56,638 nucleotides of DNA from NCBI GenBank assembly GCA_045657225.1, contig JAZOSR010000033.1:1-56638 (forward strand). Reading direction: 5' to 3'. The position numbers were made by a program, and so were the translations under genes. The notes below the pieces were generated by a model, which searched no databases, was not told where the DNA came from, and was given only the letters and a program-made list of their open reading frames with translations. This DNA comes from Eubacteriales bacterium. Its GTDB lineage: Bacteria; Bacillota; Clostridia; Oscillospirales; CAG-272. Of the stretch, positions 1 through 56,638 are shown piece by piece. The first letter of the stretch is position 1. Every line of letters begins with the position of its first letter.

Positions 1-248
1 TCTTTTCACGTGGCGTGCCTTGAAAAGTTCACACTTGTCTGCACCACGCCGCACAAAAATCCTTCAAAAATTTTCTCACCGCAGGGTGAGGACAGTTTTA
101 AAAGAATAGATTTTCGAGTAAGACAAGTCGAATTTTTTGAGGAATATATGATATTTAAGAAAAATTCGTCGCAGTATGACCGAAAATATATCTTTTAAAA
201 CCTTATATGTTCGACTCCCTTGCGGCTAAGTACCATTTCGAGAATACC

Positions 249-318
249 CCTCTCCGATCCCCGGTGGTCGCCAATTCCTGGCTCCTCTCCGATCCCCGGT
301 GGTCGCCAATTCTTGGCT
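249..318. repeat. 35-bp tandem duplication (2 copies, 1 mismatch)
   Basis: CCTCTCCGATCCCCGGTGGTCGCCAATTC(C/T)TGGCT at 249-283 and 284-318; abuts the structured element starting at 315. Confidence 0.95.
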
Positions 319-445
319 CCCTCCGGGAGGGAGCTGGCGCCGCAGGCGACTGAGGGAGAGCGCGTTACAATAAACTTAGTCAAGATCCCAAATTGCGCAG
401 GCTCCTTCCACCGCGGGGCGGTCCCCCTCCCTCTCGGAGGGAGGC
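315..445. repeat. REP/REPIN-like four-hairpin inverted doublet, copy 1
   Basis: Hairpins GCTCCCTC-cgg-GAGGGAGC, CGCC-gca-GGCG, ACCGC-ggg-GCGGT and CCTCCCTC-tcg-GAGGGAGG; the two halves are inverted relatives; homologous copy at 49721-49853. Confidence 0.9.
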
Positions 446-790
446 CTTCACGGCACCATCAATATACTCACACACACTCCAAAAATTCGTGTCGATTTGA
501 TGGTTTGTAAATCGTATCACTTTCAAATCGTACCCCTCAAGAATTTCTGTGCGGAATTCATCCTTTTGTGTACCTTCTTCGGTATAATGCTGTGAGCCAT
601 CAATCTCTATTATCAGTTTTGCCTTGTGGCAATAAAAATCCGCTATAAAATTATCTATTGCCTTTTGTCGCTGGAACCTAATTTTATATTTTGCTAAAAA
701 GTCATACCATAAGTGATTTTCTTGCGGCGTTGCATTCTTGCGAAGATTTTTGGCAAGAGTAATATTCTTTTCGTTGTAATCAAGCGACAT
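380..790 (-). CDS. DUF559 / Vsr-like PD-(D/E)XK endonuclease domain protein
   Basis: AKNLRKNATPQENHLW, FQRQKAIDNFIADFYC, LIIEIDGSQH and KVIRFTN motifs typical of DUF559; GAAGGA RBS-like sequence upstream; last 21 codons encoded by the repeat. Confidence 0.85.
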   Translation of the reverse strand: MSLDYNEKNITLAKNLRKNATPQENHLWYDFLAKYKIRFQRQKAIDNFIADFYCHKAKLIIEIDGSQHYTEEGTQKDEFRTEILEGYDLKVIRFTNHQIDTNFWSVCEYIDGAVKASLREGGGPPRGGRSLRNLGS

Positions 791-827
791 ATATAATCCT
801 TCAAAAATTTATTACTTCTATAATAAG

Positions 828-867
828 ACAAATCTGCAGAGGAAACAATCCCTCTGCAGAAATTTGT
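828..867. repeat. Long hairpin with AAACAAT loop (second end of the DUF559 element)
   Basis: ACAAATCTGCAGAGG-aaacaatc-CCTCTGCAGAAATTTGT; homolog at 49876-49916. Confidence 0.8.
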
Positions 868-999
868 GAATAGACTTGTAAGCATTCACACATTTGCAGT
901 TTTTGTGCTTTCTAATTCTCCATCAAGAACAACATGTCAAATCCGTATCGTCTTTTTGCTATCATTTAACAACCGCAAAATTCGCTCCAAGTTCTTTTA

Positions 1000-1953
1000 T
1001 TATATCGTTTCGCCCTCATGAAAGGCGGTCGGCAGCACGACCACCTCGGGTGCGTGTTTTTTGCCGCGCAAGCGCGTGCGGAGCAAGCGAACGATCGTTT
1101 CCGCGACCTCATCGATCCCCGAGGGGATACACGCAACGTCAAGTGTTGGGTACAAGGGTGAGGGGTCGCTGTCCATCGAAATGACAGCCACGTCACGCGG
1201 CACTAAGGCACCGCGCGCCTCAAGTGCCGAAAGGATCCCTCTCGTAATATAACCGTAAGCGCCGATGATCGCCGTCGGTCGCTCGGGGAGCGCCCACAGG
1301 CGCGCCACACCGTCCGCCCCTGCCGCCTCAAAGCGCTCGCGAGAGCAGATCTCATATTCCTTGGGCATCGAAATGCCGCGCGTCGCAAGAAGCTCACGCA
1401 TGATCTCGCGCTTTTTTCCGGTGAACGCTTCACCCACGTAGGCAATGCGGCGGTGTCCTTTTTTGATCAGCGCGTCAATCGCCAAGGAAAGCCCCTCCTT
1501 CAGCGAGGTTTCGACCGAAACGTCGGCGCACGCGCAGCCTCTGCCGATCGAAACGAGCAGGGTGGAGGGTGCGCTCACCCCTTTAGGGAACGAGCCGAAA
1601 ATCACAAGCGCATCTACCTTGCTATATTCGGTATAGTAGCGCACCAGCTCCGCCTTCATCTCGTCATCAAAATTACTGATCGAAAGGAGCATGGTACAGC
1701 CGCTTTCCTCAATACCGCGCTTGAGGGCTTGCATGTAATGCACGTAATATTCACTGATCACCTCGGGGATCATGACGGCAACCACGGGTCTATCGTAGGG
1801 CGCGTGATAAAACTGTTGAAAGCACCCGTTCGCTCTTGCCACGGCAAACACGTGCTCGCGCATGGCGTCACTGACGTCCGCACTGCCCGAAAACGCCTTG
1901 GAAGCCACCGAAACCGATACGCTTGCCAGCTGCGCCAGCTTTTTCAGTGTCAT
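1000..1953 (-). CDS. LacI-family transcriptional regulator
   Basis: N-terminal HTH MTLKKLAQLASVSVSVASKAF; periplasmic-binding-like domain with GHRRIAYVG, PTAII and VPRDVAVIS. Confidence 0.9.
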   Translation of the reverse strand: MTLKKLAQLASVSVSVASKAFSGSADVSDAMREHVFAVARANGCFQQFYHAPYDRPVVAVMIPEVISEYYVHYMQALKRGIEESGCTMLLSISNFDDEMKAELVRYYTEYSKVDALVIFGSFPKGVSAPSTLLVSIGRGCACADVSVETSLKEGLSLAIDALIKKGHRRIAYVGEAFTGKKREIMRELLATRGISMPKEYEICSRERFEAAGADGVARLWALPERPTAIIGAYGYITRGILSALEARGALVPRDVAVISMDSDPSPLYPTLDVACIPSGIDEVAETIVRLLRTRLRGKKHAPEVVVLPTAFHEGETI

Positions 1954-1982
1954 ATCGTCACCCCCGTTTCAAAGTCGCTTTC

Positions 1983-2011
1983 ATTATACTCTATCCCACC
2001 CCGTCGGTCAA
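1983..2011 (-). promoter_or_regulatory. sigma-A promoter for lacI-like gene
   Basis: Minus strand TTGACC-17 bp-TATAAT, 30 bp upstream of the start codon. Confidence 0.7.
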
Positions 2012-2048
2012 GTAGAAAAAAGCAGAAATTTTTTCGGAGCAAAAGCAA

Positions 2049-2077
2049 TTGACACAAGAAGGGTTTGCGTATACAAT
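2049..2077 (+). promoter_or_regulatory. sigma-A promoter for MFS-GH39 operon
   Basis: TTGACA-17 bp-TACAAT. Confidence 0.7.
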
Positions 2078-2107
2078 ATACATATTACATAAAAAGGACG
2101 ACTTCAC

Positions 2108-3394
2108 ATGAACCAAACAAACGACATCGAACACGCAAGACGCCGCAGCCGAGGTATGTACATCGCCGAGGCGGCAGTCGAATATTTCATTTCGCTTTGT
2201 GTCACCTCTACGTTTTTGACCATACTCCTCAACGAAATGGAGGTTTCCACCGCCTATCAGGGCATTATCTCCTCGCTTGCCTCGCTTGCCTGCGTCGTGC
2301 AGCTTTTCTCGATCTTTGGCGTGAGGCGCGCCTACCCCTGCAAGCGCTGGGTGTGCACTCTCAATCTTCTCAACCAGCTCTTGTTTTGCTTCCTTTATAT
2401 CATGCCCTTTACCCCGTGGCGACCGCAGTTAAAGCTCGTTGCCTTCATCGGCATGCTGCTGCTTGCCTATTTCTGTCAGCACTTTATCACGCCCCACCGC
2501 ACGCAGTGGCACATGGAAAACGTTGACGACAACAAGCGCGGGCTTTTCACTGCCAATAAGGAGATCGTTTCGCTCATCGGCGGCATGATCTTCTCGCAAT
2601 GCGCCGCGTGGATGGTGGAGTATTTCCAAGGCAAGGGCGACATGAGGACCGCCTTTATCATTTTCGCAATTTCAATTGCGATCATGGCACTTATTCACCT
2701 CGGCTTGATGATCGGCATCAGCGAGCAAAAGCCGAAAAAAGAGATCGCCCCCAAAAAATTCGGCGAGATACTCTCACTCATCCTCGGCACCAAGCAGCTG
2801 CGCCTTGTGATACTTTTTGACATTCTCTTTGCCATCTCCCTCGTACCGGGGCACTTCGGCTCGGTATATCTCTTGCGCACGCTTGAATTCTCCCCCGTGC
2901 TCGTCACCGTCATTGCGGCAGTCGGCTCGGCGTTCCGCGCGATCGTGTCGCGCTTCCTCGGTCGTTATGCCGACAAGCACTCGTGGGTGGCGCTGATGCG
3001 CCTTTGCATGCTCGTGTCCGCCGCGGGTTACTTCTTCTTTGCCCTCTGCGCACCCGGCGTGGCTTCCTTGTTCCTTTACCCCATGTATATGCTCTGCCAC
3101 TCCTTCTCAATGGGCGGCACCAACTCGGCACGCACCAACCTTTGCCTTGACTACGTGTCGCACGAGGATCGCCGCTACGTTCTCGGTGTCAAAAACGCGA
3201 TCGCAGGTCTTGCCGATTTTGGCGTGACGCTCCTTGTTTCGCTCTTCGTTGACATCATCGAGCAAAACGGCAACAAAATTTTTGGTATGACGATCTATCC
3301 CCAGCAGCTTTTCTTTGCGGCAAACGCCGTGCTGCTCCTTTGCCTTACGTTCCTGTTCCTCCCCCACCTCAAAAAGAAAAACACCACAACATAA
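2108..3394 (+). CDS. MFS transporter (probable sugar/oligosaccharide uptake)
   Basis: 428 aa, about 12 hydrophobic segments, motif-A-like FLGRYADKHSW; AAGGA RBS; next to GH and LacI genes. Confidence 0.8.
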   Translation: MNQTNDIEHARRRSRGMYIAEAAVEYFISLCVTSTFLTILLNEMEVSTAYQGIISSLASLACVVQLFSIFGVRRAYPCKRWVCTLNLLNQLLFCFLYIMPFTPWRPQLKLVAFIGMLLLAYFCQHFITPHRTQWHMENVDDNKRGLFTANKEIVSLIGGMIFSQCAAWMVEYFQGKGDMRTAFIIFAISIAIMALIHLGLMIGISEQKPKKEIAPKKFGEILSLILGTKQLRLVILFDILFAISLVPGHFGSVYLLRTLEFSPVLVTVIAAVGSAFRAIVSRFLGRYADKHSWVALMRLCMLVSAAGYFFFALCAPGVASLFLYPMYMLCHSFSMGGTNSARTNLCLDYVSHEDRRYVLGVKNAIAGLADFGVTLLVSLFVDIIEQNGNKIFGMTIYPQQLFFAANAVLLLCLTFLFLPHLKKKNTTT

Positions 3395-3407
3395 AAGGAG
3401 AATGCAC

Positions 3408-4760
3408 ATGATCAACATTTCTGCGGACTTTTCAATCACCAACGGGCGCGTAAAGCCCATGCACGCCGTCAACAACGGCCCCGCGGGCTCCGAGGTGCGC
3501 CGGGTATCGAACTTCCCTGCCTTCCGTGAGGCAGGCATCCCCTTCGCGCGCACGCACGACGCCTCCTTTTTTTCGGGCTACGGCGGCGAATACACGGTTG
3601 ACGTGCACCGCATCTTCCGCGACTTTGACGCCGACGAAAACGACCCTGCCTCCTACGATTTCCGCGCCACCGATGCTTACATGAAGGATATTTTCTCAGT
3701 CGGCACCGAGCCCTTTTACCGCCTTGGCGCCTCGATCGAGCACGGCATCAAAAAGGGCACCTATCCGCCTGCGGATTTCGCCAAATGGGCAAGGATCTGC
3801 GAGCATATCATCCGCCACTACACCGAGGGTTGGGCTGACGGCTTTTTCTACAAGATCACCTATTGGGAGGTCTGGAACGAGCCCGATTGCACCAACGCCG
3901 ACGGCTCTCACCCCTGCTTCCAGGGTCCCTTAACGCTCTTCGCGGAGCTCTTTGACGTTGCCGTCAAGCACCTGAAGGCGTGCTTCCCGCACCTAAAGAT
4001 CGGCGGTCCTGCGCTTGCCAGCGTTTCCAAGGGTGAGCGCCTTGACACCATCTTTTCCGAAATGCAAAAGCGCGGCACACCCATTGACTTTTTCTCCTTC
4101 CACGTGTATGGCGAAACCATCACGAAGATCGGCGATCGAATCAACCGCGCACGCGAGTGGATGGTCAAATACGGCTACGGGGACTGCGAGCTGATCCTCA
4201 ACGAATGGAACTATATCAAGGGCTGGCTCGGTGAGGATTGGCGCCTTTCTCTGAAGCGTGAGCAGTCGCTCTTCGGCGCCGCATTCATTGCCGCCACCAT
4301 GGAGCTTTCCCAGCAATCTCCGCTTGATATGCTGATGTACTACGACGCGCGCCCCTGCGGCATGAACGGCATGTTTGCCAGCTACACCTACGAGCCCCTC
4401 AAGGGCTACTACCCCTTCCTCATGTTCAACGAGCTTTACCGCCAGGGCACTGCAGTAAACGCCGCGGATGACCGCGAAAACGGTATCTTTGCCACCGCCG
4501 CCAAGGACTGTAAGGGCAACGCCGCCATGATGCTCACCTACTTCCCCGAGGATGAGAACGACACGCCGACAAGAGAGGTGAAGGTCAATTTCAGCAATGT
4601 GAAGAACGAAAAGGGCGTGCGCCTTTCCTACTACCTGCTTGACGAGGAGCACGACGCCACGCTCGTGCGTGAGGAGGTCTTCACGGCAAGCGAGATCGCC
4701 GCTTACCTCAAAATGACACCCTATTCCACGTATCTCTTGAAGATCACCCCCTGTAATTAA
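3408..4760 (+). CDS. GH39-like (clan GH-A) glycoside hydrolase
   Basis: YWEVWNEPD acid/base motif, LKIGGPA, DFFSFHVY and ILNEWNY nucleophile motif; start moved to ATG 3408 after AGGAG. Confidence 0.8.
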   Translation: MINISADFSITNGRVKPMHAVNNGPAGSEVRRVSNFPAFREAGIPFARTHDASFFSGYGGEYTVDVHRIFRDFDADENDPASYDFRATDAYMKDIFSVGTEPFYRLGASIEHGIKKGTYPPADFAKWARICEHIIRHYTEGWADGFFYKITYWEVWNEPDCTNADGSHPCFQGPLTLFAELFDVAVKHLKACFPHLKIGGPALASVSKGERLDTIFSEMQKRGTPIDFFSFHVYGETITKIGDRINRAREWMVKYGYGDCELILNEWNYIKGWLGEDWRLSLKREQSLFGAAFIAATMELSQQSPLDMLMYYDARPCGMNGMFASYTYEPLKGYYPFLMFNELYRQGTAVNAADDRENGIFATAAKDCKGNAAMMLTYFPEDENDTPTREVKVNFSNVKNEKGVRLSYYLLDEEHDATLVREEVFTASEIAAYLKMTPYSTYLLKITPCN

Positions 4761-4769
4761 GCTTTTAGT

Positions 4770-4804
4770 AAAGTCGCCCCGAAACGATCGGGGCGGCTTT
4801 TTTT
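4770..4804 (+). terminator. Intrinsic terminator of MFS-GH39 operon
   Basis: AAAGTCGCCCCGA..TCGGGGCGGCTTT stem followed by a T-tract. Confidence 0.8.
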
Positions 4805-4812
4805 GTTGTAAT

Positions 4813-4844
4813 AAAAAACGGGCACAGCCGAAGCTGTGCCCGTT
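4813..4844 (-). terminator. Intrinsic terminator of the giant surface protein gene
   Basis: AACGGGCACAGC-cgaa-GCTGTGCCCGTT with a preceding A-tract (U-tract on the minus strand). Confidence 0.8.
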
Positions 4845-4859
4845 CTTTGTTATGTGCGA

Positions 4860-7800
4860 TTATTTTTTATCCTTTTCGGGAAGGAATGCCGCGCGCATTT
4901 CCTCAGGCAGGCTCATGAGAAGCATGGTCTGCATTCTGGGTGCAATGCGTCTGAAGCCGACAGTCTGCTCTGCGATAAGATAGCAGTAAACTCTGCCGTC
5001 CGCGGTCTTTTGTGCCATTTCGCTGATATCGCTAAGACAATTTCTCACGGCGATCTGATAGGTCATGTTGGCAAGACCCGTACCCGTCGTACCGTAATAG
5101 TAGGTCTTAGTACCGTTAGCGGCAGTCACCAAAACGTAAGGAATACCCGTAAAGGAGCGTGCCTCGTTTTCCTTCTTGATATTGACAAGAGAAGCACTGA
5201 AGCTAACACTGCCGTCCTCGGCAGTCACCAATCCGTTTTGCGCCGCAACGTCAACGAACACCTGCGATTCCTGCTTACCCTTCGCTGTCGCCGCGCTCTT
5301 CAGAGCCGCGTGAATATCGGTGCAGTTGTACCACTTGGGCAAGTATTCGGTCGGGAAGATCAAGGTACCGTAGGAAAGGGTTCCCTTTGCCGAAAGGGCT
5401 TGCAGGTTCGCCGCAGTGATAGAAGCGCTCCAACGAATGCCGAAGCCGTCGTAGTTGGGACGCAGCTGCGCGGTCGTTACCGTCAAAACATCGTTCTCGG
5501 TAGCGAAGCCTGCCTGCACGTAATATTGCTTGCCATCACCGTCCCAGGTTTCCTTAAACACGGTGGGCAGGAAGTTAAGCGAGCCGTTTACGATATTATC
5601 GTAATCACGGTAGAGGTATTCCTTTTGCTCGGTCGTGTAGACCTTATAATTGCCGGTAAAGATCACCTCCGCGAAGGGATTCATCTTGAGGAACGTCTGC
5701 GTGCTGCCCTTGCGCTGGTCAACGAACACACCGCCCGCGATCTTCACGTGAGATTCGGTCTTTGCCGCAACGTTCAAAAGCGCGTGGTCGGCAGCCTTAT
5801 TATTCACGTTTTCAAAGACAAATTCGCCGCCCGTAATGGTCAGCCAGCCGCTATTGTTGTCTTTCACGTAGAAGAGGTTAGAGGACTTGGTTGCAACAAA
5901 CGTACCGCCCTCGATCGTCAGATTCGCCTTGCAATTTACCATGTAGAACAAGCGAGCCTTGCTACCCGTAAAGGTACCGCCCTTAATGGTAAAGGTCGAT
6001 GTCGCATGCGGAGAGGAGTATCTGAGGAAGCCGGACGTATCGCTTGCCTCAAAGGTACCGCCCGTGATCAGGAACGTGCCGGGCTTTGCCTCTGCGCCGT
6101 TGGTAATATTGAACATATCGCCGGTTTCGCAAAGCTTGAAAACGCCGTCGGAAATGGTTACGTTAGGCGAACCGCCCTTGTTATTGATATTGAAGATGTG
6201 ATTGGAGGATTCAAACAAGCCACCCGTGATGTTAAATTCACCGCCGGTCGAGTAGAACATTGTCATCTGTGCATTCATGGGAACGATGAAGTGACCGCCC
6301 GAAATATTCATCGTACCGCTTGCCACCTGGATCATCGGCTTGCTGGTATCGTTCAAATCGTAATCGGGATTGCGGAAGGTCGCGTCACCCGAAATATTGA
6401 CCGTAGCGCCGGTCGCGCTTCCGTCAAAGCAGATCTGACGCGCGCCGCCCTCGACGATACCGCCGCTGATGTTGACCACCGTGGTAGGCTTGCGTACCGA
6501 GAAGCCGATATAGGCGTGCGTGTTATAAAGCATCGTACCGCCCGTCATCGTCAGCGTCAGGTTATTGGCATTCAGGTCGATAAAGCGGATGTAGTTTTTG
6601 AAGGTCGTATTCATCGCGAGCATACCGCCGTTGATATGCAGCTGTGAATTTTGCTTGGTGATATTCGCAAACATTGCACCGGTAAAGTTGATATCGTTAA
6701 CGATAATAACAAGACCCTCTTGCCCATAGTTAATACCCACAACGTGCGTTGCCTTACGCTTTTGCGTAAACTCATCGGCGTATTTATCGTAGGTACCCTC
6801 GCCGTTTGCATTAAATTTACCGCCGTTGATTTCGGCAGTAGCGCCTTCCTCAAGCGTGAAGTTGGCAAAGAGGATCGCGCCGTAGCCCGCCTTTGCCTTT
6901 ACGTATTCCGTGATATTTCCGTTAGCCTTGGTAGGCTCAACCGCTTCAACGGAGCCGGCAACCCACGGATTGGCATTGTAGGAGAAGACACCGCCGTTGA
7001 TGGTAAGGCCCTTACTCGTGCCGTTCAGCTCAAGAATGTGCTTGTAGTCCTGTGCGGTATTGTGCTGGAACTCACCGCCGTTAACGGTCAGGCTCCAGCT
7101 CGTATTAAGGATCACGGTAGAGGTCAGCGCGCCTGCCTCAAAGTGACCGCCGTTGATCGTAAGATTATAAACAGCACCCTCGCACGCCTTGGCAAGAATC
7201 GCGCCGTTGCTTTTCGAAAGAGGCTTAAACACACCGCTGTCAGCTTCGCCCCGTGTACCGATCGTGACCGTATTGTTACCGCCGTTCAGGTAGATCGGCA
7301 CGCCGTTCGTGGACGTCGCGGACGTGTTCTTCAGATTGATCTTGCGCTCCGCGTTTTCGTCGCTTGCCGTTACGTAAATGCCGTGGTCCTCAGTAACAAA
7401 GACACAATCGGTCAGGTTCACGGTAACGGAGCCCGTATTCTTGATCATAATACCGTGTTTCGGTCCCGTAAAGATCACGCCGGTTGCGTTCAGCGTACCC
7501 TTGGCAACAATCGCAACAGCATCGTTTTGCGAGCTGTATTCGCCTGCGGTCAACGTAAGCGTTGCGTTCGGGTGATTGAGGAAGATGCTGGGAATACCCG
7601 TACCAACGTAGGTCAGGTCGTTCTTGAACCTGCCGTTGTACTGCGCGAGCTGCTCATTGATCATCTCAGCGAAAAGCGCCGTATCATCGGGGCCAAGCGT
7701 CAGGTTTTGTGCCGTCTTGATCTCAAGCGTGGAGGAATTAACGTGAACCGTAATATTCTTGAAATCGTACTCGGAATAATCGGGAATTCCCGCGTTTTGG

Positions 7801-10800
7801 TTGATCGAGAAGCTACCCGTAATTGCATCGATCTCAATGGTCGCCGTATCAAGCTTGTTGAAGTACAGCGCGTCCATGCCTGCGGTAGCAAGGTCGCCGC
7901 CGTTAATGGTCAGCTGCACCTTGGAGGTGCCCTCTGCCTTGATGAGGTTCTCCGCAAAGGCAGTGATACCGCCCGTAGCAGAAATATTCAGGGTAGCCTC
8001 GCCCTTTGTGTTGAAGGAAGACAATCCAGCACGATATGTACCACCCTTAATTTGCACGGTGGTGACCGCCGTCTTATCCAAAACCGATATCAACGTTCCC
8101 GACACGTTTACGTTATTACCCTCGCCAAGCGTAAGCACGTTGATCTTGCCCGCACTGCCCTGAAGCGTCATCAGCTCCTTGGGAAGCGTCGTGTCGTTTT
8201 TGTCGTTATACATTTTGTTAAGGGTAAGACCGGAGAGGGAAATCTCCTCAAGCACGGAATTGTTCGCCACGAACAGACGCATACCAAAGAATGTGCCGCC
8301 CGTAATCTTGAGCTTGTTCGTACCCGTTTTGACGTTCTTGAAGTAAATGACAGGCATTGACTTGGAGCCAACGAAATTACCGCCGTCAATATTCACTCTG
8401 ACGTTAGAGGCTCCATCGGAATAGATCGGAGATTTTGCAGAGTCGCCTACAATATACGTACCGTCCTTGACCGTCAGCACGCTGCCGGAATTCACAAGGA
8501 TCAAATATTCCTTGCCCGTATTCTTAATGGTAGCGTCGCCGTCAATGGTTACTCTTGCCTTGTTGAGCACAATGGCACTGCCCGCGGACGTAATATAAGC
8601 TGCCTTCACAGTCAGGCTCGACACAGAGCCCTCCTCAAAGACGAAGGCATTCTTCGGATTGGCATTGGTGCTATCCGCAGGCTTGGCTCTGTTAAATTCA
8701 ATATTCGCCACCACGATCTCGGTCGTGCCGGAAAGCTGCTTTACCAAGCAATTAGCATAATACTTACCGCCGCTGATGTTCAGGCTACCGCCCTCCATCT
8801 CAACGATCGTACCGCCGGGAATCTGATACGTGCCCGCCAAAATATTGAGGGTGCCCTTGATGATCTTAAAGACGTATTGACCCGTTATAACGTAAGTGCC
8901 GCGCTCGATCGTGACCACGGACTCGTCGTTGTCAATAATCAGGTTGATCCACTTCACACCCGCGTCCATCTTCATGTTCTCGGGCAGCGTTCCCTTGATC
9001 GCCGCGATCAGCTGTGCGGAGGTGGTGACGGATGCCACGAACTTATTTTGCATGTGCAATACAGCTTGATTTTTAATGGTAATGGTAGCATTTGCGTAAA
9101 GATCGCCAAACGGCACGTTCGCATAATTACCTGCGCTGATCTTCACATCCTCACCGATCGTCACGTTATCGGTCTTACCCGACAGGAAGGTGCTACCCTC
9201 ACCCGTCAGGGCAAAGGAGGCGTCCTGAATACTCAAAACACCGTTATCACCCACGACAAACGCCGATTTGGTGCCAAGGGTATATTTGCCCGCGGTAAAG
9301 ACCGCCTCACCCTGCGATACCTTCACGAGATATTCGGTGAACACCTCAAGCGGAACATTGAGATTATAGATCACCTTTACGCCGGGGGCGTTGATGTGGA
9401 GCGAGAACCAACCCGTTGCGGGGTATTCAAAGTTAGCGGAGCCGGAGGTAGAAAGGATCGCCGCAAAATCAGCAAGCGTATTGATGACGTACTCGCCGGG
9501 CTGCGTTACCTCAAAGTAGCCACTATTCTTAATCACGACCTTGGTCGCACGGGAGAAATCAACAAGCTCGATAAAGTTATCGACCGTGAAGCTACCGCCC
9601 GTGACCGAAGCGCCGGCGGCGTTACCGCCAAACACGTAGGATTGCGTACCCGTCAGCGTAAATTCACCGCCCGAGATAACAGCCGTTACACCGTCACCGA
9701 GCATAAATACGTTTTCGGGATTCGTAAACGTGCCGCCCGACACCGTTGCCGAGGAGCCCGTCGGCAATACGAATACAGTCTTTGCGGTTTCAAAGGTACC
9801 GCCCGTGACGGTAACGGTTGCTTTTGCCGTTCCGCCAAGCGCGAGCATATCATTGGTAGTCTTAATTTTACCGCCCGAAACGTTCAGCGTCACGGTTGCC
9901 GCCTCGGTCTTAAAGAGGGTCGCCGCATTGACCGTACCGCCCTCAACAGAAAGGGTTACTGCCTTTTCGGTAGCGATCAGCTCGGCAGGCGCCTTCAGCG
10001 TACCGTTCTTCACCGTGAGAGAAATGGTGGCTGTGCTCGTATTGGAAATAAAGCTTGTGCTTGCCGTGCAGGTGCCGCCGTCGATCGTCAGATCAAAGCT
10101 GCCCGTTCCCTTCGCCATAAACAAATGAGGAGCGGAATAAGAGCCGCCCGCAATGCTCATCGTAACAACGGCGGTCTGTTCGATCTCCACCATACCGTAG
10201 CTGGTGCTTGTATTGTTCCACTTCACGTTTTCAAACGTGCAGTCGTAGTAAAGCGAGCCGTCTTTGTTCGTAAAGACGATACCGCGGTAGGAGTTAATGG
10301 TTGCGTTCTTTAAAACAAATGTAAAGGGCGTCTGTGCCGTGCTACCCGACGTTTGACGGAGCAGGAACACGGGCATACCGGTTCTTTTGCTGGTAAAGCT
10401 GCCGCCCGTAATGTTCAGATTTATTGCGCCGTAGGCATAAACAACGCCTTCACCCGCCTCCGTGTGGAACGTGCCCTTGGAGATCGCAAGCTCGGTCTTG
10501 GAATTTGCCACGGAATAAACAACCGCGTAAGTACCGTTAAAGCTACCGCCGTTGATCGTAATATTGGCTTTTGCCGCGTCCTCGATCTGGATCACGCGCG
10601 TGCCGTTAAACGTACCGTCGGCAATCAAAACGGTTGCGGTCGAGCTCTTGTCGATTTGAATGACGTATTCACCCTTAAACGTGCCCTTCTCGATCTCAAT
10701 GGTCGCGGTCGAGCCCTGGTTACAGTGGAAAACATTTTTGTTGCTCTCAAACACGCCGTCCACGATCTTAACACCGCCGTTGATAATGTCAATGACGTCT

Positions 10801-12068
10801 TTATCCGTAAACTTATATTCACCGCCGGTGATCGTCAGGATCGCGCCGTTGTCGATCACGAAGCTCAGCGACAAAATATCGGTGTTCGCGGGGAAGCCCT
10901 CAAGCGCCTTTGCAACAAGATCCGCCGAGGAAGCAATGGTATAGCTTTCGGTCAGCTTATAAACGTAGGACGCCATGCTGATCTTCGCGGACTTGGAAAA
11001 GTCGATCTTCTCAACATCCGTGTTGTCCGTCACCACAAACTCACCGCCCGTGATGGTATAAGTCAAAAGCTGATTATAATAAGTACCGCCGATCTCGAAG
11101 CTACCGCCCGAAATGGCAAGCGTGGCTGCCGCCTTAAGACTCGCCATTGTCTCGCCTATGCTAAACGAGCCGCCGTTCAGAGTAAGAGCAGTCATTTTCA
11201 CGTTTTTGCCGGAAACACCGATCAACTCGTCGGACGTGGTAACGGTACCGCAATTCTGCACGTATGTCAAGCTCGATCTCAGGGCTGTGTAAACCAAATT
11301 CTTACACGTAACAGTCAGGGTGCTGTCAGCAGCTCCCGCAACACCTACCGTAAAGCTTGCTACGCCATCGCCATTCGTACGTGCGAAATAATTTTCAACG
11401 GTAAAGGTACCCGCCTTTACCACAACGCTGCCCTGCTCCTTTTGACGCAGATACGCAAAATCCTCAACGGTGTACGAGCCACCCTCAACGAGAAGCGAGA
11501 AGCGAAGAGCCGCATCCTCGGTATAAACAAGCGCTTTGGATTGCGTCACCGTATTGGCGGAGCCAAGCATCTTGATGCTGACGTCAGCCGCAGTTACACA
11601 GATCGCATAGCCCTTTTCGGCAGTTAAGGTCACACCGGTAAACTCAAAGGTCGTACCGGCACCTGCCAAGGTCAGCGCCTTATCGGCAGACACCAGAACA
11701 AGGTTGTTGATCTTAACCGTTTTTCCGTTGCCGGTCGTAAGGGTCAGCACCGCATTCAGCGTGTTGCCGCCGCCCTCGATCGTAAAGCTGTTCACATTCG
11801 TCACCGCAACGGACGAGCTGCCGAGATCCACGCTCTTCAGCAAATAAAGCGTGCCGCCCTCGGGGACGCTCGCAAAAGCGCCGTCAAACGTCAAATAATA
11901 CGTTGCGGCTCCGCCGGCATTTACAACCTTGTAGTTGTAGTTAGCCTCGACAAAGCCTTCCGTAGCGGAGGTATCGCCGTCTTGCGCGGCAGACACGGCA
12001 AGCATCGTCATCAAGCACATGACGACCGCCAGCACCGCGAAAAGTAGGAAGCGAAGTTGTTTTTTCAT
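4860..12068 (-). CDS. Giant secreted/surface protein (~2400 aa) with GG-x-F repeats (probable beta-helix) and a distinct C-terminal domain
   Basis: Start MKKQLRFLLFAVLAVVMCLMTMLAVSAA (signal peptide) after an AAAGGAG RBS; dozens of (I/V)xGG(T/S/E)F-like repeats. Confidence 0.85.
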   Translation of the reverse strand: MKKQLRFLLFAVLAVVMCLMTMLAVSAAQDGDTSATEGFVEANYNYKVVNAGGAATYYLTFDGAFASVPEGGTLYLLKSVDLGSSSVAVTNVNSFTIEGGGNTLNAVLTLTTGNGKTVKINNLVLVSADKALTLAGAGTTFEFTGVTLTAEKGYAICVTAADVSIKMLGSANTVTQSKALVYTEDAALRFSLLVEGGSYTVEDFAYLRQKEQGSVVVKAGTFTVENYFARTNGDGVASFTVGVAGAADSTLTVTCKNLVYTALRSSLTYVQNCGTVTTSDELIGVSGKNVKMTALTLNGGSFSIGETMASLKAAATLAISGGSFEIGGTYYNQLLTYTITGGEFVVTDNTDVEKIDFSKSAKISMASYVYKLTESYTIASSADLVAKALEGFPANTDILSLSFVIDNGAILTITGGEYKFTDKDVIDIINGGVKIVDGVFESNKNVFHCNQGSTATIEIEKGTFKGEYVIQIDKSSTATVLIADGTFNGTRVIQIEDAAKANITINGGSFNGTYAVVYSVANSKTELAISKGTFHTEAGEGVVYAYGAINLNITGGSFTSKRTGMPVFLLRQTSGSTAQTPFTFVLKNATINSYRGIVFTNKDGSLYYDCTFENVKWNNTSTSYGMVEIEQTAVVTMSIAGGSYSAPHLFMAKGTGSFDLTIDGGTCTASTSFISNTSTATISLTVKNGTLKAPAELIATEKAVTLSVEGGTVNAATLFKTEAATVTLNVSGGKIKTTNDMLALGGTAKATVTVTGGTFETAKTVFVLPTGSSATVSGGTFTNPENVFMLGDGVTAVISGGEFTLTGTQSYVFGGNAAGASVTGGSFTVDNFIELVDFSRATKVVIKNSGYFEVTQPGEYVINTLADFAAILSTSGSANFEYPATGWFSLHINAPGVKVIYNLNVPLEVFTEYLVKVSQGEAVFTAGKYTLGTKSAFVVGDNGVLSIQDASFALTGEGSTFLSGKTDNVTIGEDVKISAGNYANVPFGDLYANATITIKNQAVLHMQNKFVASVTTSAQLIAAIKGTLPENMKMDAGVKWINLIIDNDESVVTIERGTYVITGQYVFKIIKGTLNILAGTYQIPGGTIVEMEGGSLNISGGKYYANCLVKQLSGTTEIVVANIEFNRAKPADSTNANPKNAFVFEEGSVSSLTVKAAYITSAGSAIVLNKARVTIDGDATIKNTGKEYLILVNSGSVLTVKDGTYIVGDSAKSPIYSDGASNVRVNIDGGNFVGSKSMPVIYFKNVKTGTNKLKITGGTFFGMRLFVANNSVLEEISLSGLTLNKMYNDKNDTTLPKELMTLQGSAGKINVLTLGEGNNVNVSGTLISVLDKTAVTTVQIKGGTYRAGLSSFNTKGEATLNISATGGITAFAENLIKAEGTSKVQLTINGGDLATAGMDALYFNKLDTATIEIDAITGSFSINQNAGIPDYSEYDFKNITVHVNSSTLEIKTAQNLTLGPDDTALFAEMINEQLAQYNGRFKNDLTYVGTGIPSIFLNHPNATLTLTAGEYSSQNDAVAIVAKGTLNATGVIFTGPKHGIMIKNTGSVTVNLTDCVFVTEDHGIYVTASDENAERKINLKNTSATSTNGVPIYLNGGNNTVTIGTRGEADSGVFKPLSKSNGAILAKACEGAVYNLTINGGHFEAGALTSTVILNTSWSLTVNGGEFQHNTAQDYKHILELNGTSKGLTINGGVFSYNANPWVAGSVEAVEPTKANGNITEYVKAKAGYGAILFANFTLEEGATAEINGGKFNANGEGTYDKYADEFTQKRKATHVVGINYGQEGLVIIVNDINFTGAMFANITKQNSQLHINGGMLAMNTTFKNYIRFIDLNANNLTLTMTGGTMLYNTHAYIGFSVRKPTTVVNISGGIVEGGARQICFDGSATGATVNISGDATFRNPDYDLNDTSKPMIQVASGTMNISGGHFIVPMNAQMTMFYSTGGEFNITGGLFESSNHIFNINNKGGSPNVTISDGVFKLCETGDMFNITNGAEAKPGTFLITGGTFEASDTSGFLRYSSPHATSTFTIKGGTFTGSKARLFYMVNCKANLTIEGGTFVATKSSNLFYVKDNNSGWLTITGGEFVFENVNNKAADHALLNVAAKTESHVKIAGGVFVDQRKGSTQTFLKMNPFAEVIFTGNYKVYTTEQKEYLYRDYDNIVNGSLNFLPTVFKETWDGDGKQYYVQAGFATENDVLTVTTAQLRPNYDGFGIRWSASITAANLQALSAKGTLSYGTLIFPTEYLPKWYNCTDIHAALKSAATAKGKQESQVFVDVAAQNGLVTAEDGSVSFSASLVNIKKENEARSFTGIPYVLVTAANGTKTYYYGTTGTGLANMTYQIAVRNCLSDISEMAQKTADGRVYCYLIAEQTVGFRRIAPRMQTMLLMSLPEEMRAAFLPEKDKK

Positions 12069-12153
12069 AGTTTTGGCTCCTTTGTTGATTTTGCTTTCAT
12101 TACCGCAGCACAAAAACGCGGTAATTGTGCATTTTGTTATCAAGCACATTTTT

Positions 12154-12182
12154 ATTTTATTAAATAATATAAACAATGTCAA
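12154..12182 (-). promoter_or_regulatory. sigma-A promoter for giant protein gene
   Basis: Minus strand TTGACA-17 bp-TAAAAT. Confidence 0.65.
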
Positions 12183-12294
12183 GGCGTTTTAAAAAAGTTC
12201 ATATTTTCGCAAGAAAAAATTGATATATCCGCGCGCTTCTTCCCCTCCATTTTTGCACGCATACGAAATTTATTCTTTTTTCGGCGCATATCTC

Positions 12295-12323
12295 TTGCAA
12301 TTGTGCTTGTTTTATGCTACAAT
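12295..12323 (+). promoter_or_regulatory. sigma-A promoter for aminotransferase-trpS
   Basis: TTGCAA-17 bp-TACAAT with TG extension. Confidence 0.6.
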
Positions 12324-12355
12324 AAAATATCAATGTCAAGTGGAGGTCTACTATT

Positions 12356-13570
12356 ATGGACTACCGTTTTTCGGATAAGCTGGCGGCGCTGAAGCCCTCC
12401 GCCATTCGTGAAATATTCAAAAGCCTGACCGATCCGTCGATCATTTCCTTCGCGGCGGGCAATCCCGCGGCGGAATCCTTCCCCGTGGAGGAGCTCTCGC
12501 GCATTTCCGCAGATATCTTCGCAAACAACGCGGCATTTGCCCTGCAATACGGCATTACCGACGGCTACGCACCCCTGCGAGAGGCGGTTGCCGCACGCCA
12601 AAAGGCGGTCTTCGGCATTGGCAGATCGACGGCAAACGGTGACGCGTTTAACGACACGACCGTGATCGTTTCGGGCGGTCAGCAGGGCATCGAGCTTGCC
12701 TGCAAGGCGCTTTGTAACGAGGGCGACGTCGTGCTCTGCGAAAATCCGAGCTTTATCGGCGCGCTGAACGCCTTCCGCTCCTGCGGCGCACGCACGGTGG
12801 GTGTCGAAATGGCGGAGGACGGTATCGATCCCGACGCACTTGAGGCGGCGATCAAGGCAAATCCGCAGGTAAAGCTTCTCTACCTCATTCCCACGTTCCA
12901 AAACCCCACGGGCATCACCACGAGCGTGGAAAAGCGCCGCCGCATCTACGAGATCGCCAAGCGCTATTCCCTCCCCATTCTCGAGGATAACCCCTACGGC
13001 GAGCTTCGCTTTGCGGGCGAGGAGGTCCCCACCATCAAGCAGATGGATACCGACGGACTCGTCATTTACTGCTCCTCCTTTTCAAAAATTCTTTCCGCGG
13101 GCATGCGCGTCGGCTTCGTTGTCGCGCCCGAGGAGATCGCCACCAAAATGGTCGTTGCCAAGCAAAGCGAGGACGTACATACTAATCTCTTTTTCCAAAT
13201 GCTCTGCCACCGCTTCATGACAGAATGCGATCTTGACGGACATATCGCGAAGATCCGTGCCCTTTACCGCCACAAATGCGACCTGATGCTCGCCGAGCTT
13301 GAAAAGCACCTGCCAAAGAGCGTCAGCTTCACCCGTCCCGAGGGCGGACTCTTCCTTTGGTGCACGCTCCCCGAGGGTGTTGATATGCCCGCCTTTGTCA
13401 AGAGCGCCATTGCCAAAAAGGTAGCGGTCGTGCCGGGTACCACCTTCAACTGCGACGAAAACGCCCCCTCGCGCTCCTTCCGCCTCAATTATTCCACTCC
13501 CTCCGATGAGCAGATCCGCGAGGGCGTGAAGCGCCTTGGCGAGGCGGCACGCGAATTTTTGAATATTTAA
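12356..13570 (+). CDS. PLP-dependent class I aminotransferase (LysN/ARO8-like)
   Basis: PSAIREIFK, ISFAAGNP, PTFQNPTG, EDNPYGEL and SFSKILSAGMRVG (PLP lysine). Confidence 0.9.
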   Translation: MDYRFSDKLAALKPSAIREIFKSLTDPSIISFAAGNPAAESFPVEELSRISADIFANNAAFALQYGITDGYAPLREAVAARQKAVFGIGRSTANGDAFNDTTVIVSGGQQGIELACKALCNEGDVVLCENPSFIGALNAFRSCGARTVGVEMAEDGIDPDALEAAIKANPQVKLLYLIPTFQNPTGITTSVEKRRRIYEIAKRYSLPILEDNPYGELRFAGEEVPTIKQMDTDGLVIYCSSFSKILSAGMRVGFVVAPEEIATKMVVAKQSEDVHTNLFFQMLCHRFMTECDLDGHIAKIRALYRHKCDLMLAELEKHLPKSVSFTRPEGGLFLWCTLPEGVDMPAFVKSAIAKKVAVVPGTTFNCDENAPSRSFRLNYSTPSDEQIREGVKRLGEAAREFLNI

Positions 13571-13590
13571 CCTTTGAGAGGATATACACT

Positions 13591-14592
13591 ATGTTTGGTG
13601 AACAAAAAATCTGTTATTCCGGCGTTCAGCCGAGCGGCAATCTCACGATCGGTAACTATCTCGGCGCCATCCGCAATTTTTCGACCTACAGCGACGCGTA
13701 CAAGTGCTTTTACTGCGTGGTAGACGAGCACGCCATCACGGTACGCCAAAATCCCGCCGAGCTTCGCCGCCGCACCTATGAAACGCTTGCCCTTTACATG
13801 GCTTGCGGTCTTGATCCCGATAAAAATACCCTTTACGTACAATCGCACGTCCCCGCGCACGCCGAGCTTGCGTGGATCCTCAACTGCTACACCATGTTCG
13901 GCGAGCTTTCGCGCATGACACAGTTTAAGGATAAGAGCGCACGCCACGCCGACAACGTGAACGCCGGGCTCTTTACCTACCCGACGCTGATGGCATCGGA
14001 TATTCTGCTCTATCAGACCGACGTCGTGCCCGTCGGCATTGACCAGAAGCAGCACGTTGAGCTCTGCCGCAATATTGCCGAGCGCTTCAACCAAATATTC
14101 CCCGATACGTTTACCGTGCCGGAGCCCATTATTTCCAAGAACGGCAAAAAGATCATGTCGCTTGCCGACCCCACAAAAAAGATGAGCAAGTCGGACGAAA
14201 ACCAACACGCCGTTGTCTATATTCTTGACGATCGCGATACCATCATCCGCAAATTCCGCCGCGCCGTCACCGACAGCGACACCGCCGTGCGCTTTGCCGA
14301 GGGCAAGGACGGCATCAATAACCTCATGACCATCTACTCCTGCTTCAACGGCAAAACGATGGAGGAGATCGAGCGTGAGTTTGAGGGCAAGGGCTACGGC
14401 GACTTTAAGCTTGCCGTCGGCGAGGTCTGTGCCGATGCGCTCGCTCCCGTTCAGGCGCGCTACCGCGAGCTGCTTGCCGACAAGGCGGCGCTGGAGGCGC
14501 AAATGAAGAAGGGTGCCGAGGAAGCCGCGTATTACGCACGCAGAACACTCTCGAAGGTGCAAAAGAAGCTCGGCTTCGTCCAAGTCAGATAA
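13591..14592 (+). CDS. trpS: Tryptophanyl-tRNA synthetase
   Basis: SGVQPSGNLTIGNYLGA (HIGH variant), YPTLMASDIL, VPVGIDQKQH and KMSKS. Confidence 0.97.
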   Translation: MFGEQKICYSGVQPSGNLTIGNYLGAIRNFSTYSDAYKCFYCVVDEHAITVRQNPAELRRRTYETLALYMACGLDPDKNTLYVQSHVPAHAELAWILNCYTMFGELSRMTQFKDKSARHADNVNAGLFTYPTLMASDILLYQTDVVPVGIDQKQHVELCRNIAERFNQIFPDTFTVPEPIISKNGKKIMSLADPTKKMSKSDENQHAVVYILDDRDTIIRKFRRAVTDSDTAVRFAEGKDGINNLMTIYSCFNGKTMEEIEREFEGKGYGDFKLAVGEVCADALAPVQARYRELLADKAALEAQMKKGAEEAAYYARRTLSKVQKKLGFVQVR

Positions 14593-14605
14593 TTATGAAC
14601 GATTC

Positions 14606-14640
14606 TCGCCCCGCGACGCAATGCCAGCGGGGCGATTTTT
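14606..14640 (+). terminator. Intrinsic terminator after trpS
   Basis: TCGCCCCGC..GCGGGGCGA followed by TTTTT. Confidence 0.65.
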
Positions 14641-14679
14641 ACGAAAAAGTGCGCCAACGGGGCGCAAAACGGAGGGGTT

Positions 14680-15654
14680 ATGCGTATCCATATCATCTTT
14701 ACGGGCGGCACGATCGGCAGCCATTTGGAAAGCGGCATCATCTGCACCGCAAGGCAGGCACCGCGCGCGCTGCTTGTGCGTTACCGCGAGCGCTACGGTG
14801 ACACAACCGATTTTACCTATAGCGAGCCTTACACGATCCTGAGCGAAAACCTCACCTTTTCGCATTTAGTGGCATTACGTGATGAGATTTTGCGGCAAAG
14901 TGAAGAAAACGACGCCATCATCGTCACCCACGGCACCGACACGCTCCCCTTTACCGCGTCGGCACTCTCCTACCTGTTAGGTCTTAGTAAAACACCCGTC
15001 GTTTTGGTCAGCTCCAACTACGTTTTAAGTGATATACGCGCTAACGGTATCGAAAATCTCGCATCTGCGCTTGCCTTTCTGCGTCAAACACCGAGCGCGA
15101 GGGGCGTATTCGTTGCCTATCAAAACAAGGGTGAGGCGACAAATATCCACCGCGCCTCGCGCCTCCTTTCGCACCTTGCCCCCACCGACGAGGTGCGCTC
15201 GCTTAACGGCGTCGTTGCCACGGTAACGGACGGGGACGTGGTGTTTGCAAGAGATTTTGCGGAAAATGCCGACCAACGTACCCCCTTTTCGCCGCGATCC
15301 GATATTGCGCCAAGCGTGCTTCCCTTAAAAATCGCACCGTGTATGCGTTATCCTACGCCAAACGACGGTATCGACGCAATTTTGCTTGAAACCTACCACA
15401 GCGGCACACTGCCAACGGCGCTTGCCGATTTTCGTGCGTTTTGTGCCGACTGCCGCAAGAGGAATATCCCCTTGCTTGCCGCAGGCATCACGGGAGAGGC
15501 GATCTACCAAAGCGCCACGCTCTACAGCGAGCTCGGCATCACACCCCTGCCCCGTATGAGCCCCGTCGCCGCCTATATGAAATTATACCTGGCGCTCGCC
15601 TGCGGGGAAGATCCGCGCGATGCGCTGTCGCAATCACTCGGCGGTGATTTTTAA
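14680..15654 (+). CDS. Asparaginase/glutaminase family protein (type I-like, divergent)
   Basis: IIFTGGTIGS and THGTDT signatures; GGAGG RBS. Confidence 0.8.
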   Translation: MRIHIIFTGGTIGSHLESGIICTARQAPRALLVRYRERYGDTTDFTYSEPYTILSENLTFSHLVALRDEILRQSEENDAIIVTHGTDTLPFTASALSYLLGLSKTPVVLVSSNYVLSDIRANGIENLASALAFLRQTPSARGVFVAYQNKGEATNIHRASRLLSHLAPTDEVRSLNGVVATVTDGDVVFARDFAENADQRTPFSPRSDIAPSVLPLKIAPCMRYPTPNDGIDAILLETYHSGTLPTALADFRAFCADCRKRNIPLLAAGITGEAIYQSATLYSELGITPLPRMSPVAAYMKLYLALACGEDPRDALSQSLGGDF

Positions 15655-15660
15655 CAAATA

Positions 15661-15689
15661 TTGACATTTTCCCCATACCGTGCTATAAT
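15661..15689 (+). promoter_or_regulatory. Consensus sigma-A promoter for CHR pair
   Basis: TTGACA-17 bp-TATAAT with TG extension. Confidence 0.85.
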
Positions 15690-15723
15690 ATTGAGCCGTA
15701 TTAACTAAGCGAAAGGAACAGTT

Positions 15724-16338
15724 ATGAACGAAACGTCCACCCAAAAACCAAGCAAATTGCGCACCGCTCTTCAGCTTTTTCTGATCATGTTTAAGATCGG
15801 GCTGTTTACCTTCGGCGGCGGCTACGCGATGATCGCCATTCTTGAAAACGAATTCGTCAGCAAGCGAAAGTGGATCGAGCACGACGAGTTCGTGAATCTC
15901 ATCGCCATCGCGGAATCGACTCCCGGTCCCATCGCCATCAATTCCGCCACCTACATCGGCTACAAAAACGCGGGAGTCCTTGGCTCTGCCCTGGCAACGC
16001 TCGGCGTCGTGCTCCCCTCCTTTATCATCATTTTCACCATCTCCCTGTTTTTTGACGCCTTCCTTGCACTGAAGGCGGTCGCCGCCGCGTTCCGCGGCAT
16101 TCAGGTCGCCGTGGTGTTCCTTATCCTCTCGGCGGGCATCAAAATGTTCAAGAAAATGAAAAAAACGCCCTTTAATCTGACCGTCGCGAGTGTCACGCTT
16201 GCAGCGCTCATCGTCATTGACCTCTTTGCCCTGAATTTCTCCTCCGTTTTCTTTATTTTGATCGGTGCCGCGCTCGGCGTATTCGTCTTTTTGGTCGGCA
16301 ACATCAAGCAATCGGAAGATAAGGAGGTCAAGAAATGA
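15724..16338 (+). CDS. Short-chain chromate transporter (CHR) subunit
   Basis: FKIGLFTFGGGYAM and AESTPGPIAIN. Confidence 0.9.
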   Translation: MNETSTQKPSKLRTALQLFLIMFKIGLFTFGGGYAMIAILENEFVSKRKWIEHDEFVNLIAIAESTPGPIAINSATYIGYKNAGVLGSALATLGVVLPSFIIIFTISLFFDAFLALKAVAAAFRGIQVAVVFLILSAGIKMFKKMKKTPFNLTVASVTLAALIVIDLFALNFSSVFFILIGAALGVFVFLVGNIKQSEDKEVKK

Positions 16339-16904
16339 TCTACTTAAAGCTTTTTCTCACGTTCTTAAAGATCGGTGCCACCACATTCGGTGGCGGCTAC
16401 GCCATGATCCCGATCATGCGCGAGGCGGCACTGTCAAACGGTTGGCTCACGGACGGCGAACTGATGAACTTTATCGCCGTTGCGGAATCCACCCCGGGCC
16501 CCATCGCCATTAACATGGCAACCTTTGTCGGCTCCTCGGAGGGCGGCATTCTCGGCTCCGCGTGCGCCACACTCGGCGTTGTCCTTCCCTCCTTCGTCAT
16601 TATCCTGCTGATCGCCTCCCTTATCAAGCGCTTTCTTGAGTACCGCGGCGTGCAGGCGGCACTGCTTGGCATCAAGCCCGTGGTCGTCGGGCTTATCCTT
16701 TCCGCCGCCATCACCATGGGGCTTTCCCTGTTTTTTGCCATCGATACCGTCCCCGCCACGCCCACGTTTGATTACAAGAGCGTGATCCTGTTCCTGTTGC
16801 TTGCCCTCATCGCCTTCGGCTACAAAAAATGGCGCAAAAAGGCAATTTCTCCCATTTTGCTGATCGTCCTCGCAGGCATCTACGGCATCGCCGTTTTTCT
16901 ATAA
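16335..16904 (+). CDS. Short-chain chromate transporter (CHR) subunit
   Basis: KIGATTFGGGYAM and AESTPGPIAINMAT; ATGA overlap with the previous gene. Confidence 0.9.
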   Translation: MIYLKLFLTFLKIGATTFGGGYAMIPIMREAALSNGWLTDGELMNFIAVAESTPGPIAINMATFVGSSEGGILGSACATLGVVLPSFVIILLIASLIKRFLEYRGVQAALLGIKPVVVGLILSAAITMGLSLFFAIDTVPATPTFDYKSVILFLLLALIAFGYKKWRKKAISPILLIVLAGIYGIAVFL

Positions 16905-16931
16905 TACGTCATATCGCAAGCATCACAAACG

Positions 16932-16967
16932 CGCAAAAGCCGTCGGCAAACGCCGACGGCTTTTGCG
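16932..16967 (+). terminator. Intrinsic terminator after CHR pair
   Basis: 16-bp stem CGCAAAAGCCGTCGGC-aaac-GCCGACGGCTTTTGCG. Confidence 0.75.
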
Positions 16968-16991
16968 TTATTACAAAAAAGACAAATTACC

Positions 16992-17020
16992 TTGACAAAA
17001 GTAAATATGTATGATAGAAT
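16992..17020 (+). promoter_or_regulatory. sigma-A promoter of polysaccharide locus
   Basis: TTGACA-17 bp-TAGAAT with TG extension. Confidence 0.75.
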
Positions 17021-17063
17021 GTAAATATTAATATATTAATCATATAAAAATTAAGGAGCAGCT

Positions 17064-17714
17064 ATGTACAAGCATTTTTTTAAGCGCCTGTTCGATATCG
17101 TGTTATCCTTCATTGGTTCAATTGCATTATTGCCCTTTTTCCTCATCATTGCTATCGCCATTTTTATTGACGATCCGGGTCCCGTATTCTTTAAGCAAAA
17201 ACGAGTGGGAAAGGGCAAAAAGCTTTTTTGGCTCCATAAATTCAGAAGCATGAAGGTAAAAACCCCAGACGTGCCGACGCACTTGCTTGAAAATCCGCAG
17301 CAATACATCACCCGTGTCGGTCGGTTTCTGAGAAAAACCTCTCTTGACGAGCTTCCCCAAGTATTTGACATTCTCATTGGCAAAATGTCGATCATCGGTC
17401 CTCGCCCCGCGCTTTGGAATCAAGACGATCTGATTGCGGAGCGTGACAAATACGGCGCTAACGACGTGCGCCCCGGCCTTACCGGCTGGGCACAGATCAA
17501 CGGCAGAGATGAGCTGGAGATCCCCGTCAAGGCGGCGCTTGACGGCGAATACATACAAAAAATGGGCTTCCTGTTTGACTGCAAATGCTTCTTTGGGACG
17601 ATCACCAGTGTCCTCAAATCCGACGGCGTCGTCGAGGGCGGTACGGGAGAAATGCACAAGCAAGAGGAACAGCCCACCGAAAATCAAAAGACTTTGGAGG
17701 AAGTAGCAAAATGA
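17064..17714 (+). CDS. Priming phosphoglycosyltransferase (Bac_transf family)
   Basis: KRLFDI, GPVFFKQKRVG, KFRSM, SLDELPQ, MSIIGPRP and PGLTGWAQING. Confidence 0.95.
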   Translation: MYKHFFKRLFDIVLSFIGSIALLPFFLIIAIAIFIDDPGPVFFKQKRVGKGKKLFWLHKFRSMKVKTPDVPTHLLENPQQYITRVGRFLRKTSLDELPQVFDILIGKMSIIGPRPALWNQDDLIAERDKYGANDVRPGLTGWAQINGRDELEIPVKAALDGEYIQKMGFLFDCKCFFGTITSVLKSDGVVEGGTGEMHKQEEQPTENQKTLEEVAK

Positions 17715-18607
17715 CGAAGGTCAGCGTAGTTGTGGCAACGTACAAGCGCGAGGAATCTCTTGTCAAGGCTCTTGATTCCCTCGCTGTACAAACCTACTCG
17801 GATTTTGAAATCGTTTTGGTTGACGACAACGGAAATCCCGATTGGAACGAAAAGGTAGATGCCATTGTAGAAAGCTTCCGACAATCAAATCCGCAAGTTT
17901 CCTTACAGCATATCACCAACAACCCCAATCAGGGCTCTGCCAAAACAAGGAACATCGGCATTGCCGCCGCCACGGGAAAATACGTCACGTTTTTGGACGA
18001 CGACGACGTGTACTTACCGCCAAAGCTCGAGCGTCAGGTCACATTTATGGAAAGCGGCGACTTGGATTATTCCGTCACCGACCTTTTCTTGTATAACGAG
18101 CACGAAAAGCTCATTGATAAGCGCATTCGCTCCTACATCAAGAGCACTGCTAACGAAGACCTTCAACGCTATCACCTGATGTACCATCTGACGGGCACGG
18201 ACACCATGATGTACACGAAGGAATACCTTGAAAAGATCGGCGGCTTCTCCCCCATTGACGTTGGCGACGAGTTTTACCTCATGCAGCGCGCGATCGAGGG
18301 CGGCGGCAAATTCGGCTACCTTGAGGGCTGCGACCTGAAGGCATACGTCCACACGGGCGAGTGTGGCGGCGTTTCGAGCGGCGAGGGAAAGATCAAGGGC
18401 GAAAATCAGCTTTACGAATACAAAAAAAGCTTTTTCGATAAAATCAACGCAAGCTCCAGAAGATATATCAGAATGCGTCACTACGCCGTTATTGCTTTTG
18501 CACAAGTGCGAAGAAAGCATCGTCTTGCTTTTGTTGGCAATGCTCTGAAATCCTTTGCTTGCGCACCAATCCAATGTGTTGGGTTACTCATGGAGAAGAA
18601 AATATGA
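17711..18607 (+). CDS. GT2 glycosyltransferase
   Basis: VSVVVATYKR, EIVLVDD, TRNIGI and FLDDDD; ATGA-coupled start at 17711. Confidence 0.9.
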   Translation: MTKVSVVVATYKREESLVKALDSLAVQTYSDFEIVLVDDNGNPDWNEKVDAIVESFRQSNPQVSLQHITNNPNQGSAKTRNIGIAAATGKYVTFLDDDDVYLPPKLERQVTFMESGDLDYSVTDLFLYNEHEKLIDKRIRSYIKSTANEDLQRYHLMYHLTGTDTMMYTKEYLEKIGGFSPIDVGDEFYLMQRAIEGGGKFGYLEGCDLKAYVHTGECGGVSSGEGKIKGENQLYEYKKSFFDKINASSRRYIRMRHYAVIAFAQVRRKHRLAFVGNALKSFACAPIQCVGLLMEKKI

Positions 18608-19809
18608 AAGTGTTGATCCTTTGTGGCGTATTTGCCAAAGAAAACGAACAGGAAATCATCTCTCATGCCAAACGTCCCGTAGAATATTCGGGCAATATTT
18701 TTCAAGAAAAGCTAATCAACGGGTTTCGCCAAGCGGGTATAAGCTGCTCTGTGCTTTCCGCACCTTTTATCGGCAGTTATCCCAACGCATCTAACATTCT
18801 GCACTTTAAAGGGTTTTCGGCAAACCAAACTCAATACACCTACGTACCCTTTAACAATATTTGGGGAATACGCAACTACTCGCGCGCCAAACAGTTAAAA
18901 TCGGCACTCAATGATTTTATTCGTGCCGACGATGACGAAAAGCTAATCGTCGTGTACTCTCCCCATACACCCTTTCTTAACGCCGCTGTCTTTGCGAAGA
19001 AAAAAGATCCTCGCATAAAAATTTGCTTGATTGTACCCGATTTGCCCCAATATATGAATCTGAATGCCAAGATCAGCCTTCCTTACAAAATCGGCAAGCA
19101 ATTTGACATCAAGAAGTTCAATCAGCTAAACAAACAAACCGACACCTTCGTGCTGCTAACAGAAGCAATGGCTGAACCGCTCTTGGTAAACAACCGTCCT
19201 TTTGTTGTGGTTGAAGGAATTATTGACCCCGATATTTTTGAAAAAAACGAAGCCAAAAGCACCGCGCGCACACAAAGTGATGAAAAATATATTGTCTACA
19301 CAGGCAAACTGAACGAAAAATTCGGTGTTAAAAAACTGATCGATGCGTTTATGAAAATCACCGAACCTAACTATCGCTTGGTTCTGTGCGGCAAAGGCGA
19401 TCTTGACGAATATATCGCCGAGGTCTCTGATAAGGATTCTCGCATTCTTCCCCAGGGGCAAGTCACTCCTACCGTAGCAAGTGAATGGATGTTAAAGGCC
19501 GACGTTTTGGTCAACCCGCGCGAAAACAATGAGGAGTATACAAAATATTCATTCCCATCAAAAAATATAGAATATCTCGCCAGCGGAACGCCTGTTGTTG
19601 CTTATATGTTAAGCGGCATGAAAAGTATATATCGCCAATTTTTATTTGAAGCCGACGATGTCGGGCTGACCGACGCATTAAACGCTGCGATCCGCGCAAC
19701 TGACAGTGAAAAACAGACTCGATATCTATTGGCAAAGAATTATCTTCAAACCTTGGATGCGCGCCGTATTGCAACCCAAATCATAAATTTAAATTTTAAC
19801 AACAACTGA
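18604..19809 (+). CDS. GT4 glycosyltransferase
   Basis: GT-B C-terminal motifs YTGKL and ADVLVNPR..SFPSKNIEYLASGTPVV. Confidence 0.85.
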   Translation: MKVLILCGVFAKENEQEIISHAKRPVEYSGNIFQEKLINGFRQAGISCSVLSAPFIGSYPNASNILHFKGFSANQTQYTYVPFNNIWGIRNYSRAKQLKSALNDFIRADDDEKLIVVYSPHTPFLNAAVFAKKKDPRIKICLIVPDLPQYMNLNAKISLPYKIGKQFDIKKFNQLNKQTDTFVLLTEAMAEPLLVNNRPFVVVEGIIDPDIFEKNEAKSTARTQSDEKYIVYTGKLNEKFGVKKLIDAFMKITEPNYRLVLCGKGDLDEYIAEVSDKDSRILPQGQVTPTVASEWMLKADVLVNPRENNEEYTKYSFPSKNIEYLASGTPVVAYMLSGMKSIYRQFLFEADDVGLTDALNAAIRATDSEKQTRYLLAKNYLQTLDARRIATQIINLNFNNN

Positions 19810-19846
19810 TCCGCTGTTGCTACATCTCAAAACGGGGGGATTTGAA

Positions 19847-20995
19847 ATGTCTAATATAGTTTTTGTGTATGATCATTTAGGAATCGGTGGAATTGCGACC
19901 TATATGCTGAACATGCTAAAGCATATTGATTTAAAAAACAATTCGGTTACACTTTTGACAAAATCGATTCAAAAGGAATTGATTGAACGAATCCCCACCG
20001 ATGTAAAGATCAAATATGTTGCAGATATTCCAAAAATCAAAAAAGCCCTTTTGTACGTTTTGCGCGGCGGTCTTCCCGCAATCGCAGAGCTTACTTTGCT
20101 AAAAAAAAGGAACTCGCATTGCGGAAAAGCAATCCAAAAATTACACGCTATCAGCGCCAAGCACTCCCCCGTGCCACAGGAGCAATATGATATCGCAATA
20201 GGCATGGACCATTATTGGCCCAATTACTACACACTGTCGAAAATCAACGCGACAAAAAAATACATATGGATACACCCGCAATACAACTCGTTAAACCTAA
20301 ACATCGAAGCTGACAAAAAATTCCTTCAGCACGCGACGAAAATATTCGCGGTATCACAACACAATGCCAACATACTGACGCAAACCTTTCCCTCTTTAGC
20401 GGATAAAATTGATTACATGGAAAATTTCATCGACAGCGAAGCGATCAAACAAGCTGCGCTTGAGCCCGAAGAGCCTTTTGATCGGAACAAATTTAACATC
20501 ATCACGGTTTGCAGACTGGACAACACTTCAAAAAGGATTGACCGCATAATAAAATGCGCGGATATCTTAAAGAAAGATCACGTTGATTTTACATGGCGCA
20601 TTGTGGGTGACGGCCCCGATCGTCAACACATTGAAAATCTCATCAAAGAACAAAATTTGGGAGATTGTGTGTTGTTGATGGGCAATCGCTCGAATCCATA
20701 CCCTCTCGTTAGGCAATCCGATGCGTTTGTGCTGCTCTCTCAATATGAAGGAGTCCCTTTGGTTGTCACGGAGGCAATGATCTTAGGACTTCCTGTTATC
20801 GTATCAAACTACGAAAGTGCCTCCTCACAAGTACAAAGTAAATATGGCGTAATCGTCAGCAATGATGATAAAACTGTTTCGCAACAAGCAGCCACCGCAC
20901 TCAAGGGCTTTGTTTCTGATCCTCCTCAAATTCCCACCTATCAAAAGGACAATTCAGAATCCTTAATAAAATTAACAAAGCTACTGACTTTATAA
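19847..20995 (+). CDS. GT4 glycosyltransferase
   Basis: GIGGI, TVCRL, IVGDGPDR, NPYP and SQYEGVPLVVTEAMILGLPVI. Confidence 0.9.
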   Translation: MSNIVFVYDHLGIGGIATYMLNMLKHIDLKNNSVTLLTKSIQKELIERIPTDVKIKYVADIPKIKKALLYVLRGGLPAIAELTLLKKRNSHCGKAIQKLHAISAKHSPVPQEQYDIAIGMDHYWPNYYTLSKINATKKYIWIHPQYNSLNLNIEADKKFLQHATKIFAVSQHNANILTQTFPSLADKIDYMENFIDSEAIKQAALEPEEPFDRNKFNIITVCRLDNTSKRIDRIIKCADILKKDHVDFTWRIVGDGPDRQHIENLIKEQNLGDCVLLMGNRSNPYPLVRQSDAFVLLSQYEGVPLVVTEAMILGLPVIVSNYESASSQVQSKYGVIVSNDDKTVSQQAATALKGFVSDPPQIPTYQKDNSESLIKLTKLLTL

Positions 20996-21040
20996 AATAA
21001 TTATCGCAACATTCAATTTTGATCTAATGCGAGGTCTATC

Positions 21041-21538
21041 ATGAATTTACTTATTTTGTTTAAACGATTACTTCACCGTAGCGAATTAAAAAATTTGCGG
21101 CAACAGTTAAAGCATTGCGGCAGCAATGTTTATGTAGATGGGCAATTTACCATTGTGGGACGAGAAAACATATCCTTGGGAGATTCTGTTTACATTGGTC
21201 CGAATGCTACATTACTTTCTACAAAAGCTGCACTTACTATAAAAGGTCACTTTATGGCAGGTCCCAATCTTACAATTGTCACCGGTGATCACAGAATTGA
21301 TATCAAAGACAGATACATGGATTCCATCACTTCAGCTGAAAAGCTTCCGGAAAACGACATTGAGGTTGTCATCGAAGAAGACGTTTGGTGTGGTGCCAAT
21401 GTAACAATCTTAAAAGGCGTTCACATACACAAAGGTAGCGTGATCGGTGCAGGTGCAGTCGTCACAAAAGATATTGGTGAATATGAAATTTGGGCGGGCG
21501 TCCCTGCTCGAAAAATCAAAAACCGTTTCGACGAATAA
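21041..21538 (+). CDS. Hexapeptide-repeat (LbH) O-acetyltransferase
   Basis: VVIEEDVWCGANVTILKGVHIHKGSVIGAGAVVTKD..WAGVPAR. Confidence 0.9.
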   Translation: MNLLILFKRLLHRSELKNLRQQLKHCGSNVYVDGQFTIVGRENISLGDSVYIGPNATLLSTKAALTIKGHFMAGPNLTIVTGDHRIDIKDRYMDSITSAEKLPENDIEVVIEEDVWCGANVTILKGVHIHKGSVIGAGAVVTKDIGEYEIWAGVPARKIKNRFDE

Positions 21539-21602
21539 ATTTACTCCACCATCCTCTTGCAGTTTCCTTTACACAAAAACAAAAGGAGTACATATCCATC
21601 TC

Positions 21603-22823
21603 ATGCAACAAACAAATTACAATCCGCAAGAGACTCAAGTGTCTCCAAAAAAGAATAATTTCTACAAGATCTTGTCTTGGATATTATTTCTCTATTGCTT
21701 TGCACTTCCCTTTGAAGAAGCTATTGCGTCGGGGTTTGGTAGCATTTTACGCTTTTTGGGAATTATCATCATCGCCCTATGCTTACTTCTTTGCATTCAT
21801 AAAAATATAAACTTTTATCAATTAAAGATTCTATTGCCCTTTATTTTTTGGATTTTCTTATCTTTCGTGTCTGCACTTTGGAGCAATAGCTTTTCGTGGT
21901 GGTCTTATTTCTTCATGATTTATCTCCTCCAAATCGTATTTGTTTGTATTGTGTCAGCTTGCCACAAGCATATAGATTTAAAATATCTCTATAATGGCTT
22001 CATTTTAGGTGCTCTTATAGCCGCTCTTCTTTTGATGGTTCTTCCGCAATCCATATCCATGGATCAAGCCGGAAGAAGAACTTTGATGATGTTTGGAAAT
22101 GAGATCGACCCCAATATCATTTCCACCATTATCATGATAGGCATTTACTCCTGCATTGATAAAATATCTCGCATAAAGCAACGCAGATGGATTTACATCT
22201 TGTTTATTCTTTTCATGCTGGTTGGCATGCTATACACAGGCTCGCGAGGCGCACTGATCTCGTTCGTCGCAAGCTTTGTAATCTTTTTACTGATCCTTCT
22301 CAAGAAGCAACGGCAAAAAAAGCGAGTATTACTCCTCATTTTTTTGGCGGGCATTGTTGCTCTCGTTGCTGTTTCAATATTGCCCGAGGAGCTATTGCTC
22401 GAACGCTTTTCAAGTGAAAATATTTTAGGCTTAAACGAGTATGAAAGTGGCTCTCACAATCGTTACACCATATGGGAGCACGCATTCCCGCTCATAAAGG
22501 GCGCGCCGATATTCGGATATGGGTGCGGAAACTTCTTTGATATCATTGCTACCGTATACAGGCAAACGGCATCTCACAATCTATACCTGCTTTTGCTAAT
22601 TGAAAACGGCATTGTTGGCTTTGGATTATTCATCTTCGGTCTGACCAAGCTGTTACGGCTATTATACAAAAAGCAGATGTTCTCCCTATTTGCAATGCTT
22701 ACCGCGGTGTGCATCATGGCACTCACACTCGACACCCTAACGACAAAATATTTTTGGATCGTGTTAATTCTCGTAGTCGTCACGCTACTGCAGCAAAGTG
22801 AGAGGCAAAAGCACGAGGATTAA
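21603..22823 (+). CDS. wzy: Polysaccharide polymerase / O-antigen ligase-like protein
   Basis: Polytopic membrane protein with TGSRGA, PIFGYGCG and SHNLYL..ENGIVG motifs; cluster context. Confidence 0.75.
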   Translation: MQQTNYNPQETQVSPKKNNFYKILSWILFLYCFALPFEEAIASGFGSILRFLGIIIIALCLLLCIHKNINFYQLKILLPFIFWIFLSFVSALWSNSFSWWSYFFMIYLLQIVFVCIVSACHKHIDLKYLYNGFILGALIAALLLMVLPQSISMDQAGRRTLMMFGNEIDPNIISTIIMIGIYSCIDKISRIKQRRWIYILFILFMLVGMLYTGSRGALISFVASFVIFLLILLKKQRQKKRVLLLIFLAGIVALVAVSILPEELLLERFSSENILGLNEYESGSHNRYTIWEHAFPLIKGAPIFGYGCGNFFDIIATVYRQTASHNLYLLLLIENGIVGFGLFIFGLTKLLRLLYKKQMFSLFAMLTAVCIMALTLDTLTTKYFWIVLILVVVTLLQQSERQKHED

Positions 22824-22921
22824 TCCTCCGTTTTGGGTATAACCTTTTGCACTATCAATCACGACCGCTGCTTGCTTATCCTGCAAAAAATCAAAATTGA
22901 AATTAATTGAAGGGAAAGTTT

Positions 22922-23917
22922 ATGCGAATTTCAATTGTCGTTCCCGTATACAATGTGGAACGCTTTATTTGCGAATGCCTTGAAAGCATCAAAAAGCAAA
23001 CATATTCCGATTTCGAATGCATTCTGGTTGACGACGGCTCCACCGATTCTTCCGGAACGATCTGCGACCGTTACGCAAAGGAAGACGAGAGATTTAAGGT
23101 TTTCCATAAAGCCAACGGCGGCTTGGTAAGCGCCCGAAAATTCGGAGTAAATGCGGCCGGCTGTCAATACGTTTGCTTTGTGGATTCCGACGATTATATT
23201 GGTGAGTCATATCTTGACAATTTCGCCAACATAATTGCAAAGCATTCTCCGGATATGATCGCAAACAACTACATTGAATCCTTTTGCGGCGATCAAACAG
23301 CCCCATTTTATATAAACGAAGCTGTTGGACTTTATGAAAAGGACCGTCTTGATACGATCAAAGAAAGATTGGTATACGACAAGGATACCAAGGGCTCAAA
23401 TATGGGCGTGATCATGCCAAGCCTTTGCTTGAAATGTATAAAGAGAGATCTGCTGGCACAGCAGTACTCAGAATGCGATGAAAGCATCAGTATGGGCGAG
23501 GATTTGATGATCAGCTTCCCGTTGGCGTTGATCTGTAACAGCATATATTTGGATTGCTTCAAAGGATATTTTTATAGAAAAAACCCCAATTCGATCGCAA
23601 ATACGTTTAAACCGGAGTATTTTGATACAGTTGACAAATTAAGCGCCTATTTGGAAGACAGAATGCCATCGCACCAAACGAATATCGCTTATTACGCCCT
23701 GCAAAGAACGTACAGTAACGTAATCTCCGCAGGAAGGAGCATCGCTAACGCCAAAGAATTCAAGGCACTGTTAAACCAAAAGATTACAAGAAATGAAATT
23801 CAAAAATACAAAAAATTAAAAACCAAGGGATTCCCCTTGAAAAATCGGATATTCTTTTTCCTGATCAAAAAACGTGCATGGTCTGTTTTATATCGGATCA
23901 TTAAATTGTTTTCATAA
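22922..23917 (+). CDS. GT2 glycosyltransferase
   Basis: ISIVVPVYNVE, VDDGSTD, NGGLVSARK and FVDSDD. Confidence 0.92.
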   Translation: MRISIVVPVYNVERFICECLESIKKQTYSDFECILVDDGSTDSSGTICDRYAKEDERFKVFHKANGGLVSARKFGVNAAGCQYVCFVDSDDYIGESYLDNFANIIAKHSPDMIANNYIESFCGDQTAPFYINEAVGLYEKDRLDTIKERLVYDKDTKGSNMGVIMPSLCLKCIKRDLLAQQYSECDESISMGEDLMISFPLALICNSIYLDCFKGYFYRKNPNSIANTFKPEYFDTVDKLSAYLEDRMPSHQTNIAYYALQRTYSNVISAGRSIANAKEFKALLNQKITRNEIQKYKKLKTKGFPLKNRIFFFLIKKRAWSVLYRIIKLFS

Positions 23918-23960
23918 ACCGAATTATACTACTATTCTTGGGTTGGGGGGAGGTCATTTT

Positions 23961-25421
23961 TTGAAAAACGCAGGCGAACTCAAGGAAAAAACGTTCGCGA
24001 GCTTCTTGTGGAAGTTCTCTGAACGAATGATGTCGCAATTCATATCGCTGGTCATATCCATTATTTTGGCAAGAATCTTAGCGCCCAGCGACTATAGCGT
24101 TGTAAGCATCGTCACTATATTTTTCTCGTTTGCAAACATATTTGTCATCGGGGGACTAAGCACGGCGTTGATCCAGAAAAAGAACGCCGATACACTTGAT
24201 TATTCCGTGGTACTGTACAGTACCCTATCCCTTTCAATTGTTATTTACGCCATTTTGTTTTTCTGTGCACCTGCCATTGCCAATTTGTACGATCAGCCCG
24301 TGCTGACAAACATGATCAGAATCATGGGACTTACATTGCCGATCACGGCAATCCAATCTGTTTGGAGCGCTTATATCTCCTCTGCCATGATGTTCAAAAA
24401 GTTCTTTTTCTCGACATTGGGTGGCACACTGCTTTCCGGCGCAATAGGACTATACATGGCAATAAACGGATATGGATCTTGGGCATTGGTTGCACAGCAA
24501 ATGTCAAGCGTCGTCATAAATACAGTCATTCTCATCATCTCAACCCGAATAAAGATCGTATTTAACTTTTCCTTTTCCAGATTTAAAATATTATGGAAAT
24601 TTGGCTGGAAGGTTTTCCTCTCCTCGGCTATTTCGGTTACTTATGCCGAAACGACCCCCTTGGTAATCGGACTTAAATTCAACAGCACAGACCTATCGTA
24701 CTATACAAAAGGAAGAAATTTTCCCGGCTTGATATCAAACACACTGACCAACTCGCTCTCCTCCGTCTTGTTCCCCATTTTTTCAAAAAAGCAAGACGAC
24801 AAAAAATTTCTGTTGGAGTATTTAAGGCAGTACATCAGAGTTGCTTCTTTTATTATTTTTCCGTTAATGTTAGGTTTTTTGATGGTATCCGATTCCTTTG
24901 TTTCCGTTATTCTCACTGACAAGTGGGCACCCGCAGTTCCATACATACAAATTTTTTGCATCGCCTATATGTTTGACATGCTATCGGTGGGAAATTGCGA
25001 GGTCATAAAGGCCATGGGACGAAGTGACATATTCCTATTGATAGAGATCATAAAAAAATCGCTTTACTTTATCGTGATCGGCGTATTTGTGCTTACAATG
25101 TCTTCGGCAACAATGCTTGCTGTTTCATCAATCATCTGTTCCTCTATCGCAATTGTAGTAAATTCAATGCCCAATCAAAAGCTACTGGGATATAAATATC
25201 GGCAACAACTATTAGATATACTACCAAATCTGTTAAATTCACTCATTATGTGTGTTGCCGTGGGCTTGATAACGCTATTAAACTTGGGGGACGGACTCAC
25301 ACTAATACTTCAAGTATTCACAGGCGCTGTAACTTATGTTCTTGTAGCGTTTATTACAAAAAACAAATCCATGATGTATTTCTTGGGAATGGTTAAAGAA
25401 AAATTAGGTGTAAAACAATAA
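23961..25421 (+). CDS. wzx: Polysaccharide flippase (WzxC-like)
   Basis: ILARILAPSDY, ALIQKK, GSWALVAQQ and ILTDKW; TTG start after GGAGG. Confidence 0.85.
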   Translation: MKNAGELKEKTFASFLWKFSERMMSQFISLVISIILARILAPSDYSVVSIVTIFFSFANIFVIGGLSTALIQKKNADTLDYSVVLYSTLSLSIVIYAILFFCAPAIANLYDQPVLTNMIRIMGLTLPITAIQSVWSAYISSAMMFKKFFFSTLGGTLLSGAIGLYMAINGYGSWALVAQQMSSVVINTVILIISTRIKIVFNFSFSRFKILWKFGWKVFLSSAISVTYAETTPLVIGLKFNSTDLSYYTKGRNFPGLISNTLTNSLSSVLFPIFSKKQDDKKFLLEYLRQYIRVASFIIFPLMLGFLMVSDSFVSVILTDKWAPAVPYIQIFCIAYMFDMLSVGNCEVIKAMGRSDIFLLIEIIKKSLYFIVIGVFVLTMSSATMLAVSSIICSSIAIVVNSMPNQKLLGYKYRQQLLDILPNLLNSLIMCVAVGLITLLNLGDGLTLILQVFTGAVTYVLVAFITKNKSMMYFLGMVKEKLGVKQ

Positions 25422-25437
25422 AGGAGGATTTATAAAA

Positions 25438-26130
25438 GTGGGAAAATTAAAATCTTTTTTGAGAAATTTCGTCTTAACGCGCGGATTGTACCGCGCATTA
25501 TGGGCATTAAAAAATCGCAGGCTACGCCAAATCAAGAAAAACATGAAGTCCAATGGACCCCAAACAGTATTCCTCATAGAAGACATCCTTTCAAAGAACA
25601 ATTTGTTCTTTTACATGGATATGGGTACTATGCTTGGAATAGTGAGAGAAGGACGGCTGTTAGGGCACGACCTTGACATTGATGTGGCAGTATATGCAAA
25701 CACAGAAAAAGAAAAAGAGCAGATCAAAAATGCCCTCACATCTGCGGGATGTAAATTAAAATACAGTTATGTCGTTGAAGAAATCGGCACAGTAGAAGAA
25801 TCGTTTGAACTCAACGATTTAAAATTTGATGTAAATTATTACTTGCGCGACGGAGATAAAGATATCTGCTATCTTATGTATCGAAATCCACAAAAAAATT
25901 ACAACGACGAAAAATCCATGGATGTAGTTAAGCTTTCCGTTTCCGCCGTTAAAGGCACCAAAAAAATACCTTTCTTCAATCAAGAGGTCACCGTGCCGCA
26001 AAACCCCGAAAAATACTTGGCTGAACGCTACGGCGAAAATTGGCGCATCCCCGACAAATTTTATGTGTATTGGAAGGGCCCCAGCACAGAAATTACAAAC
26101 TACAAAGGTTATAGAAGGACGGACATTTAA
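25438..26130 (+). CDS. licD: LicD-family phosphotransferase
   Basis: GTMLGIVREGRLLGHDLDIDV and PEKYLAERYGENWRIP. Confidence 0.8.
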   Translation: MGKLKSFLRNFVLTRGLYRALWALKNRRLRQIKKNMKSNGPQTVFLIEDILSKNNLFFYMDMGTMLGIVREGRLLGHDLDIDVAVYANTEKEKEQIKNALTSAGCKLKYSYVVEEIGTVEESFELNDLKFDVNYYLRDGDKDICYLMYRNPQKNYNDEKSMDVVKLSVSAVKGTKKIPFFNQEVTVPQNPEKYLAERYGENWRIPDKFYVYWKGPSTEITNYKGYRRTDI

Positions 26131-26131
26131 A

Positions 26132-26851
26132 ATGAAAGCACTTATTCTTAATTCGGGACTTGGAAGCAGAATGGGGGTTTTAACCTCGGAACATCCCAAA
26201 TGCATGACAGAAATATCCGCTGAAGAAACAATAATCAAGCGTCAATTACGACTTCTTTCAAAGATCGGAATACGCGATGTTATCATTACAACGGGATATT
26301 ACAACGATGTTCTCGTTGATTATTGCAACAATCTTCCTTATCAATTAAATTATACCTTTGTATATAATCCCGTTTATAATCAAACCAATTACATTTATTC
26401 AATTTATTGTGCAAGAGAATATCTCAAGGATGAGGATGTTATTCTTTTGCATGGGGATCTTGTCTTTGAAGCGTCAGTTTTACTTGATATAGTTACGTTT
26501 GAGAAAAGTTGCATGAAAGTCAGTTCCACCCTGCCCCTCCCCCAAAAAGATTTTAAAGCTGTCGTTCGAAACGGAAGAGTTTACAAGGTAGGTGTAGAAT
26601 TTTTCGAGGAAGCAGTGGAGGCACAGGCTCTTTATAAGCTCAACAAAAAAGAGTGGAACACATGGCTGGATAAAATCATTGAGTATTGTGAAGCGGACAA
26701 GAAAAAATGCTATGCAGAGGTAGCGCTTAACGAAGTGACCGACAAAATGGAACTTTTTGCATTCGACGTAGAAAATAGACTCTGCTCTGAAATTGACACT
26801 CCTGAGGATTGGGAAATCATCAAAAATCAACTATCTAAAATTGAGGATTGA
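26132..26851 (+). CDS. LicC/PntC-like phosphocholine or phosphonate cytidylyltransferase
   Basis: MKALILNSGLGSRMG..HPKCM, NPVYNQTNYIYS, LHGDLVF and EIDTPED. Confidence 0.75.
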   Translation: MKALILNSGLGSRMGVLTSEHPKCMTEISAEETIIKRQLRLLSKIGIRDVIITTGYYNDVLVDYCNNLPYQLNYTFVYNPVYNQTNYIYSIYCAREYLKDEDVILLHGDLVFEASVLLDIVTFEKSCMKVSSTLPLPQKDFKAVVRNGRVYKVGVEFFEEAVEAQALYKLNKKEWNTWLDKIIEYCEADKKKCYAEVALNEVTDKMELFAFDVENRLCSEIDTPEDWEIIKNQLSKIED

Positions 26852-26938
26852 CACCCTGCAATATTTTTGAATTCACATTCTCTCTTACATGCACCCCACT
26901 TTCATATTCTTACTAATAACCAGCAAGGAGGACCTACC

Positions 26939-27985
26939 ATGTCACTCTTCAAAGACAAAACACTACTCATCACGGGCGGAACGGGCAGCTTTGGCAACGC
27001 CGTGTTGAACCGCTTTCTAAAGACCGATATCGGTGAGATCCGCATCTTCTCGCGCGACGAGAAGAAGCAGGACGACATGCGCCACGAATTTCAGGCAAAG
27101 ATGCCCGAGGTTGCCGAAAAGATCAAATTCTACATCGGCGACGTGCGCGATCTCGCGTCGGTCAAAAATGCCATGCACGGTGTTGACTACATCTTCCACG
27201 CGGCGGCGCTGAAGCAGGTGCCCTCCTGCGAGTTTTTCCCCATTGAGGCGGTAAAGACCAACGTACTCGGCACCGAAAACGTCCTCACCGCCGCCATCGA
27301 GGCGGGCGTAAAGAACGTCGTTTGTCTTTCTACCGACAAGGCGGCATACCCCGTCAACGCCATGGGCACCTCCAAGGCGATGATGGAGAAGGTCATCGTT
27401 GCCAAATCAAGAACCGTCAGCCCCGACAAGACCAAGATCTGCTGCACGCGCTACGGCAACGTTATGTGCTCGCGCGGCTCGGTCATTCCGCTTTGGATCG
27501 ACCAGATCAAGGCAGGCAACCCCATCACCATTACCGACCCCACGATGACCCGCTTCATCATGTCGCTTGACGAGGCAGTCGATCTCGTGCTCTTTGCCTT
27601 CGAGCACGGCGAGAGCGGCGACATTCTCGTCCAAAAGGCACCCGCCTGCACCATCAAGACCCAAGCAGAGGCAGTTTGCGAGCTGTTTGGCGGTGATAAG
27701 GAGGCAATCAAGATCATCGGTATCCGTCACGGAGAAAAGATGTACGAAACGCTGCTCACCAACGAGGAGTGCACGAACGCCATCGACATGGGCGATTTCT
27801 ATCGCGTTCCCTGCGACAAGCGCGGTCTGAATTACGACAAATACTTCAGCAAGGGCGACGCAAACCGCAATCCTCTCACCGAGTTCAATTCCCACAACAC
27901 AAAGCTTCTTAACGTAGAGGAGACCAAGGCAAAGATCGCCTCGCTTACCTACATTCAAGAAGAAATGGCAAAGATGGGCAGATAA
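26939..27985 (+). CDS. fnlA: UDP-GlcNAc 4,6-dehydratase (Cap5E/WbjB type)
   Basis: ITGGTGSFG, FSRDEKKQDDMR, HAAALKQVPSCEFFP, STDKAAYP and RYGNVMCSRGSVIP. Confidence 0.9.
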   Translation: MSLFKDKTLLITGGTGSFGNAVLNRFLKTDIGEIRIFSRDEKKQDDMRHEFQAKMPEVAEKIKFYIGDVRDLASVKNAMHGVDYIFHAAALKQVPSCEFFPIEAVKTNVLGTENVLTAAIEAGVKNVVCLSTDKAAYPVNAMGTSKAMMEKVIVAKSRTVSPDKTKICCTRYGNVMCSRGSVIPLWIDQIKAGNPITITDPTMTRFIMSLDEAVDLVLFAFEHGESGDILVQKAPACTIKTQAEAVCELFGGDKEAIKIIGIRHGEKMYETLLTNEECTNAIDMGDFYRVPCDKRGLNYDKYFSKGDANRNPLTEFNSHNTKLLNVEETKAKIASLTYIQEEMAKMGR

Positions 27986-27996
27986 GGAACACGGGC

Positions 27997-29196
27997 ATGA
28001 AAATACTGATCACCGGCGCGGCGGGCTTTGTCGGAAAGAATCTCGCCGCCGCCCTTCAAAGCATCAAGGACGGGAAGGACAAAACGCATCCCGCCATCAC
28101 CGTGGACGAGCTCTATCTTTACGACATTGACTCGCCCTCAGCGCTCCTTGACACGGCTTGCAAGGATTGCGATTTCGTGTTCAACCTCGCGGGCGTCAAC
28201 CGTCCTCAAAATCCCGAGGAGTTTATGCAGGGCAACTTCGGCTTTGCCACCACGCTACTTAACACCTTAAAAAAATATAGCAACACCTGCCCCGTTATGA
28301 TCTCGTCGTCAATTCAGGCGACCTGCATCGGTCGCTACGACAGCGACTACGGCAGAAGCAAGAAGGCGGGCGAGGAGCTGATGTTTCAGTATAGCGAGGA
28401 AACGGGCGCGAAGGTCCTTGTTTACCGCTTCCCCAACCTCTTTGGCAAATGGTGCCGCCCCAACTACAACTCCGCCGTTGCCACCTTCTGCAACAACATC
28501 GCAAACGACCTGCCCATCACGGTCAGTGACCGCGCCGTGCAGCTTGAACTGCTCTACATCGACGACCTTATAAACGAGATGCTGGCGGCACTTGAGGGTA
28601 GCGAGCACCATTGCACCTTCAACGGTATTGAAACGGTGCTCTGCGAGGACGGCAAATACTGCGCCGCGCCCATCACGCATAAGGTCACTCTTGGCGAGAT
28701 CGTTGACCTGCTCCATAGCTTCAAGGCGCAGACCAGGACGCTCGTTATGCCCGAGATTCCCGACGGCAGCTTCGCCAAGAAGCTGTACAGCACCTACCTT
28801 TCCTATCTGCCGAAGGAAAAGGTCAGCTTTCCTTTGAAAATGAACGTTGACGCGCGCGGCTCGTTTACCGAGCTCCTTAAAACCGAGAAATGCGGTCAGT
28901 TCAGCGTCAACATCTCAAAGCCCGGCATCACAAAGGGTCAGCATTGGCACCACACCAAGTGGGAATTTTTCATTGTCGTTTCGGGCAAGGGCCTGATTCA
29001 ACAGCGCAAAATCGGCTCCGACGAGGTGCTGAATTTTGAGGTATCGGGAGACGAGATCCGCGCGATCCACATGCTCCCCGGCTACACGCACAACATCATC
29101 AATCTGTCCGAAACAGAAAATCTTGTCACGGTGATGTGGGCAAACGAGCAGTTTGACCAAGCACACCCCGACACATTCTTTGAGGTGGTAGAATAA
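27997..29196 (+). CDS. fnlB: Cap5F/WbjC-type reductase/epimerase with C-terminal cupin
   Basis: ITGAAGFVG, LAGVNRP, FGKWCRPNYNS, DARGSFTE and KGQHWHHTKWE. Confidence 0.9.
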   Translation: MKILITGAAGFVGKNLAAALQSIKDGKDKTHPAITVDELYLYDIDSPSALLDTACKDCDFVFNLAGVNRPQNPEEFMQGNFGFATTLLNTLKKYSNTCPVMISSSIQATCIGRYDSDYGRSKKAGEELMFQYSEETGAKVLVYRFPNLFGKWCRPNYNSAVATFCNNIANDLPITVSDRAVQLELLYIDDLINEMLAALEGSEHHCTFNGIETVLCEDGKYCAAPITHKVTLGEIVDLLHSFKAQTRTLVMPEIPDGSFAKKLYSTYLSYLPKEKVSFPLKMNVDARGSFTELLKTEKCGQFSVNISKPGITKGQHWHHTKWEFFIVVSGKGLIQQRKIGSDEVLNFEVSGDEIRAIHMLPGYTHNIINLSETENLVTVMWANEQFDQAHPDTFFEVVE

Positions 29197-30380
29197 TGGA
29201 AATGAAACTTGATTACAGCGACGTTCGCTTTCAAAACAACGGCAAGCTAAAGCTCCTTATCATCGTCGGCACACGCCCCGAGATCATTCGCCTTGCCGCC
29301 GTCATTGACAAGTGCCGCAAATACTTTGACTGCATTCTTGCCCACACGGGTCAAAATTACGATTACAACCTCAACGGGGTGTTTTTCAAGGACCTGAAGC
29401 TCGCCGATCCCGAGGTTTATATGGACGCCGTAGGCGACGATCTCGGTGCTACCGTCGGCAACATCATCAACTGCTCGTATAAGCTGATGAACCAAACGAA
29501 GCCCGACGCGCTCCTCATTCTCGGCGACACCAACTCCTGCCTTTCCGCCATTGCGGCAAAGAGATTGCACATCCCGATCTTCCACATGGAGGCGGGCAAC
29601 CGCTGCAAGGACGAGTGCCTGCCCGAGGAGACCAACCGCCGCATCGTTGACATCATTTCCGACGTCAACCTCGCCTACTCCGAGCACGCGCGCCGTTATC
29701 TCCACGAGTGCGGACTCCCCAAGGAAAGAACCTACGTTACGGGCTCTCCGATGGCAGAGGTGCTGCATAACAACCTCGCCGACATTGAAAAAAGCGACGT
29801 GCACAGCCGCCTCGGCCTCGAGAAGGGCAAATACATTCTCCTTTCGGCACACCGCGAGGAAAATATCGATACCGAAAAGAACTTCCTCTCGCTCTTTGGT
29901 GCGATCAACACGATCGCCGAAAAGTACGATATGCCCATTCTCTACTCCTGCCATCCGCGCTCAAGAAACCGTCTTGCGGCAAGCGGATTTGTGCTTGACA
30001 AGCGCGTGATTCAGCACGAGCCCCTCGGCTTCCACGACTACAATTGCCTCCAGATGAACGCCTTTGCGGTCATTTCCGACAGCGGCACGTTGCCCGAGGA
30101 AAGCTCGTTCTTCACCTCGATCGGCAAGCCCTTCCCTGCCGTTTGCATCCGCACCTCGACCGAGCGCCCCGAGGCGCTTGACAAGGCGTGCTTCATTTTG
30201 GCAGGCATTGACGAAGGGGGGCTCACACAGGCGGTTGAAACCGCCGTTGCCATGACCGAGCAGGGCGACCACGGCATTCCCGTACCCACGTATGTGGAGG
30301 AAAACGTCTCCACCAAGGTGGTGAAGATCATTCAGTCCTACACGGGCGTTGTCAACAAAATGGTCTGGAGAAAATTCTGA
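29196..30380 (+). CDS. fnlC: Cap5G/WbjD-type UDP-sugar 2-epimerase
   Basis: VGTRPEIIRL, HTGQNYD, LGDTNS, HMEAGNRC, HREEN and DSGTLPEE. Confidence 0.9.
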   Translation: MEMKLDYSDVRFQNNGKLKLLIIVGTRPEIIRLAAVIDKCRKYFDCILAHTGQNYDYNLNGVFFKDLKLADPEVYMDAVGDDLGATVGNIINCSYKLMNQTKPDALLILGDTNSCLSAIAAKRLHIPIFHMEAGNRCKDECLPEETNRRIVDIISDVNLAYSEHARRYLHECGLPKERTYVTGSPMAEVLHNNLADIEKSDVHSRLGLEKGKYILLSAHREENIDTEKNFLSLFGAINTIAEKYDMPILYSCHPRSRNRLAASGFVLDKRVIQHEPLGFHDYNCLQMNAFAVISDSGTLPEESSFFTSIGKPFPAVCIRTSTERPEALDKACFILAGIDEGGLTQAVETAVAMTEQGDHGIPVPTYVEENVSTKVVKIIQSYTGVVNKMVWRKF

Positions 30381-30401
30381 TTTAAAAAGGAGCGAAAAGC
30401 C

Positions 30402-31562
30402 ATGAACAATCAAATAGATCTGCTCTTTGCGTTACTTCGCTCCGCATTATCGGGTGAGGAGCTGTCAAGCGAGGCTGCCGCGCATCTCAGCGAGGAAAAC
30501 GCAGCACTCCTCCTGCCGCTTGCCAAATCGCAGGACGTGGGACAAATGATCGCCGATCTGCTCGCCACGAAGCTCCCCGAAGAAAGCGAAGCACTTGCCA
30601 AATTCAAAAAGCAGCAAATGCTCGCTCTTTTCCGCTACGAGTCACTGAACCGCGAGCAAAAAGAGATCTGCCGCGTTTTCGAGGAGGCGGGAATTCGCTA
30701 TATGCTCCTTAAGGGCTCCGTCATTCGTCCGCTTTATCCCGAGGCGTATTGGCGCACCAGCTGCGACATTGATATTCTCATCGATGAAAAGGAGCTTGAC
30801 CGCGCCGCCGCACTACTCACCCAAAAGCTTTCCTACAAGGCAAACGAAACGACAAATTATCATGACCTTTCCCTGCATTCACAGGGCGGCGTGCATCTTG
30901 AGCTTCATTTTCACATTAAAGAGAACATGGAAAATATGGATCGCGTGCTCACGCGCGTTTGGGAGCACGCAAAGCTAATAGACGGCACGCAATACGGCTA
31001 CGTGCAGACCAACGAGTTTTTGCTCTTTCACGTCATCGCCCATATGGCGTATCACATGGCGCACGGCGGCTGTGGCATCAAGCCCTTTGCCGACCTCTTT
31101 GTAATCGAGAAAGCACTCACGTATAACCGTGACACATTGGCAAAGCTTTTGGGCGACGCCAACCTCTCACACTTTTTCGATGCGGCAAATTCCCTGATTG
31201 CCGTTTGGTTTGGGGACGGTGAGCACACCCCCCTCACCCAAAGCATGGCGCAATTCATTTTAAAGGGCGGTCTTTACGGCACCGTATCCAACAAAATGAC
31301 CGTAGCAAGAGGGCAAACAAACGGTAAAACGCACTATCTTCTTTCGCGCATCTTCATGCCCTACCCACTGCTGAAAAGGCGCTATCCGACGCTTGAGGGT
31401 CGCCGCTGGCTCACCCCATTTTATCAGGTACGCCGCTGGCTCTCCATCCTGTTCGGTGGCAGACTGAAGCATGCGAAAAAGGAGCTGCAGATAGCAACCG
31501 CTGTTGATAACACCGCCGCCAAGGATGCAACACAGCTTCTCCAAGAGCTTAAGCTTTTATAA
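30402..31562 (+). CDS. Uncharacterised nucleotidyltransferase family protein (NTP_transf_5-like)
   Basis: LLKGSVIRPLYP..RTSCDIDILI and ELHFH motifs. Confidence 0.75.
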   Translation: MNNQIDLLFALLRSALSGEELSSEAAAHLSEENAALLLPLAKSQDVGQMIADLLATKLPEESEALAKFKKQQMLALFRYESLNREQKEICRVFEEAGIRYMLLKGSVIRPLYPEAYWRTSCDIDILIDEKELDRAAALLTQKLSYKANETTNYHDLSLHSQGGVHLELHFHIKENMENMDRVLTRVWEHAKLIDGTQYGYVQTNEFLLFHVIAHMAYHMAHGGCGIKPFADLFVIEKALTYNRDTLAKLLGDANLSHFFDAANSLIAVWFGDGEHTPLTQSMAQFILKGGLYGTVSNKMTVARGQTNGKTHYLLSRIFMPYPLLKRRYPTLEGRRWLTPFYQVRRWLSILFGGRLKHAKKELQIATAVDNTAAKDATQLLQELKLL

Positions 31563-31565
31563 AGT

Positions 31566-31601
31566 AAAAAATCGCCGCAGGCAATGCCTGCGGCGTTTTT
31601 T
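31566..31601. terminator. Bidirectional intrinsic terminator
   Basis: A-tract, CGCCGCAGGCA/TGCCTGCGGCG stem, T-tract, between convergent genes. Confidence 0.85.
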
Positions 31602-31605
31602 ATTT

Positions 31606-32847
31606 TTACACAATTTCAATCTTTGCCACGGCAACGACACGTTGCTCGCCGTAGCGGAAGGGGGTGGTATGTAAAACGACCTGCTCTCCCTCCTGCTCAA
31701 AGGCAAGCTCCCTGCCCGAATGAAGCCAATACGCCGCCTTCACGCGCTCTCCAATCGAAAACACGTCGGAATACTCGGGGTCTGCCATGTACTTTACCAC
31801 GTTGGCGCTTCCCTTCATCGGCAAGCCGAAGCAGAACAGATAATAGCAGCCGTCGCCCTTCAGAAGGAAGTCCTTTTCCTTGTTCGTCACCTCCACGTCG
31901 GCAGGTCGGGGCAGGTAAAGCGCCTCGGCGATCGGCTCTGACCACTCGCCGAGGAGCTCGAACATCGCTTTTTCGATCGGACGGATCGAGCCGTCAGGGA
32001 GGGGCCCGACGTTGAGGAGATAGTTGCCGCCAAAGCGACGGCAGGTGCAATAATCCTCAATGATCTCCTTCATCGACTTGAAGCGGAAATCCTCCCTCGC
32101 GTAGCCCCAGTGCGAGCCGAATACCTGGCACATCTCGCTCGCCACGTATTTGGGGGCGTTTTCCATATTGAGCTTCACGGGCTTGGAGCGCTCAAAGGTC
32201 ACCGAGTCAAGCTCAATGTGCCCAAGCTCACCTTCTGCACCAATGCCCGTGTTATTGACGATGATCGCATCGGGCTGATAGCGGCGGATCATGCCGTAAA
32301 GGGCATCCTCCTCCCAATCGGCGTCGCGCTTGTTCCACTTGCCGTCAAACCAAAACCCACCAATCTTGCCGTAACGAGTGCAAAGCAGCTCCACGCTCCG
32401 GCGCAAATAGGCAAGATACGCGGGAAAATCGCTCTCATATTCGGGCACGTACCAGTCAAGGTAGGTATGGTAAAAGAAGGGCACGATCCCTGCCTCGTTG
32501 CAGGCATCGACGAACTCGCGCACAAGGTCACGCCCCGCCGCACCGTGCATCACGTCAAAGTCGGAAAGCCCGCAGGTGTCGTAGAGCGAAAAGCCGTCGT
32601 GATGGCGCGTGGTCAGCGTGATATAGCGGCACCCCGCGCGCTTCGCCGTCGCAACCAGCTCCCTTGCCCAATCCTTTTTGGGGTTAAACTCCGCCGCAAG
32701 CGCGCGATAGCGTGCCCTTTCGGCATCATCGGTCGCACTATGGTGAAACGCCCACTCGCCCTTGCCGTAAAGGCTGTAAAGTCCAAAGTGGACGAACATA
32801 CCAAGTCCCATTTTCTCAAAATTCTTGACGTTTTCCTTGATGATCAT
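31606..32847 (-). CDS. GH29 alpha-L-fucosidase
   Basis: GMFVHFGLYS, LTTRHHDGFSLYDT, RDLVREFVDAC, FWFDG (nucleophile) and LLNVGPLPDG. Confidence 0.9.
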   Translation of the reverse strand: MIIKENVKNFEKMGLGMFVHFGLYSLYGKGEWAFHHSATDDAERARYRALAAEFNPKKDWARELVATAKRAGCRYITLTTRHHDGFSLYDTCGLSDFDVMHGAAGRDLVREFVDACNEAGIVPFFYHTYLDWYVPEYESDFPAYLAYLRRSVELLCTRYGKIGGFWFDGKWNKRDADWEEDALYGMIRRYQPDAIIVNNTGIGAEGELGHIELDSVTFERSKPVKLNMENAPKYVASEMCQVFGSHWGYAREDFRFKSMKEIIEDYCTCRRFGGNYLLNVGPLPDGSIRPIEKAMFELLGEWSEPIAEALYLPRPADVEVTNKEKDFLLKGDGCYYLFCFGLPMKGSANVVKYMADPEYSDVFSIGERVKAAYWLHSGRELAFEQEGEQVVLHTTPFRYGEQRVVAVAKIEIV

Positions 32848-32912
32848 AACCTATCTCCCATCATAAATCAAACAAAGCCGTGGCGTTTTTCGCACCGTTG
32901 CGGTACTTTTTA

Positions 32913-33875
32913 TCAAATACCCAAGAACGCGGCACCGATAATGCCCGCGTCGTTCCCAAGCTCGGCGATGCGTATTTGTGTTTCGGGCACCACACCGTGA
33001 CCGTACACCTCTTGTCTGATCAGCGGCACGAGGGGACGAAGAAGATTTTCCCCCTCACCCGACACGCCGCCGCCAATGGAAAGCACCTCGGGCTGGAAGA
33101 TATTCACAAGGTTGGTAATGCCCGTGGCAAGATACGAAATATAGGTATCCACCACCTCTTTTGCCGCCTCGTCACCCGCGCGCATCGCGTCAAACGCCGT
33201 TCGACCCGACACCTTGCCCTTTTTGGCAACCATCTCACGCATCAAGGTGTCGCGCCCCGTGCTCTCGCACTCGTCCATTTTCTCCTTTGTCATGCGGATC
33301 AGTGCCGTTGCCGAGCTATACGCCTCCCAGCAGCCGCGGCGACCGCAGCTACAGGGCACGCCGTCCTTTTCAATGACGATATGTCCAAGCTCGCCGCCTG
33401 CAAAATTAAAGCCCGTAATCAGCTTTTTGTGAACGATCACGCCACCGCCAACACCCGTGCCGAGCGTGACCATCACAGAGCTTTCGGTGCCCTTGGCGGC
33501 ACCTGCCACAGCCTCGCCCCACGCCGCCGCGTTGGCATCGTTTTCAACGTGCACCGTCATCACGCCTGTCTTTTTTCTCAAAATATCCGCCACGGGAAGA
33601 TGATCAAAGGGCAGATTGTTGCAGTATTCCACCGCGCCGTCACGGCTGTTGGCAATACCGGGGCTTGCCACGCCGATCGCCTCGACCTCGCGCATGGTAA
33701 TGCCCAATTTTTTGGTGAGCGTGTGGCAAAGCTCAGCCATTGCCGCCACGATCTCCTCGCCCGAGCGCGTTGCGACGTTCGTCGGCACGCTCTCCTTACA
33801 AACGATCTCATGCTTTTCATTCACAAGTCCCGCGGCAATATTCGTGCCACCAAGATCAATTCCAATACGATACAT
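32913..33875 (-). CDS. ROK-family sugar kinase (glucokinase-like)
   Basis: GIDLGGT, ENDANAAA, TLGTGVGGG and GELGH..CSCGRRGCWE. Confidence 0.92.
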   Translation of the reverse strand: MYRIGIDLGGTNIAAGLVNEKHEIVCKESVPTNVATRSGEEIVAAMAELCHTLTKKLGITMREVEAIGVASPGIANSRDGAVEYCNNLPFDHLPVADILRKKTGVMTVHVENDANAAAWGEAVAGAAKGTESSVMVTLGTGVGGGVIVHKKLITGFNFAGGELGHIVIEKDGVPCSCGRRGCWEAYSSATALIRMTKEKMDECESTGRDTLMREMVAKKGKVSGRTAFDAMRAGDEAAKEVVDTYISYLATGITNLVNIFQPEVLSIGGGVSGEGENLLRPLVPLIRQEVYGHGVVPETQIRIAELGNDAGIIGAAFLGI

Positions 33876-33939
33876 ACTTATCCTCTTTCCTTTCAGCTAA
33901 AGCATTGTTATTATTACCCACAGCGGCAGATTTCATCAA

Positions 33940-34797
33940 TCAAAGCCCCTGCTCTGCCGCAAAACGCGGCAGCATAAATTCATTTATGGCAGGACCGCGC
34001 TGCGGATCCTTGTCAACCTCTTTAAGCAGCGCCTCGTCAACCTCATAGGCAAAGCCGCCGCGTGCGCCGTTTTTGCCGTATTGAAGCGAGGCGTAAAATC
34101 TGCCGCCACCGCAGCAATGGAAGCCATACGGGGTCGAAAACGCGTATTTTGCAACCACCGATTTCAGGTCCCCCGACGCGCAAAACAGTGTTTGCGGCAC
34201 GTGATACGGCTGGGTCGGATCGTACGTCGTCAGCCAAAAATAACCCGTGTCCTTATCGTAATCAATATTCTGCACGCCAATATTCACGGAGCCCGTCGGC
34301 ACGAAATGGCGCTTTTGCAGCTTGCCGTCAAAGCTATACTGCAAGACGATCTGACTCTTGATCTCCGCGCCGTTTTTCATCGAGGCGGCAATAAACAGTG
34401 CCTCCTCGCCCGTTTCGGCATCCACGCCTGCAGTAATCGCGCCGACACCGTCAAAGCCGTCACGCGCCACCTTGTGATCGCGATAGCAATCGTCAAGGCG
34501 CAAAACCTTTACCAGCGAAAGCGACTCCGCGTCGTACACGTGCACGGTAAACGAGGTCCACTGTCCCCACGGATCACCCTTCAGGGAGTTGCCCATTGCC
34601 GCGCCGTAAATACGCCCGTTATGGTAATCAATGCCGCCAAGATGCTCCGAGGTGATCGGCACCTCCTTTTGCGCAACAACGGTACCCGTCATGGTGGTTT
34701 TTACAAGCGTATTGGTAAAGGACCAATACATATGCTTACCGTCCGTGGTAAATCCCTGCATATGATATTTTTGCCTTACAACCTCTAAATGCTTCAT
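33940..34797 (-). CDS. Hypothetical protein, probable beta-propeller
   Basis: AAGGAG RBS before MKHLEVV; blade-like segments HMQGFTTDGKHMYWS, HLGGIDYHNGRIY and VQNIDYDKDTGYFWLT. Confidence 0.65.
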   Translation of the reverse strand: MKHLEVVRQKYHMQGFTTDGKHMYWSFTNTLVKTTMTGTVVAQKEVPITSEHLGGIDYHNGRIYGAAMGNSLKGDPWGQWTSFTVHVYDAESLSLVKVLRLDDCYRDHKVARDGFDGVGAITAGVDAETGEEALFIAASMKNGAEIKSQIVLQYSFDGKLQKRHFVPTGSVNIGVQNIDYDKDTGYFWLTTYDPTQPYHVPQTLFCASGDLKSVVAKYAFSTPYGFHCCGGGRFYASLQYGKNGARGGFAYEVDEALLKEVDKDPQRGPAINEFMLPRFAAEQGL

Positions 34798-35019
34798 GTT
34801 GTCAATTCTCCTTACACACTCATGCGCGTAATATGTTCTGCATTTTCCACGCGTTCTACCGAAAAACACCGTAAAAATTCTCCACCTTCATTTACACCTG
34901 CGGGTATTCACTACGGTTTTTTATCATTATAACAAAAAAATCATTTAAACACAATATGCTTATGTATTTCTTCCCTCATTGATTTACATCAAATCATAAA
35001 ATATCGGTTTGCCATAGCA

Positions 35020-35604
35020 TCATCCGTTTGCAACCTTATGCATAATGAGCACATTGAAAATCTCATCCATATTTGTTGCATCGTTGATTTTATTTTTCAA
35101 TATCAATGCCGTGAACGTGGCTTGATTTATTTCGTTTATTTTTCTCTTAATCGTTTCGAAGTCATCCTGAATGTCAATTGCAATTCCATACTTATTTCTA
35201 AAAAATTCCACCAAATCGTCGGGAAGCTTACCGTCATATTTGCGAATCCTATCTTCCTTTGAATCGGTTTTATAAACCACTCTCGGCTCTGAACTTTTCA
35301 CCTCAGTTGATTTTTGATTATGATATTCTTCGCATTGTTGCTTAGCAATATTATGCGGCAAGGACGCAAAAGCATCTTTTATGACCGCCACATTTTCTTC
35401 AATACTTGCAAGAGCAAATATAGGATACAAGGAAACGGTAGTCAGAAACGGAACAAAAAATCCAAGAACAGAAACCATCACTAACACAAACATATCCATC
35501 TCAACAGCAAGATAAATTCCTATGATGACAAGTAACACGCCGATCATGCAAGAAATACCCATCACCGCATAACAAAGCTTTTTAATACCACTGCTTTTAA
35601 TCAT
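35020..35604 (-). CDS. Hypothetical membrane protein (two N-terminal TM helices), AT-rich
   Basis: Hydrophobic N-terminal segments; AAGGAG RBS; 8-nt overlap with the upstream gene. Confidence 0.7.
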   Translation of the reverse strand: MIKSSGIKKLCYAVMGISCMIGVLLVIIGIYLAVEMDMFVLVMVSVLGFFVPFLTTVSLYPIFALASIEENVAVIKDAFASLPHNIAKQQCEEYHNQKSTEVKSSEPRVVYKTDSKEDRIRKYDGKLPDDLVEFFRNKYGIAIDIQDDFETIKRKINEINQATFTALILKNKINDATNMDEIFNVLIMHKVANG

Positions 35605-36106
35605 TTTTCTTCTCCTTATTGCCTTTCAAAATATCATTCGTCAGCTTTACCCATCCGCGCACGATCAAGACGATCTCGCCCATGTCACCGTTTGACTTGT
35701 AGATCGCGCCAAGCACCGCCTCCACCGCCGTTGCGATAAATTTATGGTCATCATCGTCCTCGGGGCGCACGTCGTAATTTTGGGGAATATTCGGGTCATT
35801 CCGATCAAAATTCAGATAGTCAAGGATCCCGTAGTGCTCACCGATCCGCACCAACGTGGTATCTCGCTCGTAAAGGCTCTTGGTCACGGAAAGCTGCTGT
35901 GTGCGGTCAAGGAGTATCTCGCAAAGCGCAAGCTTCAGTACCGCGTCGCCAAAGGTCGCAAGCTCGGTGTTGACCTGCTGGTCGCCAAGCGGTCTTTTGT
36001 GCTTTTTCTGATAGATCGGCTTAAAGGACTTATCGGTCAGTGCGCGCGTGCGCCATTTGTTTTTCGTTTCATTCTTCAAAAACGCCTCAAATTTATCCAT
36101 ACTCAT
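35597..36106 (-). CDS. Stand-alone RNase III catalytic domain (Mini-III-like)
   Basis: LATFGDAVL and ATAVEAVLGAIY signatures; no dsRBD. Confidence 0.75.
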   Translation of the reverse strand: MSMDKFEAFLKNETKNKWRTRALTDKSFKPIYQKKHKRPLGDQQVNTELATFGDAVLKLALCEILLDRTQQLSVTKSLYERDTTLVRIGEHYGILDYLNFDRNDPNIPQNYDVRPEDDDDHKFIATAVEAVLGAIYKSNGDMGEIVLIVRGWVKLTNDILKGNKEKKND

Positions 36107-36984
36107 ACCCTCCGCTTAAAGTTGCCAAACACCTCGCTGACCTTCTCAAAGCTTGCAAAGCAGTCGGGGTGCTTTTTGATAATTTTCATCATTTCACCGA
36201 TCTGCCGCTTGTTGATGATGCAAACAAGCATAAACTTGTCGGTGTCGGAATACATGCCGTGCACCTTGATGCTCGTCACGCCGTGCTTCAGCTCGCTCAT
36301 CAGCTCACTCGCGAGCGCGTTGGGATTTGCGGTCACGATCTCAAAGCGGAAGCCGTTTTTAAGACCGCTAAGACCCCTGTCAACGATCACGTTGGCGATA
36401 AAGAGGTTAAGAAGCGTACAAATGACGGGCGTGATGCGCATGCCGTAAACGAAAAAGGCGATAAAGACCACCGAGGCATCCATCACGAAGGAAACGTAGG
36501 CAATGTTCGTTTGGGGTCTTGCCCTTTTGATGAGCGCGGAAATGCCGTACGTGCCACCGCTCGCGCCAAAGCGCTTCAGCATCAGGGAAAATCCAAAGCC
36601 CGAAATCACGCCCGTCGCAATGCAGGCAAACACGACGTTGAAATCGGCGCCGCTTGAGGCGAGCGAATAGGGCTTCGCGCCAAGCAGCTCGTAAAGCTGG
36701 GGCACGAAGGACTGCACGCACATGTAAAGACTGAGCATGAGTCCGAGCTTTTTGTTGATCATCACCATCACCAGCACGAAGATCGGCAGATTGAACGCGA
36801 TCATCAGGATCGACCAGCTGACCTTGTCGGCAAGGAGGTGGTGCGTGATGGTCGCAAGACCCCCGACGCCACCCGGCGCGAAGCCGTTGCTGTTCTGAAA
36901 GAAGAAATACGCCGTGCCGACGATAAGACCCGCGGTGATGGCGTAAAGCACGTCCATCAAAAGCTGCTTTGTTGTTGTTTTCAT
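36103..36984 (-). CDS. YitT family membrane protein with C-terminal DUF2179-like domain
   Basis: APGGVGGLA, FNLPIF, GASGGT, HGVT..GMYS and EVFGNF; AAGGAG RBS. Confidence 0.85.
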   Translation of the reverse strand: MKTTTKQLLMDVLYAITAGLIVGTAYFFFQNSNGFAPGGVGGLATITHHLLADKVSWSILMIAFNLPIFVLVMVMINKKLGLMLSLYMCVQSFVPQLYELLGAKPYSLASSGADFNVVFACIATGVISGFGFSLMLKRFGASGGTYGISALIKRARPQTNIAYVSFVMDASVVFIAFFVYGMRITPVICTLLNLFIANVIVDRGLSGLKNGFRFEIVTANPNALASELMSELKHGVTSIKVHGMYSDTDKFMLVCIINKRQIGEMMKIIKKHPDCFASFEKVSEVFGNFKRRV

Positions 36985-37050
36985 ACTATGTTCTCCTTTA
37001 ACGTGCCGTCCACACCACGTGAGCCACGCTCTGCGGCACAAGGGCTCGAA

Positions 37051-37836
37051 TCAGCCAAAGATTTCCGCCGCCGCAACCACGCGCAGCAGCTCCACATCGA
37101 TCCGATCCCTACCGTACGCGTCAAAGAAGCGCTCGCGGTAGCGATCCGTTTTCAAATTAAACCACAGCGTCCACGCGCCCCAGAAAAGATCGACGTGCCG
37201 ATCCCCGACACCGCCGTTCCCGACGTCAATGAACGCCGACACACGCCAAGCGTCAAGCATCACGTTCGGCAAGCAGTAGTCGCCGTGCAGCAGCACCCTG
37301 CCCGAGAGCGCGGCGCGCCCCTCGTTTAAGACCGCATACGCCTCATCTGCCGAGGCGAAGGGTATGCGGTCACCAAATAATGAAAGATCGAATTTTCCGC
37401 TCGCGTAATTCCCGTCGACAAGCGCGAAATACTCGCTCATCCGATTCATAACGGGGCAAGTCGAACAATCGCTCTCGTGCAGGGCACGCAGTGCCTCACC
37501 CAGCACCGTCGCAAGTCGCCGCGGGTCGCGCAAATACTCGTCACTCGTCGCATCCCGCCCCGCGGCGCGCGCGGTCACGAGCCAATCGCGCTCACAGGAC
37601 TGATAATCGAGCACTGCGGGCGAGAGACCCTTTTTGTGAAAATACGCCCCCATCTCGGCTTCGCGCGCGAGCGTGCCGCGTGCGGCTGTTTTTAAAAAGT
37701 AGCCGCCGTCCTTATCAATAAAATACACGCGCGCCTCGGGCGAGCAGGAACAGTCAAACACCGCCGCCCCCTCAAAAAGCCGCGCCAGCTCTGTCGGCAA
37801 TCCCTCGGGCAAGCGCGCAATCGGTATTATTCTCAT
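37051..37836 (-). CDS. Aminoglycoside 3'-phosphotransferase-like kinase
   Basis: YFLK, LLHGDYCLPNV and FIDVGNGGVGDRHVDL. Confidence 0.8.
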   Translation of the reverse strand: MRIIPIARLPEGLPTELARLFEGAAVFDCSCSPEARVYFIDKDGGYFLKTAARGTLAREAEMGAYFHKKGLSPAVLDYQSCERDWLVTARAAGRDATSDEYLRDPRRLATVLGEALRALHESDCSTCPVMNRMSEYFALVDGNYASGKFDLSLFGDRIPFASADEAYAVLNEGRAALSGRVLLHGDYCLPNVMLDAWRVSAFIDVGNGGVGDRHVDLFWGAWTLWFNLKTDRYRERFFDAYGRDRIDVELLRVVAAAEIFG

Positions 37837-37974
37837 TTCACTCGCCCTCCTCGCCTTCTTTAAATTCCATTTTTAAATTTGAATTTTCTAATTTTCACTT
37901 TGGATATTTCATTTTTTGAATAATTTTGTTTATTATTTTCCGAAAAGCTTCAATAATCGGCACTTTTGGCGTTT

Positions 37975-38787
37975 TTACGCTTTTGATGAACCAATCAAAA
38001 ATTTGTCGCTTTCCTTCAGATCAAGCAGCGTGATCGCGCGCTCAAAGATCTCCCTCGCGCGTGCAAATGCCGCAGGGTGATGCGCGTCACTGCCGAGATA
38101 AAATTTACACCCACAGCTCTTGGCAATTCTAAAGGGGCGCAACACAATATCGTCTTCTCCCTCACGGAACGCCATGTCGCTCATATTCAGCTCAATGCCG
38201 CAGCCAAGCCGTGCTGCCTTCTCAAACAGCCGCTCCATATCCCCGTCCGGGATCAGACGCATGACCTCCAGATAATCTTCTCTTGACGCCTTATTGATCA
38301 GACCGCAGGCAAGATGCGCAATACCGATCTTCCCAAAGGGCAAGGGCATTTCAAGGAGCGCGTCAAGGCGCTCCACCCAAAGCTCCGCCCGCCTCTTGTT
38401 GCTTGCCGCATCCTCCTCGGCGATCGTGAAGCCCGTCATATGTAAATGCGTGGTCGGAATGATCACAAAATCAAAATCGTCAAAACGCGAAAGCGGCATG
38501 CCAAGCGTCAGGTGGCGGTCGATGTCGGTCTCACAGCCAAACAAAAACGACACCCCCTCACATTGCGGCAGCGGCTTTGCTCTTGCGATATGATCAAAAT
38601 CCTGCGGTGCGTACCATTTCGACGCCCCCTCGACGGTACTGTCCCAATAATGGTCTGTGAGACAGATCGTGCGAAGTCCGTTTTCTCTTGCGTATTGCAA
38701 GATCCGCTCGGTGGTCTGCTCGGGATCGCGCGAGCAAGAGGAGATCAAAGAATGAATATGGTAATCATGATCTGCTATAAATCTCAT
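37975..38787 (-). CDS. PHP-domain metallohydrolase
   Basis: DYHIHS, CLTDH, GCETD, IAHL and GSDAHHP. Confidence 0.85.
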   Translation of the reverse strand: MRFIADHDYHIHSLISSCSRDPEQTTERILQYARENGLRTICLTDHYWDSTVEGASKWYAPQDFDHIARAKPLPQCEGVSFLFGCETDIDRHLTLGMPLSRFDDFDFVIIPTTHLHMTGFTIAEEDAASNKRRAELWVERLDALLEMPLPFGKIGIAHLACGLINKASREDYLEVMRLIPDGDMERLFEKAARLGCGIELNMSDMAFREGEDDIVLRPFRIAKSCGCKFYLGSDAHHPAAFARAREIFERAITLLDLKESDKFLIGSSKA

Positions 38788-38840
38788 GTCTGCTTCCACC
38801 TTTTTATTTTTTATAGAGCCGCCATGCTGCGGCATTGGAC

Positions 38841-39734
38841 TTATTCAATGCTCTCAAAAGCATCCCCGTTTTTCTCACCGACCGTCACCCTGCCGATCAC
38901 CACGCGGCGATCACCGCTCGGCTGCGCGGGGTTGGTTTGTATGTGAAAGGAGGTGTAAAGCGCGCCGTCCTTGCCATAAAACAGGGCGTTGTGTCCCGCA
39001 CCAAACAGCTGCTCATCGCAGGAGAGCACGGGGTTATTTGCCGATTTTTTAAACGGTCCCAGCGGCGAGTCGGCGCTCGCGAGGCAGATGGCATAATCGT
39101 TGGTCGCATAGCAATTTGCCGAATAGTTCATGACGTAGCGCTCGCCGAGCTTCATCACAAACGGACCCTCGTTCCACAAAATCCCCATCGGCGCCGATCT
39201 CAGCTCATAGGGCTCGCTCGGCGTGCTGATCAGCACGGGCTCACCCACGGGACTTGTGAGATCATCCGAGAGGCGCACGCAATAAATTTGGCTGACCCGC
39301 ATGCCATCTACCGTATTTTCACTGCAATCGCGCGAGTAGTAAAGAAAGTTACCCTCGGGAGCACGCAGCACCGAGCCGTCAATCACGGCATAGCCAAGCT
39401 CAAGCATCGGCTTGCCGTGTACGTCAACGAAGGGGCCCGTCGGGCTGTCCGCCACCGCCACACCGATGCGCAGTGAGCCAAGCTCGCGCGATCGCGCACT
39501 GTAATGCATCACAAATCTTCCATCGTGAAACACGACCTCGGGCGCCCAAAAATCGGCGTTTCCCCAATAACGTGCTGCCGCAAAGCAGGGTATCGGCTCG
39601 CTCCAGCTGACAAGATCGTCGCTCACCCACACGCAAAAGCCATCAGGATTATGTCCTGTCGCATAGCAGTAATATTTTCCCTCGTAAAGCAGGATTTGAG
39701 GATCGCCGATCCCCGTAATATCCGTAATGATCAT
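38841..39734 (-). CDS. GH43 glycoside hydrolase
   Basis: GDPQI, FWAPEV, VIDG, NEGPF and GAGHNA. Confidence 0.9.
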   Translation of the reverse strand: MIITDITGIGDPQILLYEGKYYCYATGHNPDGFCVWVSDDLVSWSEPIPCFAAARYWGNADFWAPEVVFHDGRFVMHYSARSRELGSLRIGVAVADSPTGPFVDVHGKPMLELGYAVIDGSVLRAPEGNFLYYSRDCSENTVDGMRVSQIYCVRLSDDLTSPVGEPVLISTPSEPYELRSAPMGILWNEGPFVMKLGERYVMNYSANCYATNDYAICLASADSPLGPFKKSANNPVLSCDEQLFGAGHNALFYGKDGALYTSFHIQTNPAQPSGDRRVVIGRVTVGEKNGDAFESIE

Positions 39735-39755
39735 GAAAGCTCCCCCTTCTTATCA

Positions 39756-40229
39756 TCATTTTTCCGCCGCAAAGCGCCGATTTTTAAATAAAGGAAGTAT
39801 CTTTAGTAAAAGTCGCATCGCCACGGTTGCAACGATAATGCCGACTGCCAGTGCCGTCGCATTCTGCAGCGTGGCGAGTCCTTTTTCAAGAAAGCCCTCG
39901 ACGTTTTCACCAAGCGCGTTTGCCATGGTGTAGTAAAGCAAGGCACCGGGCATCATGGGTATCAGGCAGGGCGCAATAAATACCGTTGCGGGGGATTTTA
40001 AGACGCGTGCCATCAGCTCGGCATAAAAGGAGACCGTCATGGCGACGATAAAATGACATAGCACCCTGCTGTCGATCGCAAGGCAAAGCAGCAAAAAGAG
40101 TGCTCTTCCGAAGCCGCCGCCAAGCGACACAGCCAGCAGCTTCTTGACCCCACGCACGTTAAACAAAACGGCAAAGCCAAGAGCACCGATCACGGAAGCG
40201 ATAATTTGTATCACATCAGTCATGGTCAT
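39756..40229 (-). CDS. ThrE-family exporter, small subunit
   Basis: GFAVLFNV, ARVLKSPATVF and IPMMPG. Confidence 0.85.
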   Translation of the reverse strand: MTMTDVIQIIASVIGALGFAVLFNVRGVKKLLAVSLGGGFGRALFLLLCLAIDSRVLCHFIVAMTVSFYAELMARVLKSPATVFIAPCLIPMMPGALLYYTMANALGENVEGFLEKGLATLQNATALAVGIIVATVAMRLLLKILPLFKNRRFAAEK

Positions 40230-40981
40230 AGCACCTGCCCTCCCGTCAAAAAGATAAAGGCAAAATAGCCCGCCGCAATGGCAACGGCAGACAGGGTCGC
40301 TTCAAGGAGGCGCAAAATGCCCGCAATGCTATCTCCCGTGAAGAGGTCACGCAGGGCGTTGGTGAAGCCAAGCCCCGAAATGATCAGCATGATATTGCCG
40401 ATGATGATCTCGTCGGGTGTTGGCACAGCACCCAAAAAGACGAAAAGATACGCAAGCGAGGTGATGGTGAACGAGGACAGGAACTTGGAAAATATCACGT
40501 TGCCCACAACCTTGCCCGAAAACAAAATCGAAAAGCGCACGGCAACGCCGATCAGCGCGGATAAAAGTGCATCGACCGCGCCGCCACCGAAAAAGACGGT
40601 AAAGGCGGCAGCAATCACGGCATACGCAAGGCACTCTACCCCGAAGGGATAGACCTTAGCGCGCCCGATCTCTTGGATCTCCGCCCGGATCTCCGTAAGG
40701 GAAAGCCGCTCGGCACACACACGTCTTGAAAGAGCATTCAGGCGGTCAAGACGGTGAAAATCAAATTTTGCCCCGCCAATGCGGCGTGTTTCGGTATAAA
40801 CGCTTCCATCATCGCCGTGAATCGTCACGACCATGCTGCTCGTGATGATAAAGCAATCGACGCGCGCGGCACCAAGGGCAGTGCACATTCTCCCCACACT
40901 GTCCTCCACACGGTGCACCTCCGCACCGCAAACGAGCATCCGCTCGCCAATATCCATCACGCAATTAAGACGTTCCTTCAT
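40226..40981 (-). CDS. ThrE-family exporter, large subunit
   Basis: GAEVHRVED, LNALSR, FFGG and GLGFTNALRDL. Confidence 0.88.
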   Translation of the reverse strand: MKERLNCVMDIGERMLVCGAEVHRVEDSVGRMCTALGAARVDCFIITSSMVVTIHGDDGSVYTETRRIGGAKFDFHRLDRLNALSRRVCAERLSLTEIRAEIQEIGRAKVYPFGVECLAYAVIAAAFTVFFGGGAVDALLSALIGVAVRFSILFSGKVVGNVIFSKFLSSFTITSLAYLFVFLGAVPTPDEIIIGNIMLIISGLGFTNALRDLFTGDSIAGILRLLEATLSAVAIAAGYFAFIFLTGGQVL

Positions 40982-41014
40982 TTTATGCATCCTTTTTTTA
41001 CTTTGTACGCCCGT

Positions 41015-41047
41015 AGTGAAGTTGCTCGCTTTGCTCACAGTGAAGTT
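41015..41047. repeat. AGTGAAGTT direct repeat pair with a short fold-back spacer
   Basis: AGTGAAGTT at 41015-41023 and 41039-41047 (24-bp period). Confidence 0.6.
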
Positions 41048-41597
41048 AGCTCTTTTTTATAATTATTTTATTATCTATTACATCAATGTCTAAATCTTCA
41101 TTGTCTTGCAAATTCAGTTCTTCGCAAATCCATTTAGGAATTTTTATTAAACTATTAGAAAACATATGAGTTTTCTTTCGCTTTATTAATAAGGTTTCAC
41201 GAGTTACATGTGGAATCAATCCACAATCTATCGCGGAGTAAATTGTATTTTTAGAAAGTGGCGCATTCGGATGATTTTTACTATGAAGCCAATCCACTAT
41301 TTCTTCTACTGACAGTTGGTCTTTTATAATTAAATCAGAAACGCACTTAGCCAAACCTGTATCTAACTCAAAAATTTTTTGTCTTCTCTTCTCACTTTTT
41401 CGTTGTTCATATTCTTTTTGGGCGTATTCTGCGCTATACCTTCCTAGCGCTTTACAACGATTTATCTCATAATAAATAGCCGGATTGGTCTTACCTAAAT
41501 ACTCTGCTATACGATATGCCGGCATTCCGACATTACACATGTTTTCTATAAACTTTCTTTCCTCGTAGGAAATTCTTTTATAACTATTTTTCATCAT
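41046..41597 (-). CDS. IS30-type HTH domain fused to an AbrB/MazE-like C-terminal domain; no DDE domain
   Basis: YKRISYEERKFIE..IAEYLGK..IYYEINR..YSAEYAQ..LSVEEI..SKNTIYSAI (IS30 N-terminus-like); IKIPKWICEELNLQDNEDLDIDVIDNKIIIKK (AbrB-like). Confidence 0.7.
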   Translation of the reverse strand: MMKNSYKRISYEERKFIENMCNVGMPAYRIAEYLGKTNPAIYYEINRCKALGRYSAEYAQKEYEQRKSEKRRQKIFELDTGLAKCVSDLIIKDQLSVEEIVDWLHSKNHPNAPLSKNTIYSAIDCGLIPHVTRETLLIKRKKTHMFSNSLIKIPKWICEELNLQDNEDLDIDVIDNKIIIKKS

Positions 41598-41652
41598 ATA
41601 AAGCCCGCTGTTTCACACATTATCTCCGCTTTAAAATCTTGACGCTATCCGC

Positions 41653-41997
41653 TTACCCCTTCGCAGTGGTGATAGAGGCGATCAATCTTCTTCTAATCGA
41701 ACCACATTTATTACGCAAATCTTTGTAAGCTATCTCCATCATCTTTCCTTTTCTAAAAATCAATTCAAGCCAATATTCTGTTTCCGAGCACTCTTTTAAC
41801 GAGATTTCAAGCTTGTTTATAAAATCCGCTTTGCTCTGTGCGTATTTTGCTTCGTGGATATTTGCTCCTATAGACGACGAAGAGCGAACAATTTGATTGA
41901 CGTAAACAGAACAACCTTTAATTTCGTCGCAAATGTCGGATATTTGAATGGCAAATTCTATGGCGTCTTCTCGCAGGTGGTTCTTATTATCATTCAT
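41653..41997 (-). CDS. Four-helix-bundle protein (23S rRNA IVS / Avd-like family)
   Basis: NQIVRSSSSIGANIHEAKYAQSKADFINKLEISLKECSETEYWLEL signature; AGAAAGGA RBS before ATG 41997. Confidence 0.9.
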   Translation of the reverse strand: MNDNKNHLREDAIEFAIQISDICDEIKGCSVYVNQIVRSSSSIGANIHEAKYAQSKADFINKLEISLKECSETEYWLELIFRKGKMMEIAYKDLRNKCGSIRRRLIASITTAKG

Positions 41998-42020
41998 TTT
42001 GCAAAAATCCTTTCTTTTCG

Positions 42021-42303
42021 TCAATATGTTCGCCATTGGTGTACTCGATATCAATGCCTGTGGCATGTCGATATGTTCGCCATTGGCGAACTCGATATGT
42101 TTTCGCTACGCTCAAACTCGATATTTGCTCGCGTTGCGAGCAATCGATATGTTGCCTTCGGCAACGATGAGCGCTATGCGCTCTGACGCGCCCTTTTGTT
42201 ACTTCTCTCGCGTTGCCCGATAGGCAACGCATATCGAGCGCGCAGCGCCATATCGAGCCGCCGCAGGCGGCATATCGAGCGACGCGTCAGCGGCGCATAT
42301 CGA
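42021..42303. repeat. Two-armed array of TCGATAT-tagged variable hairpins
   Basis: TCGATAT at 42021 (TCAATAT), 42045, 42068, 42092, 42118 and 42144, each followed by a hairpin; ATATCGA at 42231, 42250, 42272 and 42297, each preceded by a hairpin. Confidence 0.92.
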
Positions 42304-43717
42304 CGTCGAATCCGCGTGTCAAGGACACGACGGACTCGACGTGCCCCGTCCTCGGGAACAAATCCACCGGCGTCACCTCTCCAATCTCATAACCAAGCTC
42401 GCGGAGAATCGCGCAATCGCGCGCGAGCGTATCGGGTCCGCAGGAAACGTAGACAATGCGCGGCACGCGGCGCGCGGCAAGGAAGCGCAGCAGCCCCTCG
42501 TCACAGCCCTTGCGCGGTGGGTCAAGCACGACCACGTCGGGATAAAGCGTGCCGCGCTCCTGCTCGGCTGCGGCAAGCAGTCCCTCGGTATTGGCGGCAT
42601 CGCCGCAGTAAAAGCTCGCGTTTTTGACACCGTTTAGTGTCTTATTAATATTTGCGCAGCGAATGGCGTCGGGCACGATCTCAATACCAATGAGCTCTCC
42701 CACACGCTCTGCCATCGAAAGCCCGATCGTCCCTGCGCCGCAATAAAGATCAAGCAAAAGTCCCTCGCCCGAAAGACCTGTTTGCTCGGCGGCAATACCG
42801 TAAAGGAGCTCCGCGGCATCGTGATTGACCTGATAAAAGGAGGCGGGCATCACGCGGAAGCGCTTGCCGCACAGCACGTCCTCTATGTAAGGATTTCCGT
42901 ATAACGTATGGTATTTTTCGCCAAGCACCACGTTGGTGCGCTTGGTGTTTTCATTCACCACCACCGAGCTCACCCGAGGGAATTTTTGCAGCAGCTCTCC
43001 CACGAATTCGAGGGCAAAGGGCAGCTCTTTTCCATTCAGTACGGGGCAAACCATCAGCTCGCCCGTGTTTTTTCCCTCGCGCAAATAAAGATGGCGCAAA
43101 AGCCCCGTTCCCGTTTCCTCATCGTACGCCGCGACACCCTTTTGGGTGTAAAATTCGCAAAAGAACGAGAGGATCTCACCGAACACGGTCGGCTGAAGGG
43201 CGCACGCGCTCGCCTCTACGACACGGTGCGTTTTTTGTGCATAAAAGCCGCCGAAAAGCCCGTTTTTGCCACCCGTTATGGGATATTCCGCCTTGTTGCG
43301 GTATCCGCGCACCTCACCCGTGCTCCTCACGGGCAAAACCTTAACGTCCGAGAGCCCTGCCTTGCGAAAGCAATGGGTCACGTAATCCTGCTTTAACTGC
43401 AGCTCGCGCGCGTACGTAAGATGCCGATAAACACAACCGCCGCAGGAAAGGGATGCGGAACAAAACCCCTCCTCGCGATCGGACGAAGGGGCAAGCACCG
43501 TCAGTAGCCTTCCTACGGCATAGGTCTTATTTACCTTGATCAGTTCAATTTTTGCGGTATCACCCGCGACGGCACCCGCAACAAACACGGCGCGGCCGTC
43601 GGGCAAGCGCCCGACACCGCAGCCAAGATTATTAAGATCCGCAATTTCAACCGTCAGCACCGCTCCCTTTTGCAAATAAGTGGCAGAACGGGGCTCTTTT
43701 TGCACAAAATCAGACAT
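42287..43717 (-). CDS. rlmD: 23S rRNA m5U1939 methyltransferase (RlmD/RumA)
   Basis: TRAM domain, C..CGGC cluster, YRNK, SFYQVN, LDLYCGAGTIG, LDPPRKG, YVSC and DLFPRTGHVE. Confidence 0.92.
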   Translation of the reverse strand: MSDFVQKEPRSATYLQKGAVLTVEIADLNNLGCGVGRLPDGRAVFVAGAVAGDTAKIELIKVNKTYAVGRLLTVLAPSSDREEGFCSASLSCGGCVYRHLTYARELQLKQDYVTHCFRKAGLSDVKVLPVRSTGEVRGYRNKAEYPITGGKNGLFGGFYAQKTHRVVEASACALQPTVFGEILSFFCEFYTQKGVAAYDEETGTGLLRHLYLREGKNTGELMVCPVLNGKELPFALEFVGELLQKFPRVSSVVVNENTKRTNVVLGEKYHTLYGNPYIEDVLCGKRFRVMPASFYQVNHDAAELLYGIAAEQTGLSGEGLLLDLYCGAGTIGLSMAERVGELIGIEIVPDAIRCANINKTLNGVKNASFYCGDAANTEGLLAAAEQERGTLYPDVVVLDPPRKGCDEGLLRFLAARRVPRIVYVSCGPDTLARDCAILRELGYEIGEVTPVDLFPRTGHVESVVSLTRGFDVDMRR

Positions 43718-44375
43718 AAAACTCCTCGCCCGTTTCAAGGCAAAGGCAGGCAAGCGCACCGCCGTCTTTTTTACCGCAGTCGATGCGAATGACATTGCCG
43801 TCGCGCTCGATCTTACCGCTCGCGGTCGGTGCGTGACCGACGATCACGGCATCATATCCCCCATAATTCTCGCGCTCGGGCGCGGTAAAGAAATCCTCGG
43901 GGGCGTAATCGTCAAGATTCTTGCCCTCCTCGTAGTCAAGAATGCCCGCATGCACCAGCAAAAACTGCTTGCCGCCCGCCTCGACCTCCTCAAAGAGCGA
44001 AAATTCCGAGAGATAGTCGATCATGCCCTCTCTCATATCCTCGTCAAGCGCACGGAAGCCCTCAAGCGTCACGTTGCCGCCGTCCGCCGTCCACGCCACC
44101 ATCTCGGCGGCAAAATCGGCATCGGGTGCGGCACCGCTTTTCAGCATACGGTCAAAGCCCGAAAGCATACGAAGCGCCACGTAGTCGTGCTCGCCCGCGA
44201 TCGGATAGACGTTTTCGCACATGCTGAGGTCCGTGAGGAGCGCGGCACTGTCCTCGCCGTAATCCACCACGTCACCCAGCAAATATAAAATATCCTTCTT
44301 TGAAAGCTTAATTTTCTTTATCATTTCACGGTAAGCCGCAAGGTCACCGTGCAAATTTGCCATTACGTAGGTCAT
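43710..44375 (-). CDS. Calcineurin-like metallophosphoesterase (PrpA/ApaH-like, degenerate motifs)
   Basis: NLHG, LGDVVDYG, GEHD, VHAG, VGHAP and IDCG. Confidence 0.8.
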   Translation of the reverse strand: MTYVMANLHGDLAAYREMIKKIKLSKKDILYLLGDVVDYGEDSAALLTDLSMCENVYPIAGEHDYVALRMLSGFDRMLKSGAAPDADFAAEMVAWTADGGNVTLEGFRALDEDMREGMIDYLSEFSLFEEVEAGGKQFLLVHAGILDYEEGKNLDDYAPEDFFTAPERENYGGYDAVIVGHAPTASGKIERDGNVIRIDCGKKDGGALACLCLETGEEFYV

Positions 44376-44387
44376 ATTTTTCTCCTT

Positions 44388-45161
44388 TCAAGCCAAAACC
44401 GTCCTGATCACCCTTGTCGGCATGATCTCGACCGTCACGTCGGGCGCCAGCTCCTTTACCGTATCGGCAAGGCGCGCAAGCACGGGATATTCGGTTTCAT
44501 AATGCCCTGCCTCCACCGTCACGAGTCCCGCCTCGGCGGCATCAAGCATACGATGATAACCGATATGCCCCGAGAGGAAGAGCTCTGCCCCTGCGGCTTT
44601 TGCGGCATCGACAAAATCGCCGCCCTCACCGCCAAGCACGGCAATTCTCTTTACCCTACCCTCGCCTGCAAGCGACACCGCGTCGGCGCCGAGCACGCGG
44701 CACAGCTCGCTTGCAAAATCCGCTGCGTCCATGGGCTTTTTCAGATTGCCCACGCGCCCACAGGGCACCTCGCCGTCGGGCCCGAAGGGCACGGCGTTTT
44801 CAATGCCAAGCAACTCGCAAAGCGCGTCGTTCACGCCCCCCTCGGCGGCGTCAAGGCGTGTGTGATAGGAAAGCGCCGCCACCCCGGCTCTCGCAAGCTT
44901 CAGAAGCTTTGCGGGCACCACGTCATAGGGGGTCAGCGACTTAACTCCGCGAAACAAAAGCGGGTGGTGCGCAAGAAGCACGTCAAAGCCGCCCTCAATC
45001 GCGCGATCAACCGCAGCATCCGTCACGTCAAGCGCCACCAGCACGCGCCTCACCTCACGCTCCGGCTCAGGCAGGCACGCCGCGCCGTCGTTATCCCACG
45101 GCGCTGATAGCGCGGTGGGGATCCTTTGCTCTAACAAACGGTAAAGCCGTTCTTGTGTCAT
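44388..45161 (-). CDS. Nif3/YbgI-like dinuclear metal centre protein
   Basis: WDNDG, VALDVT, HHPLLF, HTRLD and AGHYETE. Confidence 0.92.
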   Translation of the reverse strand: MTQERLYRLLEQRIPTALSAPWDNDGAACLPEPEREVRRVLVALDVTDAAVDRAIEGGFDVLLAHHPLLFRGVKSLTPYDVVPAKLLKLARAGVAALSYHTRLDAAEGGVNDALCELLGIENAVPFGPDGEVPCGRVGNLKKPMDAADFASELCRVLGADAVSLAGEGRVKRIAVLGGEGGDFVDAAKAAGAELFLSGHIGYHRMLDAAEAGLVTVEAGHYETEYPVLARLADTVKELAPDVTVEIMPTRVIRTVLA

Positions 45162-45234
45162 TATCCTCGCCCCTTTCACTCGAAAGGGGGCTGCCACACG
45201 ATTTTGTGCAACAACCCCCTTCGCATTTCGTCAA

Positions 45235-45435
45235 TTATTGTGCAGACAAAAACTCGTTGAGCTTTGCAACAAGCGCGTCTGCGTCGGTGCCGTGTACCAT
45301 GCAGGCGTCAGCGATAGACTCGCCGCGCGCGGAGGGGCAGCCAAGGCAGTGCATGCCGATCTCCAGGAAATATTTTGCGGTACCGGGATTAAAATCCAGC
45401 ACGTCGCCGATAATGCTTTCTTTGGTTACAGTCAT
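45235..45435 (-). CDS. DUF1858 domain protein
   Basis: GMHCLGCPSARGESIADACMVHG; GGAGG RBS. Confidence 0.88.
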   Translation of the reverse strand: MTVTKESIIGDVLDFNPGTAKYFLEIGMHCLGCPSARGESIADACMVHGTDADALVAKLNEFLSAQ

Positions 45436-45467
45436 CTTATTTTCCTCCCATATTTGTTACTGTTCTT

Positions 45468-45496
45468 ATTATACCCCCTTTTTCTCGCTTTGTCAA
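45468..45496 (-). promoter_or_regulatory. Consensus sigma-A promoter for DUF1858 gene
   Basis: Minus strand TTGACA-17 bp-TATAAT. Confidence 0.8.
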
Positions 45497-45665
45497 TAAA
45501 AAACGCCCGATTTTTCTGTGCAAAATCAATTCTTCGCAAAAGCCCCTCTCCCCACTTGTTTTCCGGGAAAATTTATGCTATAATAAAGTATAGAGTGGCG
45601 AAAGCACGGCAAAATAAACTATTATGATCTTCACGCGCGGGCACGCCCCGCGGAAAGGAGCTTTT

Positions 45666-46202
45666 ATGAATATTACATTGTACGGATCCGCAAGCGACAA
45701 GATCGACCGCGCGTATATCGACGGTGTGGAGGAGCTGGGTCGCGCCATGGCACAGCGCGGACACACCATGGTCTTTGGCGCAGGCTCAACGGGCCTGATG
45801 GGCGCCGCCGCGCGTGGCATGTACTCCGCGGGTGGGCACATCATCGGCGTTACCCCCCATTTCATGCACGAAATGGAGCCCGTCAGCGACCTTTGCACCG
45901 AGCTGATCGCCACGGAAACCATGGCGGAGCGCAAAACGATCATGGAGGATAAGGCAGATGCCTTTATCATCACCCCCGGCGGCCTTGGCACGCTTGACGA
46001 GTTTTTCCAGATCCTCACCCTCAAGATCCTCAACCGTCAGGATAAGCCGATCGTGCTTTACAACATCAACGGCTTTTGGGACAGCTTGCTCGGCGTGATC
46101 GGTGCGGATATTCTGAAGGGCTTTATCTCCCCCGAGGTCGCAAACGACTTCCACATTTGCGAAACGCCCGAATCTGCGTTTAAAATTATCGAGGGCAAAT
46201 AA
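45666..46202 (+). CDS. LOG family (TIGR00730-like) phosphoribohydrolase
   Basis: GLMGAAA, MAERK, PGGLGTLDEF and KPIVLYNINGFWD. Confidence 0.9.
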   Translation: MNITLYGSASDKIDRAYIDGVEELGRAMAQRGHTMVFGAGSTGLMGAAARGMYSAGGHIIGVTPHFMHEMEPVSDLCTELIATETMAERKTIMEDKADAFIITPGGLGTLDEFFQILTLKILNRQDKPIVLYNINGFWDSLLGVIGADILKGFISPEVANDFHICETPESAFKIIEGK

Positions 46203-46212
46203 CTCCCCCCTG

Positions 46213-46250
46213 CAAGAGCGCGACGGATTTCCGTCCGCTCTTGTTTTTTT
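46213..46250 (+). terminator. Intrinsic terminator after LOG gene
   Basis: CAAGAGCG..CGCTCTTG followed by a T-tract. Confidence 0.75.
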
Positions 46251-46259
46251 ATTTTTATA

Positions 46260-46288
46260 TTGACAAAAACCGCCTTATCTATTATAAT
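46260..46288 (+). promoter_or_regulatory. Consensus sigma-A promoter for phospholipid operon
   Basis: TTGACA-17 bp-TATAAT. Confidence 0.8.
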
Positions 46289-46353
46289 AGAATATATTAT
46301 TATGTTAAATTGGCTTTGTGCGGCTTGAACACGGCAAACGGTAAAGGGGTATC

Positions 46354-47448
46354 ATGAAGAAATCACAAAAGAAGCAGCTATTAAACGTCTTATTCGTCGT
46401 TTTACTGGCGGTGTTGACGATCGTTTTGGTCATCCAAACCAACAAGGATCTGAAAATTGAATCGGTCGGCGCTTTTTTTGCGGAGTGCAACCCTTGGTTT
46501 TTGGTGTGCGCCTTCCTTTGTATGCTCGCGTTCATGTTTTTTGAGGGGCTTGCGCTGCACCTCATTTTAAAGCGCTTCGGGCATAAGCCAAGGCTGCGCG
46601 CCTCGCTTGCATACTCCGCCTCGGACATTTACTACTCGAACATCACCCCCTCTGCCACGGGCGGTCAGCCCGCCTCGGCGTTTTACATGATCAGGGACGG
46701 CATCTCGGGCGGTGCCTCCTGCTTTGCCCTTGTTTTCAATCTGGTCTGCTACACCGCGGCGATCCTGATTGTCGGCGCAGTCGCGCTGATCACGCATTTC
46801 TCCGCCTTCCTGCAATTCTCCGTCGGTGTCAAGGTGCTGATCATCGTCGGTCTTATCATGCAGATCTCACTGCTCATCTTTTTCATCTCCTGCATGATCT
46901 TTCACGGCGCGGTGCTGCGCGTGGGCAATTTCTTTATCCACCTGCTCGCCAAAATGAAGATCGTCAAGCGCGAGGAGCGCTGGCGTGACAAAATGACGGG
47001 CGTTATCGAGAAATACCGCGACTCCTACGAGCACATCAAGACAAACAAGCTGCTCATGCTTGAGGTACTTATTTGCAACGTCATTCAGCGCGCCGCGCTG
47101 ATCCTCGTCACGGTCTTTGTGTGTGCCGCCGCCACCGACTGCAACGCTTTTGAGGTCTTTTGTCTGCAAGCCATGGTGGTGCTCGGCTACAACTGCATGC
47201 CGCTGCCCGGTGGGTCGGGTGCGTTTGAGTTCCTCTACCTCAACATTTACGAGCACGCCTTCCCCTCCTCGGATTTCATTCTCATTTCCATGCTGGCGTC
47301 GCGCGCCATTGCCTACTACGGCTCCATGATCGTGTGCGGTCTTCACACCATGATCTATCACGTATCTCATAAGCAATCCCCCGTCACCGAAGTAATTTCA
47401 ACCAACAACGGCACCGTTGCCGATGAAAACAACGTGAAAGGAAACTGA
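46354..47448 (+). CDS. Lysylphosphatidylglycerol synthase TM / flippase-like protein (UPF0104)
   Basis: ITPSATGGQP and PLPGGSGAFE motifs; polytopic. Confidence 0.85.
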   Translation: MKKSQKKQLLNVLFVVLLAVLTIVLVIQTNKDLKIESVGAFFAECNPWFLVCAFLCMLAFMFFEGLALHLILKRFGHKPRLRASLAYSASDIYYSNITPSATGGQPASAFYMIRDGISGGASCFALVFNLVCYTAAILIVGAVALITHFSAFLQFSVGVKVLIIVGLIMQISLLIFFISCMIFHGAVLRVGNFFIHLLAKMKIVKREERWRDKMTGVIEKYRDSYEHIKTNKLLMLEVLICNVIQRAALILVTVFVCAAATDCNAFEVFCLQAMVVLGYNCMPLPGGSGAFEFLYLNIYEHAFPSSDFILISMLASRAIAYYGSMIVCGLHTMIYHVSHKQSPVTEVISTNNGTVADENNVKGN

Positions 47449-47450
47449 CC

Positions 47451-48164
47451 ATGAAACAACACAAACAACTGCTTGTTGGCTATTACCACTACGGCGTCAT
47501 TCTCACCTACCTCTCTGTTGCCGCCGCCATCGTTGGCATCTGCTTCTCGGTAGGAGGAAACAAGGATAACATGCCCTGGGTCGGCGTGATCTGCCTGATC
47601 GTTTCGGGTCTTTGCGACGCGTTTGACGGACTTGTTGCAAGCACCCGTAAAAACCGTACCCGTGAGGACAAAATGTTCGGCGGCAGAATCGACTCCTTGA
47701 GCGATCTTCTCGCATTCGGCGTTGCGCCCGCTATGATCGGCTTCGGCATGGGCATCAACAACTGGTTCTACATTCCCGCATACGCGTTCTTCGTGCTCTG
47801 CGCGCTCATTCGCCTTGCTTACTTTGACGTTACCGAGATCATTCGCGCCGAGGACCCCAACTGCGGCAAGCGCGACCATTACATCGGCATGCCCGTTACC
47901 TCCGTTGCCTTCGGACTTCCCGTGGTCTATCTGATCGCTACGATCTTCGCACCCAACTCCGTTACTTGCGACGCCATTATGATCGGCGGCTACCTTGCCA
48001 TGGGTATTTTGATGATCTCCCGCTTTAAAACCAAAAAGTTCGGGCCCAAGGGCATTTGCATCGCATTTGGCATTCTGGCGGTCATTCTCGCCGCCCTGAT
48101 CGTGATCCACATTGCCGTGCTGGATGCTACGATGCTGAACACCTGGCACACCTTAAAGCCATGA
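47451..48164 (+). CDS. pssA: CDP-diacylglycerol-serine O-phosphatidyltransferase
   Basis: DAFDGLVA..G..IDSLSD..FGVAPA CDP-alcohol motif and RLAYF; adjacent to psd. Confidence 0.8.
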   Translation: MKQHKQLLVGYYHYGVILTYLSVAAAIVGICFSVGGNKDNMPWVGVICLIVSGLCDAFDGLVASTRKNRTREDKMFGGRIDSLSDLLAFGVAPAMIGFGMGINNWFYIPAYAFFVLCALIRLAYFDVTEIIRAEDPNCGKRDHYIGMPVTSVAFGLPVVYLIATIFAPNSVTCDAIMIGGYLAMGILMISRFKTKKFGPKGICIAFGILAVILAALIVIHIAVLDATMLNTWHTLKP

Positions 48165-49012
48165 GAAGGATCATTCCAAAGGAGGACGTCGCCCCCGGCA
48201 AGTTCCTTCGCTTTTGCTATCACACCAAGGCAGGCGAGCTCTTCCTGCGCGCGGCAACCTGCCGCACCGTTTCAAAGGTTGCGGGCGCCTTCCTTGACAG
48301 TGGGCTTTCCCGTCCCATTATCGACGGCTATGCCGAGCGTAACGGCATTGATATGACGCAGTTCGAAGAGGGTCCATTCCCCTCCTTCAACGCCTTTTTC
48401 ACCAGACGCGTGAAGCCCGAGCTTCGCCCCGTTGACACCGACGAAAACGCCTTTATCTCCCCCTGCGACGCCAAGCTCTCGCTTTACCGGATCGACGAGC
48501 AAGGCACCTTTGACATCAAGGGCTTTTCCTATACCACAGAGCGCCTTGTCAGGAGCGAGCGCCTTGCCGAGTTTTACCGCGGCGGCTACTGCGTCGTGCT
48601 GCGCCTCTCGGTTGACGATTACCACCGTTATATCTACCTTGACAACTGCCTGCCCGGCAAGGAGCGCTTCATCAAGGGCAAGCTGCACACCGTCCAGCCC
48701 GTGGCGCTTGAATCACGCCGCGTCTTTACCGAAAACTGCCGTGCCTGCACCATTTTGCGCACCGAAAATTTCGGCAAGGTCACACAGGTCGAGGTCGGCG
48801 CACTGATGGTCGGCAGGATCGTTAACAACAAGGTACAGGGACCGGTCCTGCGCGGTGATGAAAAGGGACGCTTTGAATTTGGCGGCTCGACGATCGTGCT
48901 TTTGGTTGAAAAGAACAAGGTCGCCTTTGACGAGGAATTTTTCGAGAACACCCAAAACGACGCGGAGACCGTGGTTCGTTGCGGCGAGCGCATCGGCACT
49001 AAAATAAAATAA
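48161..49012 (+). CDS. psd: Phosphatidylserine decarboxylase proenzyme
   Basis: SFNAFFTR, SPCDA, RL..DDYHR, VGALMVG and FEFGGST cleavage motif. Confidence 0.92.
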   Translation: MRRIIPKEDVAPGKFLRFCYHTKAGELFLRAATCRTVSKVAGAFLDSGLSRPIIDGYAERNGIDMTQFEEGPFPSFNAFFTRRVKPELRPVDTDENAFISPCDAKLSLYRIDEQGTFDIKGFSYTTERLVRSERLAEFYRGGYCVVLRLSVDDYHRYIYLDNCLPGKERFIKGKLHTVQPVALESRRVFTENCRACTILRTENFGKVTQVEVGALMVGRIVNNKVQGPVLRGDEKGRFEFGGSTIVLLVEKNKVAFDEEFFENTQNDAETVVRCGERIGTKIK

Positions 49013-49071
49013 TAATAACGGCGGTCAACACAACGAGAAATGTTCTTAGCGAAAAAATTATCTAACAGCCG

Positions 49072-49119
49072 GTAGGGGCGAACTGTGTTCGCCCGCGGGC
49101 GTTCAAAAAACGCCCCTAC
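49072..49119. repeat. GTAG-type REP doublet (REPIN-like)
   Basis: GTAG-GGGCGAAC-tgt-GTTCGCCC followed by inverted GGGCGTT..AACGCCC-CTAC. Confidence 0.85.
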
Positions 49120-49156
49120 GGATAAGCAAAATTTAATACGCAGTAAACAATTAATT

Positions 49157-49196
49157 AACCCCGACAGATTTCAAACAATGAAAACCTGTCGGGGTT
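49157..49196. terminator. Long hairpin with AAACAAT loop; probable bidirectional terminator
   Basis: AACCCCGACAG-a-TTTC-aaacaat-GAAA-ac-CTGTCGGGGTT, 3 bp after the DUF4279 stop. Confidence 0.55.
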
Positions 49197-49199
49197 TGC

Positions 49200-49616
49200 T
49201 TATTCATTTTCAGAATTAAATAAATACATATCAATATCTATTTGTGTTCTTGTGGCATGACAAAAATCAATTACATCAAGAGGCGGCGCAAGACAAGGAT
49301 TGATATCATCAACATGAATGGAAGGCACAATCTCCAAAAAGAACTCAACATCATTTTCTTCTCTAATTTGATTTAGTATGGCAATCTTATCAAGTAACAT
49401 AGAAATTGTTTTTCTCATTTGATTTTCTACATACACATCATATTCCGCACATCTACCAATTTCCCAATTGGCAAATTCGTACTTTGTACCATTACGTCGC
49501 ACATCACCAATTTTCCAACTCTTTTCAGGTGTAAGGTTCAGTAACGCAGAAACATCGTCAGGATTGAAATTTCCAACAATCCTGAAATATGTATAGCAAC
49601 TATTTCTGGTATTCAT
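49200..49616 (-). CDS. DUF4279-like protein, AT-rich
   Basis: YFRIVG.FNPDDVSALLNLTPEKSWKIGD and terminal IDIDMY pattern; GGAGG RBS. Confidence 0.7.
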   Translation of the reverse strand: MNTRNSCYTYFRIVGNFNPDDVSALLNLTPEKSWKIGDVRRNGTKYEFANWEIGRCAEYDVYVENQMRKTISMLLDKIAILNQIREENDVEFFLEIVPSIHVDDINPCLAPPLDVIDFCHATRTQIDIDMYLFNSENE

Positions 49617-49720
49617 ACAATCCTCCGTAAATGTTTTGATTCATCGCCAGTTTCGCCTTTATATTACAAAGGCATAGGGCAAAGCCCATACCCCTTTAGA
49701 GATGTACGAGCGCATCCATA

Positions 49721-49917
49721 GGCTCCCTCCCGGAGCGAGCTCCCGACGAAGTCGGGTGAGGGAGAGCGCGTTACAATGAAGTTAGTACAAACCTAAAGTT
49801 ACGCAGGCTCCTTCCGTCACGCTAAGCGTGCCACCTCCCTCTCGGAGGGAGGCTTTTCGTTAGTTCCATTATAACACAAATCGGCAGAGGAAACAATCAC
49901 TCTGCCGAAATTTTGTG
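49721..49917. mobile_element. Gene-less (putative non-autonomous) copy of the DUF559-associated structured element
   Basis: 49721-49853 homologous to 315-445 and 49876-49916 homologous to 828-867, joined by 22 bp instead of 382 bp; mobility is inferred, not shown. Confidence 0.7.
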
Positions 49918-49968
49918 CCTTCAAATTCTCCGTTAAGGACAACAGAGAAATTGCGTTGACCGCTTTTT

Positions 49969-51648
49969 TTACATCATTGCCGCATTTAATTCCTCACGGA
50001 AGGCAAGCAGCTGCTCGGGGCTTTCCACCTTTGTATACATGCTGATCTCACCGAAGTGGCGCTCGATCAGCTCGCGCGCAAACGCGGCGCCGCGCTTTTT
50101 CTCAAGTGCCGTGAGGGCACGCACGTCAAGCAGCGCCTCGCCAAAGACCTTTTGGCGCGTTGACTGTATCGCCGTGCCGTTCGTTGCGGGATAGACAAAG
50201 TAGCAAGTGCCCGCGTGGTTATTGTAGCCGCAAGGGTCGATCTTGGGGTCGAAAAGACCTTGGCTCATCAAGTTGTAATAATAATTATAGCCCCAATGCA
50301 AAAAGCCCTTAATGCCGTGATAATACATCTCAATGCCAATGAGGCGGTTGACCTCGGGACGGTTGATGATCAGGCGGTTGCTGAGCCCGTTCGACGTTTC
50401 TCCGCCCGTGTAGTAGCACCAAAAGCTCTTACATTTGCCGTAAAACTCGTGCACATGGTCGGTGCGCACGATCGGCGTTTTCACGTAACCCTTTTTGTAG
50501 AAGAGATAGTCGGAGAGCGCGTCGCCGCACAAATACCCATCAAGCATATCGCCAACCGCTTTTACTGCCGCCGCAAAGGTTTTCTCGTGGCGCTCGCGCG
50601 GCTCGTCGGAGATGTGGAAGAGCACTCTTTTGCTAAGCCCCTCCTCCTTTAAAAACGCGAGCATTGCGGGGATATACGCCTTAAGAAAAGCGCGGTAGCG
50701 CTTGCCGCAGGCGGGCGTGTGCCAGCCAAGGTATTCCTCGGTCTTGCCGTCCCTTTCCACCTCAATGGAGGGTGCCGCCTCGGCGCCCCACTGCGTGAAG
50801 AAATGGGAATGCTCAAAATATTTGATGCCCGCCGCGCGCGCCGTGTCGATAAAGCGCTTCGCGAGCGAAAAATCAAAGGTATATTTACCGCCCTCGAGCT
50901 TCACCTTCACCAGCTGCGCGTTCATGCGGCGCATGCCGATGGGGGTGTCAAGCGCGGGGGTAAAGAAGGGCGTGAGGATCATGTTCATGCCGTTTTGCGC
51001 CGCCTTTTTCATAAAGTCAAAGGCGATCTCAAAGAAGCGGTCGGAGTAGATCGGCACGCCGTAAATGTCGGCAAGGCAGTCGGCGTGGAACCAATTCGTG
51101 TAATAAAGCCTTTGCGCGGGTAAGCGCGCGGGCACGATCTTCACGGTCAGGGTGTCGCTTGAAAGCCGCTCGTTCGTTTCCACGCTGTAAAACTCGACCG
51201 TGACGGGATACTCTCCCGCCTTTACCGTGCGCCCCGCCTCGTTCACTGTCAGCCAGCACGCCTGCCAGCTATCCTTCGTCGCGATCTGCTGCTGACGCTC
51301 GCCGATCTCATAATAGCGTATTCTCGTTTTCGAGCCGCAATAAGACACCTTCGCGTTGAGGGTCTTGGGCAGGAGCATATCGGGATAAAGACCCGCTTGC
51401 GCCTCCTCATTCGGCACGGCGCCCGTCGCGTGCAAGACGGGCACGTATCCCACGTAGTAGGGTGTGATCTTCAAATCGGAGTACACGCGCATATATACGC
51501 ACTCCTTGAGCGCATCCGCAGATTTAAAAGCCACCTGGAAGGAAAGCGGCTCGTTTTGAAAGGCGGAAAGCGCCGCGAGGGGCGCGCCGCAATCGGGCGC
51601 ATCGGGAAAGACGCGGTGCAAGGAGCTCAGCAATTTCGTTTGTAGCAT
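49969..51648 (-). CDS. DUF4091 / GH123-like glycoside hydrolase
   Basis: YTNWFHADCLA, HFFTQWGA, FHISDEP, GFLHWGYN and C-terminal S.R....EAL.D.RAL; AAGGAGG RBS before ATG 51648. Confidence 0.75.
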   Translation of the reverse strand: MLQTKLLSSLHRVFPDAPDCGAPLAALSAFQNEPLSFQVAFKSADALKECVYMRVYSDLKITPYYVGYVPVLHATGAVPNEEAQAGLYPDMLLPKTLNAKVSYCGSKTRIRYYEIGERQQQIATKDSWQACWLTVNEAGRTVKAGEYPVTVEFYSVETNERLSSDTLTVKIVPARLPAQRLYYTNWFHADCLADIYGVPIYSDRFFEIAFDFMKKAAQNGMNMILTPFFTPALDTPIGMRRMNAQLVKVKLEGGKYTFDFSLAKRFIDTARAAGIKYFEHSHFFTQWGAEAAPSIEVERDGKTEEYLGWHTPACGKRYRAFLKAYIPAMLAFLKEEGLSKRVLFHISDEPRERHEKTFAAAVKAVGDMLDGYLCGDALSDYLFYKKGYVKTPIVRTDHVHEFYGKCKSFWCYYTGGETSNGLSNRLIINRPEVNRLIGIEMYYHGIKGFLHWGYNYYYNLMSQGLFDPKIDPCGYNNHAGTCYFVYPATNGTAIQSTRQKVFGEALLDVRALTALEKKRGAAFARELIERHFGEISMYTKVESPEQLLAFREELNAAMM

Positions 51649-51749
51649 AAAATAATCCTCCTTTGGGGAACTATCTTTATTATAATGCTTGTTTGCAACA
51701 AAATCAATAGCACAAAGCTGCTGAATAATAGCATTTTTTACAGGCAAAC

Positions 51750-51780
51750 AAAAAAGAGGCGTGCCATGCACGCCTCTTTT
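51750..51780 (-). terminator. Intrinsic terminator of gap
   Basis: AAAAGAGGCGTGC-cat-GCACGCCTCTTTT. Confidence 0.8.
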
Positions 51781-51792
51781 GGGGAGCTGAAA

Positions 51793-52821
51793 TTAGATCT
51801 CAGCAAAGTACTTGATGGTGCGAACCATCTGGCTGGTGTAGGAGTTCTCGTTGTCGTACCAAGAAACAACCTGTACCTGGTAGGTGTTGTCGTCGATCTT
51901 GGAAACCATGGTCTGGGTAGCGTCAAACAGAGAACCGTAGCGCATGCCGATGATATCGGAGGAAACGATCTCCTCCTCGTTGTAGCCGTAGGACTCGGTA
52001 GCAGCAGCCTTCATAGCAGCGTTGATGCCGTCCTTGGTTACGTTCTCGCCCTTTACGACAGCCACGAGAATGGTGGTGGAGCCGGTGCAGGTGGGAACGC
52101 GCTGAGCGGAGCCGATGAGCTTGCCGTTCAGCTCGGGGATAACAAGACCGATTGCCTTAGCGGCACCGGTGGAGTTGGGAACGATGTTCTGTGCGCCTGC
52201 ACGTGCACGGCGAAGGTCGCCCTTGCGCTGAGGACCGTCAAGGATCATCTGGTCACCGGTGTAAGCGTGAACGGTGGTCATGATGCCGGACTGGATTGCA
52301 GCGTAGTCGTTAAGAGCCTTAGCCATGGGAGCAAGGCAGTTGGTGGTGCAGGATGCAGCGGAAATAACCTGATCCTCAGCGGTGAGGGTGTTGTGGTTTA
52401 CGTTGTAAACGATGGTCTTGAGGTCGTTGCCTGCGGGAGCAGAGATAACAACCTTCTTAGCGCCTGCCTGAATGTGAGCCATGGACTTCTCCTTAGAGGT
52501 GTAGAAGCCGGTGCACTCAAGAACAACGTCAACGTCAAGCTTACCCCAAGGGCAGTCAGCTGCGTTCTTCTCAGCGTAGATCATGATCTCCTTACCGTCA
52601 ACGATGATGGAATTCTCGGTAGCGGCAACGGTGTGAGTGTTCTCACCCATCTTACCGCAGAAAGAACCCTGCGCGGTGTCGTACTTGAGAAGGTGAGCAA
52701 GCATTGCGGGGCTGGTCAGGTCATTGATCGCAACCACCTCGTAGCCCTCTGCGCCGAACATCTGACGGAACGCAAGACGACCGATACGGCCAAAGCCGTT
52801 AATAGCAACTTTTACAGCCAT
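51793..52821 (-). CDS. gap: Glyceraldehyde-3-phosphate dehydrogenase (type I)
   Basis: [19 protein letters not shown] and SWYDNE. Confidence 0.98.
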
Positions 52822-52993
52822 TGTAAAAATCCTCCGTTTTTTATATTTTATTTTTTAGGTAACCCATTTGGAACCATCTTACATTTTACCCTATTTTTAG
52901 GAAATTGACAAGGGCTTTGTTAAAAATTCATCATTTTTTTGCAATTTGCCAATTTCTGCGGTTTGGTAAGAACCGATTTTGTTTATTTTTGCC

Positions 52994-54673
52994 TTATTTC
53001 TCGAAGAAAGCGCGCACACGCGCAAGCTTTTCGCTCGCCTCTTCCTTATCCTTTGCCGCAATGCAGTAATAATATTTGCATTTTGGCTCGGTGCCGCTCG
53101 GGCGCACCGCAACGAAGCTGCCGTCCGACAAGAGATAACGCAGGACGTTTGAGGGTGGGAAGCCCTCGCTCTGCATTTCCCTTCCAAGATAGTCCTCAAT
53201 GCGCACCACCGAAAAGCCCGCTACCTCTCTTGGAGGCTCGCGGCGCAGGCTCTCAAGGAGCGACGCGATCTTCGCGATGCCCGACGAGCCCTTGTGAACA
53301 ACGCTGAATTGCGTATCAAGGAAGAAGCCGTGCTCCCTATATAAGTCCTCCAGCACGTCAACGAGCGTTTTGCCCTGCGACTTGTAATACGCCGCCGCCT
53401 CGCAAAGCATGAGCGACGCCTGCACGCCGTCCTTGTCGCGCGCAAAATCGGAAATCAGACACCCGTAGCTCTCCTCATAGCCGAACACGTAGCTGCCGCA
53501 CAGGGCACCGCTCTCAAGCGCATGGATCTTATCACCGATAAACTTAAAGCCCGTGAGGGTCTTTTCAACGCGCACGCCCCATTTTTTCGCCACCGCGTCA
53601 CCAAGCGTTGAGGTCACCACGGTATTGAACATCACGGCATCCTCGGGCAGCGCGCCTCGCTCGCTTCTCGTTGACAAAATATACTCAAGCAAGAGCGCAC
53701 CCGACTGGTTTCCGGAGAGCAGCACGTAATCCTCGCCCGACTTTACCGCCACGCCCAGTCGATCGCAATCGGGATCGGTCGTGATCGCAATATCGGCATT
53801 TTCCCTTCTGGCGTACGCCAGCGCCATGTCAAACGCCACGCGCACCTCGGGATTCGGATTTTCCGTCGCGCTGAACTCGGGGTCGGGCGGACATTGCTCC
53901 GCCACGGGTATCACGCGGTAGCCCGCGCGTGTCAGCACCTCGCGAACGGGAATATTGCCCGTACCGTGTTGGGGGGAATAAACGACTGTTAACCCCTCAT
54001 CACTCACCTCGGGCGAGAGACGAATGCCAAGCACCGCCTCGTAATATTGCTCGTCAAGCGAGGGGGGTAGCACCGTCATCAAATCGCCTGCCTCCTCCTT
54101 CGTCAGCGAACGAACGCTAAGCGGGTCCTCGACCGCGCTGATCTCATCGGTCAGTGCGTCGGACAGGTGCGGCACCAGCTGACAGCCGTGCTCGTCGTAG
54201 ACCTTGTAGCCGTTATATTCGGGTGGGTTGTGCGACGCCGTGATCATCACGCCGCCGACCGCGCCAAGCTCGCGAACGGCAAAGGAAAGCATCGGCGTCG
54301 GGCGGAGCGCATCAAACAAAAAGGCACGTATCCCCTCGGCGGCAAGCACGCCTGCGGTCTCCATACAAAACTCACGGCTCATGCGCCTGTTATCGTGCGC
54401 AACGACCACGCCTCTTTTTGCCGCCTCGCTGCCGAAGCGCTTTTTCAAATATTTTGCAAGTCCAAGCGACACCTTGCGAATGGTGTAACGGTTCATGCGA
54501 TTGGTCCCCATGCCGATGACATCGCGAATGCCACCCGTTCCAAAGGAAAGGTTGCGATAAAAGCGATCATGGATCTCCTGATCATCCCCCGCGATTGCTT
54601 GCAGCTCGGCGCTCGCCGTGGGGTCATCCCCCAGCCGCGCGACCCATTCCATGTATAATTTCTTACTTTCCAT
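52994..54673 (-). CDS. pgm: Phosphoglucomutase/phosphomannomutase
   Basis: FGTGGIR, TASHNP, DPDCDR, LTGFKFIG, GYEESYG and RPSGTEPK. Confidence 0.92.
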   Translation of the reverse strand: MESKKLYMEWVARLGDDPTASAELQAIAGDDQEIHDRFYRNLSFGTGGIRDVIGMGTNRMNRYTIRKVSLGLAKYLKKRFGSEAAKRGVVVAHDNRRMSREFCMETAGVLAAEGIRAFLFDALRPTPMLSFAVRELGAVGGVMITASHNPPEYNGYKVYDEHGCQLVPHLSDALTDEISAVEDPLSVRSLTKEEAGDLMTVLPPSLDEQYYEAVLGIRLSPEVSDEGLTVVYSPQHGTGNIPVREVLTRAGYRVIPVAEQCPPDPEFSATENPNPEVRVAFDMALAYARRENADIAITTDPDCDRLGVAVKSGEDYVLLSGNQSGALLLEYILSTRSERGALPEDAVMFNTVVTSTLGDAVAKKWGVRVEKTLTGFKFIGDKIHALESGALCGSYVFGYEESYGCLISDFARDKDGVQASLMLCEAAAYYKSQGKTLVDVLEDLYREHGFFLDTQFSVVHKGSSGIAKIASLLESLRREPPREVAGFSVVRIEDYLGREMQSEGFPPSNVLRYLLSDGSFVAVRPSGTEPKCKYYYCIAAKDKEEASEKLARVRAFFEK

Positions 54674-54812
54674 ACCAAGACCTCCCGCGTTACCGCACTA
54701 ATATTTATATTATATCATAATAAATGAAATAAACTCAATTATTATTATTAATTTTTTGTAAAATATTGAAATATTCTCACCGCACAAAATATATCTTTGC
54801 GCCCTTCCCCAC

Positions 54813-54841
54813 TTGACAAGGCGAAAAAATTCACCTATAAT
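54813..54841 (+). promoter_or_regulatory. Consensus sigma-A promoter for proS
   Basis: TTGACA-17 bp-TATAAT. Confidence 0.8.
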
Positions 54842-54882
54842 ATATAGTTAGTATATATTTTCCGCTTGAAAGGATATTTGAT

Positions 54883-56322
54883 ATGGCAAAGGAAAAGAAA
54901 TTAGTAGAGCAGATCACCTCCATGGAGGTCGATTTTGCACAGTGGTATACCGACGTCGTGAAAAAAGCAGAGCTGATGGATTATTCCAGCGTCAAGGGCT
55001 GCATGATCCTGCGCCCCTACGGCTACGCCATCTGGGAAAACATTCAAAGAGAGCTTGACACGCGCTTCAAGAAAACGGGGCACGAAAACGTGTATATGCC
55101 CATGTTCATTCCCGAGAGCCTTCTCACCAAGGAGAAGGATCACGTCGAGGGCTTTGCGCCCGAGTGCGCGTGGGTGACGTTCGGCGGCGAGAATAAGCTC
55201 TCGGAGCGCCTTGCCGTGCGCCCCACCTCCGAAACGCTGTTCTGCGAGCACTTCCGCAACGTCATTCAGTCCTACCGCGATCTGCCCAAGCTCTACAATC
55301 AGTGGTGCTCGGTCGTGCGTTGGGAGAAGACCACGCGCCCGTTCCTCAGAACCTCCGAGTTTTTGTGGCAGGAGGGTCACACCATGCACGAAACCAAGGA
55401 GGAGGCACAGGCAGAAACACTGCAAATGCTCGGCGTTTACGAGGATTTCTACCTCAATGCCCTTGCAATTCCCGCCATCACGGGTCAGAAGACCGACAAG
55501 GAAAAGTTTGCGGGTGCGGAGGCTACCTATACCATTGAGCCGATGATGCACAACGGCGTGGCACTCCAGGGTGGCACCTCCCACTTCTTCGGTGACGGCT
55601 TCGCCAAGGCGTTTGACATCACCTTTACCGCACGCGACAATACCGTAAAGCATCCTTTCCAGACCTCTTGGGGCGTGTCCACGCGCTCGATCGGCGCCAT
55701 CATCATGACGCACGGTGACGACAACGGTCTGATCTTGCCCCCTGCCGTCGCGCCCATTCAGGTCGTCGTCATTCCCGTTGCCCAGCACAAGGAGGGCGTG
55801 CTTGACAAGGCAAACGAGATCAAGAACCGCCTCGCAAGCACTCTGCGTGTGAAGCTTGACGACAGCGATCAGTCCACGGGCTGGAAGTTCAGCCAATATG
55901 AGATGAAGGGCGTGCCCGTACGCCTTGAGATCGGCCCGAAGGATATTGAAAACAACTCCTGCGTGCTGGTCAGCCGCGTCACGCGCGAGAAGAAGTTCGT
56001 GTCGCTTGACAACGTCGAGGCGGAGGTTGCCGCCATGCTCGCACAGGTACACGAGGAGCTCGTTCAGCGCGCAAGAGCAAACCTTGCCGAAAAAACGCAT
56101 ATCGCCACCACGCTTGAGGAATTCCTTGACACAGCAGAAAACAAGCCCGGCTACATCAAGGCGATGTGGTGCGGCGACGTTACCTGCGAGGAGATGCTCA
56201 AGGAAAAGACCGGCGGTGTCAAATCCCGTTGCATCCCCTTCACTGAGGAAAAGCTTTCCGATAAGTGCGTGTGCTGCGGCAAGCCGGCGAAGCATATGGT
56301 CGTCTGGGGCAGACAATATTAA
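54883..56322 (+). CDS. proS: Prolyl-tRNA synthetase (archaeal/eukaryote-like type)
   Basis: [40 protein letters not shown] and C-terminal Cys cluster ending WGRQY. Confidence 0.97.
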
Positions 56323-56324
56323 TT

Positions 56325-56597
56325 GGGCTGTTTATTTTGCGCAGACCAAAAACACACTTTTAAGCACAACTTAAATAACCGCTTTCCTTTATCCTTTTGG
56401 GGTAAGGGAGAGCGGTTTCGCTTTTTAAAATCATTTGAGGTAGAAATTCGTGCCGAATTTCAATCAATGTGTGTTTTTTAGCCGTGCTCTCGGCACTCAA
56501 TGTATTAAATACATTTCTCGTGCCGAGATCACTGCTTCTGCATCAAACTAAACAGCCCTCCTTTATGGTTGCGGATTTGCGCAGACCAAAAACACAC
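56325..56597. repeat. Composite direct/inverted repeat with inserted long hairpin
   Basis: TTTGCGCAGACCAAAAACACAC at 56336-56357 and 56576-56597; inverted relative at 56469-56558 split by a ~58-bp hairpin. Confidence 0.7.
56377..56418 (+). terminator. Probable terminator after proS
   Basis: AACCGCTTTCCTTTATCC-tttt-GGGGTAAGGGAGAGCGGTT stem with G-U pairs. Confidence 0.65.
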
Positions 56598-56638
56598 ACG
56601 AATTACCTGCTTTTAACAACTGCTTTCGCTTAACCTCT

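Follow-up and report, generated by a model that had tools for sequence, protein, structure and literature searches.

Genes for small DUF559 nucleases are specifically associated with a family of two-fold symmetric, hairpin-ended repeats, here called doublets, and this pairing occurs in many genomic contexts. In the Eubacteriales genome under study, six of the seven DUF559 genes that score above the PF04480 cut-off lie at most 200 bp from a strictly defined half-doublet, against 217 of 20,000 random windows (1.1%). A preliminary description of one stretch of this genome had proposed that such a gene is embedded in a structured element of which copies also occur without it; this link is confirmed, and it is stronger than was seen at the time. 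The explanation that we prefer, and to which we give about even confidence, is a selfish repeat system of a REPIN/RAYT-like or MITE-like kind that is built on a Vsr-fold nuclease, with the gene-less doublets as its abundant non-autonomous form.

Anatomy of the doublet repeat

The window (the whole stretch of 56,638 nucleotides that was analyzed) contains at positions 315-445 a 131-bp block that is one copy of this family. Read inward, each end of a doublet starts with a GC-rich, perfect palindrome (P), continues with a short hairpin of variable sequence (V), which usually has a GNA triloop at its tip, and finishes with a purine-rich, Shine-Dalgarno-like linker; these are followed by a center and then by the mirror image of the first half, with the two linkers of one doublet being complementary to each other. 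The window contains two doublets and a tandem repeat that adjoins the first of them:

249-325, no strand: 35-bp tandem repeat (2.2 copies) that adjoins doublet A at its left end and overlaps it there
315-445, no strand: doublet copy A, 131 bp, its ends set by the loose ends of contigs at 315 and 445
316-334: outer palindrome P of copy A
336-350: V hairpin of copy A, with a GCA loop and one G.A mismatch
352-358: linker of copy A
359-401: center of copy A
402-408: complementary linker of copy A
410-422: V' hairpin of copy A
426-444: outer palindrome P' of copy A
49721-49853, no strand: doublet copy B, 133 bp, gene-less

The recurrence of the 131-bp block at 49721-49853, which had been noted from the letters alone, was confirmed both by alignment and by BLAST against the organism's own genome (78% identity between copies A and B, E 1.5e-24), and the three identical blocks and the changed but still paired stems that had been described for the two copies are both present. 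With copy A as the query, the same search returned 27 matches, eight of which are full length counting the query itself, and further doublets were found on many other contigs. In four gut-metagenome contig sets, the summed depth was 80-669 over bins 235-468 and 0-35 elsewhere; contigs passed into unlike sequence before position 315 in all four metagenome runs (4-10 contigs each), and behind position 445 in two of the four. None of the sequencing runs searched contained this strain, the best one matching 0.11 of the sampled words and no RNA run being among the matches, and none of the metagenome contig joints at this locus was trustworthy: with sides of 20-31 letters at 85% likeness, the joints listed there are probably from other organisms. 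Two joints that were each seen in a single contig (sides 53 and 56) have no bearing on the element.

The hairpins of the doublets are selected, and the changes in their stems are compensatory. A perfect V stem of at least 5 bp was found in 159 of 197 halves, compared with 4 of 197 shuffles, and as many as 66 different stems were observed, in agreement with the earlier statement that the stems co-vary. GNA triloops, which had likewise been pointed out, dominate on the inward-reading strand (56 of 75, with TNC not occurring at all), and they lie on opposite strands at the two ends of a doublet. The V stems are nearly all Watson-Crick, with three G.T and two A.C pairs in 618 stem positions; such perfect stems suit a two-way RNA terminator equally as DNA hairpins. 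When folded as single-stranded DNA, the four doublet strands gave z-scores of -3.3, -1.7, -3.0 and -3.5, and two accompanying hairpins (828-867 and 49880-49917) gave -7.2 and -4.2. Copy B folds into five successive hairpins on both strands, and in the minimum-energy fold of copy A the two outer palindromes pair with each other. No methylation-type motif is common to the palindromes.

The DUF559 gene and its protein

Doublet A overlaps the 3' end of the window's nuclease gene and encodes its stop codon and the last ~21 residues of the protein, a tail that begins at about residue 115:

380-790, minus strand: DUF559 ORF (YcjD-like, Vsr-fold PD-(D/E)XK), 136 aa, with the domain at 458-763

In a profile search, the ORF matched PF04480 at 1e-27 (96.6 bits, cut-off 20.6). 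The YcjD model of NCBIfam, NF007294, matched over nearly its full length at 58.6-69.4 bits, below its 218-bit cut-off (6e-16 for the window ORF), and the DUF559 proteins found here are therefore relatives of YcjD rather than equivalogs. Among solved structures, the DUF559 protein 3HRL was matched at 2e-23, and I-Bth0305I (3R3P) was matched weakly, at E 0.0025. The proteins are ~120 aa long with a single nuclease domain, in which D51, E62, D64 and H68, all catalytic-type residues, are invariant across 24 relatives. The ORF is under strong purifying selection, the median dN/dS for the ORF of gene-bearing units being 0.04 over 37 pairs; an early stop was found in one of 16 gene copies, and decayed copies exist among relatives. 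We also searched for enzymes that might be expected in related systems. Vsr (PF03852) gave no match for the window ORF or anywhere else in this genome. The C5 methyltransferase profile (PF00145) gave none either, in a genome that is 83% complete, so that its absence is unproven. The Y1/HUH transposase profile (PF01797), which in a control search was positive in 6 of 14 genomes, was likewise without a match in this 83%-complete genome, and to that extent the earlier suggestion of a Vsr-like nuclease rather than an HUH enzyme is supported.

Genes inside doublets

In the usual layout, the gene lies inside a doublet between the two linkers, forming a unit of 441-448 bp. In its common form, the ATG is located 5-8 nt after the Shine-Dalgarno-like linker, and the ORF crosses the complementary linker and reaches its stop inside the far V hairpin; the Shine-Dalgarno-like linker is paired in every variant examined. 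The right palindrome of the gene-bearing unit, together with a T-run, was scored as an intrinsic terminator, and the window doublet was not flagged. The gene takes the place of just a 24-28 nt center while the ends are unchanged, and DUF559 is the sole protein-coding cargo found between facing ends. Among 13 facing half-pairs within 3 kb, the center measures at most 60 nt in eight, 77 nt in two, 288 nt in one (with mixed variants) and 353 nt in two, and both 353-nt centers contain DUF559. Gene-less doublets far outnumber gene-bearing units, and their centers are 24-44 nt long, conserved in length and related to one another. We considered whether gene-less doublets could be recent internal deletions of gene-bearing units, which is disfavored by this conservation of length and by the relatedness of the centers.

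The ~445-bp unit was found in many unrelated contexts. Across 16 distinct gene-bearing units, left-flank homology of at least 60 nt was present in one pair only; a 135-nt right-hand module is common to six of the 16, with a 38-nt piece of it in one more. Each protein clade is paired with its own end variant. When the flanks of 23 relatives were read by eye, ten showed the canonical bracket, one a reversed arrangement and three a gene abutting a doublet, with the remaining nine having one half only or lying at a contig end. In 36 of 77 further loci, an inverted repeat between the upstream and downstream flanks scored at least 6 points over the best of 30 shuffles, and perfect hairpins of at least 7 bp occurred at 5.6 per kb beside the gene versus 1.08 per kb further out.

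The composite repeat in the window

The window's own gene belongs to a sister clade and lies within a composite repeat of ~300 bp, where it directly adjoins a complete doublet at the doublet's outer end. Further features of this repeat and its surroundings are:

828-867, minus strand: terminator-like hairpin, stem of 10-12 bp, belonging to the composite repeat
49200-49616, minus strand: DUF4279 gene, starting just past the tail module; context and not part of the element
49640-49937, no strand: gene-less composite repeat, consisting of a tail module (49640-49720), doublet B (49721-49853), a spacer and a hairpin (49880-49917)

The hairpin at 828-867 lies between a LacI-family gene (1000-1953), which it follows, and the DUF559 gene, which it precedes; with a GC-rich stem and a T-run after it, it is scored as terminator-like. 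It recurs at 49880-49917 with conserved loop and flanks (87% over 54 nt), and in relatives TATAAT is found about 8 nt after hairpins of this type. The conserved stretch of the gene-less repeat reaches to about 49937; the 298-bp composite unit recurs on many contigs of the genus at 80-89% identity, and the composite repeat is also host to other doublet variants. The preliminary description had treated the hairpin, the gene and the doublet as parts of one element. This layout is real in the window, but it is not the basic unit, as most relatives carry the gene inside the doublet; similarly, the hairpin does recur without the gene, but as a terminator-like module of the composite repeat. At two composite sites with a single hairpin (C17 and L215), a simple collapse between two palindromes suffices as an explanation.

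Boundaries and insertion sites

Between the contigs C3 and C42, homology stops at the outer palindromes. Across the genus, the ends of the element are 90-98% identical, and the flanking DNA is 66-67% identical or unmatched. Copies inside one genome are only 92-95% identical to each other, and recent movement is for that reason not demonstrated. No target-site duplication was found in 16 gene-bearing and 19 gene-less Clostridial units; the flanks read AAG-element-CTT, which is an inverted and not a direct pair. The outer palindromes were also considered as a duplicated palindromic target, a possibility that we rejected because their loops are reverse complements of each other and not copies. 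In the Clostridia, the search for orthologous filled and empty sites yielded no pair, as the flanks of the elements are too diverged: those of the C3 unit gave 66-67% matches in relatives, never on both sides in one genome. Near copy B, the entire 2.8-kb stretch is missing from the relative G047, so that the comparison is not one at the level of the element. With the LacI/MFS flank of copy A, the only matches were to the HTH part, at 70-78%, probably from paralogs, and a scan of metagenomes with the LacI protein found no relative.

Related repeats in Chloroflexota and Escherichia coli

For Chloroflexota DUF559 genes, inverted repeats in the flanks scored above all 20 shuffles in 7 of 13 genes tested, and on reading, those flanks follow the same logic of a palindrome and a linker. 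In E. coli, the end of the ycjD ORF lies in a hairpin belonging to a GC-rich repeat that occurs at 21 places in K-12, and some copies of this repeat are doublets with the structure P-linker-27 nt-linker'-P'. YcjD is a full-length relative of the proteins described here; its repeat differs from our doublets in having no V hairpin, and its gene in being single and at a fixed location, between sapF and fabI. Of 5426 E. coli genomes, 2755 carry the element of this repeat family that is located between fepB and entC; it is cleanly absent in the two strains examined, and where the site is filled, TAA stands at each junction. We take the ycjD-adjacent, 21-copy repeat to be probably BoxC, which was first described upstream of envM (now fabI), and we know of no mobilizing enzyme for BoxC-like repeats. 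The size and copy number given for BoxC in a published table of repeat families agree with those of the ycjD-adjacent repeat (PMC2267715). A tentative extension of our findings, possible but on balance doubtful, is that a widespread class of GC-rich palindromic intergenic repeats has its cognate enzymes in nucleases of the DUF559/YcjD type; the class would span the doublets described here, their Chloroflexota counterparts and the BoxC-like elements of E. coli.

Comparison with known systems

REP units are multi-copy and scattered over the genome, the stems of their hairpins change by compensation, and the associated nuclease gene is flanked by them. In a REPIN, two hairpin units in inverted orientation are separated by a short spacer (PMC3337134). 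The doublets are likewise multi-copy, inverted pairs of hairpin repeats with a spacer between them, and the previously drawn analogy to REPIN/RAYT and to autonomous and non-autonomous forms fits the anatomy. Unlike in REPIN/RAYT, the enzyme is of the Vsr-fold PD-(D/E)XK type, in a genome in which the Y1 transposase PF01797 was not found; the gene is multi-copy, in varied contexts, with an ORF that spans the element from end to end; and each end comprises two hairpins and a Shine-Dalgarno-like linker. IS200/IS605 elements differ in a comparable manner, as no PF01797 TnpA was found and the hairpins are two-fold symmetric rather than subterminal on one strand. MITEs are resembled in the combination of short, gene-less copies with rarer gene-bearing copies that have the same inverted ends and sharp boundaries. 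In contrast to MITEs, no target-site duplication was seen in the Clostridial units, the partner is an ORF of ~120 aa, the sole ORF being DUF559 and not a member of a known transposase family, and the gene-less centers are conserved in length and not random deletion products. To our knowledge, no PD-(D/E)XK nuclease of such a size acts as a stand-alone transposase.

Possible roles of the nuclease

From the sequences, we infer that the protein may be catalytically active, recognize the ends of the element and mobilize it. In the selfish repeat system that we prefer, the nuclease would act on element ends that are folded or extruded, both in its own copy and in gene-less ones, and a nick or cut at these ends would start copying. 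The gene could thereby home into gene-less doublets through repair, doublets could be mobilized in trans, or both could occur. Translation would be kept low by pairing of the Shine-Dalgarno-like linker with its complement, and the outer palindrome with its T-run would terminate transcription. Among the observations that count against this reading, the window's own gene lies outside the doublet, and gene-less doublets occur in genomes in which no DUF559 gene was found; in a comparison of relatives' genomes, with eight candidates scored per genome, G045 (99% complete), for example, had 19 doublet matches and no such gene.

A second reading, which we regard as unlikely though worth serious attention, is that DUF559 is a homing-type parasite only. 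The doublets would then be older host or selfish repeats (e.g., two-way terminators) that spread otherwise, and DUF559 would be a free-standing homing endonuclease that cuts the gene-less center and is copied in by repair. The replacement of just a 24-28 nt center between unchanged ends agrees with this, as do the persistence of gene-less doublets where no gene was found, the pairing of each protein clade with its own end variant and the lack of a visible target duplication. In addition, the fold group in which 3HRL and I-Bth0305I are placed together (PMC3424549) contains, in the latter, a true homing endonuclease, although the similarity of our proteins to it is weak (E 0.0025). EDxHD homing endonucleases differ from the ORFs described here, which are free-standing and intergenic, between hairpin ends, with no intron or intein. 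Homing would also leave the spread of the doublets unexplained, with no Y1 transposase found; the window clade and the C53 gene both lie outside the doublet, and no filled and empty pair was seen for the gene itself.

Rather improbable, in our judgment, is that DUF559 is maintained for the benefit of the cell, as a Vsr-like nuclease of the repair or restriction type, with repeats that serve as terminator and translational brake and either travel with the gene or pile up beside it. The strong purifying selection on the ORF, the fixed position of ycjD, the scoring of the right palindrome and T-run as a terminator and the paired linker in every variant are consistent with such a role, and the Caulobacter protein VsrA, which carries a DUF559 domain, is functionally tied to cytosine methylation (PMC12907096). 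Our proteins share the Vsr-like PD-(D/E)XK fold with Vsr and VsrA. Unlike those of Vsr and VsrA, however, their genes are multi-copy and embedded in repeats, with seven paralogs in an 83%-complete genome that gave no match to Vsr or to a C5 methyltransferase. The occurrence of the 445-bp unit in many unrelated contexts, the decay of some copies, the far greater abundance of the same ends without the gene and the lack of a common methylation-type motif in the palindromes also argue against a host function.

Finally, the guide-RNA reading put forward earlier, in which the doublet transcript would guide or regulate the nuclease in the manner of the TnpB/IscB omega RNA, is highly improbable: although the 3' end of the ORF overlaps a structured element, the stems co-vary and the linkers would circularize the mRNA, hardly any G.U pairs occur (3 in 618 positions), the two-fold symmetry places the favored GNA loops of one end on the strand opposite to those of the other, the protein of ~120 aa has a single nuclease domain, no variable, guide-like segment was seen beside a conserved scaffold, and neither the window nor 20 related loci matched Rfam at the gathering score, with only chance-level matches at a relaxed threshold (E up to 5).

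Significance

Almost no function has been assigned within the very large DUF559 family, and for several classic families of intergenic repeats neither the origin nor the mobilizing enzyme is known. The physical link between DUF559 genes and repeats, seen in three phyla, makes these two puzzles into one testable question, for which E. coli K-12, with ycjD and its 21-copy repeat, provides an experimental system. Our literature search, which did not extend to supplementary files, found no paper linking DUF559 with repeats. For annotation, the link means that the odd C-terminal tails of many DUF559 proteins are encoded by repeats. If the nuclease acts on folded hairpin ends, it would represent a new class of enzyme among those that move or maintain bacterial repeats, and a compact, structure-specific nuclease might result. 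If DUF559/YcjD nucleases are indeed the cognate enzymes of these repeats, they would constitute a second REP/RAYT-like world, in which a PD-(D/E)XK nuclease recognizes folded DNA ends, and with it a new class of mobile element with a new mobilization chemistry. That gene and repeat are paired in organisms ranging from gut Clostridia to E. coli points to a kind of selfish repeat element that has not been described before.

The window doublet and its structure

The DUF559 gene of the window adjoins a doublet, in other words a two-fold symmetric repeat whose hairpin-bearing ends (halves) are mirror images of each other around a centre:

380–790, minus strand: DUF559 ORF of 136 aa (PF04480, 1e-27, 96.6 bits against a cut-off of 20.6)
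315–445: doublet copy A, 131 bp, recurring at 49721–49853 (copy B) with 78% identity
828–867: hairpin, recurring at 49880–49917

The preliminary description had reported that the 131-bp block recurs without the gene, that both copies share three identical stretches, that their stems are altered yet still pair, and that the upstream hairpin recurs as well; each of these observations was borne out, with all three stretches and every stem named there present. Read inward, a doublet end consists of an outermost perfect GC-rich palindrome with an 8-bp stem (P), a short variable hairpin (V) and a purine-rich linker (GAGGGAG on one side of the window doublet), and the linkers of the two ends are complementary across a centre of ~44 nt; the mirror-image elements are termed V' and P'. 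Every doublet contains two types of P, one GCTCCC...GGGAGC and the other CCTCCC...GGGAGG. In single-stranded DNA folding, each strand of copy B yields a row of five hairpins, and z-scores were −1.7 to −3.5 for the four doublet strands and −7.2 and −4.2 for the two separate hairpins. Since compensation occurs within each palindrome, local hairpins are favored over mere inverted copies.

Several small repeats accompany the doublets (G-, C- and L-numbers denote genomes, contigs and extracted loci; G000 is the source genome). A 35-bp tandem repeat at window 249–325 (2.2 copies, 95% match) extends into the left doublet end, and a 'gtcgccaat' stretch upstream of a doublet on C40 is related to it. 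An often tandem 37-nt unit (..atagccgaccgacgagggacggagaggaggc..) lies 3' of the CCTCCC-type end in several doublets (L025 and, in G000, C53:150–300, C40:990–1060, C83:18218–18260 and C102:7126–7200), and stands between DUF559 gene and doublet at C53 and G005:C9. Inserts of ~85 nt occur in the left palindrome of the L216 and L218 doublets, and inserts of ~44 nt, each containing a hairpin of the GGGGAACCCC type, within or close to V' of L217 and L056. Such nested palindromic pieces occupy equal relative positions across different genomes and doublet variants, which hints at hairpin-targeted insertion.

Doublets and DUF559 genes in the source genome

The source genome (1.88 Mb in 106 contigs, 83% complete) carries seven DUF559 genes, three of which (on C42, C45 and C3) lie within a doublet of a variant other than the window's. 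On their left side, P (CCTCCCTT-gtgta-AAGGGAGG), V and the linker GGAGGGATTG precede the ATG, which is 2–3 nt past the GGAGGGATTG motif and 7 nt past its GGAGG core; on their right side, the ORF is followed by the complementary linker CAATCCCTC, V' with the TGA stop, P' and a T-run. The genes of the window and of C53 adjoin a complete doublet, the C8 gene precedes a pair in reversed order that belongs to a third variant, and the C20 gene is followed by a right half and then the contig end. Using a strict definition of a half that is blind to DUF559 sequence, a half was found within 200 bp of 6/7 DUF559 genes, versus 217 of 20,000 random 306-bp windows; the enrichment beside DUF559 genes that had been named earlier as a test is thus present. 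Among 13 facing pairs of halves at most 3 kb apart, the centre measured at most 60 nt in eight, 77 nt in two, 288 nt in one (variants mixed, in a stretch dense in repeats) and 353 nt in two. Both 353-nt centres are DUF559, which makes it the sole coding cargo seen.

Gene-less doublets of the C42/C45/C3 variant occur on C95, C91 (two) and C75. The homology between C3 and C42 breaks off only a few bases from the outer palindromes. Searched against 40 genomes of the genus, the 52–58-nt ends gave more than 430 matches, 90–98% identical, in 36 of them, and the C3 flanks match at 66–67% or not at all. A BLAST search with the window block gave 27 matches in the source genome, eight of them full length (the query included) and the remainder single halves. 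In four gut-metagenome contig sets compared with window 1–3500, summed contig depth was 80–669 over 235–468 and 0–35 elsewhere, with divergence into unlike sequence before 315 in all four runs and behind 445 in two. Considering that no run contains the window strain (best word share 0.11), these contigs carry no information on polymorphism at the window locus.

Gene-bearing units in related genomes

PF04480 was detected in 18 of 31 sampled relatives (G000 counted) and in 30 of the 40 genus genomes. Reading the flanks of 23 DUF559 genes by eye, we found ten canonical brackets, one reversed bracket, three genes abutting a doublet, and nine in which a single half or a contig end was seen. Protein clades differ in their pair of complementary linkers (GAGGGATTG/CAATCCCTC, GGATGAGGTG/CACCTCATCC, GAGGGAGAG/CTCTCCCTC, GGAGAGGG/CCCTCTC and GGGTGGTTT/AAACCACCC). 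For a wider sample, we took the best 80 of 562 relatives, with one genome per species. Three had flanks too short for an inverted-repeat test; among the remaining 77, the inverted repeat between upstream and downstream flanks outscored the best of 30 shuffles by 6 points or more in 36. At least one perfect hairpin of ≥7 bp was present in 73 of these 80 loci, at a density of 5.60/kb beside the gene versus 1.08/kb farther out, a comparison that overstates the enrichment because the far flanks are mostly coding.

Sixteen distinct units of the GATTG variant, in which DUF559 lies between facing halves, measure 441–448 bp from palindrome to palindrome, with a median pairwise identity of 81.7% (maximum 97.1%). 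Their left flanks share ≥60 nt of homology in one pair only; on the right, a 135-nt module is common to six units, a 38-nt piece of it is found in a seventh, and the remaining units show no homology past the unit itself. The units are bordered by ..AAG on the left and CTT.. on the right, and no direct duplication was seen at their flanks. Three copies in G035 begin exactly at the left end and are 92–95% identical to each other; since copies in other genomes are at least as similar, this is not evidence of recent movement. The 135-nt module, which comprises two hairpins, one scoring as a minus-strand terminator, stands 3' of gene-bearing and gene-less doublets in several genomes (L022 1868–2016; right flanks of L092, L097, L129, L130 and L132; also L048). 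Because it accompanies them, some doublet copies move or persist as a larger block.

Within the protein clade of the window (76–94% identical in L048–L061), a single layout is kept across many MAGs: a conserved stretch, a hairpin (usually followed by TATAAT), the gene, a complete doublet and an 80-nt tail. The C-terminal residues are encoded by the first palindrome of the adjoining doublet, and most copies stop at a TAG within the V loop; in the window V differs and the ORF continues to 380, and the C53 relative has a natural 15-residue tail instead. The 828–867 hairpin scores as a terminator for the upstream LacI-family gene.

Copy B lies in a 298-bp composite (49640–49937) made up of tail, doublet and terminator-like hairpin, which is itself a repeat of the genus (80–89% identity) and whose middle occurs in four states:

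single hybrid palindrome: G000 C17:470–690; L215 from G041
gene-less doublet of either variant: C33B (copy B), C75, C12, L156, L157, L160
doublet enclosing DUF559: G015:C150, G009:C30, G010:C39
gene adjoining a doublet: window, G008:C37

Where a single palindrome occupies the middle, the site may be empty, may carry an excision footprint or may have arisen by collapse between the two palindromes. In G047, 2.8 kb containing copy B are absent between matching flanks. Also conserved or repeated across the genus are window 49040–49205 (79–90% identity, many sites) and 51792–52000 (85–95%, nearly every genome). DUF4279 and DMP19-like genes, small families typical of variable islands, adjoin elements at window 49200–49616 (minus strand) and L022 977–1378 (plus strand).

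Chloroflexota, E. coli and other lineages

PF04480 was found in 17 of 41 sampled Chloroflexota genomes. From these we tested 15 small stand-alone genes, leaving out matches in ORFs >400 aa, weak matches and the unpublished G094; flanks were too short in two, and in 7 of the other 13 the inverted repeats exceeded all 20 shuffles. In these flanks the ORF is enclosed by a CCCTCTCC...GGAGAGGG palindrome and by GGGGTGAGG/CCTCACCCC linkers, with bracketed loci at L180, L181, L183, L184 and L186 (G079, G064, G071, G067 and G087, respectively). This palindrome/linker motif is nearly identical to that of an E. coli repeat. With one gene per genome, Megasphaera passed the inverted-repeat test, and a Desulfovibrionaceae MAG and a Lachnospiraceae genome failed it.

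The E. coli loci, which cover ycjD and fepB-entC, are:
L219 5030–5850 (K-12 NC_000913.3, about 1351030–1351850)
L224 1299–1819; L248; L249

In K-12, ycjD is a DUF559 gene whose Shine-Dalgarno sequence and annotated GTG start lie inside a 14-bp hairpin and whose ORF terminates within the loop of a CCCTCTCCCT...GAGCGAGGGG hairpin. A copy of a GC-rich repeat follows after another 150 nt or so; this repeat is found at 21 places in K-12 (in 5426 E. coli genomes, the median is 15 per genome), and some of its K-12 copies are doublets (P-linker-27 nt-linker'-P'). The ycjD stop hairpin belongs to this repeat, which is probably the published BoxC family, first described upstream of envM, now fabI. Its size and copy number agree with the BoxC entry in a table of PMC2267715.

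One element of this repeat family lies between fepB and entC, where at least 80% of a 521-nt query is covered in 2755 of the 5426 genomes, and two strains examined cleanly lack a 186-bp segment; the filled site has TAA at both junctions. A doublet-bearing element is here truly polymorphic for presence and absence; the polymorphism the preliminary description had asked for exists in E. coli and was not found in the window's lineage.

The nuclease and its relation to the doublets

Among solved structures, the DUF559 protein 3HRL, whose function is unknown, is nearest (2e-23), and the homing endonuclease I-Bth0305I (3R3P, 0.0025) comes second. In PMC3424549, Vsr, DUF559 and DUF2726 are grouped into a single clade with T/G mismatch repair and intron homing as known activities. 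D51, E62, D64 and H68 are invariant among 24 sequences. The gene-bearing units have a median dN/dS of 0.04 over 37 pairs; one of the 16 has an early stop, and stops or fragments occur at a few other loci. A Shine-Dalgarno-like linker lies 5–8 nt upstream of the ATG and its complement within the last codons, so the mRNA ends are predicted to pair, which would mask the ribosome site until ribosome read-through. The right palindrome with its T-run scores as an intrinsic terminator.

PADLOC gave weak domain-level likeness only (to methyl-directed restriction enzymes, DpdF and a homing endonuclease), and no C5 methyltransferase, canonical Vsr or Y1 transposase was found in the 83% complete source genome. 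We give about an even chance to the proposal that the DUF559 nuclease would move the doublets. That it only homes into them appears doubtful, and a nuclease serving the host is less probable still.

Among 197 halves gathered from all sequence examined, V is a perfect stem of at least 5 bp in 159, versus 4/197 shuffles, with 66 different stems; 130 unique V segments contain 3 G.T and 2 A.C internal pairs in 618 stem positions. On the inward-reading strand, 56 of 75 triloops are GNA and none TNC, which puts the favored loop on opposite strands at the two doublet ends. C-GAA-G closing is a hallmark of highly stable DNA mini-hairpins. The V pattern fits DNA hairpins or cruciforms, and would also fit terminator folding in transcripts of both directions. 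The guide RNA suggested earlier for the nuclease is unlikely, since the pattern is at odds with a one-strand RNA and an Rfam search gave no match.

No publication tying DUF559 to repeats was found in the literature at the level of search listings and abstracts. We consider the doublet anatomy and the specificity and breadth of the DUF559 association solid. They are best read as a system of selfish repeats, with a Vsr-fold nuclease inside or beside hairpin-ended doublets and abundant gene-less copies; its closest analogues are REPIN/RAYT and MITE/IS pairs.

Follow-up and report, generated by a model that had tools for sequence, protein, structure and literature searches.

A two-armed array of heptamer-tagged hairpins upstream of a PF05635 four-helix-bundle gene hints at an unrecognised protein-plus-repeat cassette

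The window, i.e. the whole stretch of 56,638 nucleotides analysed here, carries between two genes of its minus strand, rlmD/rumA and a gene for a four-helix-bundle protein (4HB) of the PF05635 family, a 283 bp array in which a heptamer tag alternates with hairpins of differing sequence. Arrays built in the same way on other tags were found upstream of the remaining PF05635 genes of the same genome and of PF05635 genes in related genomes. Together, the array and the 4HB gene hint at an unrecognised protein-plus-repeat cassette; for the best explanation, in which a tag-reading 4HB protein and its two-armed array make up such a cassette, the arguments on either side are about evenly balanced.

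Anatomy of the array and of the 3' end of rumA

The features of the region, given in positions of the window, are the following.

42287–43795, minus strand: rlmD/rumA, 23S rRNA m5U methyltransferase, assigned from profile matches
42303–42342, minus strand: terminal hairpin H0, 17–19 bp, fold of -29.7 kcal/mol
42021–42303 (283 bp), between rlmD/rumA and the 4HB gene: two-armed array of tags and hairpins
42207–42303, minus strand: gene-distal arm, four units, on the minus strand reading TCGATAT + hairpin
42166–42206, no strand: centre separating the two arms, containing a single untagged hairpin
42021–42165, minus strand: gene-proximal arm, six units, on the minus strand reading hairpin + ATATCGA
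42045, 42068, 42092, 42118 and 42144, plus strand: exact tags
42231, 42250, 42272 and 42297, minus strand (ATATCGA on the plus strand): exact tags
42021–42027, plus strand: tenth tag, with one mismatch (TCAATAT), the sixth tag of the left arm
42008–42013: ribosome-binding site of the 4HB gene, TCCTTT on the plus strand
41653–41997, minus strand: 4HB gene, 114 aa, PF05635/TIGR02436, start codon at 41997

Read in the sense of the genes the order is H0, four units of tag and hairpin, the centre, six units of hairpin and reverse-complement tag, the ribosome-binding site and the 4HB start. The ten heptamer-tagged hairpins in two opposed arms that a first-pass annotation of this DNA had described were recovered, nine with an exact TCGATAT and one with a single deviation, together with all six of its listed stems, which differ in sequence yet pair (e.g. 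GTTCGCC/GGCGAAC, ATGCC/GGCAT, GTTGCC/GGCAAC and GCCGCC/GGCGGC). Its placing of the array end a few bases from the ribosome-binding site also held, the degenerate last tag (42021) being 7 nt away. Missing from it were H0, which was found on follow-up, the untagged hairpin of the centre (GAGCGC TAT GCGCTC, ~42169–42183) and the location of the rumA stop codon within the first array unit. Successive tags of the left arm start 24, 23, 24, 26 and 26 nt apart; for the right arm the intervals are 19, 22 and 25 nt. The spacers between the tags are mutually different in sequence, each of them self-pairing. When comparing homologous loci, the gene-distal arm was found to be conserved with L026, L082, L089 and L014, and the gene-proximal arm to contain four to six units.

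On both strands of the window TCGATAT occurs exactly 13 times, compared with a mean of 6.45 in shuffled sequences, and nine of the 13 copies, five plus-strand and four minus-strand ones, fall within 42045–42303. Among 139 loci with at least one pair of tags in the same orientation 91 are true hairpin arrays, and of their 402 inter-tag spacers (294 distinct) 340 possess a terminal stem of at least 4 bp, compared with 0.6% of shuffled spacers. A chance origin was rejected from the excess of tags and from the pairing of the spacers, and the spacer hairpins are, judging by these sequences, under selection. A CRISPR array was also rejected as a candidate, the repeats being 7 nt long (at least 24 nt by definition) and the spacers palindromes of 12–19 nt (non-palindromic by definition); the nearest genes on either side (40226–44375) gave Pfam matches only to ThrE, HTH_38, 23S_rRNA_IVP, methyltransferase/TRAM and phosphoesterase.

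The hairpin H0 is shared with the reading frame of rumA. Its 5' arm consists of the rumA codons for VESVV(S) and its 3' arm encodes an added RumA tail, the stop codon (42287–42289) lying within the first array unit, and the last ~8 codons of rumA come from H0 and this unit; the native C-terminus in array-free relatives reads ...HVESVVCLTRK/R. At each array-bearing rumA locus examined a long hairpin takes its 5' arm from the last codons of the gene, and its 3' arm tracks the local synonymous codons, giving compensatory changes between loci (AGTCCG/CGGATT in the window, AAAGTG/CACTTT in L082 and AATCTG/CAGATT in L267). Folded over comparable stretches of 48–58 nt, hairpins of the H0 type reach -16.5 to about -30 kcal/mol, while the same region of four array-free rumA loci folds at just -5 to -11. 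A survey of the genus revealed arrays at 12 of 29 assessable rumA 3' ends, representing five tag classes and each with an H0 fitted to the local rumA codons; an intact 4HB gene adjoins five of the 12, a truncated remnant two (L276 and L282) and no 4HB gene three, and the other two are cut by a contig end. By eye, a conserved element of ~70–75 nt was also seen ~100–400 nt past the rumA stop codon in L261, L269, L273, L276, L280, L281, L285–L287 and L289, located directly upstream of quite different post-rumA genes in congeneric genomes, with the array present or absent. This element may be a cassette leader or the mark of a recombination site at a hot spot.

DNA homology between the window locus, L026, L082 and L089 runs from a few bases off the 4HB stop codon (41658) to ~90 nt inside rumA (42376–42387), and the unit of 4HB gene and array shows an identity of 90–94% for the protein and 74–81% for the DNA. 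RumA of the window is just 46–48% identical to that of L082 and L089, so the unit is far better conserved than its host gene. The array and the 4HB gene could be a compact cassette of ~0.7 kb (41658–42387) seated at the rumA 3' end, a reading that shares the even balance of the explanation to which it belongs.

The 4HB gene and an adjoining HTH/AbrB gene form an AT-rich island (GC 0.30–0.40, with ~0.55 around it). The HTH/AbrB gene (41046–41597, minus strand, in the island at 41000–42100) encodes a protein of 183 aa with an IS30-type N-terminal HTH (HTH_38) and an AbrB-like C-terminus; it lacks the transposase core and gives a partial match, below cut-off, to an IS30 transposase model. Among the homologous cassettes it was seen at the window alone, and it is therefore placed outside the unit of 4HB gene and array.

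To our knowledge, a function of the PF05635/TIGR02436 family is known only for Avd, through its role in diversity-generating retroelements. The 4HB protein of the window matches PF05635 with 76.5 bits (E 2.2e-21, cut-off 33.8) and TIGR02436 with 86.6 bits (cut-off 24), and its predicted structure contains four helices (pLDDT 85.5). The best fold match is 2RLD (Bacteroides BT_0352; TM 0.88, 44% identity) and 2GSC was also found, chains A–E of both being among the matches, while the Avd chains match weakly (8UB7_B with TM 0.80 at E 0.27, 4DWL_D with TM 0.62). The accessible text of PMC10053308 describes PF05635 as resembling Avd.

Tag arrays upstream of PF05635 genes

All four PF05635 genes of the window genome (G000) have a two-armed tag-hairpin array of their own upstream, and the four tags are all different: TCGATAT, GATGATAT, GTGATGT and TATGGAATC. 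PF05635 is a large family: in the order, 71 of 151 genomes possess it, a single genome having as many as 10 copies, and the matches total roughly 180. To compare with background, 113 upstream regions of 450 nt from 4HB genes of the order and 4116 windows of G000 were scored for repeated heptamers in both orientations. One heptamer occurred at least four times in 88 of the 113 regions but in 363 of the 4116 background windows, and at least five times in 63 and 63 of them, respectively, so that the enrichment of arrays near four-helix-bundle genes expected by the first-pass annotation is borne out in the window genome as well as order-wide. A crude classifier sorted the 113 regions into 39 hairpin-spaced, six contiguous tandem, 43 unclear and 25 repeat-free; among 17 undetected or weak regions inspected by eye, six hold imperfect hairpin arrays and most of the rest contiguous tandem repeats. 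Seen from the side of the 91 TCGATAT arrays, the 4HB gene is the commonest neighbouring reading frame (six within 21 bp and two more within 1 kb) and rumA the second most recurrent.

In a protein tree the 4HB clades map to tags, with the orientation kept constant (tag + hairpin in the distal arm, hairpin + reverse complement in the proximal arm). The six TCGATAT loci form one clade, its nearest neighbours in the tree carry GCGATAT and GTGATAT, and further clades carry GTGATGC, AATGAAG, ATGAAAT and ATGAATT; the core tag GTGAAGT is common to three separate clades. When counting by genome, arrays of the type described by the RNA family Gut-1 (see below) and PF05635 genes occur together in 55 of the 151 genomes, arrays only in nine, the gene only in 16 and neither in 71, an odds ratio of 27 among genomes that are kin. 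Because the array adjoins the gene and the genomes are kin, common descent confounds both the covariation of tag and protein and the co-occurrence, and the covariation could in part be plain co-descent of adjacent DNA. The proposed co-variation is thus upheld in so far as tags track 4HB clades, and is weakened by the sharing of GTGAAGT and by descent.

Outside the order, 18 PF05635 loci were examined in three Bacteroidota and two cyanobacterial genomes. Contiguous tandem heptamers were found upstream of the gene in at least four copies in 11 of the 18 and in at least five copies in seven, and reverse-complement heptamers are often located downstream of it. The PF05635 genes of the cyanobacterial assemblies L294 and L297 are flanked by long tandem-heptamer runs, with five copies upstream and five reverse-complement copies downstream in L294 and 16 and five, respectively, in L297. 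Their heptamer resembles, and is possibly the same as, one of the classical short heptamers known to be repeated in tandem in cyanobacteria. In L296 (G190, a Bacteroidales assembly) TCGATAT itself was observed upstream of a PF05635 gene, with eight complement copies downstream, the hairpin spacing of the window array being absent.

Solo arrays, strand asymmetry and alternative explanations

When 61 related genomes were searched for three gapped tags in succession, 14 of them, the window genome included, gave a hit, and the control, the same pattern written backwards, hit one genome; a scan of one genome per species gave at least 120 stretches, mostly in gut Clostridia assemblies. TCGATAT arrays nearly always have two opposed arms, typically of four units each, and other arrays are located directly after tRNA genes and terminators. 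Solo arrays are in the majority: Gut-1 gives 575 matches and PF05635 roughly 180 in the same 151 genomes, which means that arrays outnumber 4HB genes about threefold and mostly stand alone. Several genomes possess multiple near-identical solo copies, in varied gene contexts and frequently where a contig ends (at least 10 places in G005, three in G026). A 4HB protein at least 90% identical to that of the window was found, among the 61 genomes, in G000 and G006 only, and none with at least 60% identity in G005, G026 or G009, which are rich in solo TCGATAT arrays. These two findings, together with the confounding by descent, weigh against a picture of one protein and one array. The adjacent protein-repeat module of the first-pass annotation, with its putative recognition of the array by the protein, is partly supported, by the association, the paralogue-specific tags and the behaviour of the cassette, and weakened by the many arrays that lack a 4HB gene.

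Some further contexts were observed. One flank of the solo TCGATAT arrays (~90–130 nt with a hairpin of its own; L017:5746-5906) is a very abundant dispersed repeat in the genus and supplied most of ~190 matches, which are spread over 32 of 40 genomes and frequently lie where a contig ends. Two small genes of G038 are each enclosed by arrays in direct orientation (L011:5277-6439, an XRE-type HTH, and L012:5703-7647, a 432-aa ATPase-like protein), a layout that is reminiscent of gene cassettes. In G000 (C13:160-5280) GTGAAGT and ATGAAAT arrays with near-identical leaders bracket a reading frame of 1286 aa, and the pair adjoins a fragment of a tyrosine-recombinase-like gene.

The two arms differ in how well they fold on a given strand. 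On the gene-sense strand the loops of the distal arms are of the T..C type in 29 cases and of the G..A type in three, and those of the proximal arms G..A in 29 and T..C in three. For the 239 distinct parsed spacers of the TCGATAT class, read as hairpin then ATATCGA, 101 loops are G..A and one is T..C, mostly closed by C-G (GAA 28, GCAA 11, GTCA 10, GTTA 9 and GCA 9), and the internal mismatches on this strand comprise 77 G.A/A.G, two T.C/C.T and seven G.T wobbles; these counts are non-independent, many spacers being variants of one recurring unit. The strand-specific folding suggested earlier is in line with both asymmetries. C-G-closed GNA and GNNA loops are exceptionally stable mini-hairpin motifs in DNA, and the loops GUCA and GUUA are nothing special in RNA. 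Between the array and the 4HB gene of two paralogues a promoter close to consensus was recognised by eye, placing those arrays outside the 4HB mRNA. The G..A loops, the G.A mismatches, the stability of such loops in DNA and the position of these promoters favour folding as single-stranded DNA, which, going by sequence, is probably the molecule in which the hairpins form. As a single strand the whole element can also be folded onto itself, so that the tags of one arm pair with those of the other and the hairpins stand out as side branches (z -8.1 for the window as RNA), and the corresponding fold-back of a solo array as DNA gave z -9.3.

The arrays might instead be independent non-coding RNAs with a structure of their own, the status proposed for Gut-1, with 4HB genes just sharing their landing hot spots at tRNA and rumA 3' ends, and this we consider unlikely. 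The accessible text of Weinberg et al. 2010 (PMC2864571) presents Gut-1 as a likely non-coding RNA of unknown function, from human gut sequence only, and mentions no partner gene. Gut-1 (RF01706) consists of three small hairpins separated by a repeated GUGAAAU-like heptamer and occurs in gut Clostridia, an architecture of small hairpins and one repeated heptamer that the window array follows, but it describes one arm only, as RNA, and the window array has another tag. The model aligns to the distal arm upstream of the 4HB gene in L186 (56.8 bits) and to arms of several arrays of the window genome (C13:267–339 with 54.5 bits), and its 575 matches, in 64 of the 151 genomes, far exceed the number of 4HB genes. 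The window array itself was not among the Gut-1 matches of its own genome at E up to 10, the threshold for membership being 50 bits, and an Rfam search of 40500–43500 gave no RNA family over the array at E up to 1 and no rRNA. The claim of an undescribed module holds only in part, one arm of sister classes being already in Rfam as Gut-1. A reading as RNA also draws on the good fold of the whole element as RNA, on the many arrays directly after tRNA genes and terminators, and on the solo TCGATAT arrays, whose centre by eye resembles an extended -10 element and whose far end carries a hairpin and a T-run. Shared hot spots, however, leave the clade-specific tags and the four different tags of the paralogues unexplained, the C-G-closed G-N(N)-A loops belong to the complement of the strand read as Gut-1, wobbles of the G.U type are infrequent, and the favourable loops are confined to the 3' arm of either strand, which a single transcript does not need.

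It is similarly improbable, in our estimate, that the arrays are REP- or MITE-like mobile DNA moved by an unlinked nuclease that reads hairpin and tag on single-stranded DNA, the 4HB gene being a passenger or accessory. A hairpin with a short single-stranded tag is the type of substrate used by HUH enzymes (IS200/IS605, REP/RAYT), and the array unit conforms to it. The near-identical solo copies in G005 and G026 and the likeness of the two inverted arms to terminal inverted repeats fit such a mobility, and the 4HB remnants beside the arrays of L276 and L282 indicate that array and gene are separable. With REP/BIME elements the array shares the unit of short tag and hairpin, inverted arrangements and strand-specific folding; it differs in its highly diverse stems, in being tied to a 4HB gene and in being present once in its genome, where 291 copies of TCGATAT on both strands of 1.88 Mb contain a single cluster of three or more (other tag classes reach up to five copies). 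A genome-wide REP family was therefore rejected for the window genome. The first-pass annotation had named tracking with a RAYT-type transposase as the alternative to be feared, and against it the profile of the Y1 transposase (PF01797) gave no match in G000, G005 and G009, which carry arrays and are 80–85% complete; one match barely above cut-off (25.3 bits) was found in G026 and three in G038, the completeness of the genomes searched being 80–97%. Moreover, no neighbour beyond 4HB and rumA recurs among the 91 loci. The inverted arms agree with what is expected of a MITE, but a clean empty site or a target-site duplication could not be defined around the solo array L017, the flanks of which are non-collinear in relatives, its left flank being the abundant dispersed repeat described above.

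It is very unlikely that the array simply acts in cis on the transcript of a rumA-4HB operon, as a stabiliser, a processing site or a translational leader, and lacks a protein partner specific to its class: it does lie between co-oriented genes, with the long stem of H0 at the extreme end of the rumA frame, the last tag close to the ribosome-binding site and, in a scan of 40900–42500, promoter and terminator sites no commoner than in shuffled sequences and none convincing inside the array, but this would explain neither the invariance of the tag within arrays and its differences between classes, nor the paralogue arrays upstream of a 4HB promoter, nor the solo arrays in unrelated contexts.

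Proposed function and relation to known elements

In the preferred explanation, a cassette of array and tag-reading protein, the heptamer tag would be what the 4HB oligomer encoded by the same cassette recognises, each class having its own tag, and the variable hairpins would act as structural spacers that fold in single-stranded DNA and present four to six tags per arm. Five chains are present in the crystals of solved relatives of this protein. The well-folding units, hairpin then ATATCGA, would sit in the 3' arm of each strand, which makes the element two-fold symmetric, and a single strand could also fold onto itself through pairing between the tags of opposite arms. As a guess at its purpose, the cassette may regulate itself and/or be a selfish unit, kin to the intervening-sequence elements of 23S rRNA, that serves its own maintenance or movement. 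As a working analogy only, TRAP is a ring-shaped homo-oligomer that reads spaced triplet repeats in the trp leader; the likeness lies in a ring homo-oligomer and a short motif regularly spaced in a single strand, but the proteins are unrelated, the nucleic acid is here probably DNA and binding by 4HB is putative.

Two known systems containing relatives of the 4HB protein were compared with the window. For diversity-generating retroelements, Guo et al. in 2011 and Alayyoubi et al. in 2013 have reportedly described Avd and the hairpin that follows the variable repeat. The four-helix-bundle fold, the order of target gene 3' end, hairpin and avd-like gene, and the strand-dependent function of the hairpin in these retroelements are points of likeness; the closest structures to the 4HB protein, on the other hand, are the uncharacterised 2RLD and 2GSC and not Avd. 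A diversity-generating retroelement was rejected for the window, a search of G000 (83% complete) for the reverse transcriptase profile PF00078 giving no match and the neighbours of the 4HB gene being HTH/AbrB and rumA. The intervening sequences of 23S rRNA are said to carry an S23p/PF05635 reading frame (Ralph and McClelland, 1993). They share with the window element the gene family and the company of inverted repeats, but the latter is situated between rumA and a protein gene, outside any rRNA gene, with both arms upstream of the gene and tags spaced by hairpins.

A literature search found no paper linking the PF05635/TIGR02436 family to repeat arrays, the supplements of PMC2864571 and PMC10910872, which may bear on novelty, lying outside it. 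Six cas-less interspaced-repeat systems are described in PMC10910872, in the accessible main text of which the PF05635 family is not named, and the term "23S rRNA IVP" is used there in the legend of a figure about CRISPR adaptation modules.

Tentatively, and with less confidence than for the cassette of the window, the reading may be extended to the whole family. PF05635/Avd-like 4HB proteins would then be sequence-specific readers of tags of 7–8 nt that lie in arrays next to the genes of the proteins themselves, spaced by hairpins in gut Clostridia (Gut-1) and contiguous in Bacteroidota and cyanobacteria, where they are possibly the classical cyanobacterial repeats, and gene and array together would be unrecognised, self-contained and horizontally moving cassettes, kin to the 23S rRNA intervening sequences, that settle at the 3' ends of tRNA and rRNA-related genes. 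Should every 4HB protein prove to read the tags of its own array, the PF05635 family and Gut-1, an orphan since 2010, would gain a testable function and the strand-specific mini-hairpins would be explained. There would then also be a natural series of small proteins that differ in the short sequences they recognise, with a code that could be read from pairs of protein and tag, and a novel type of small cassette that has settled time and again in the same places beside stable-RNA genes.
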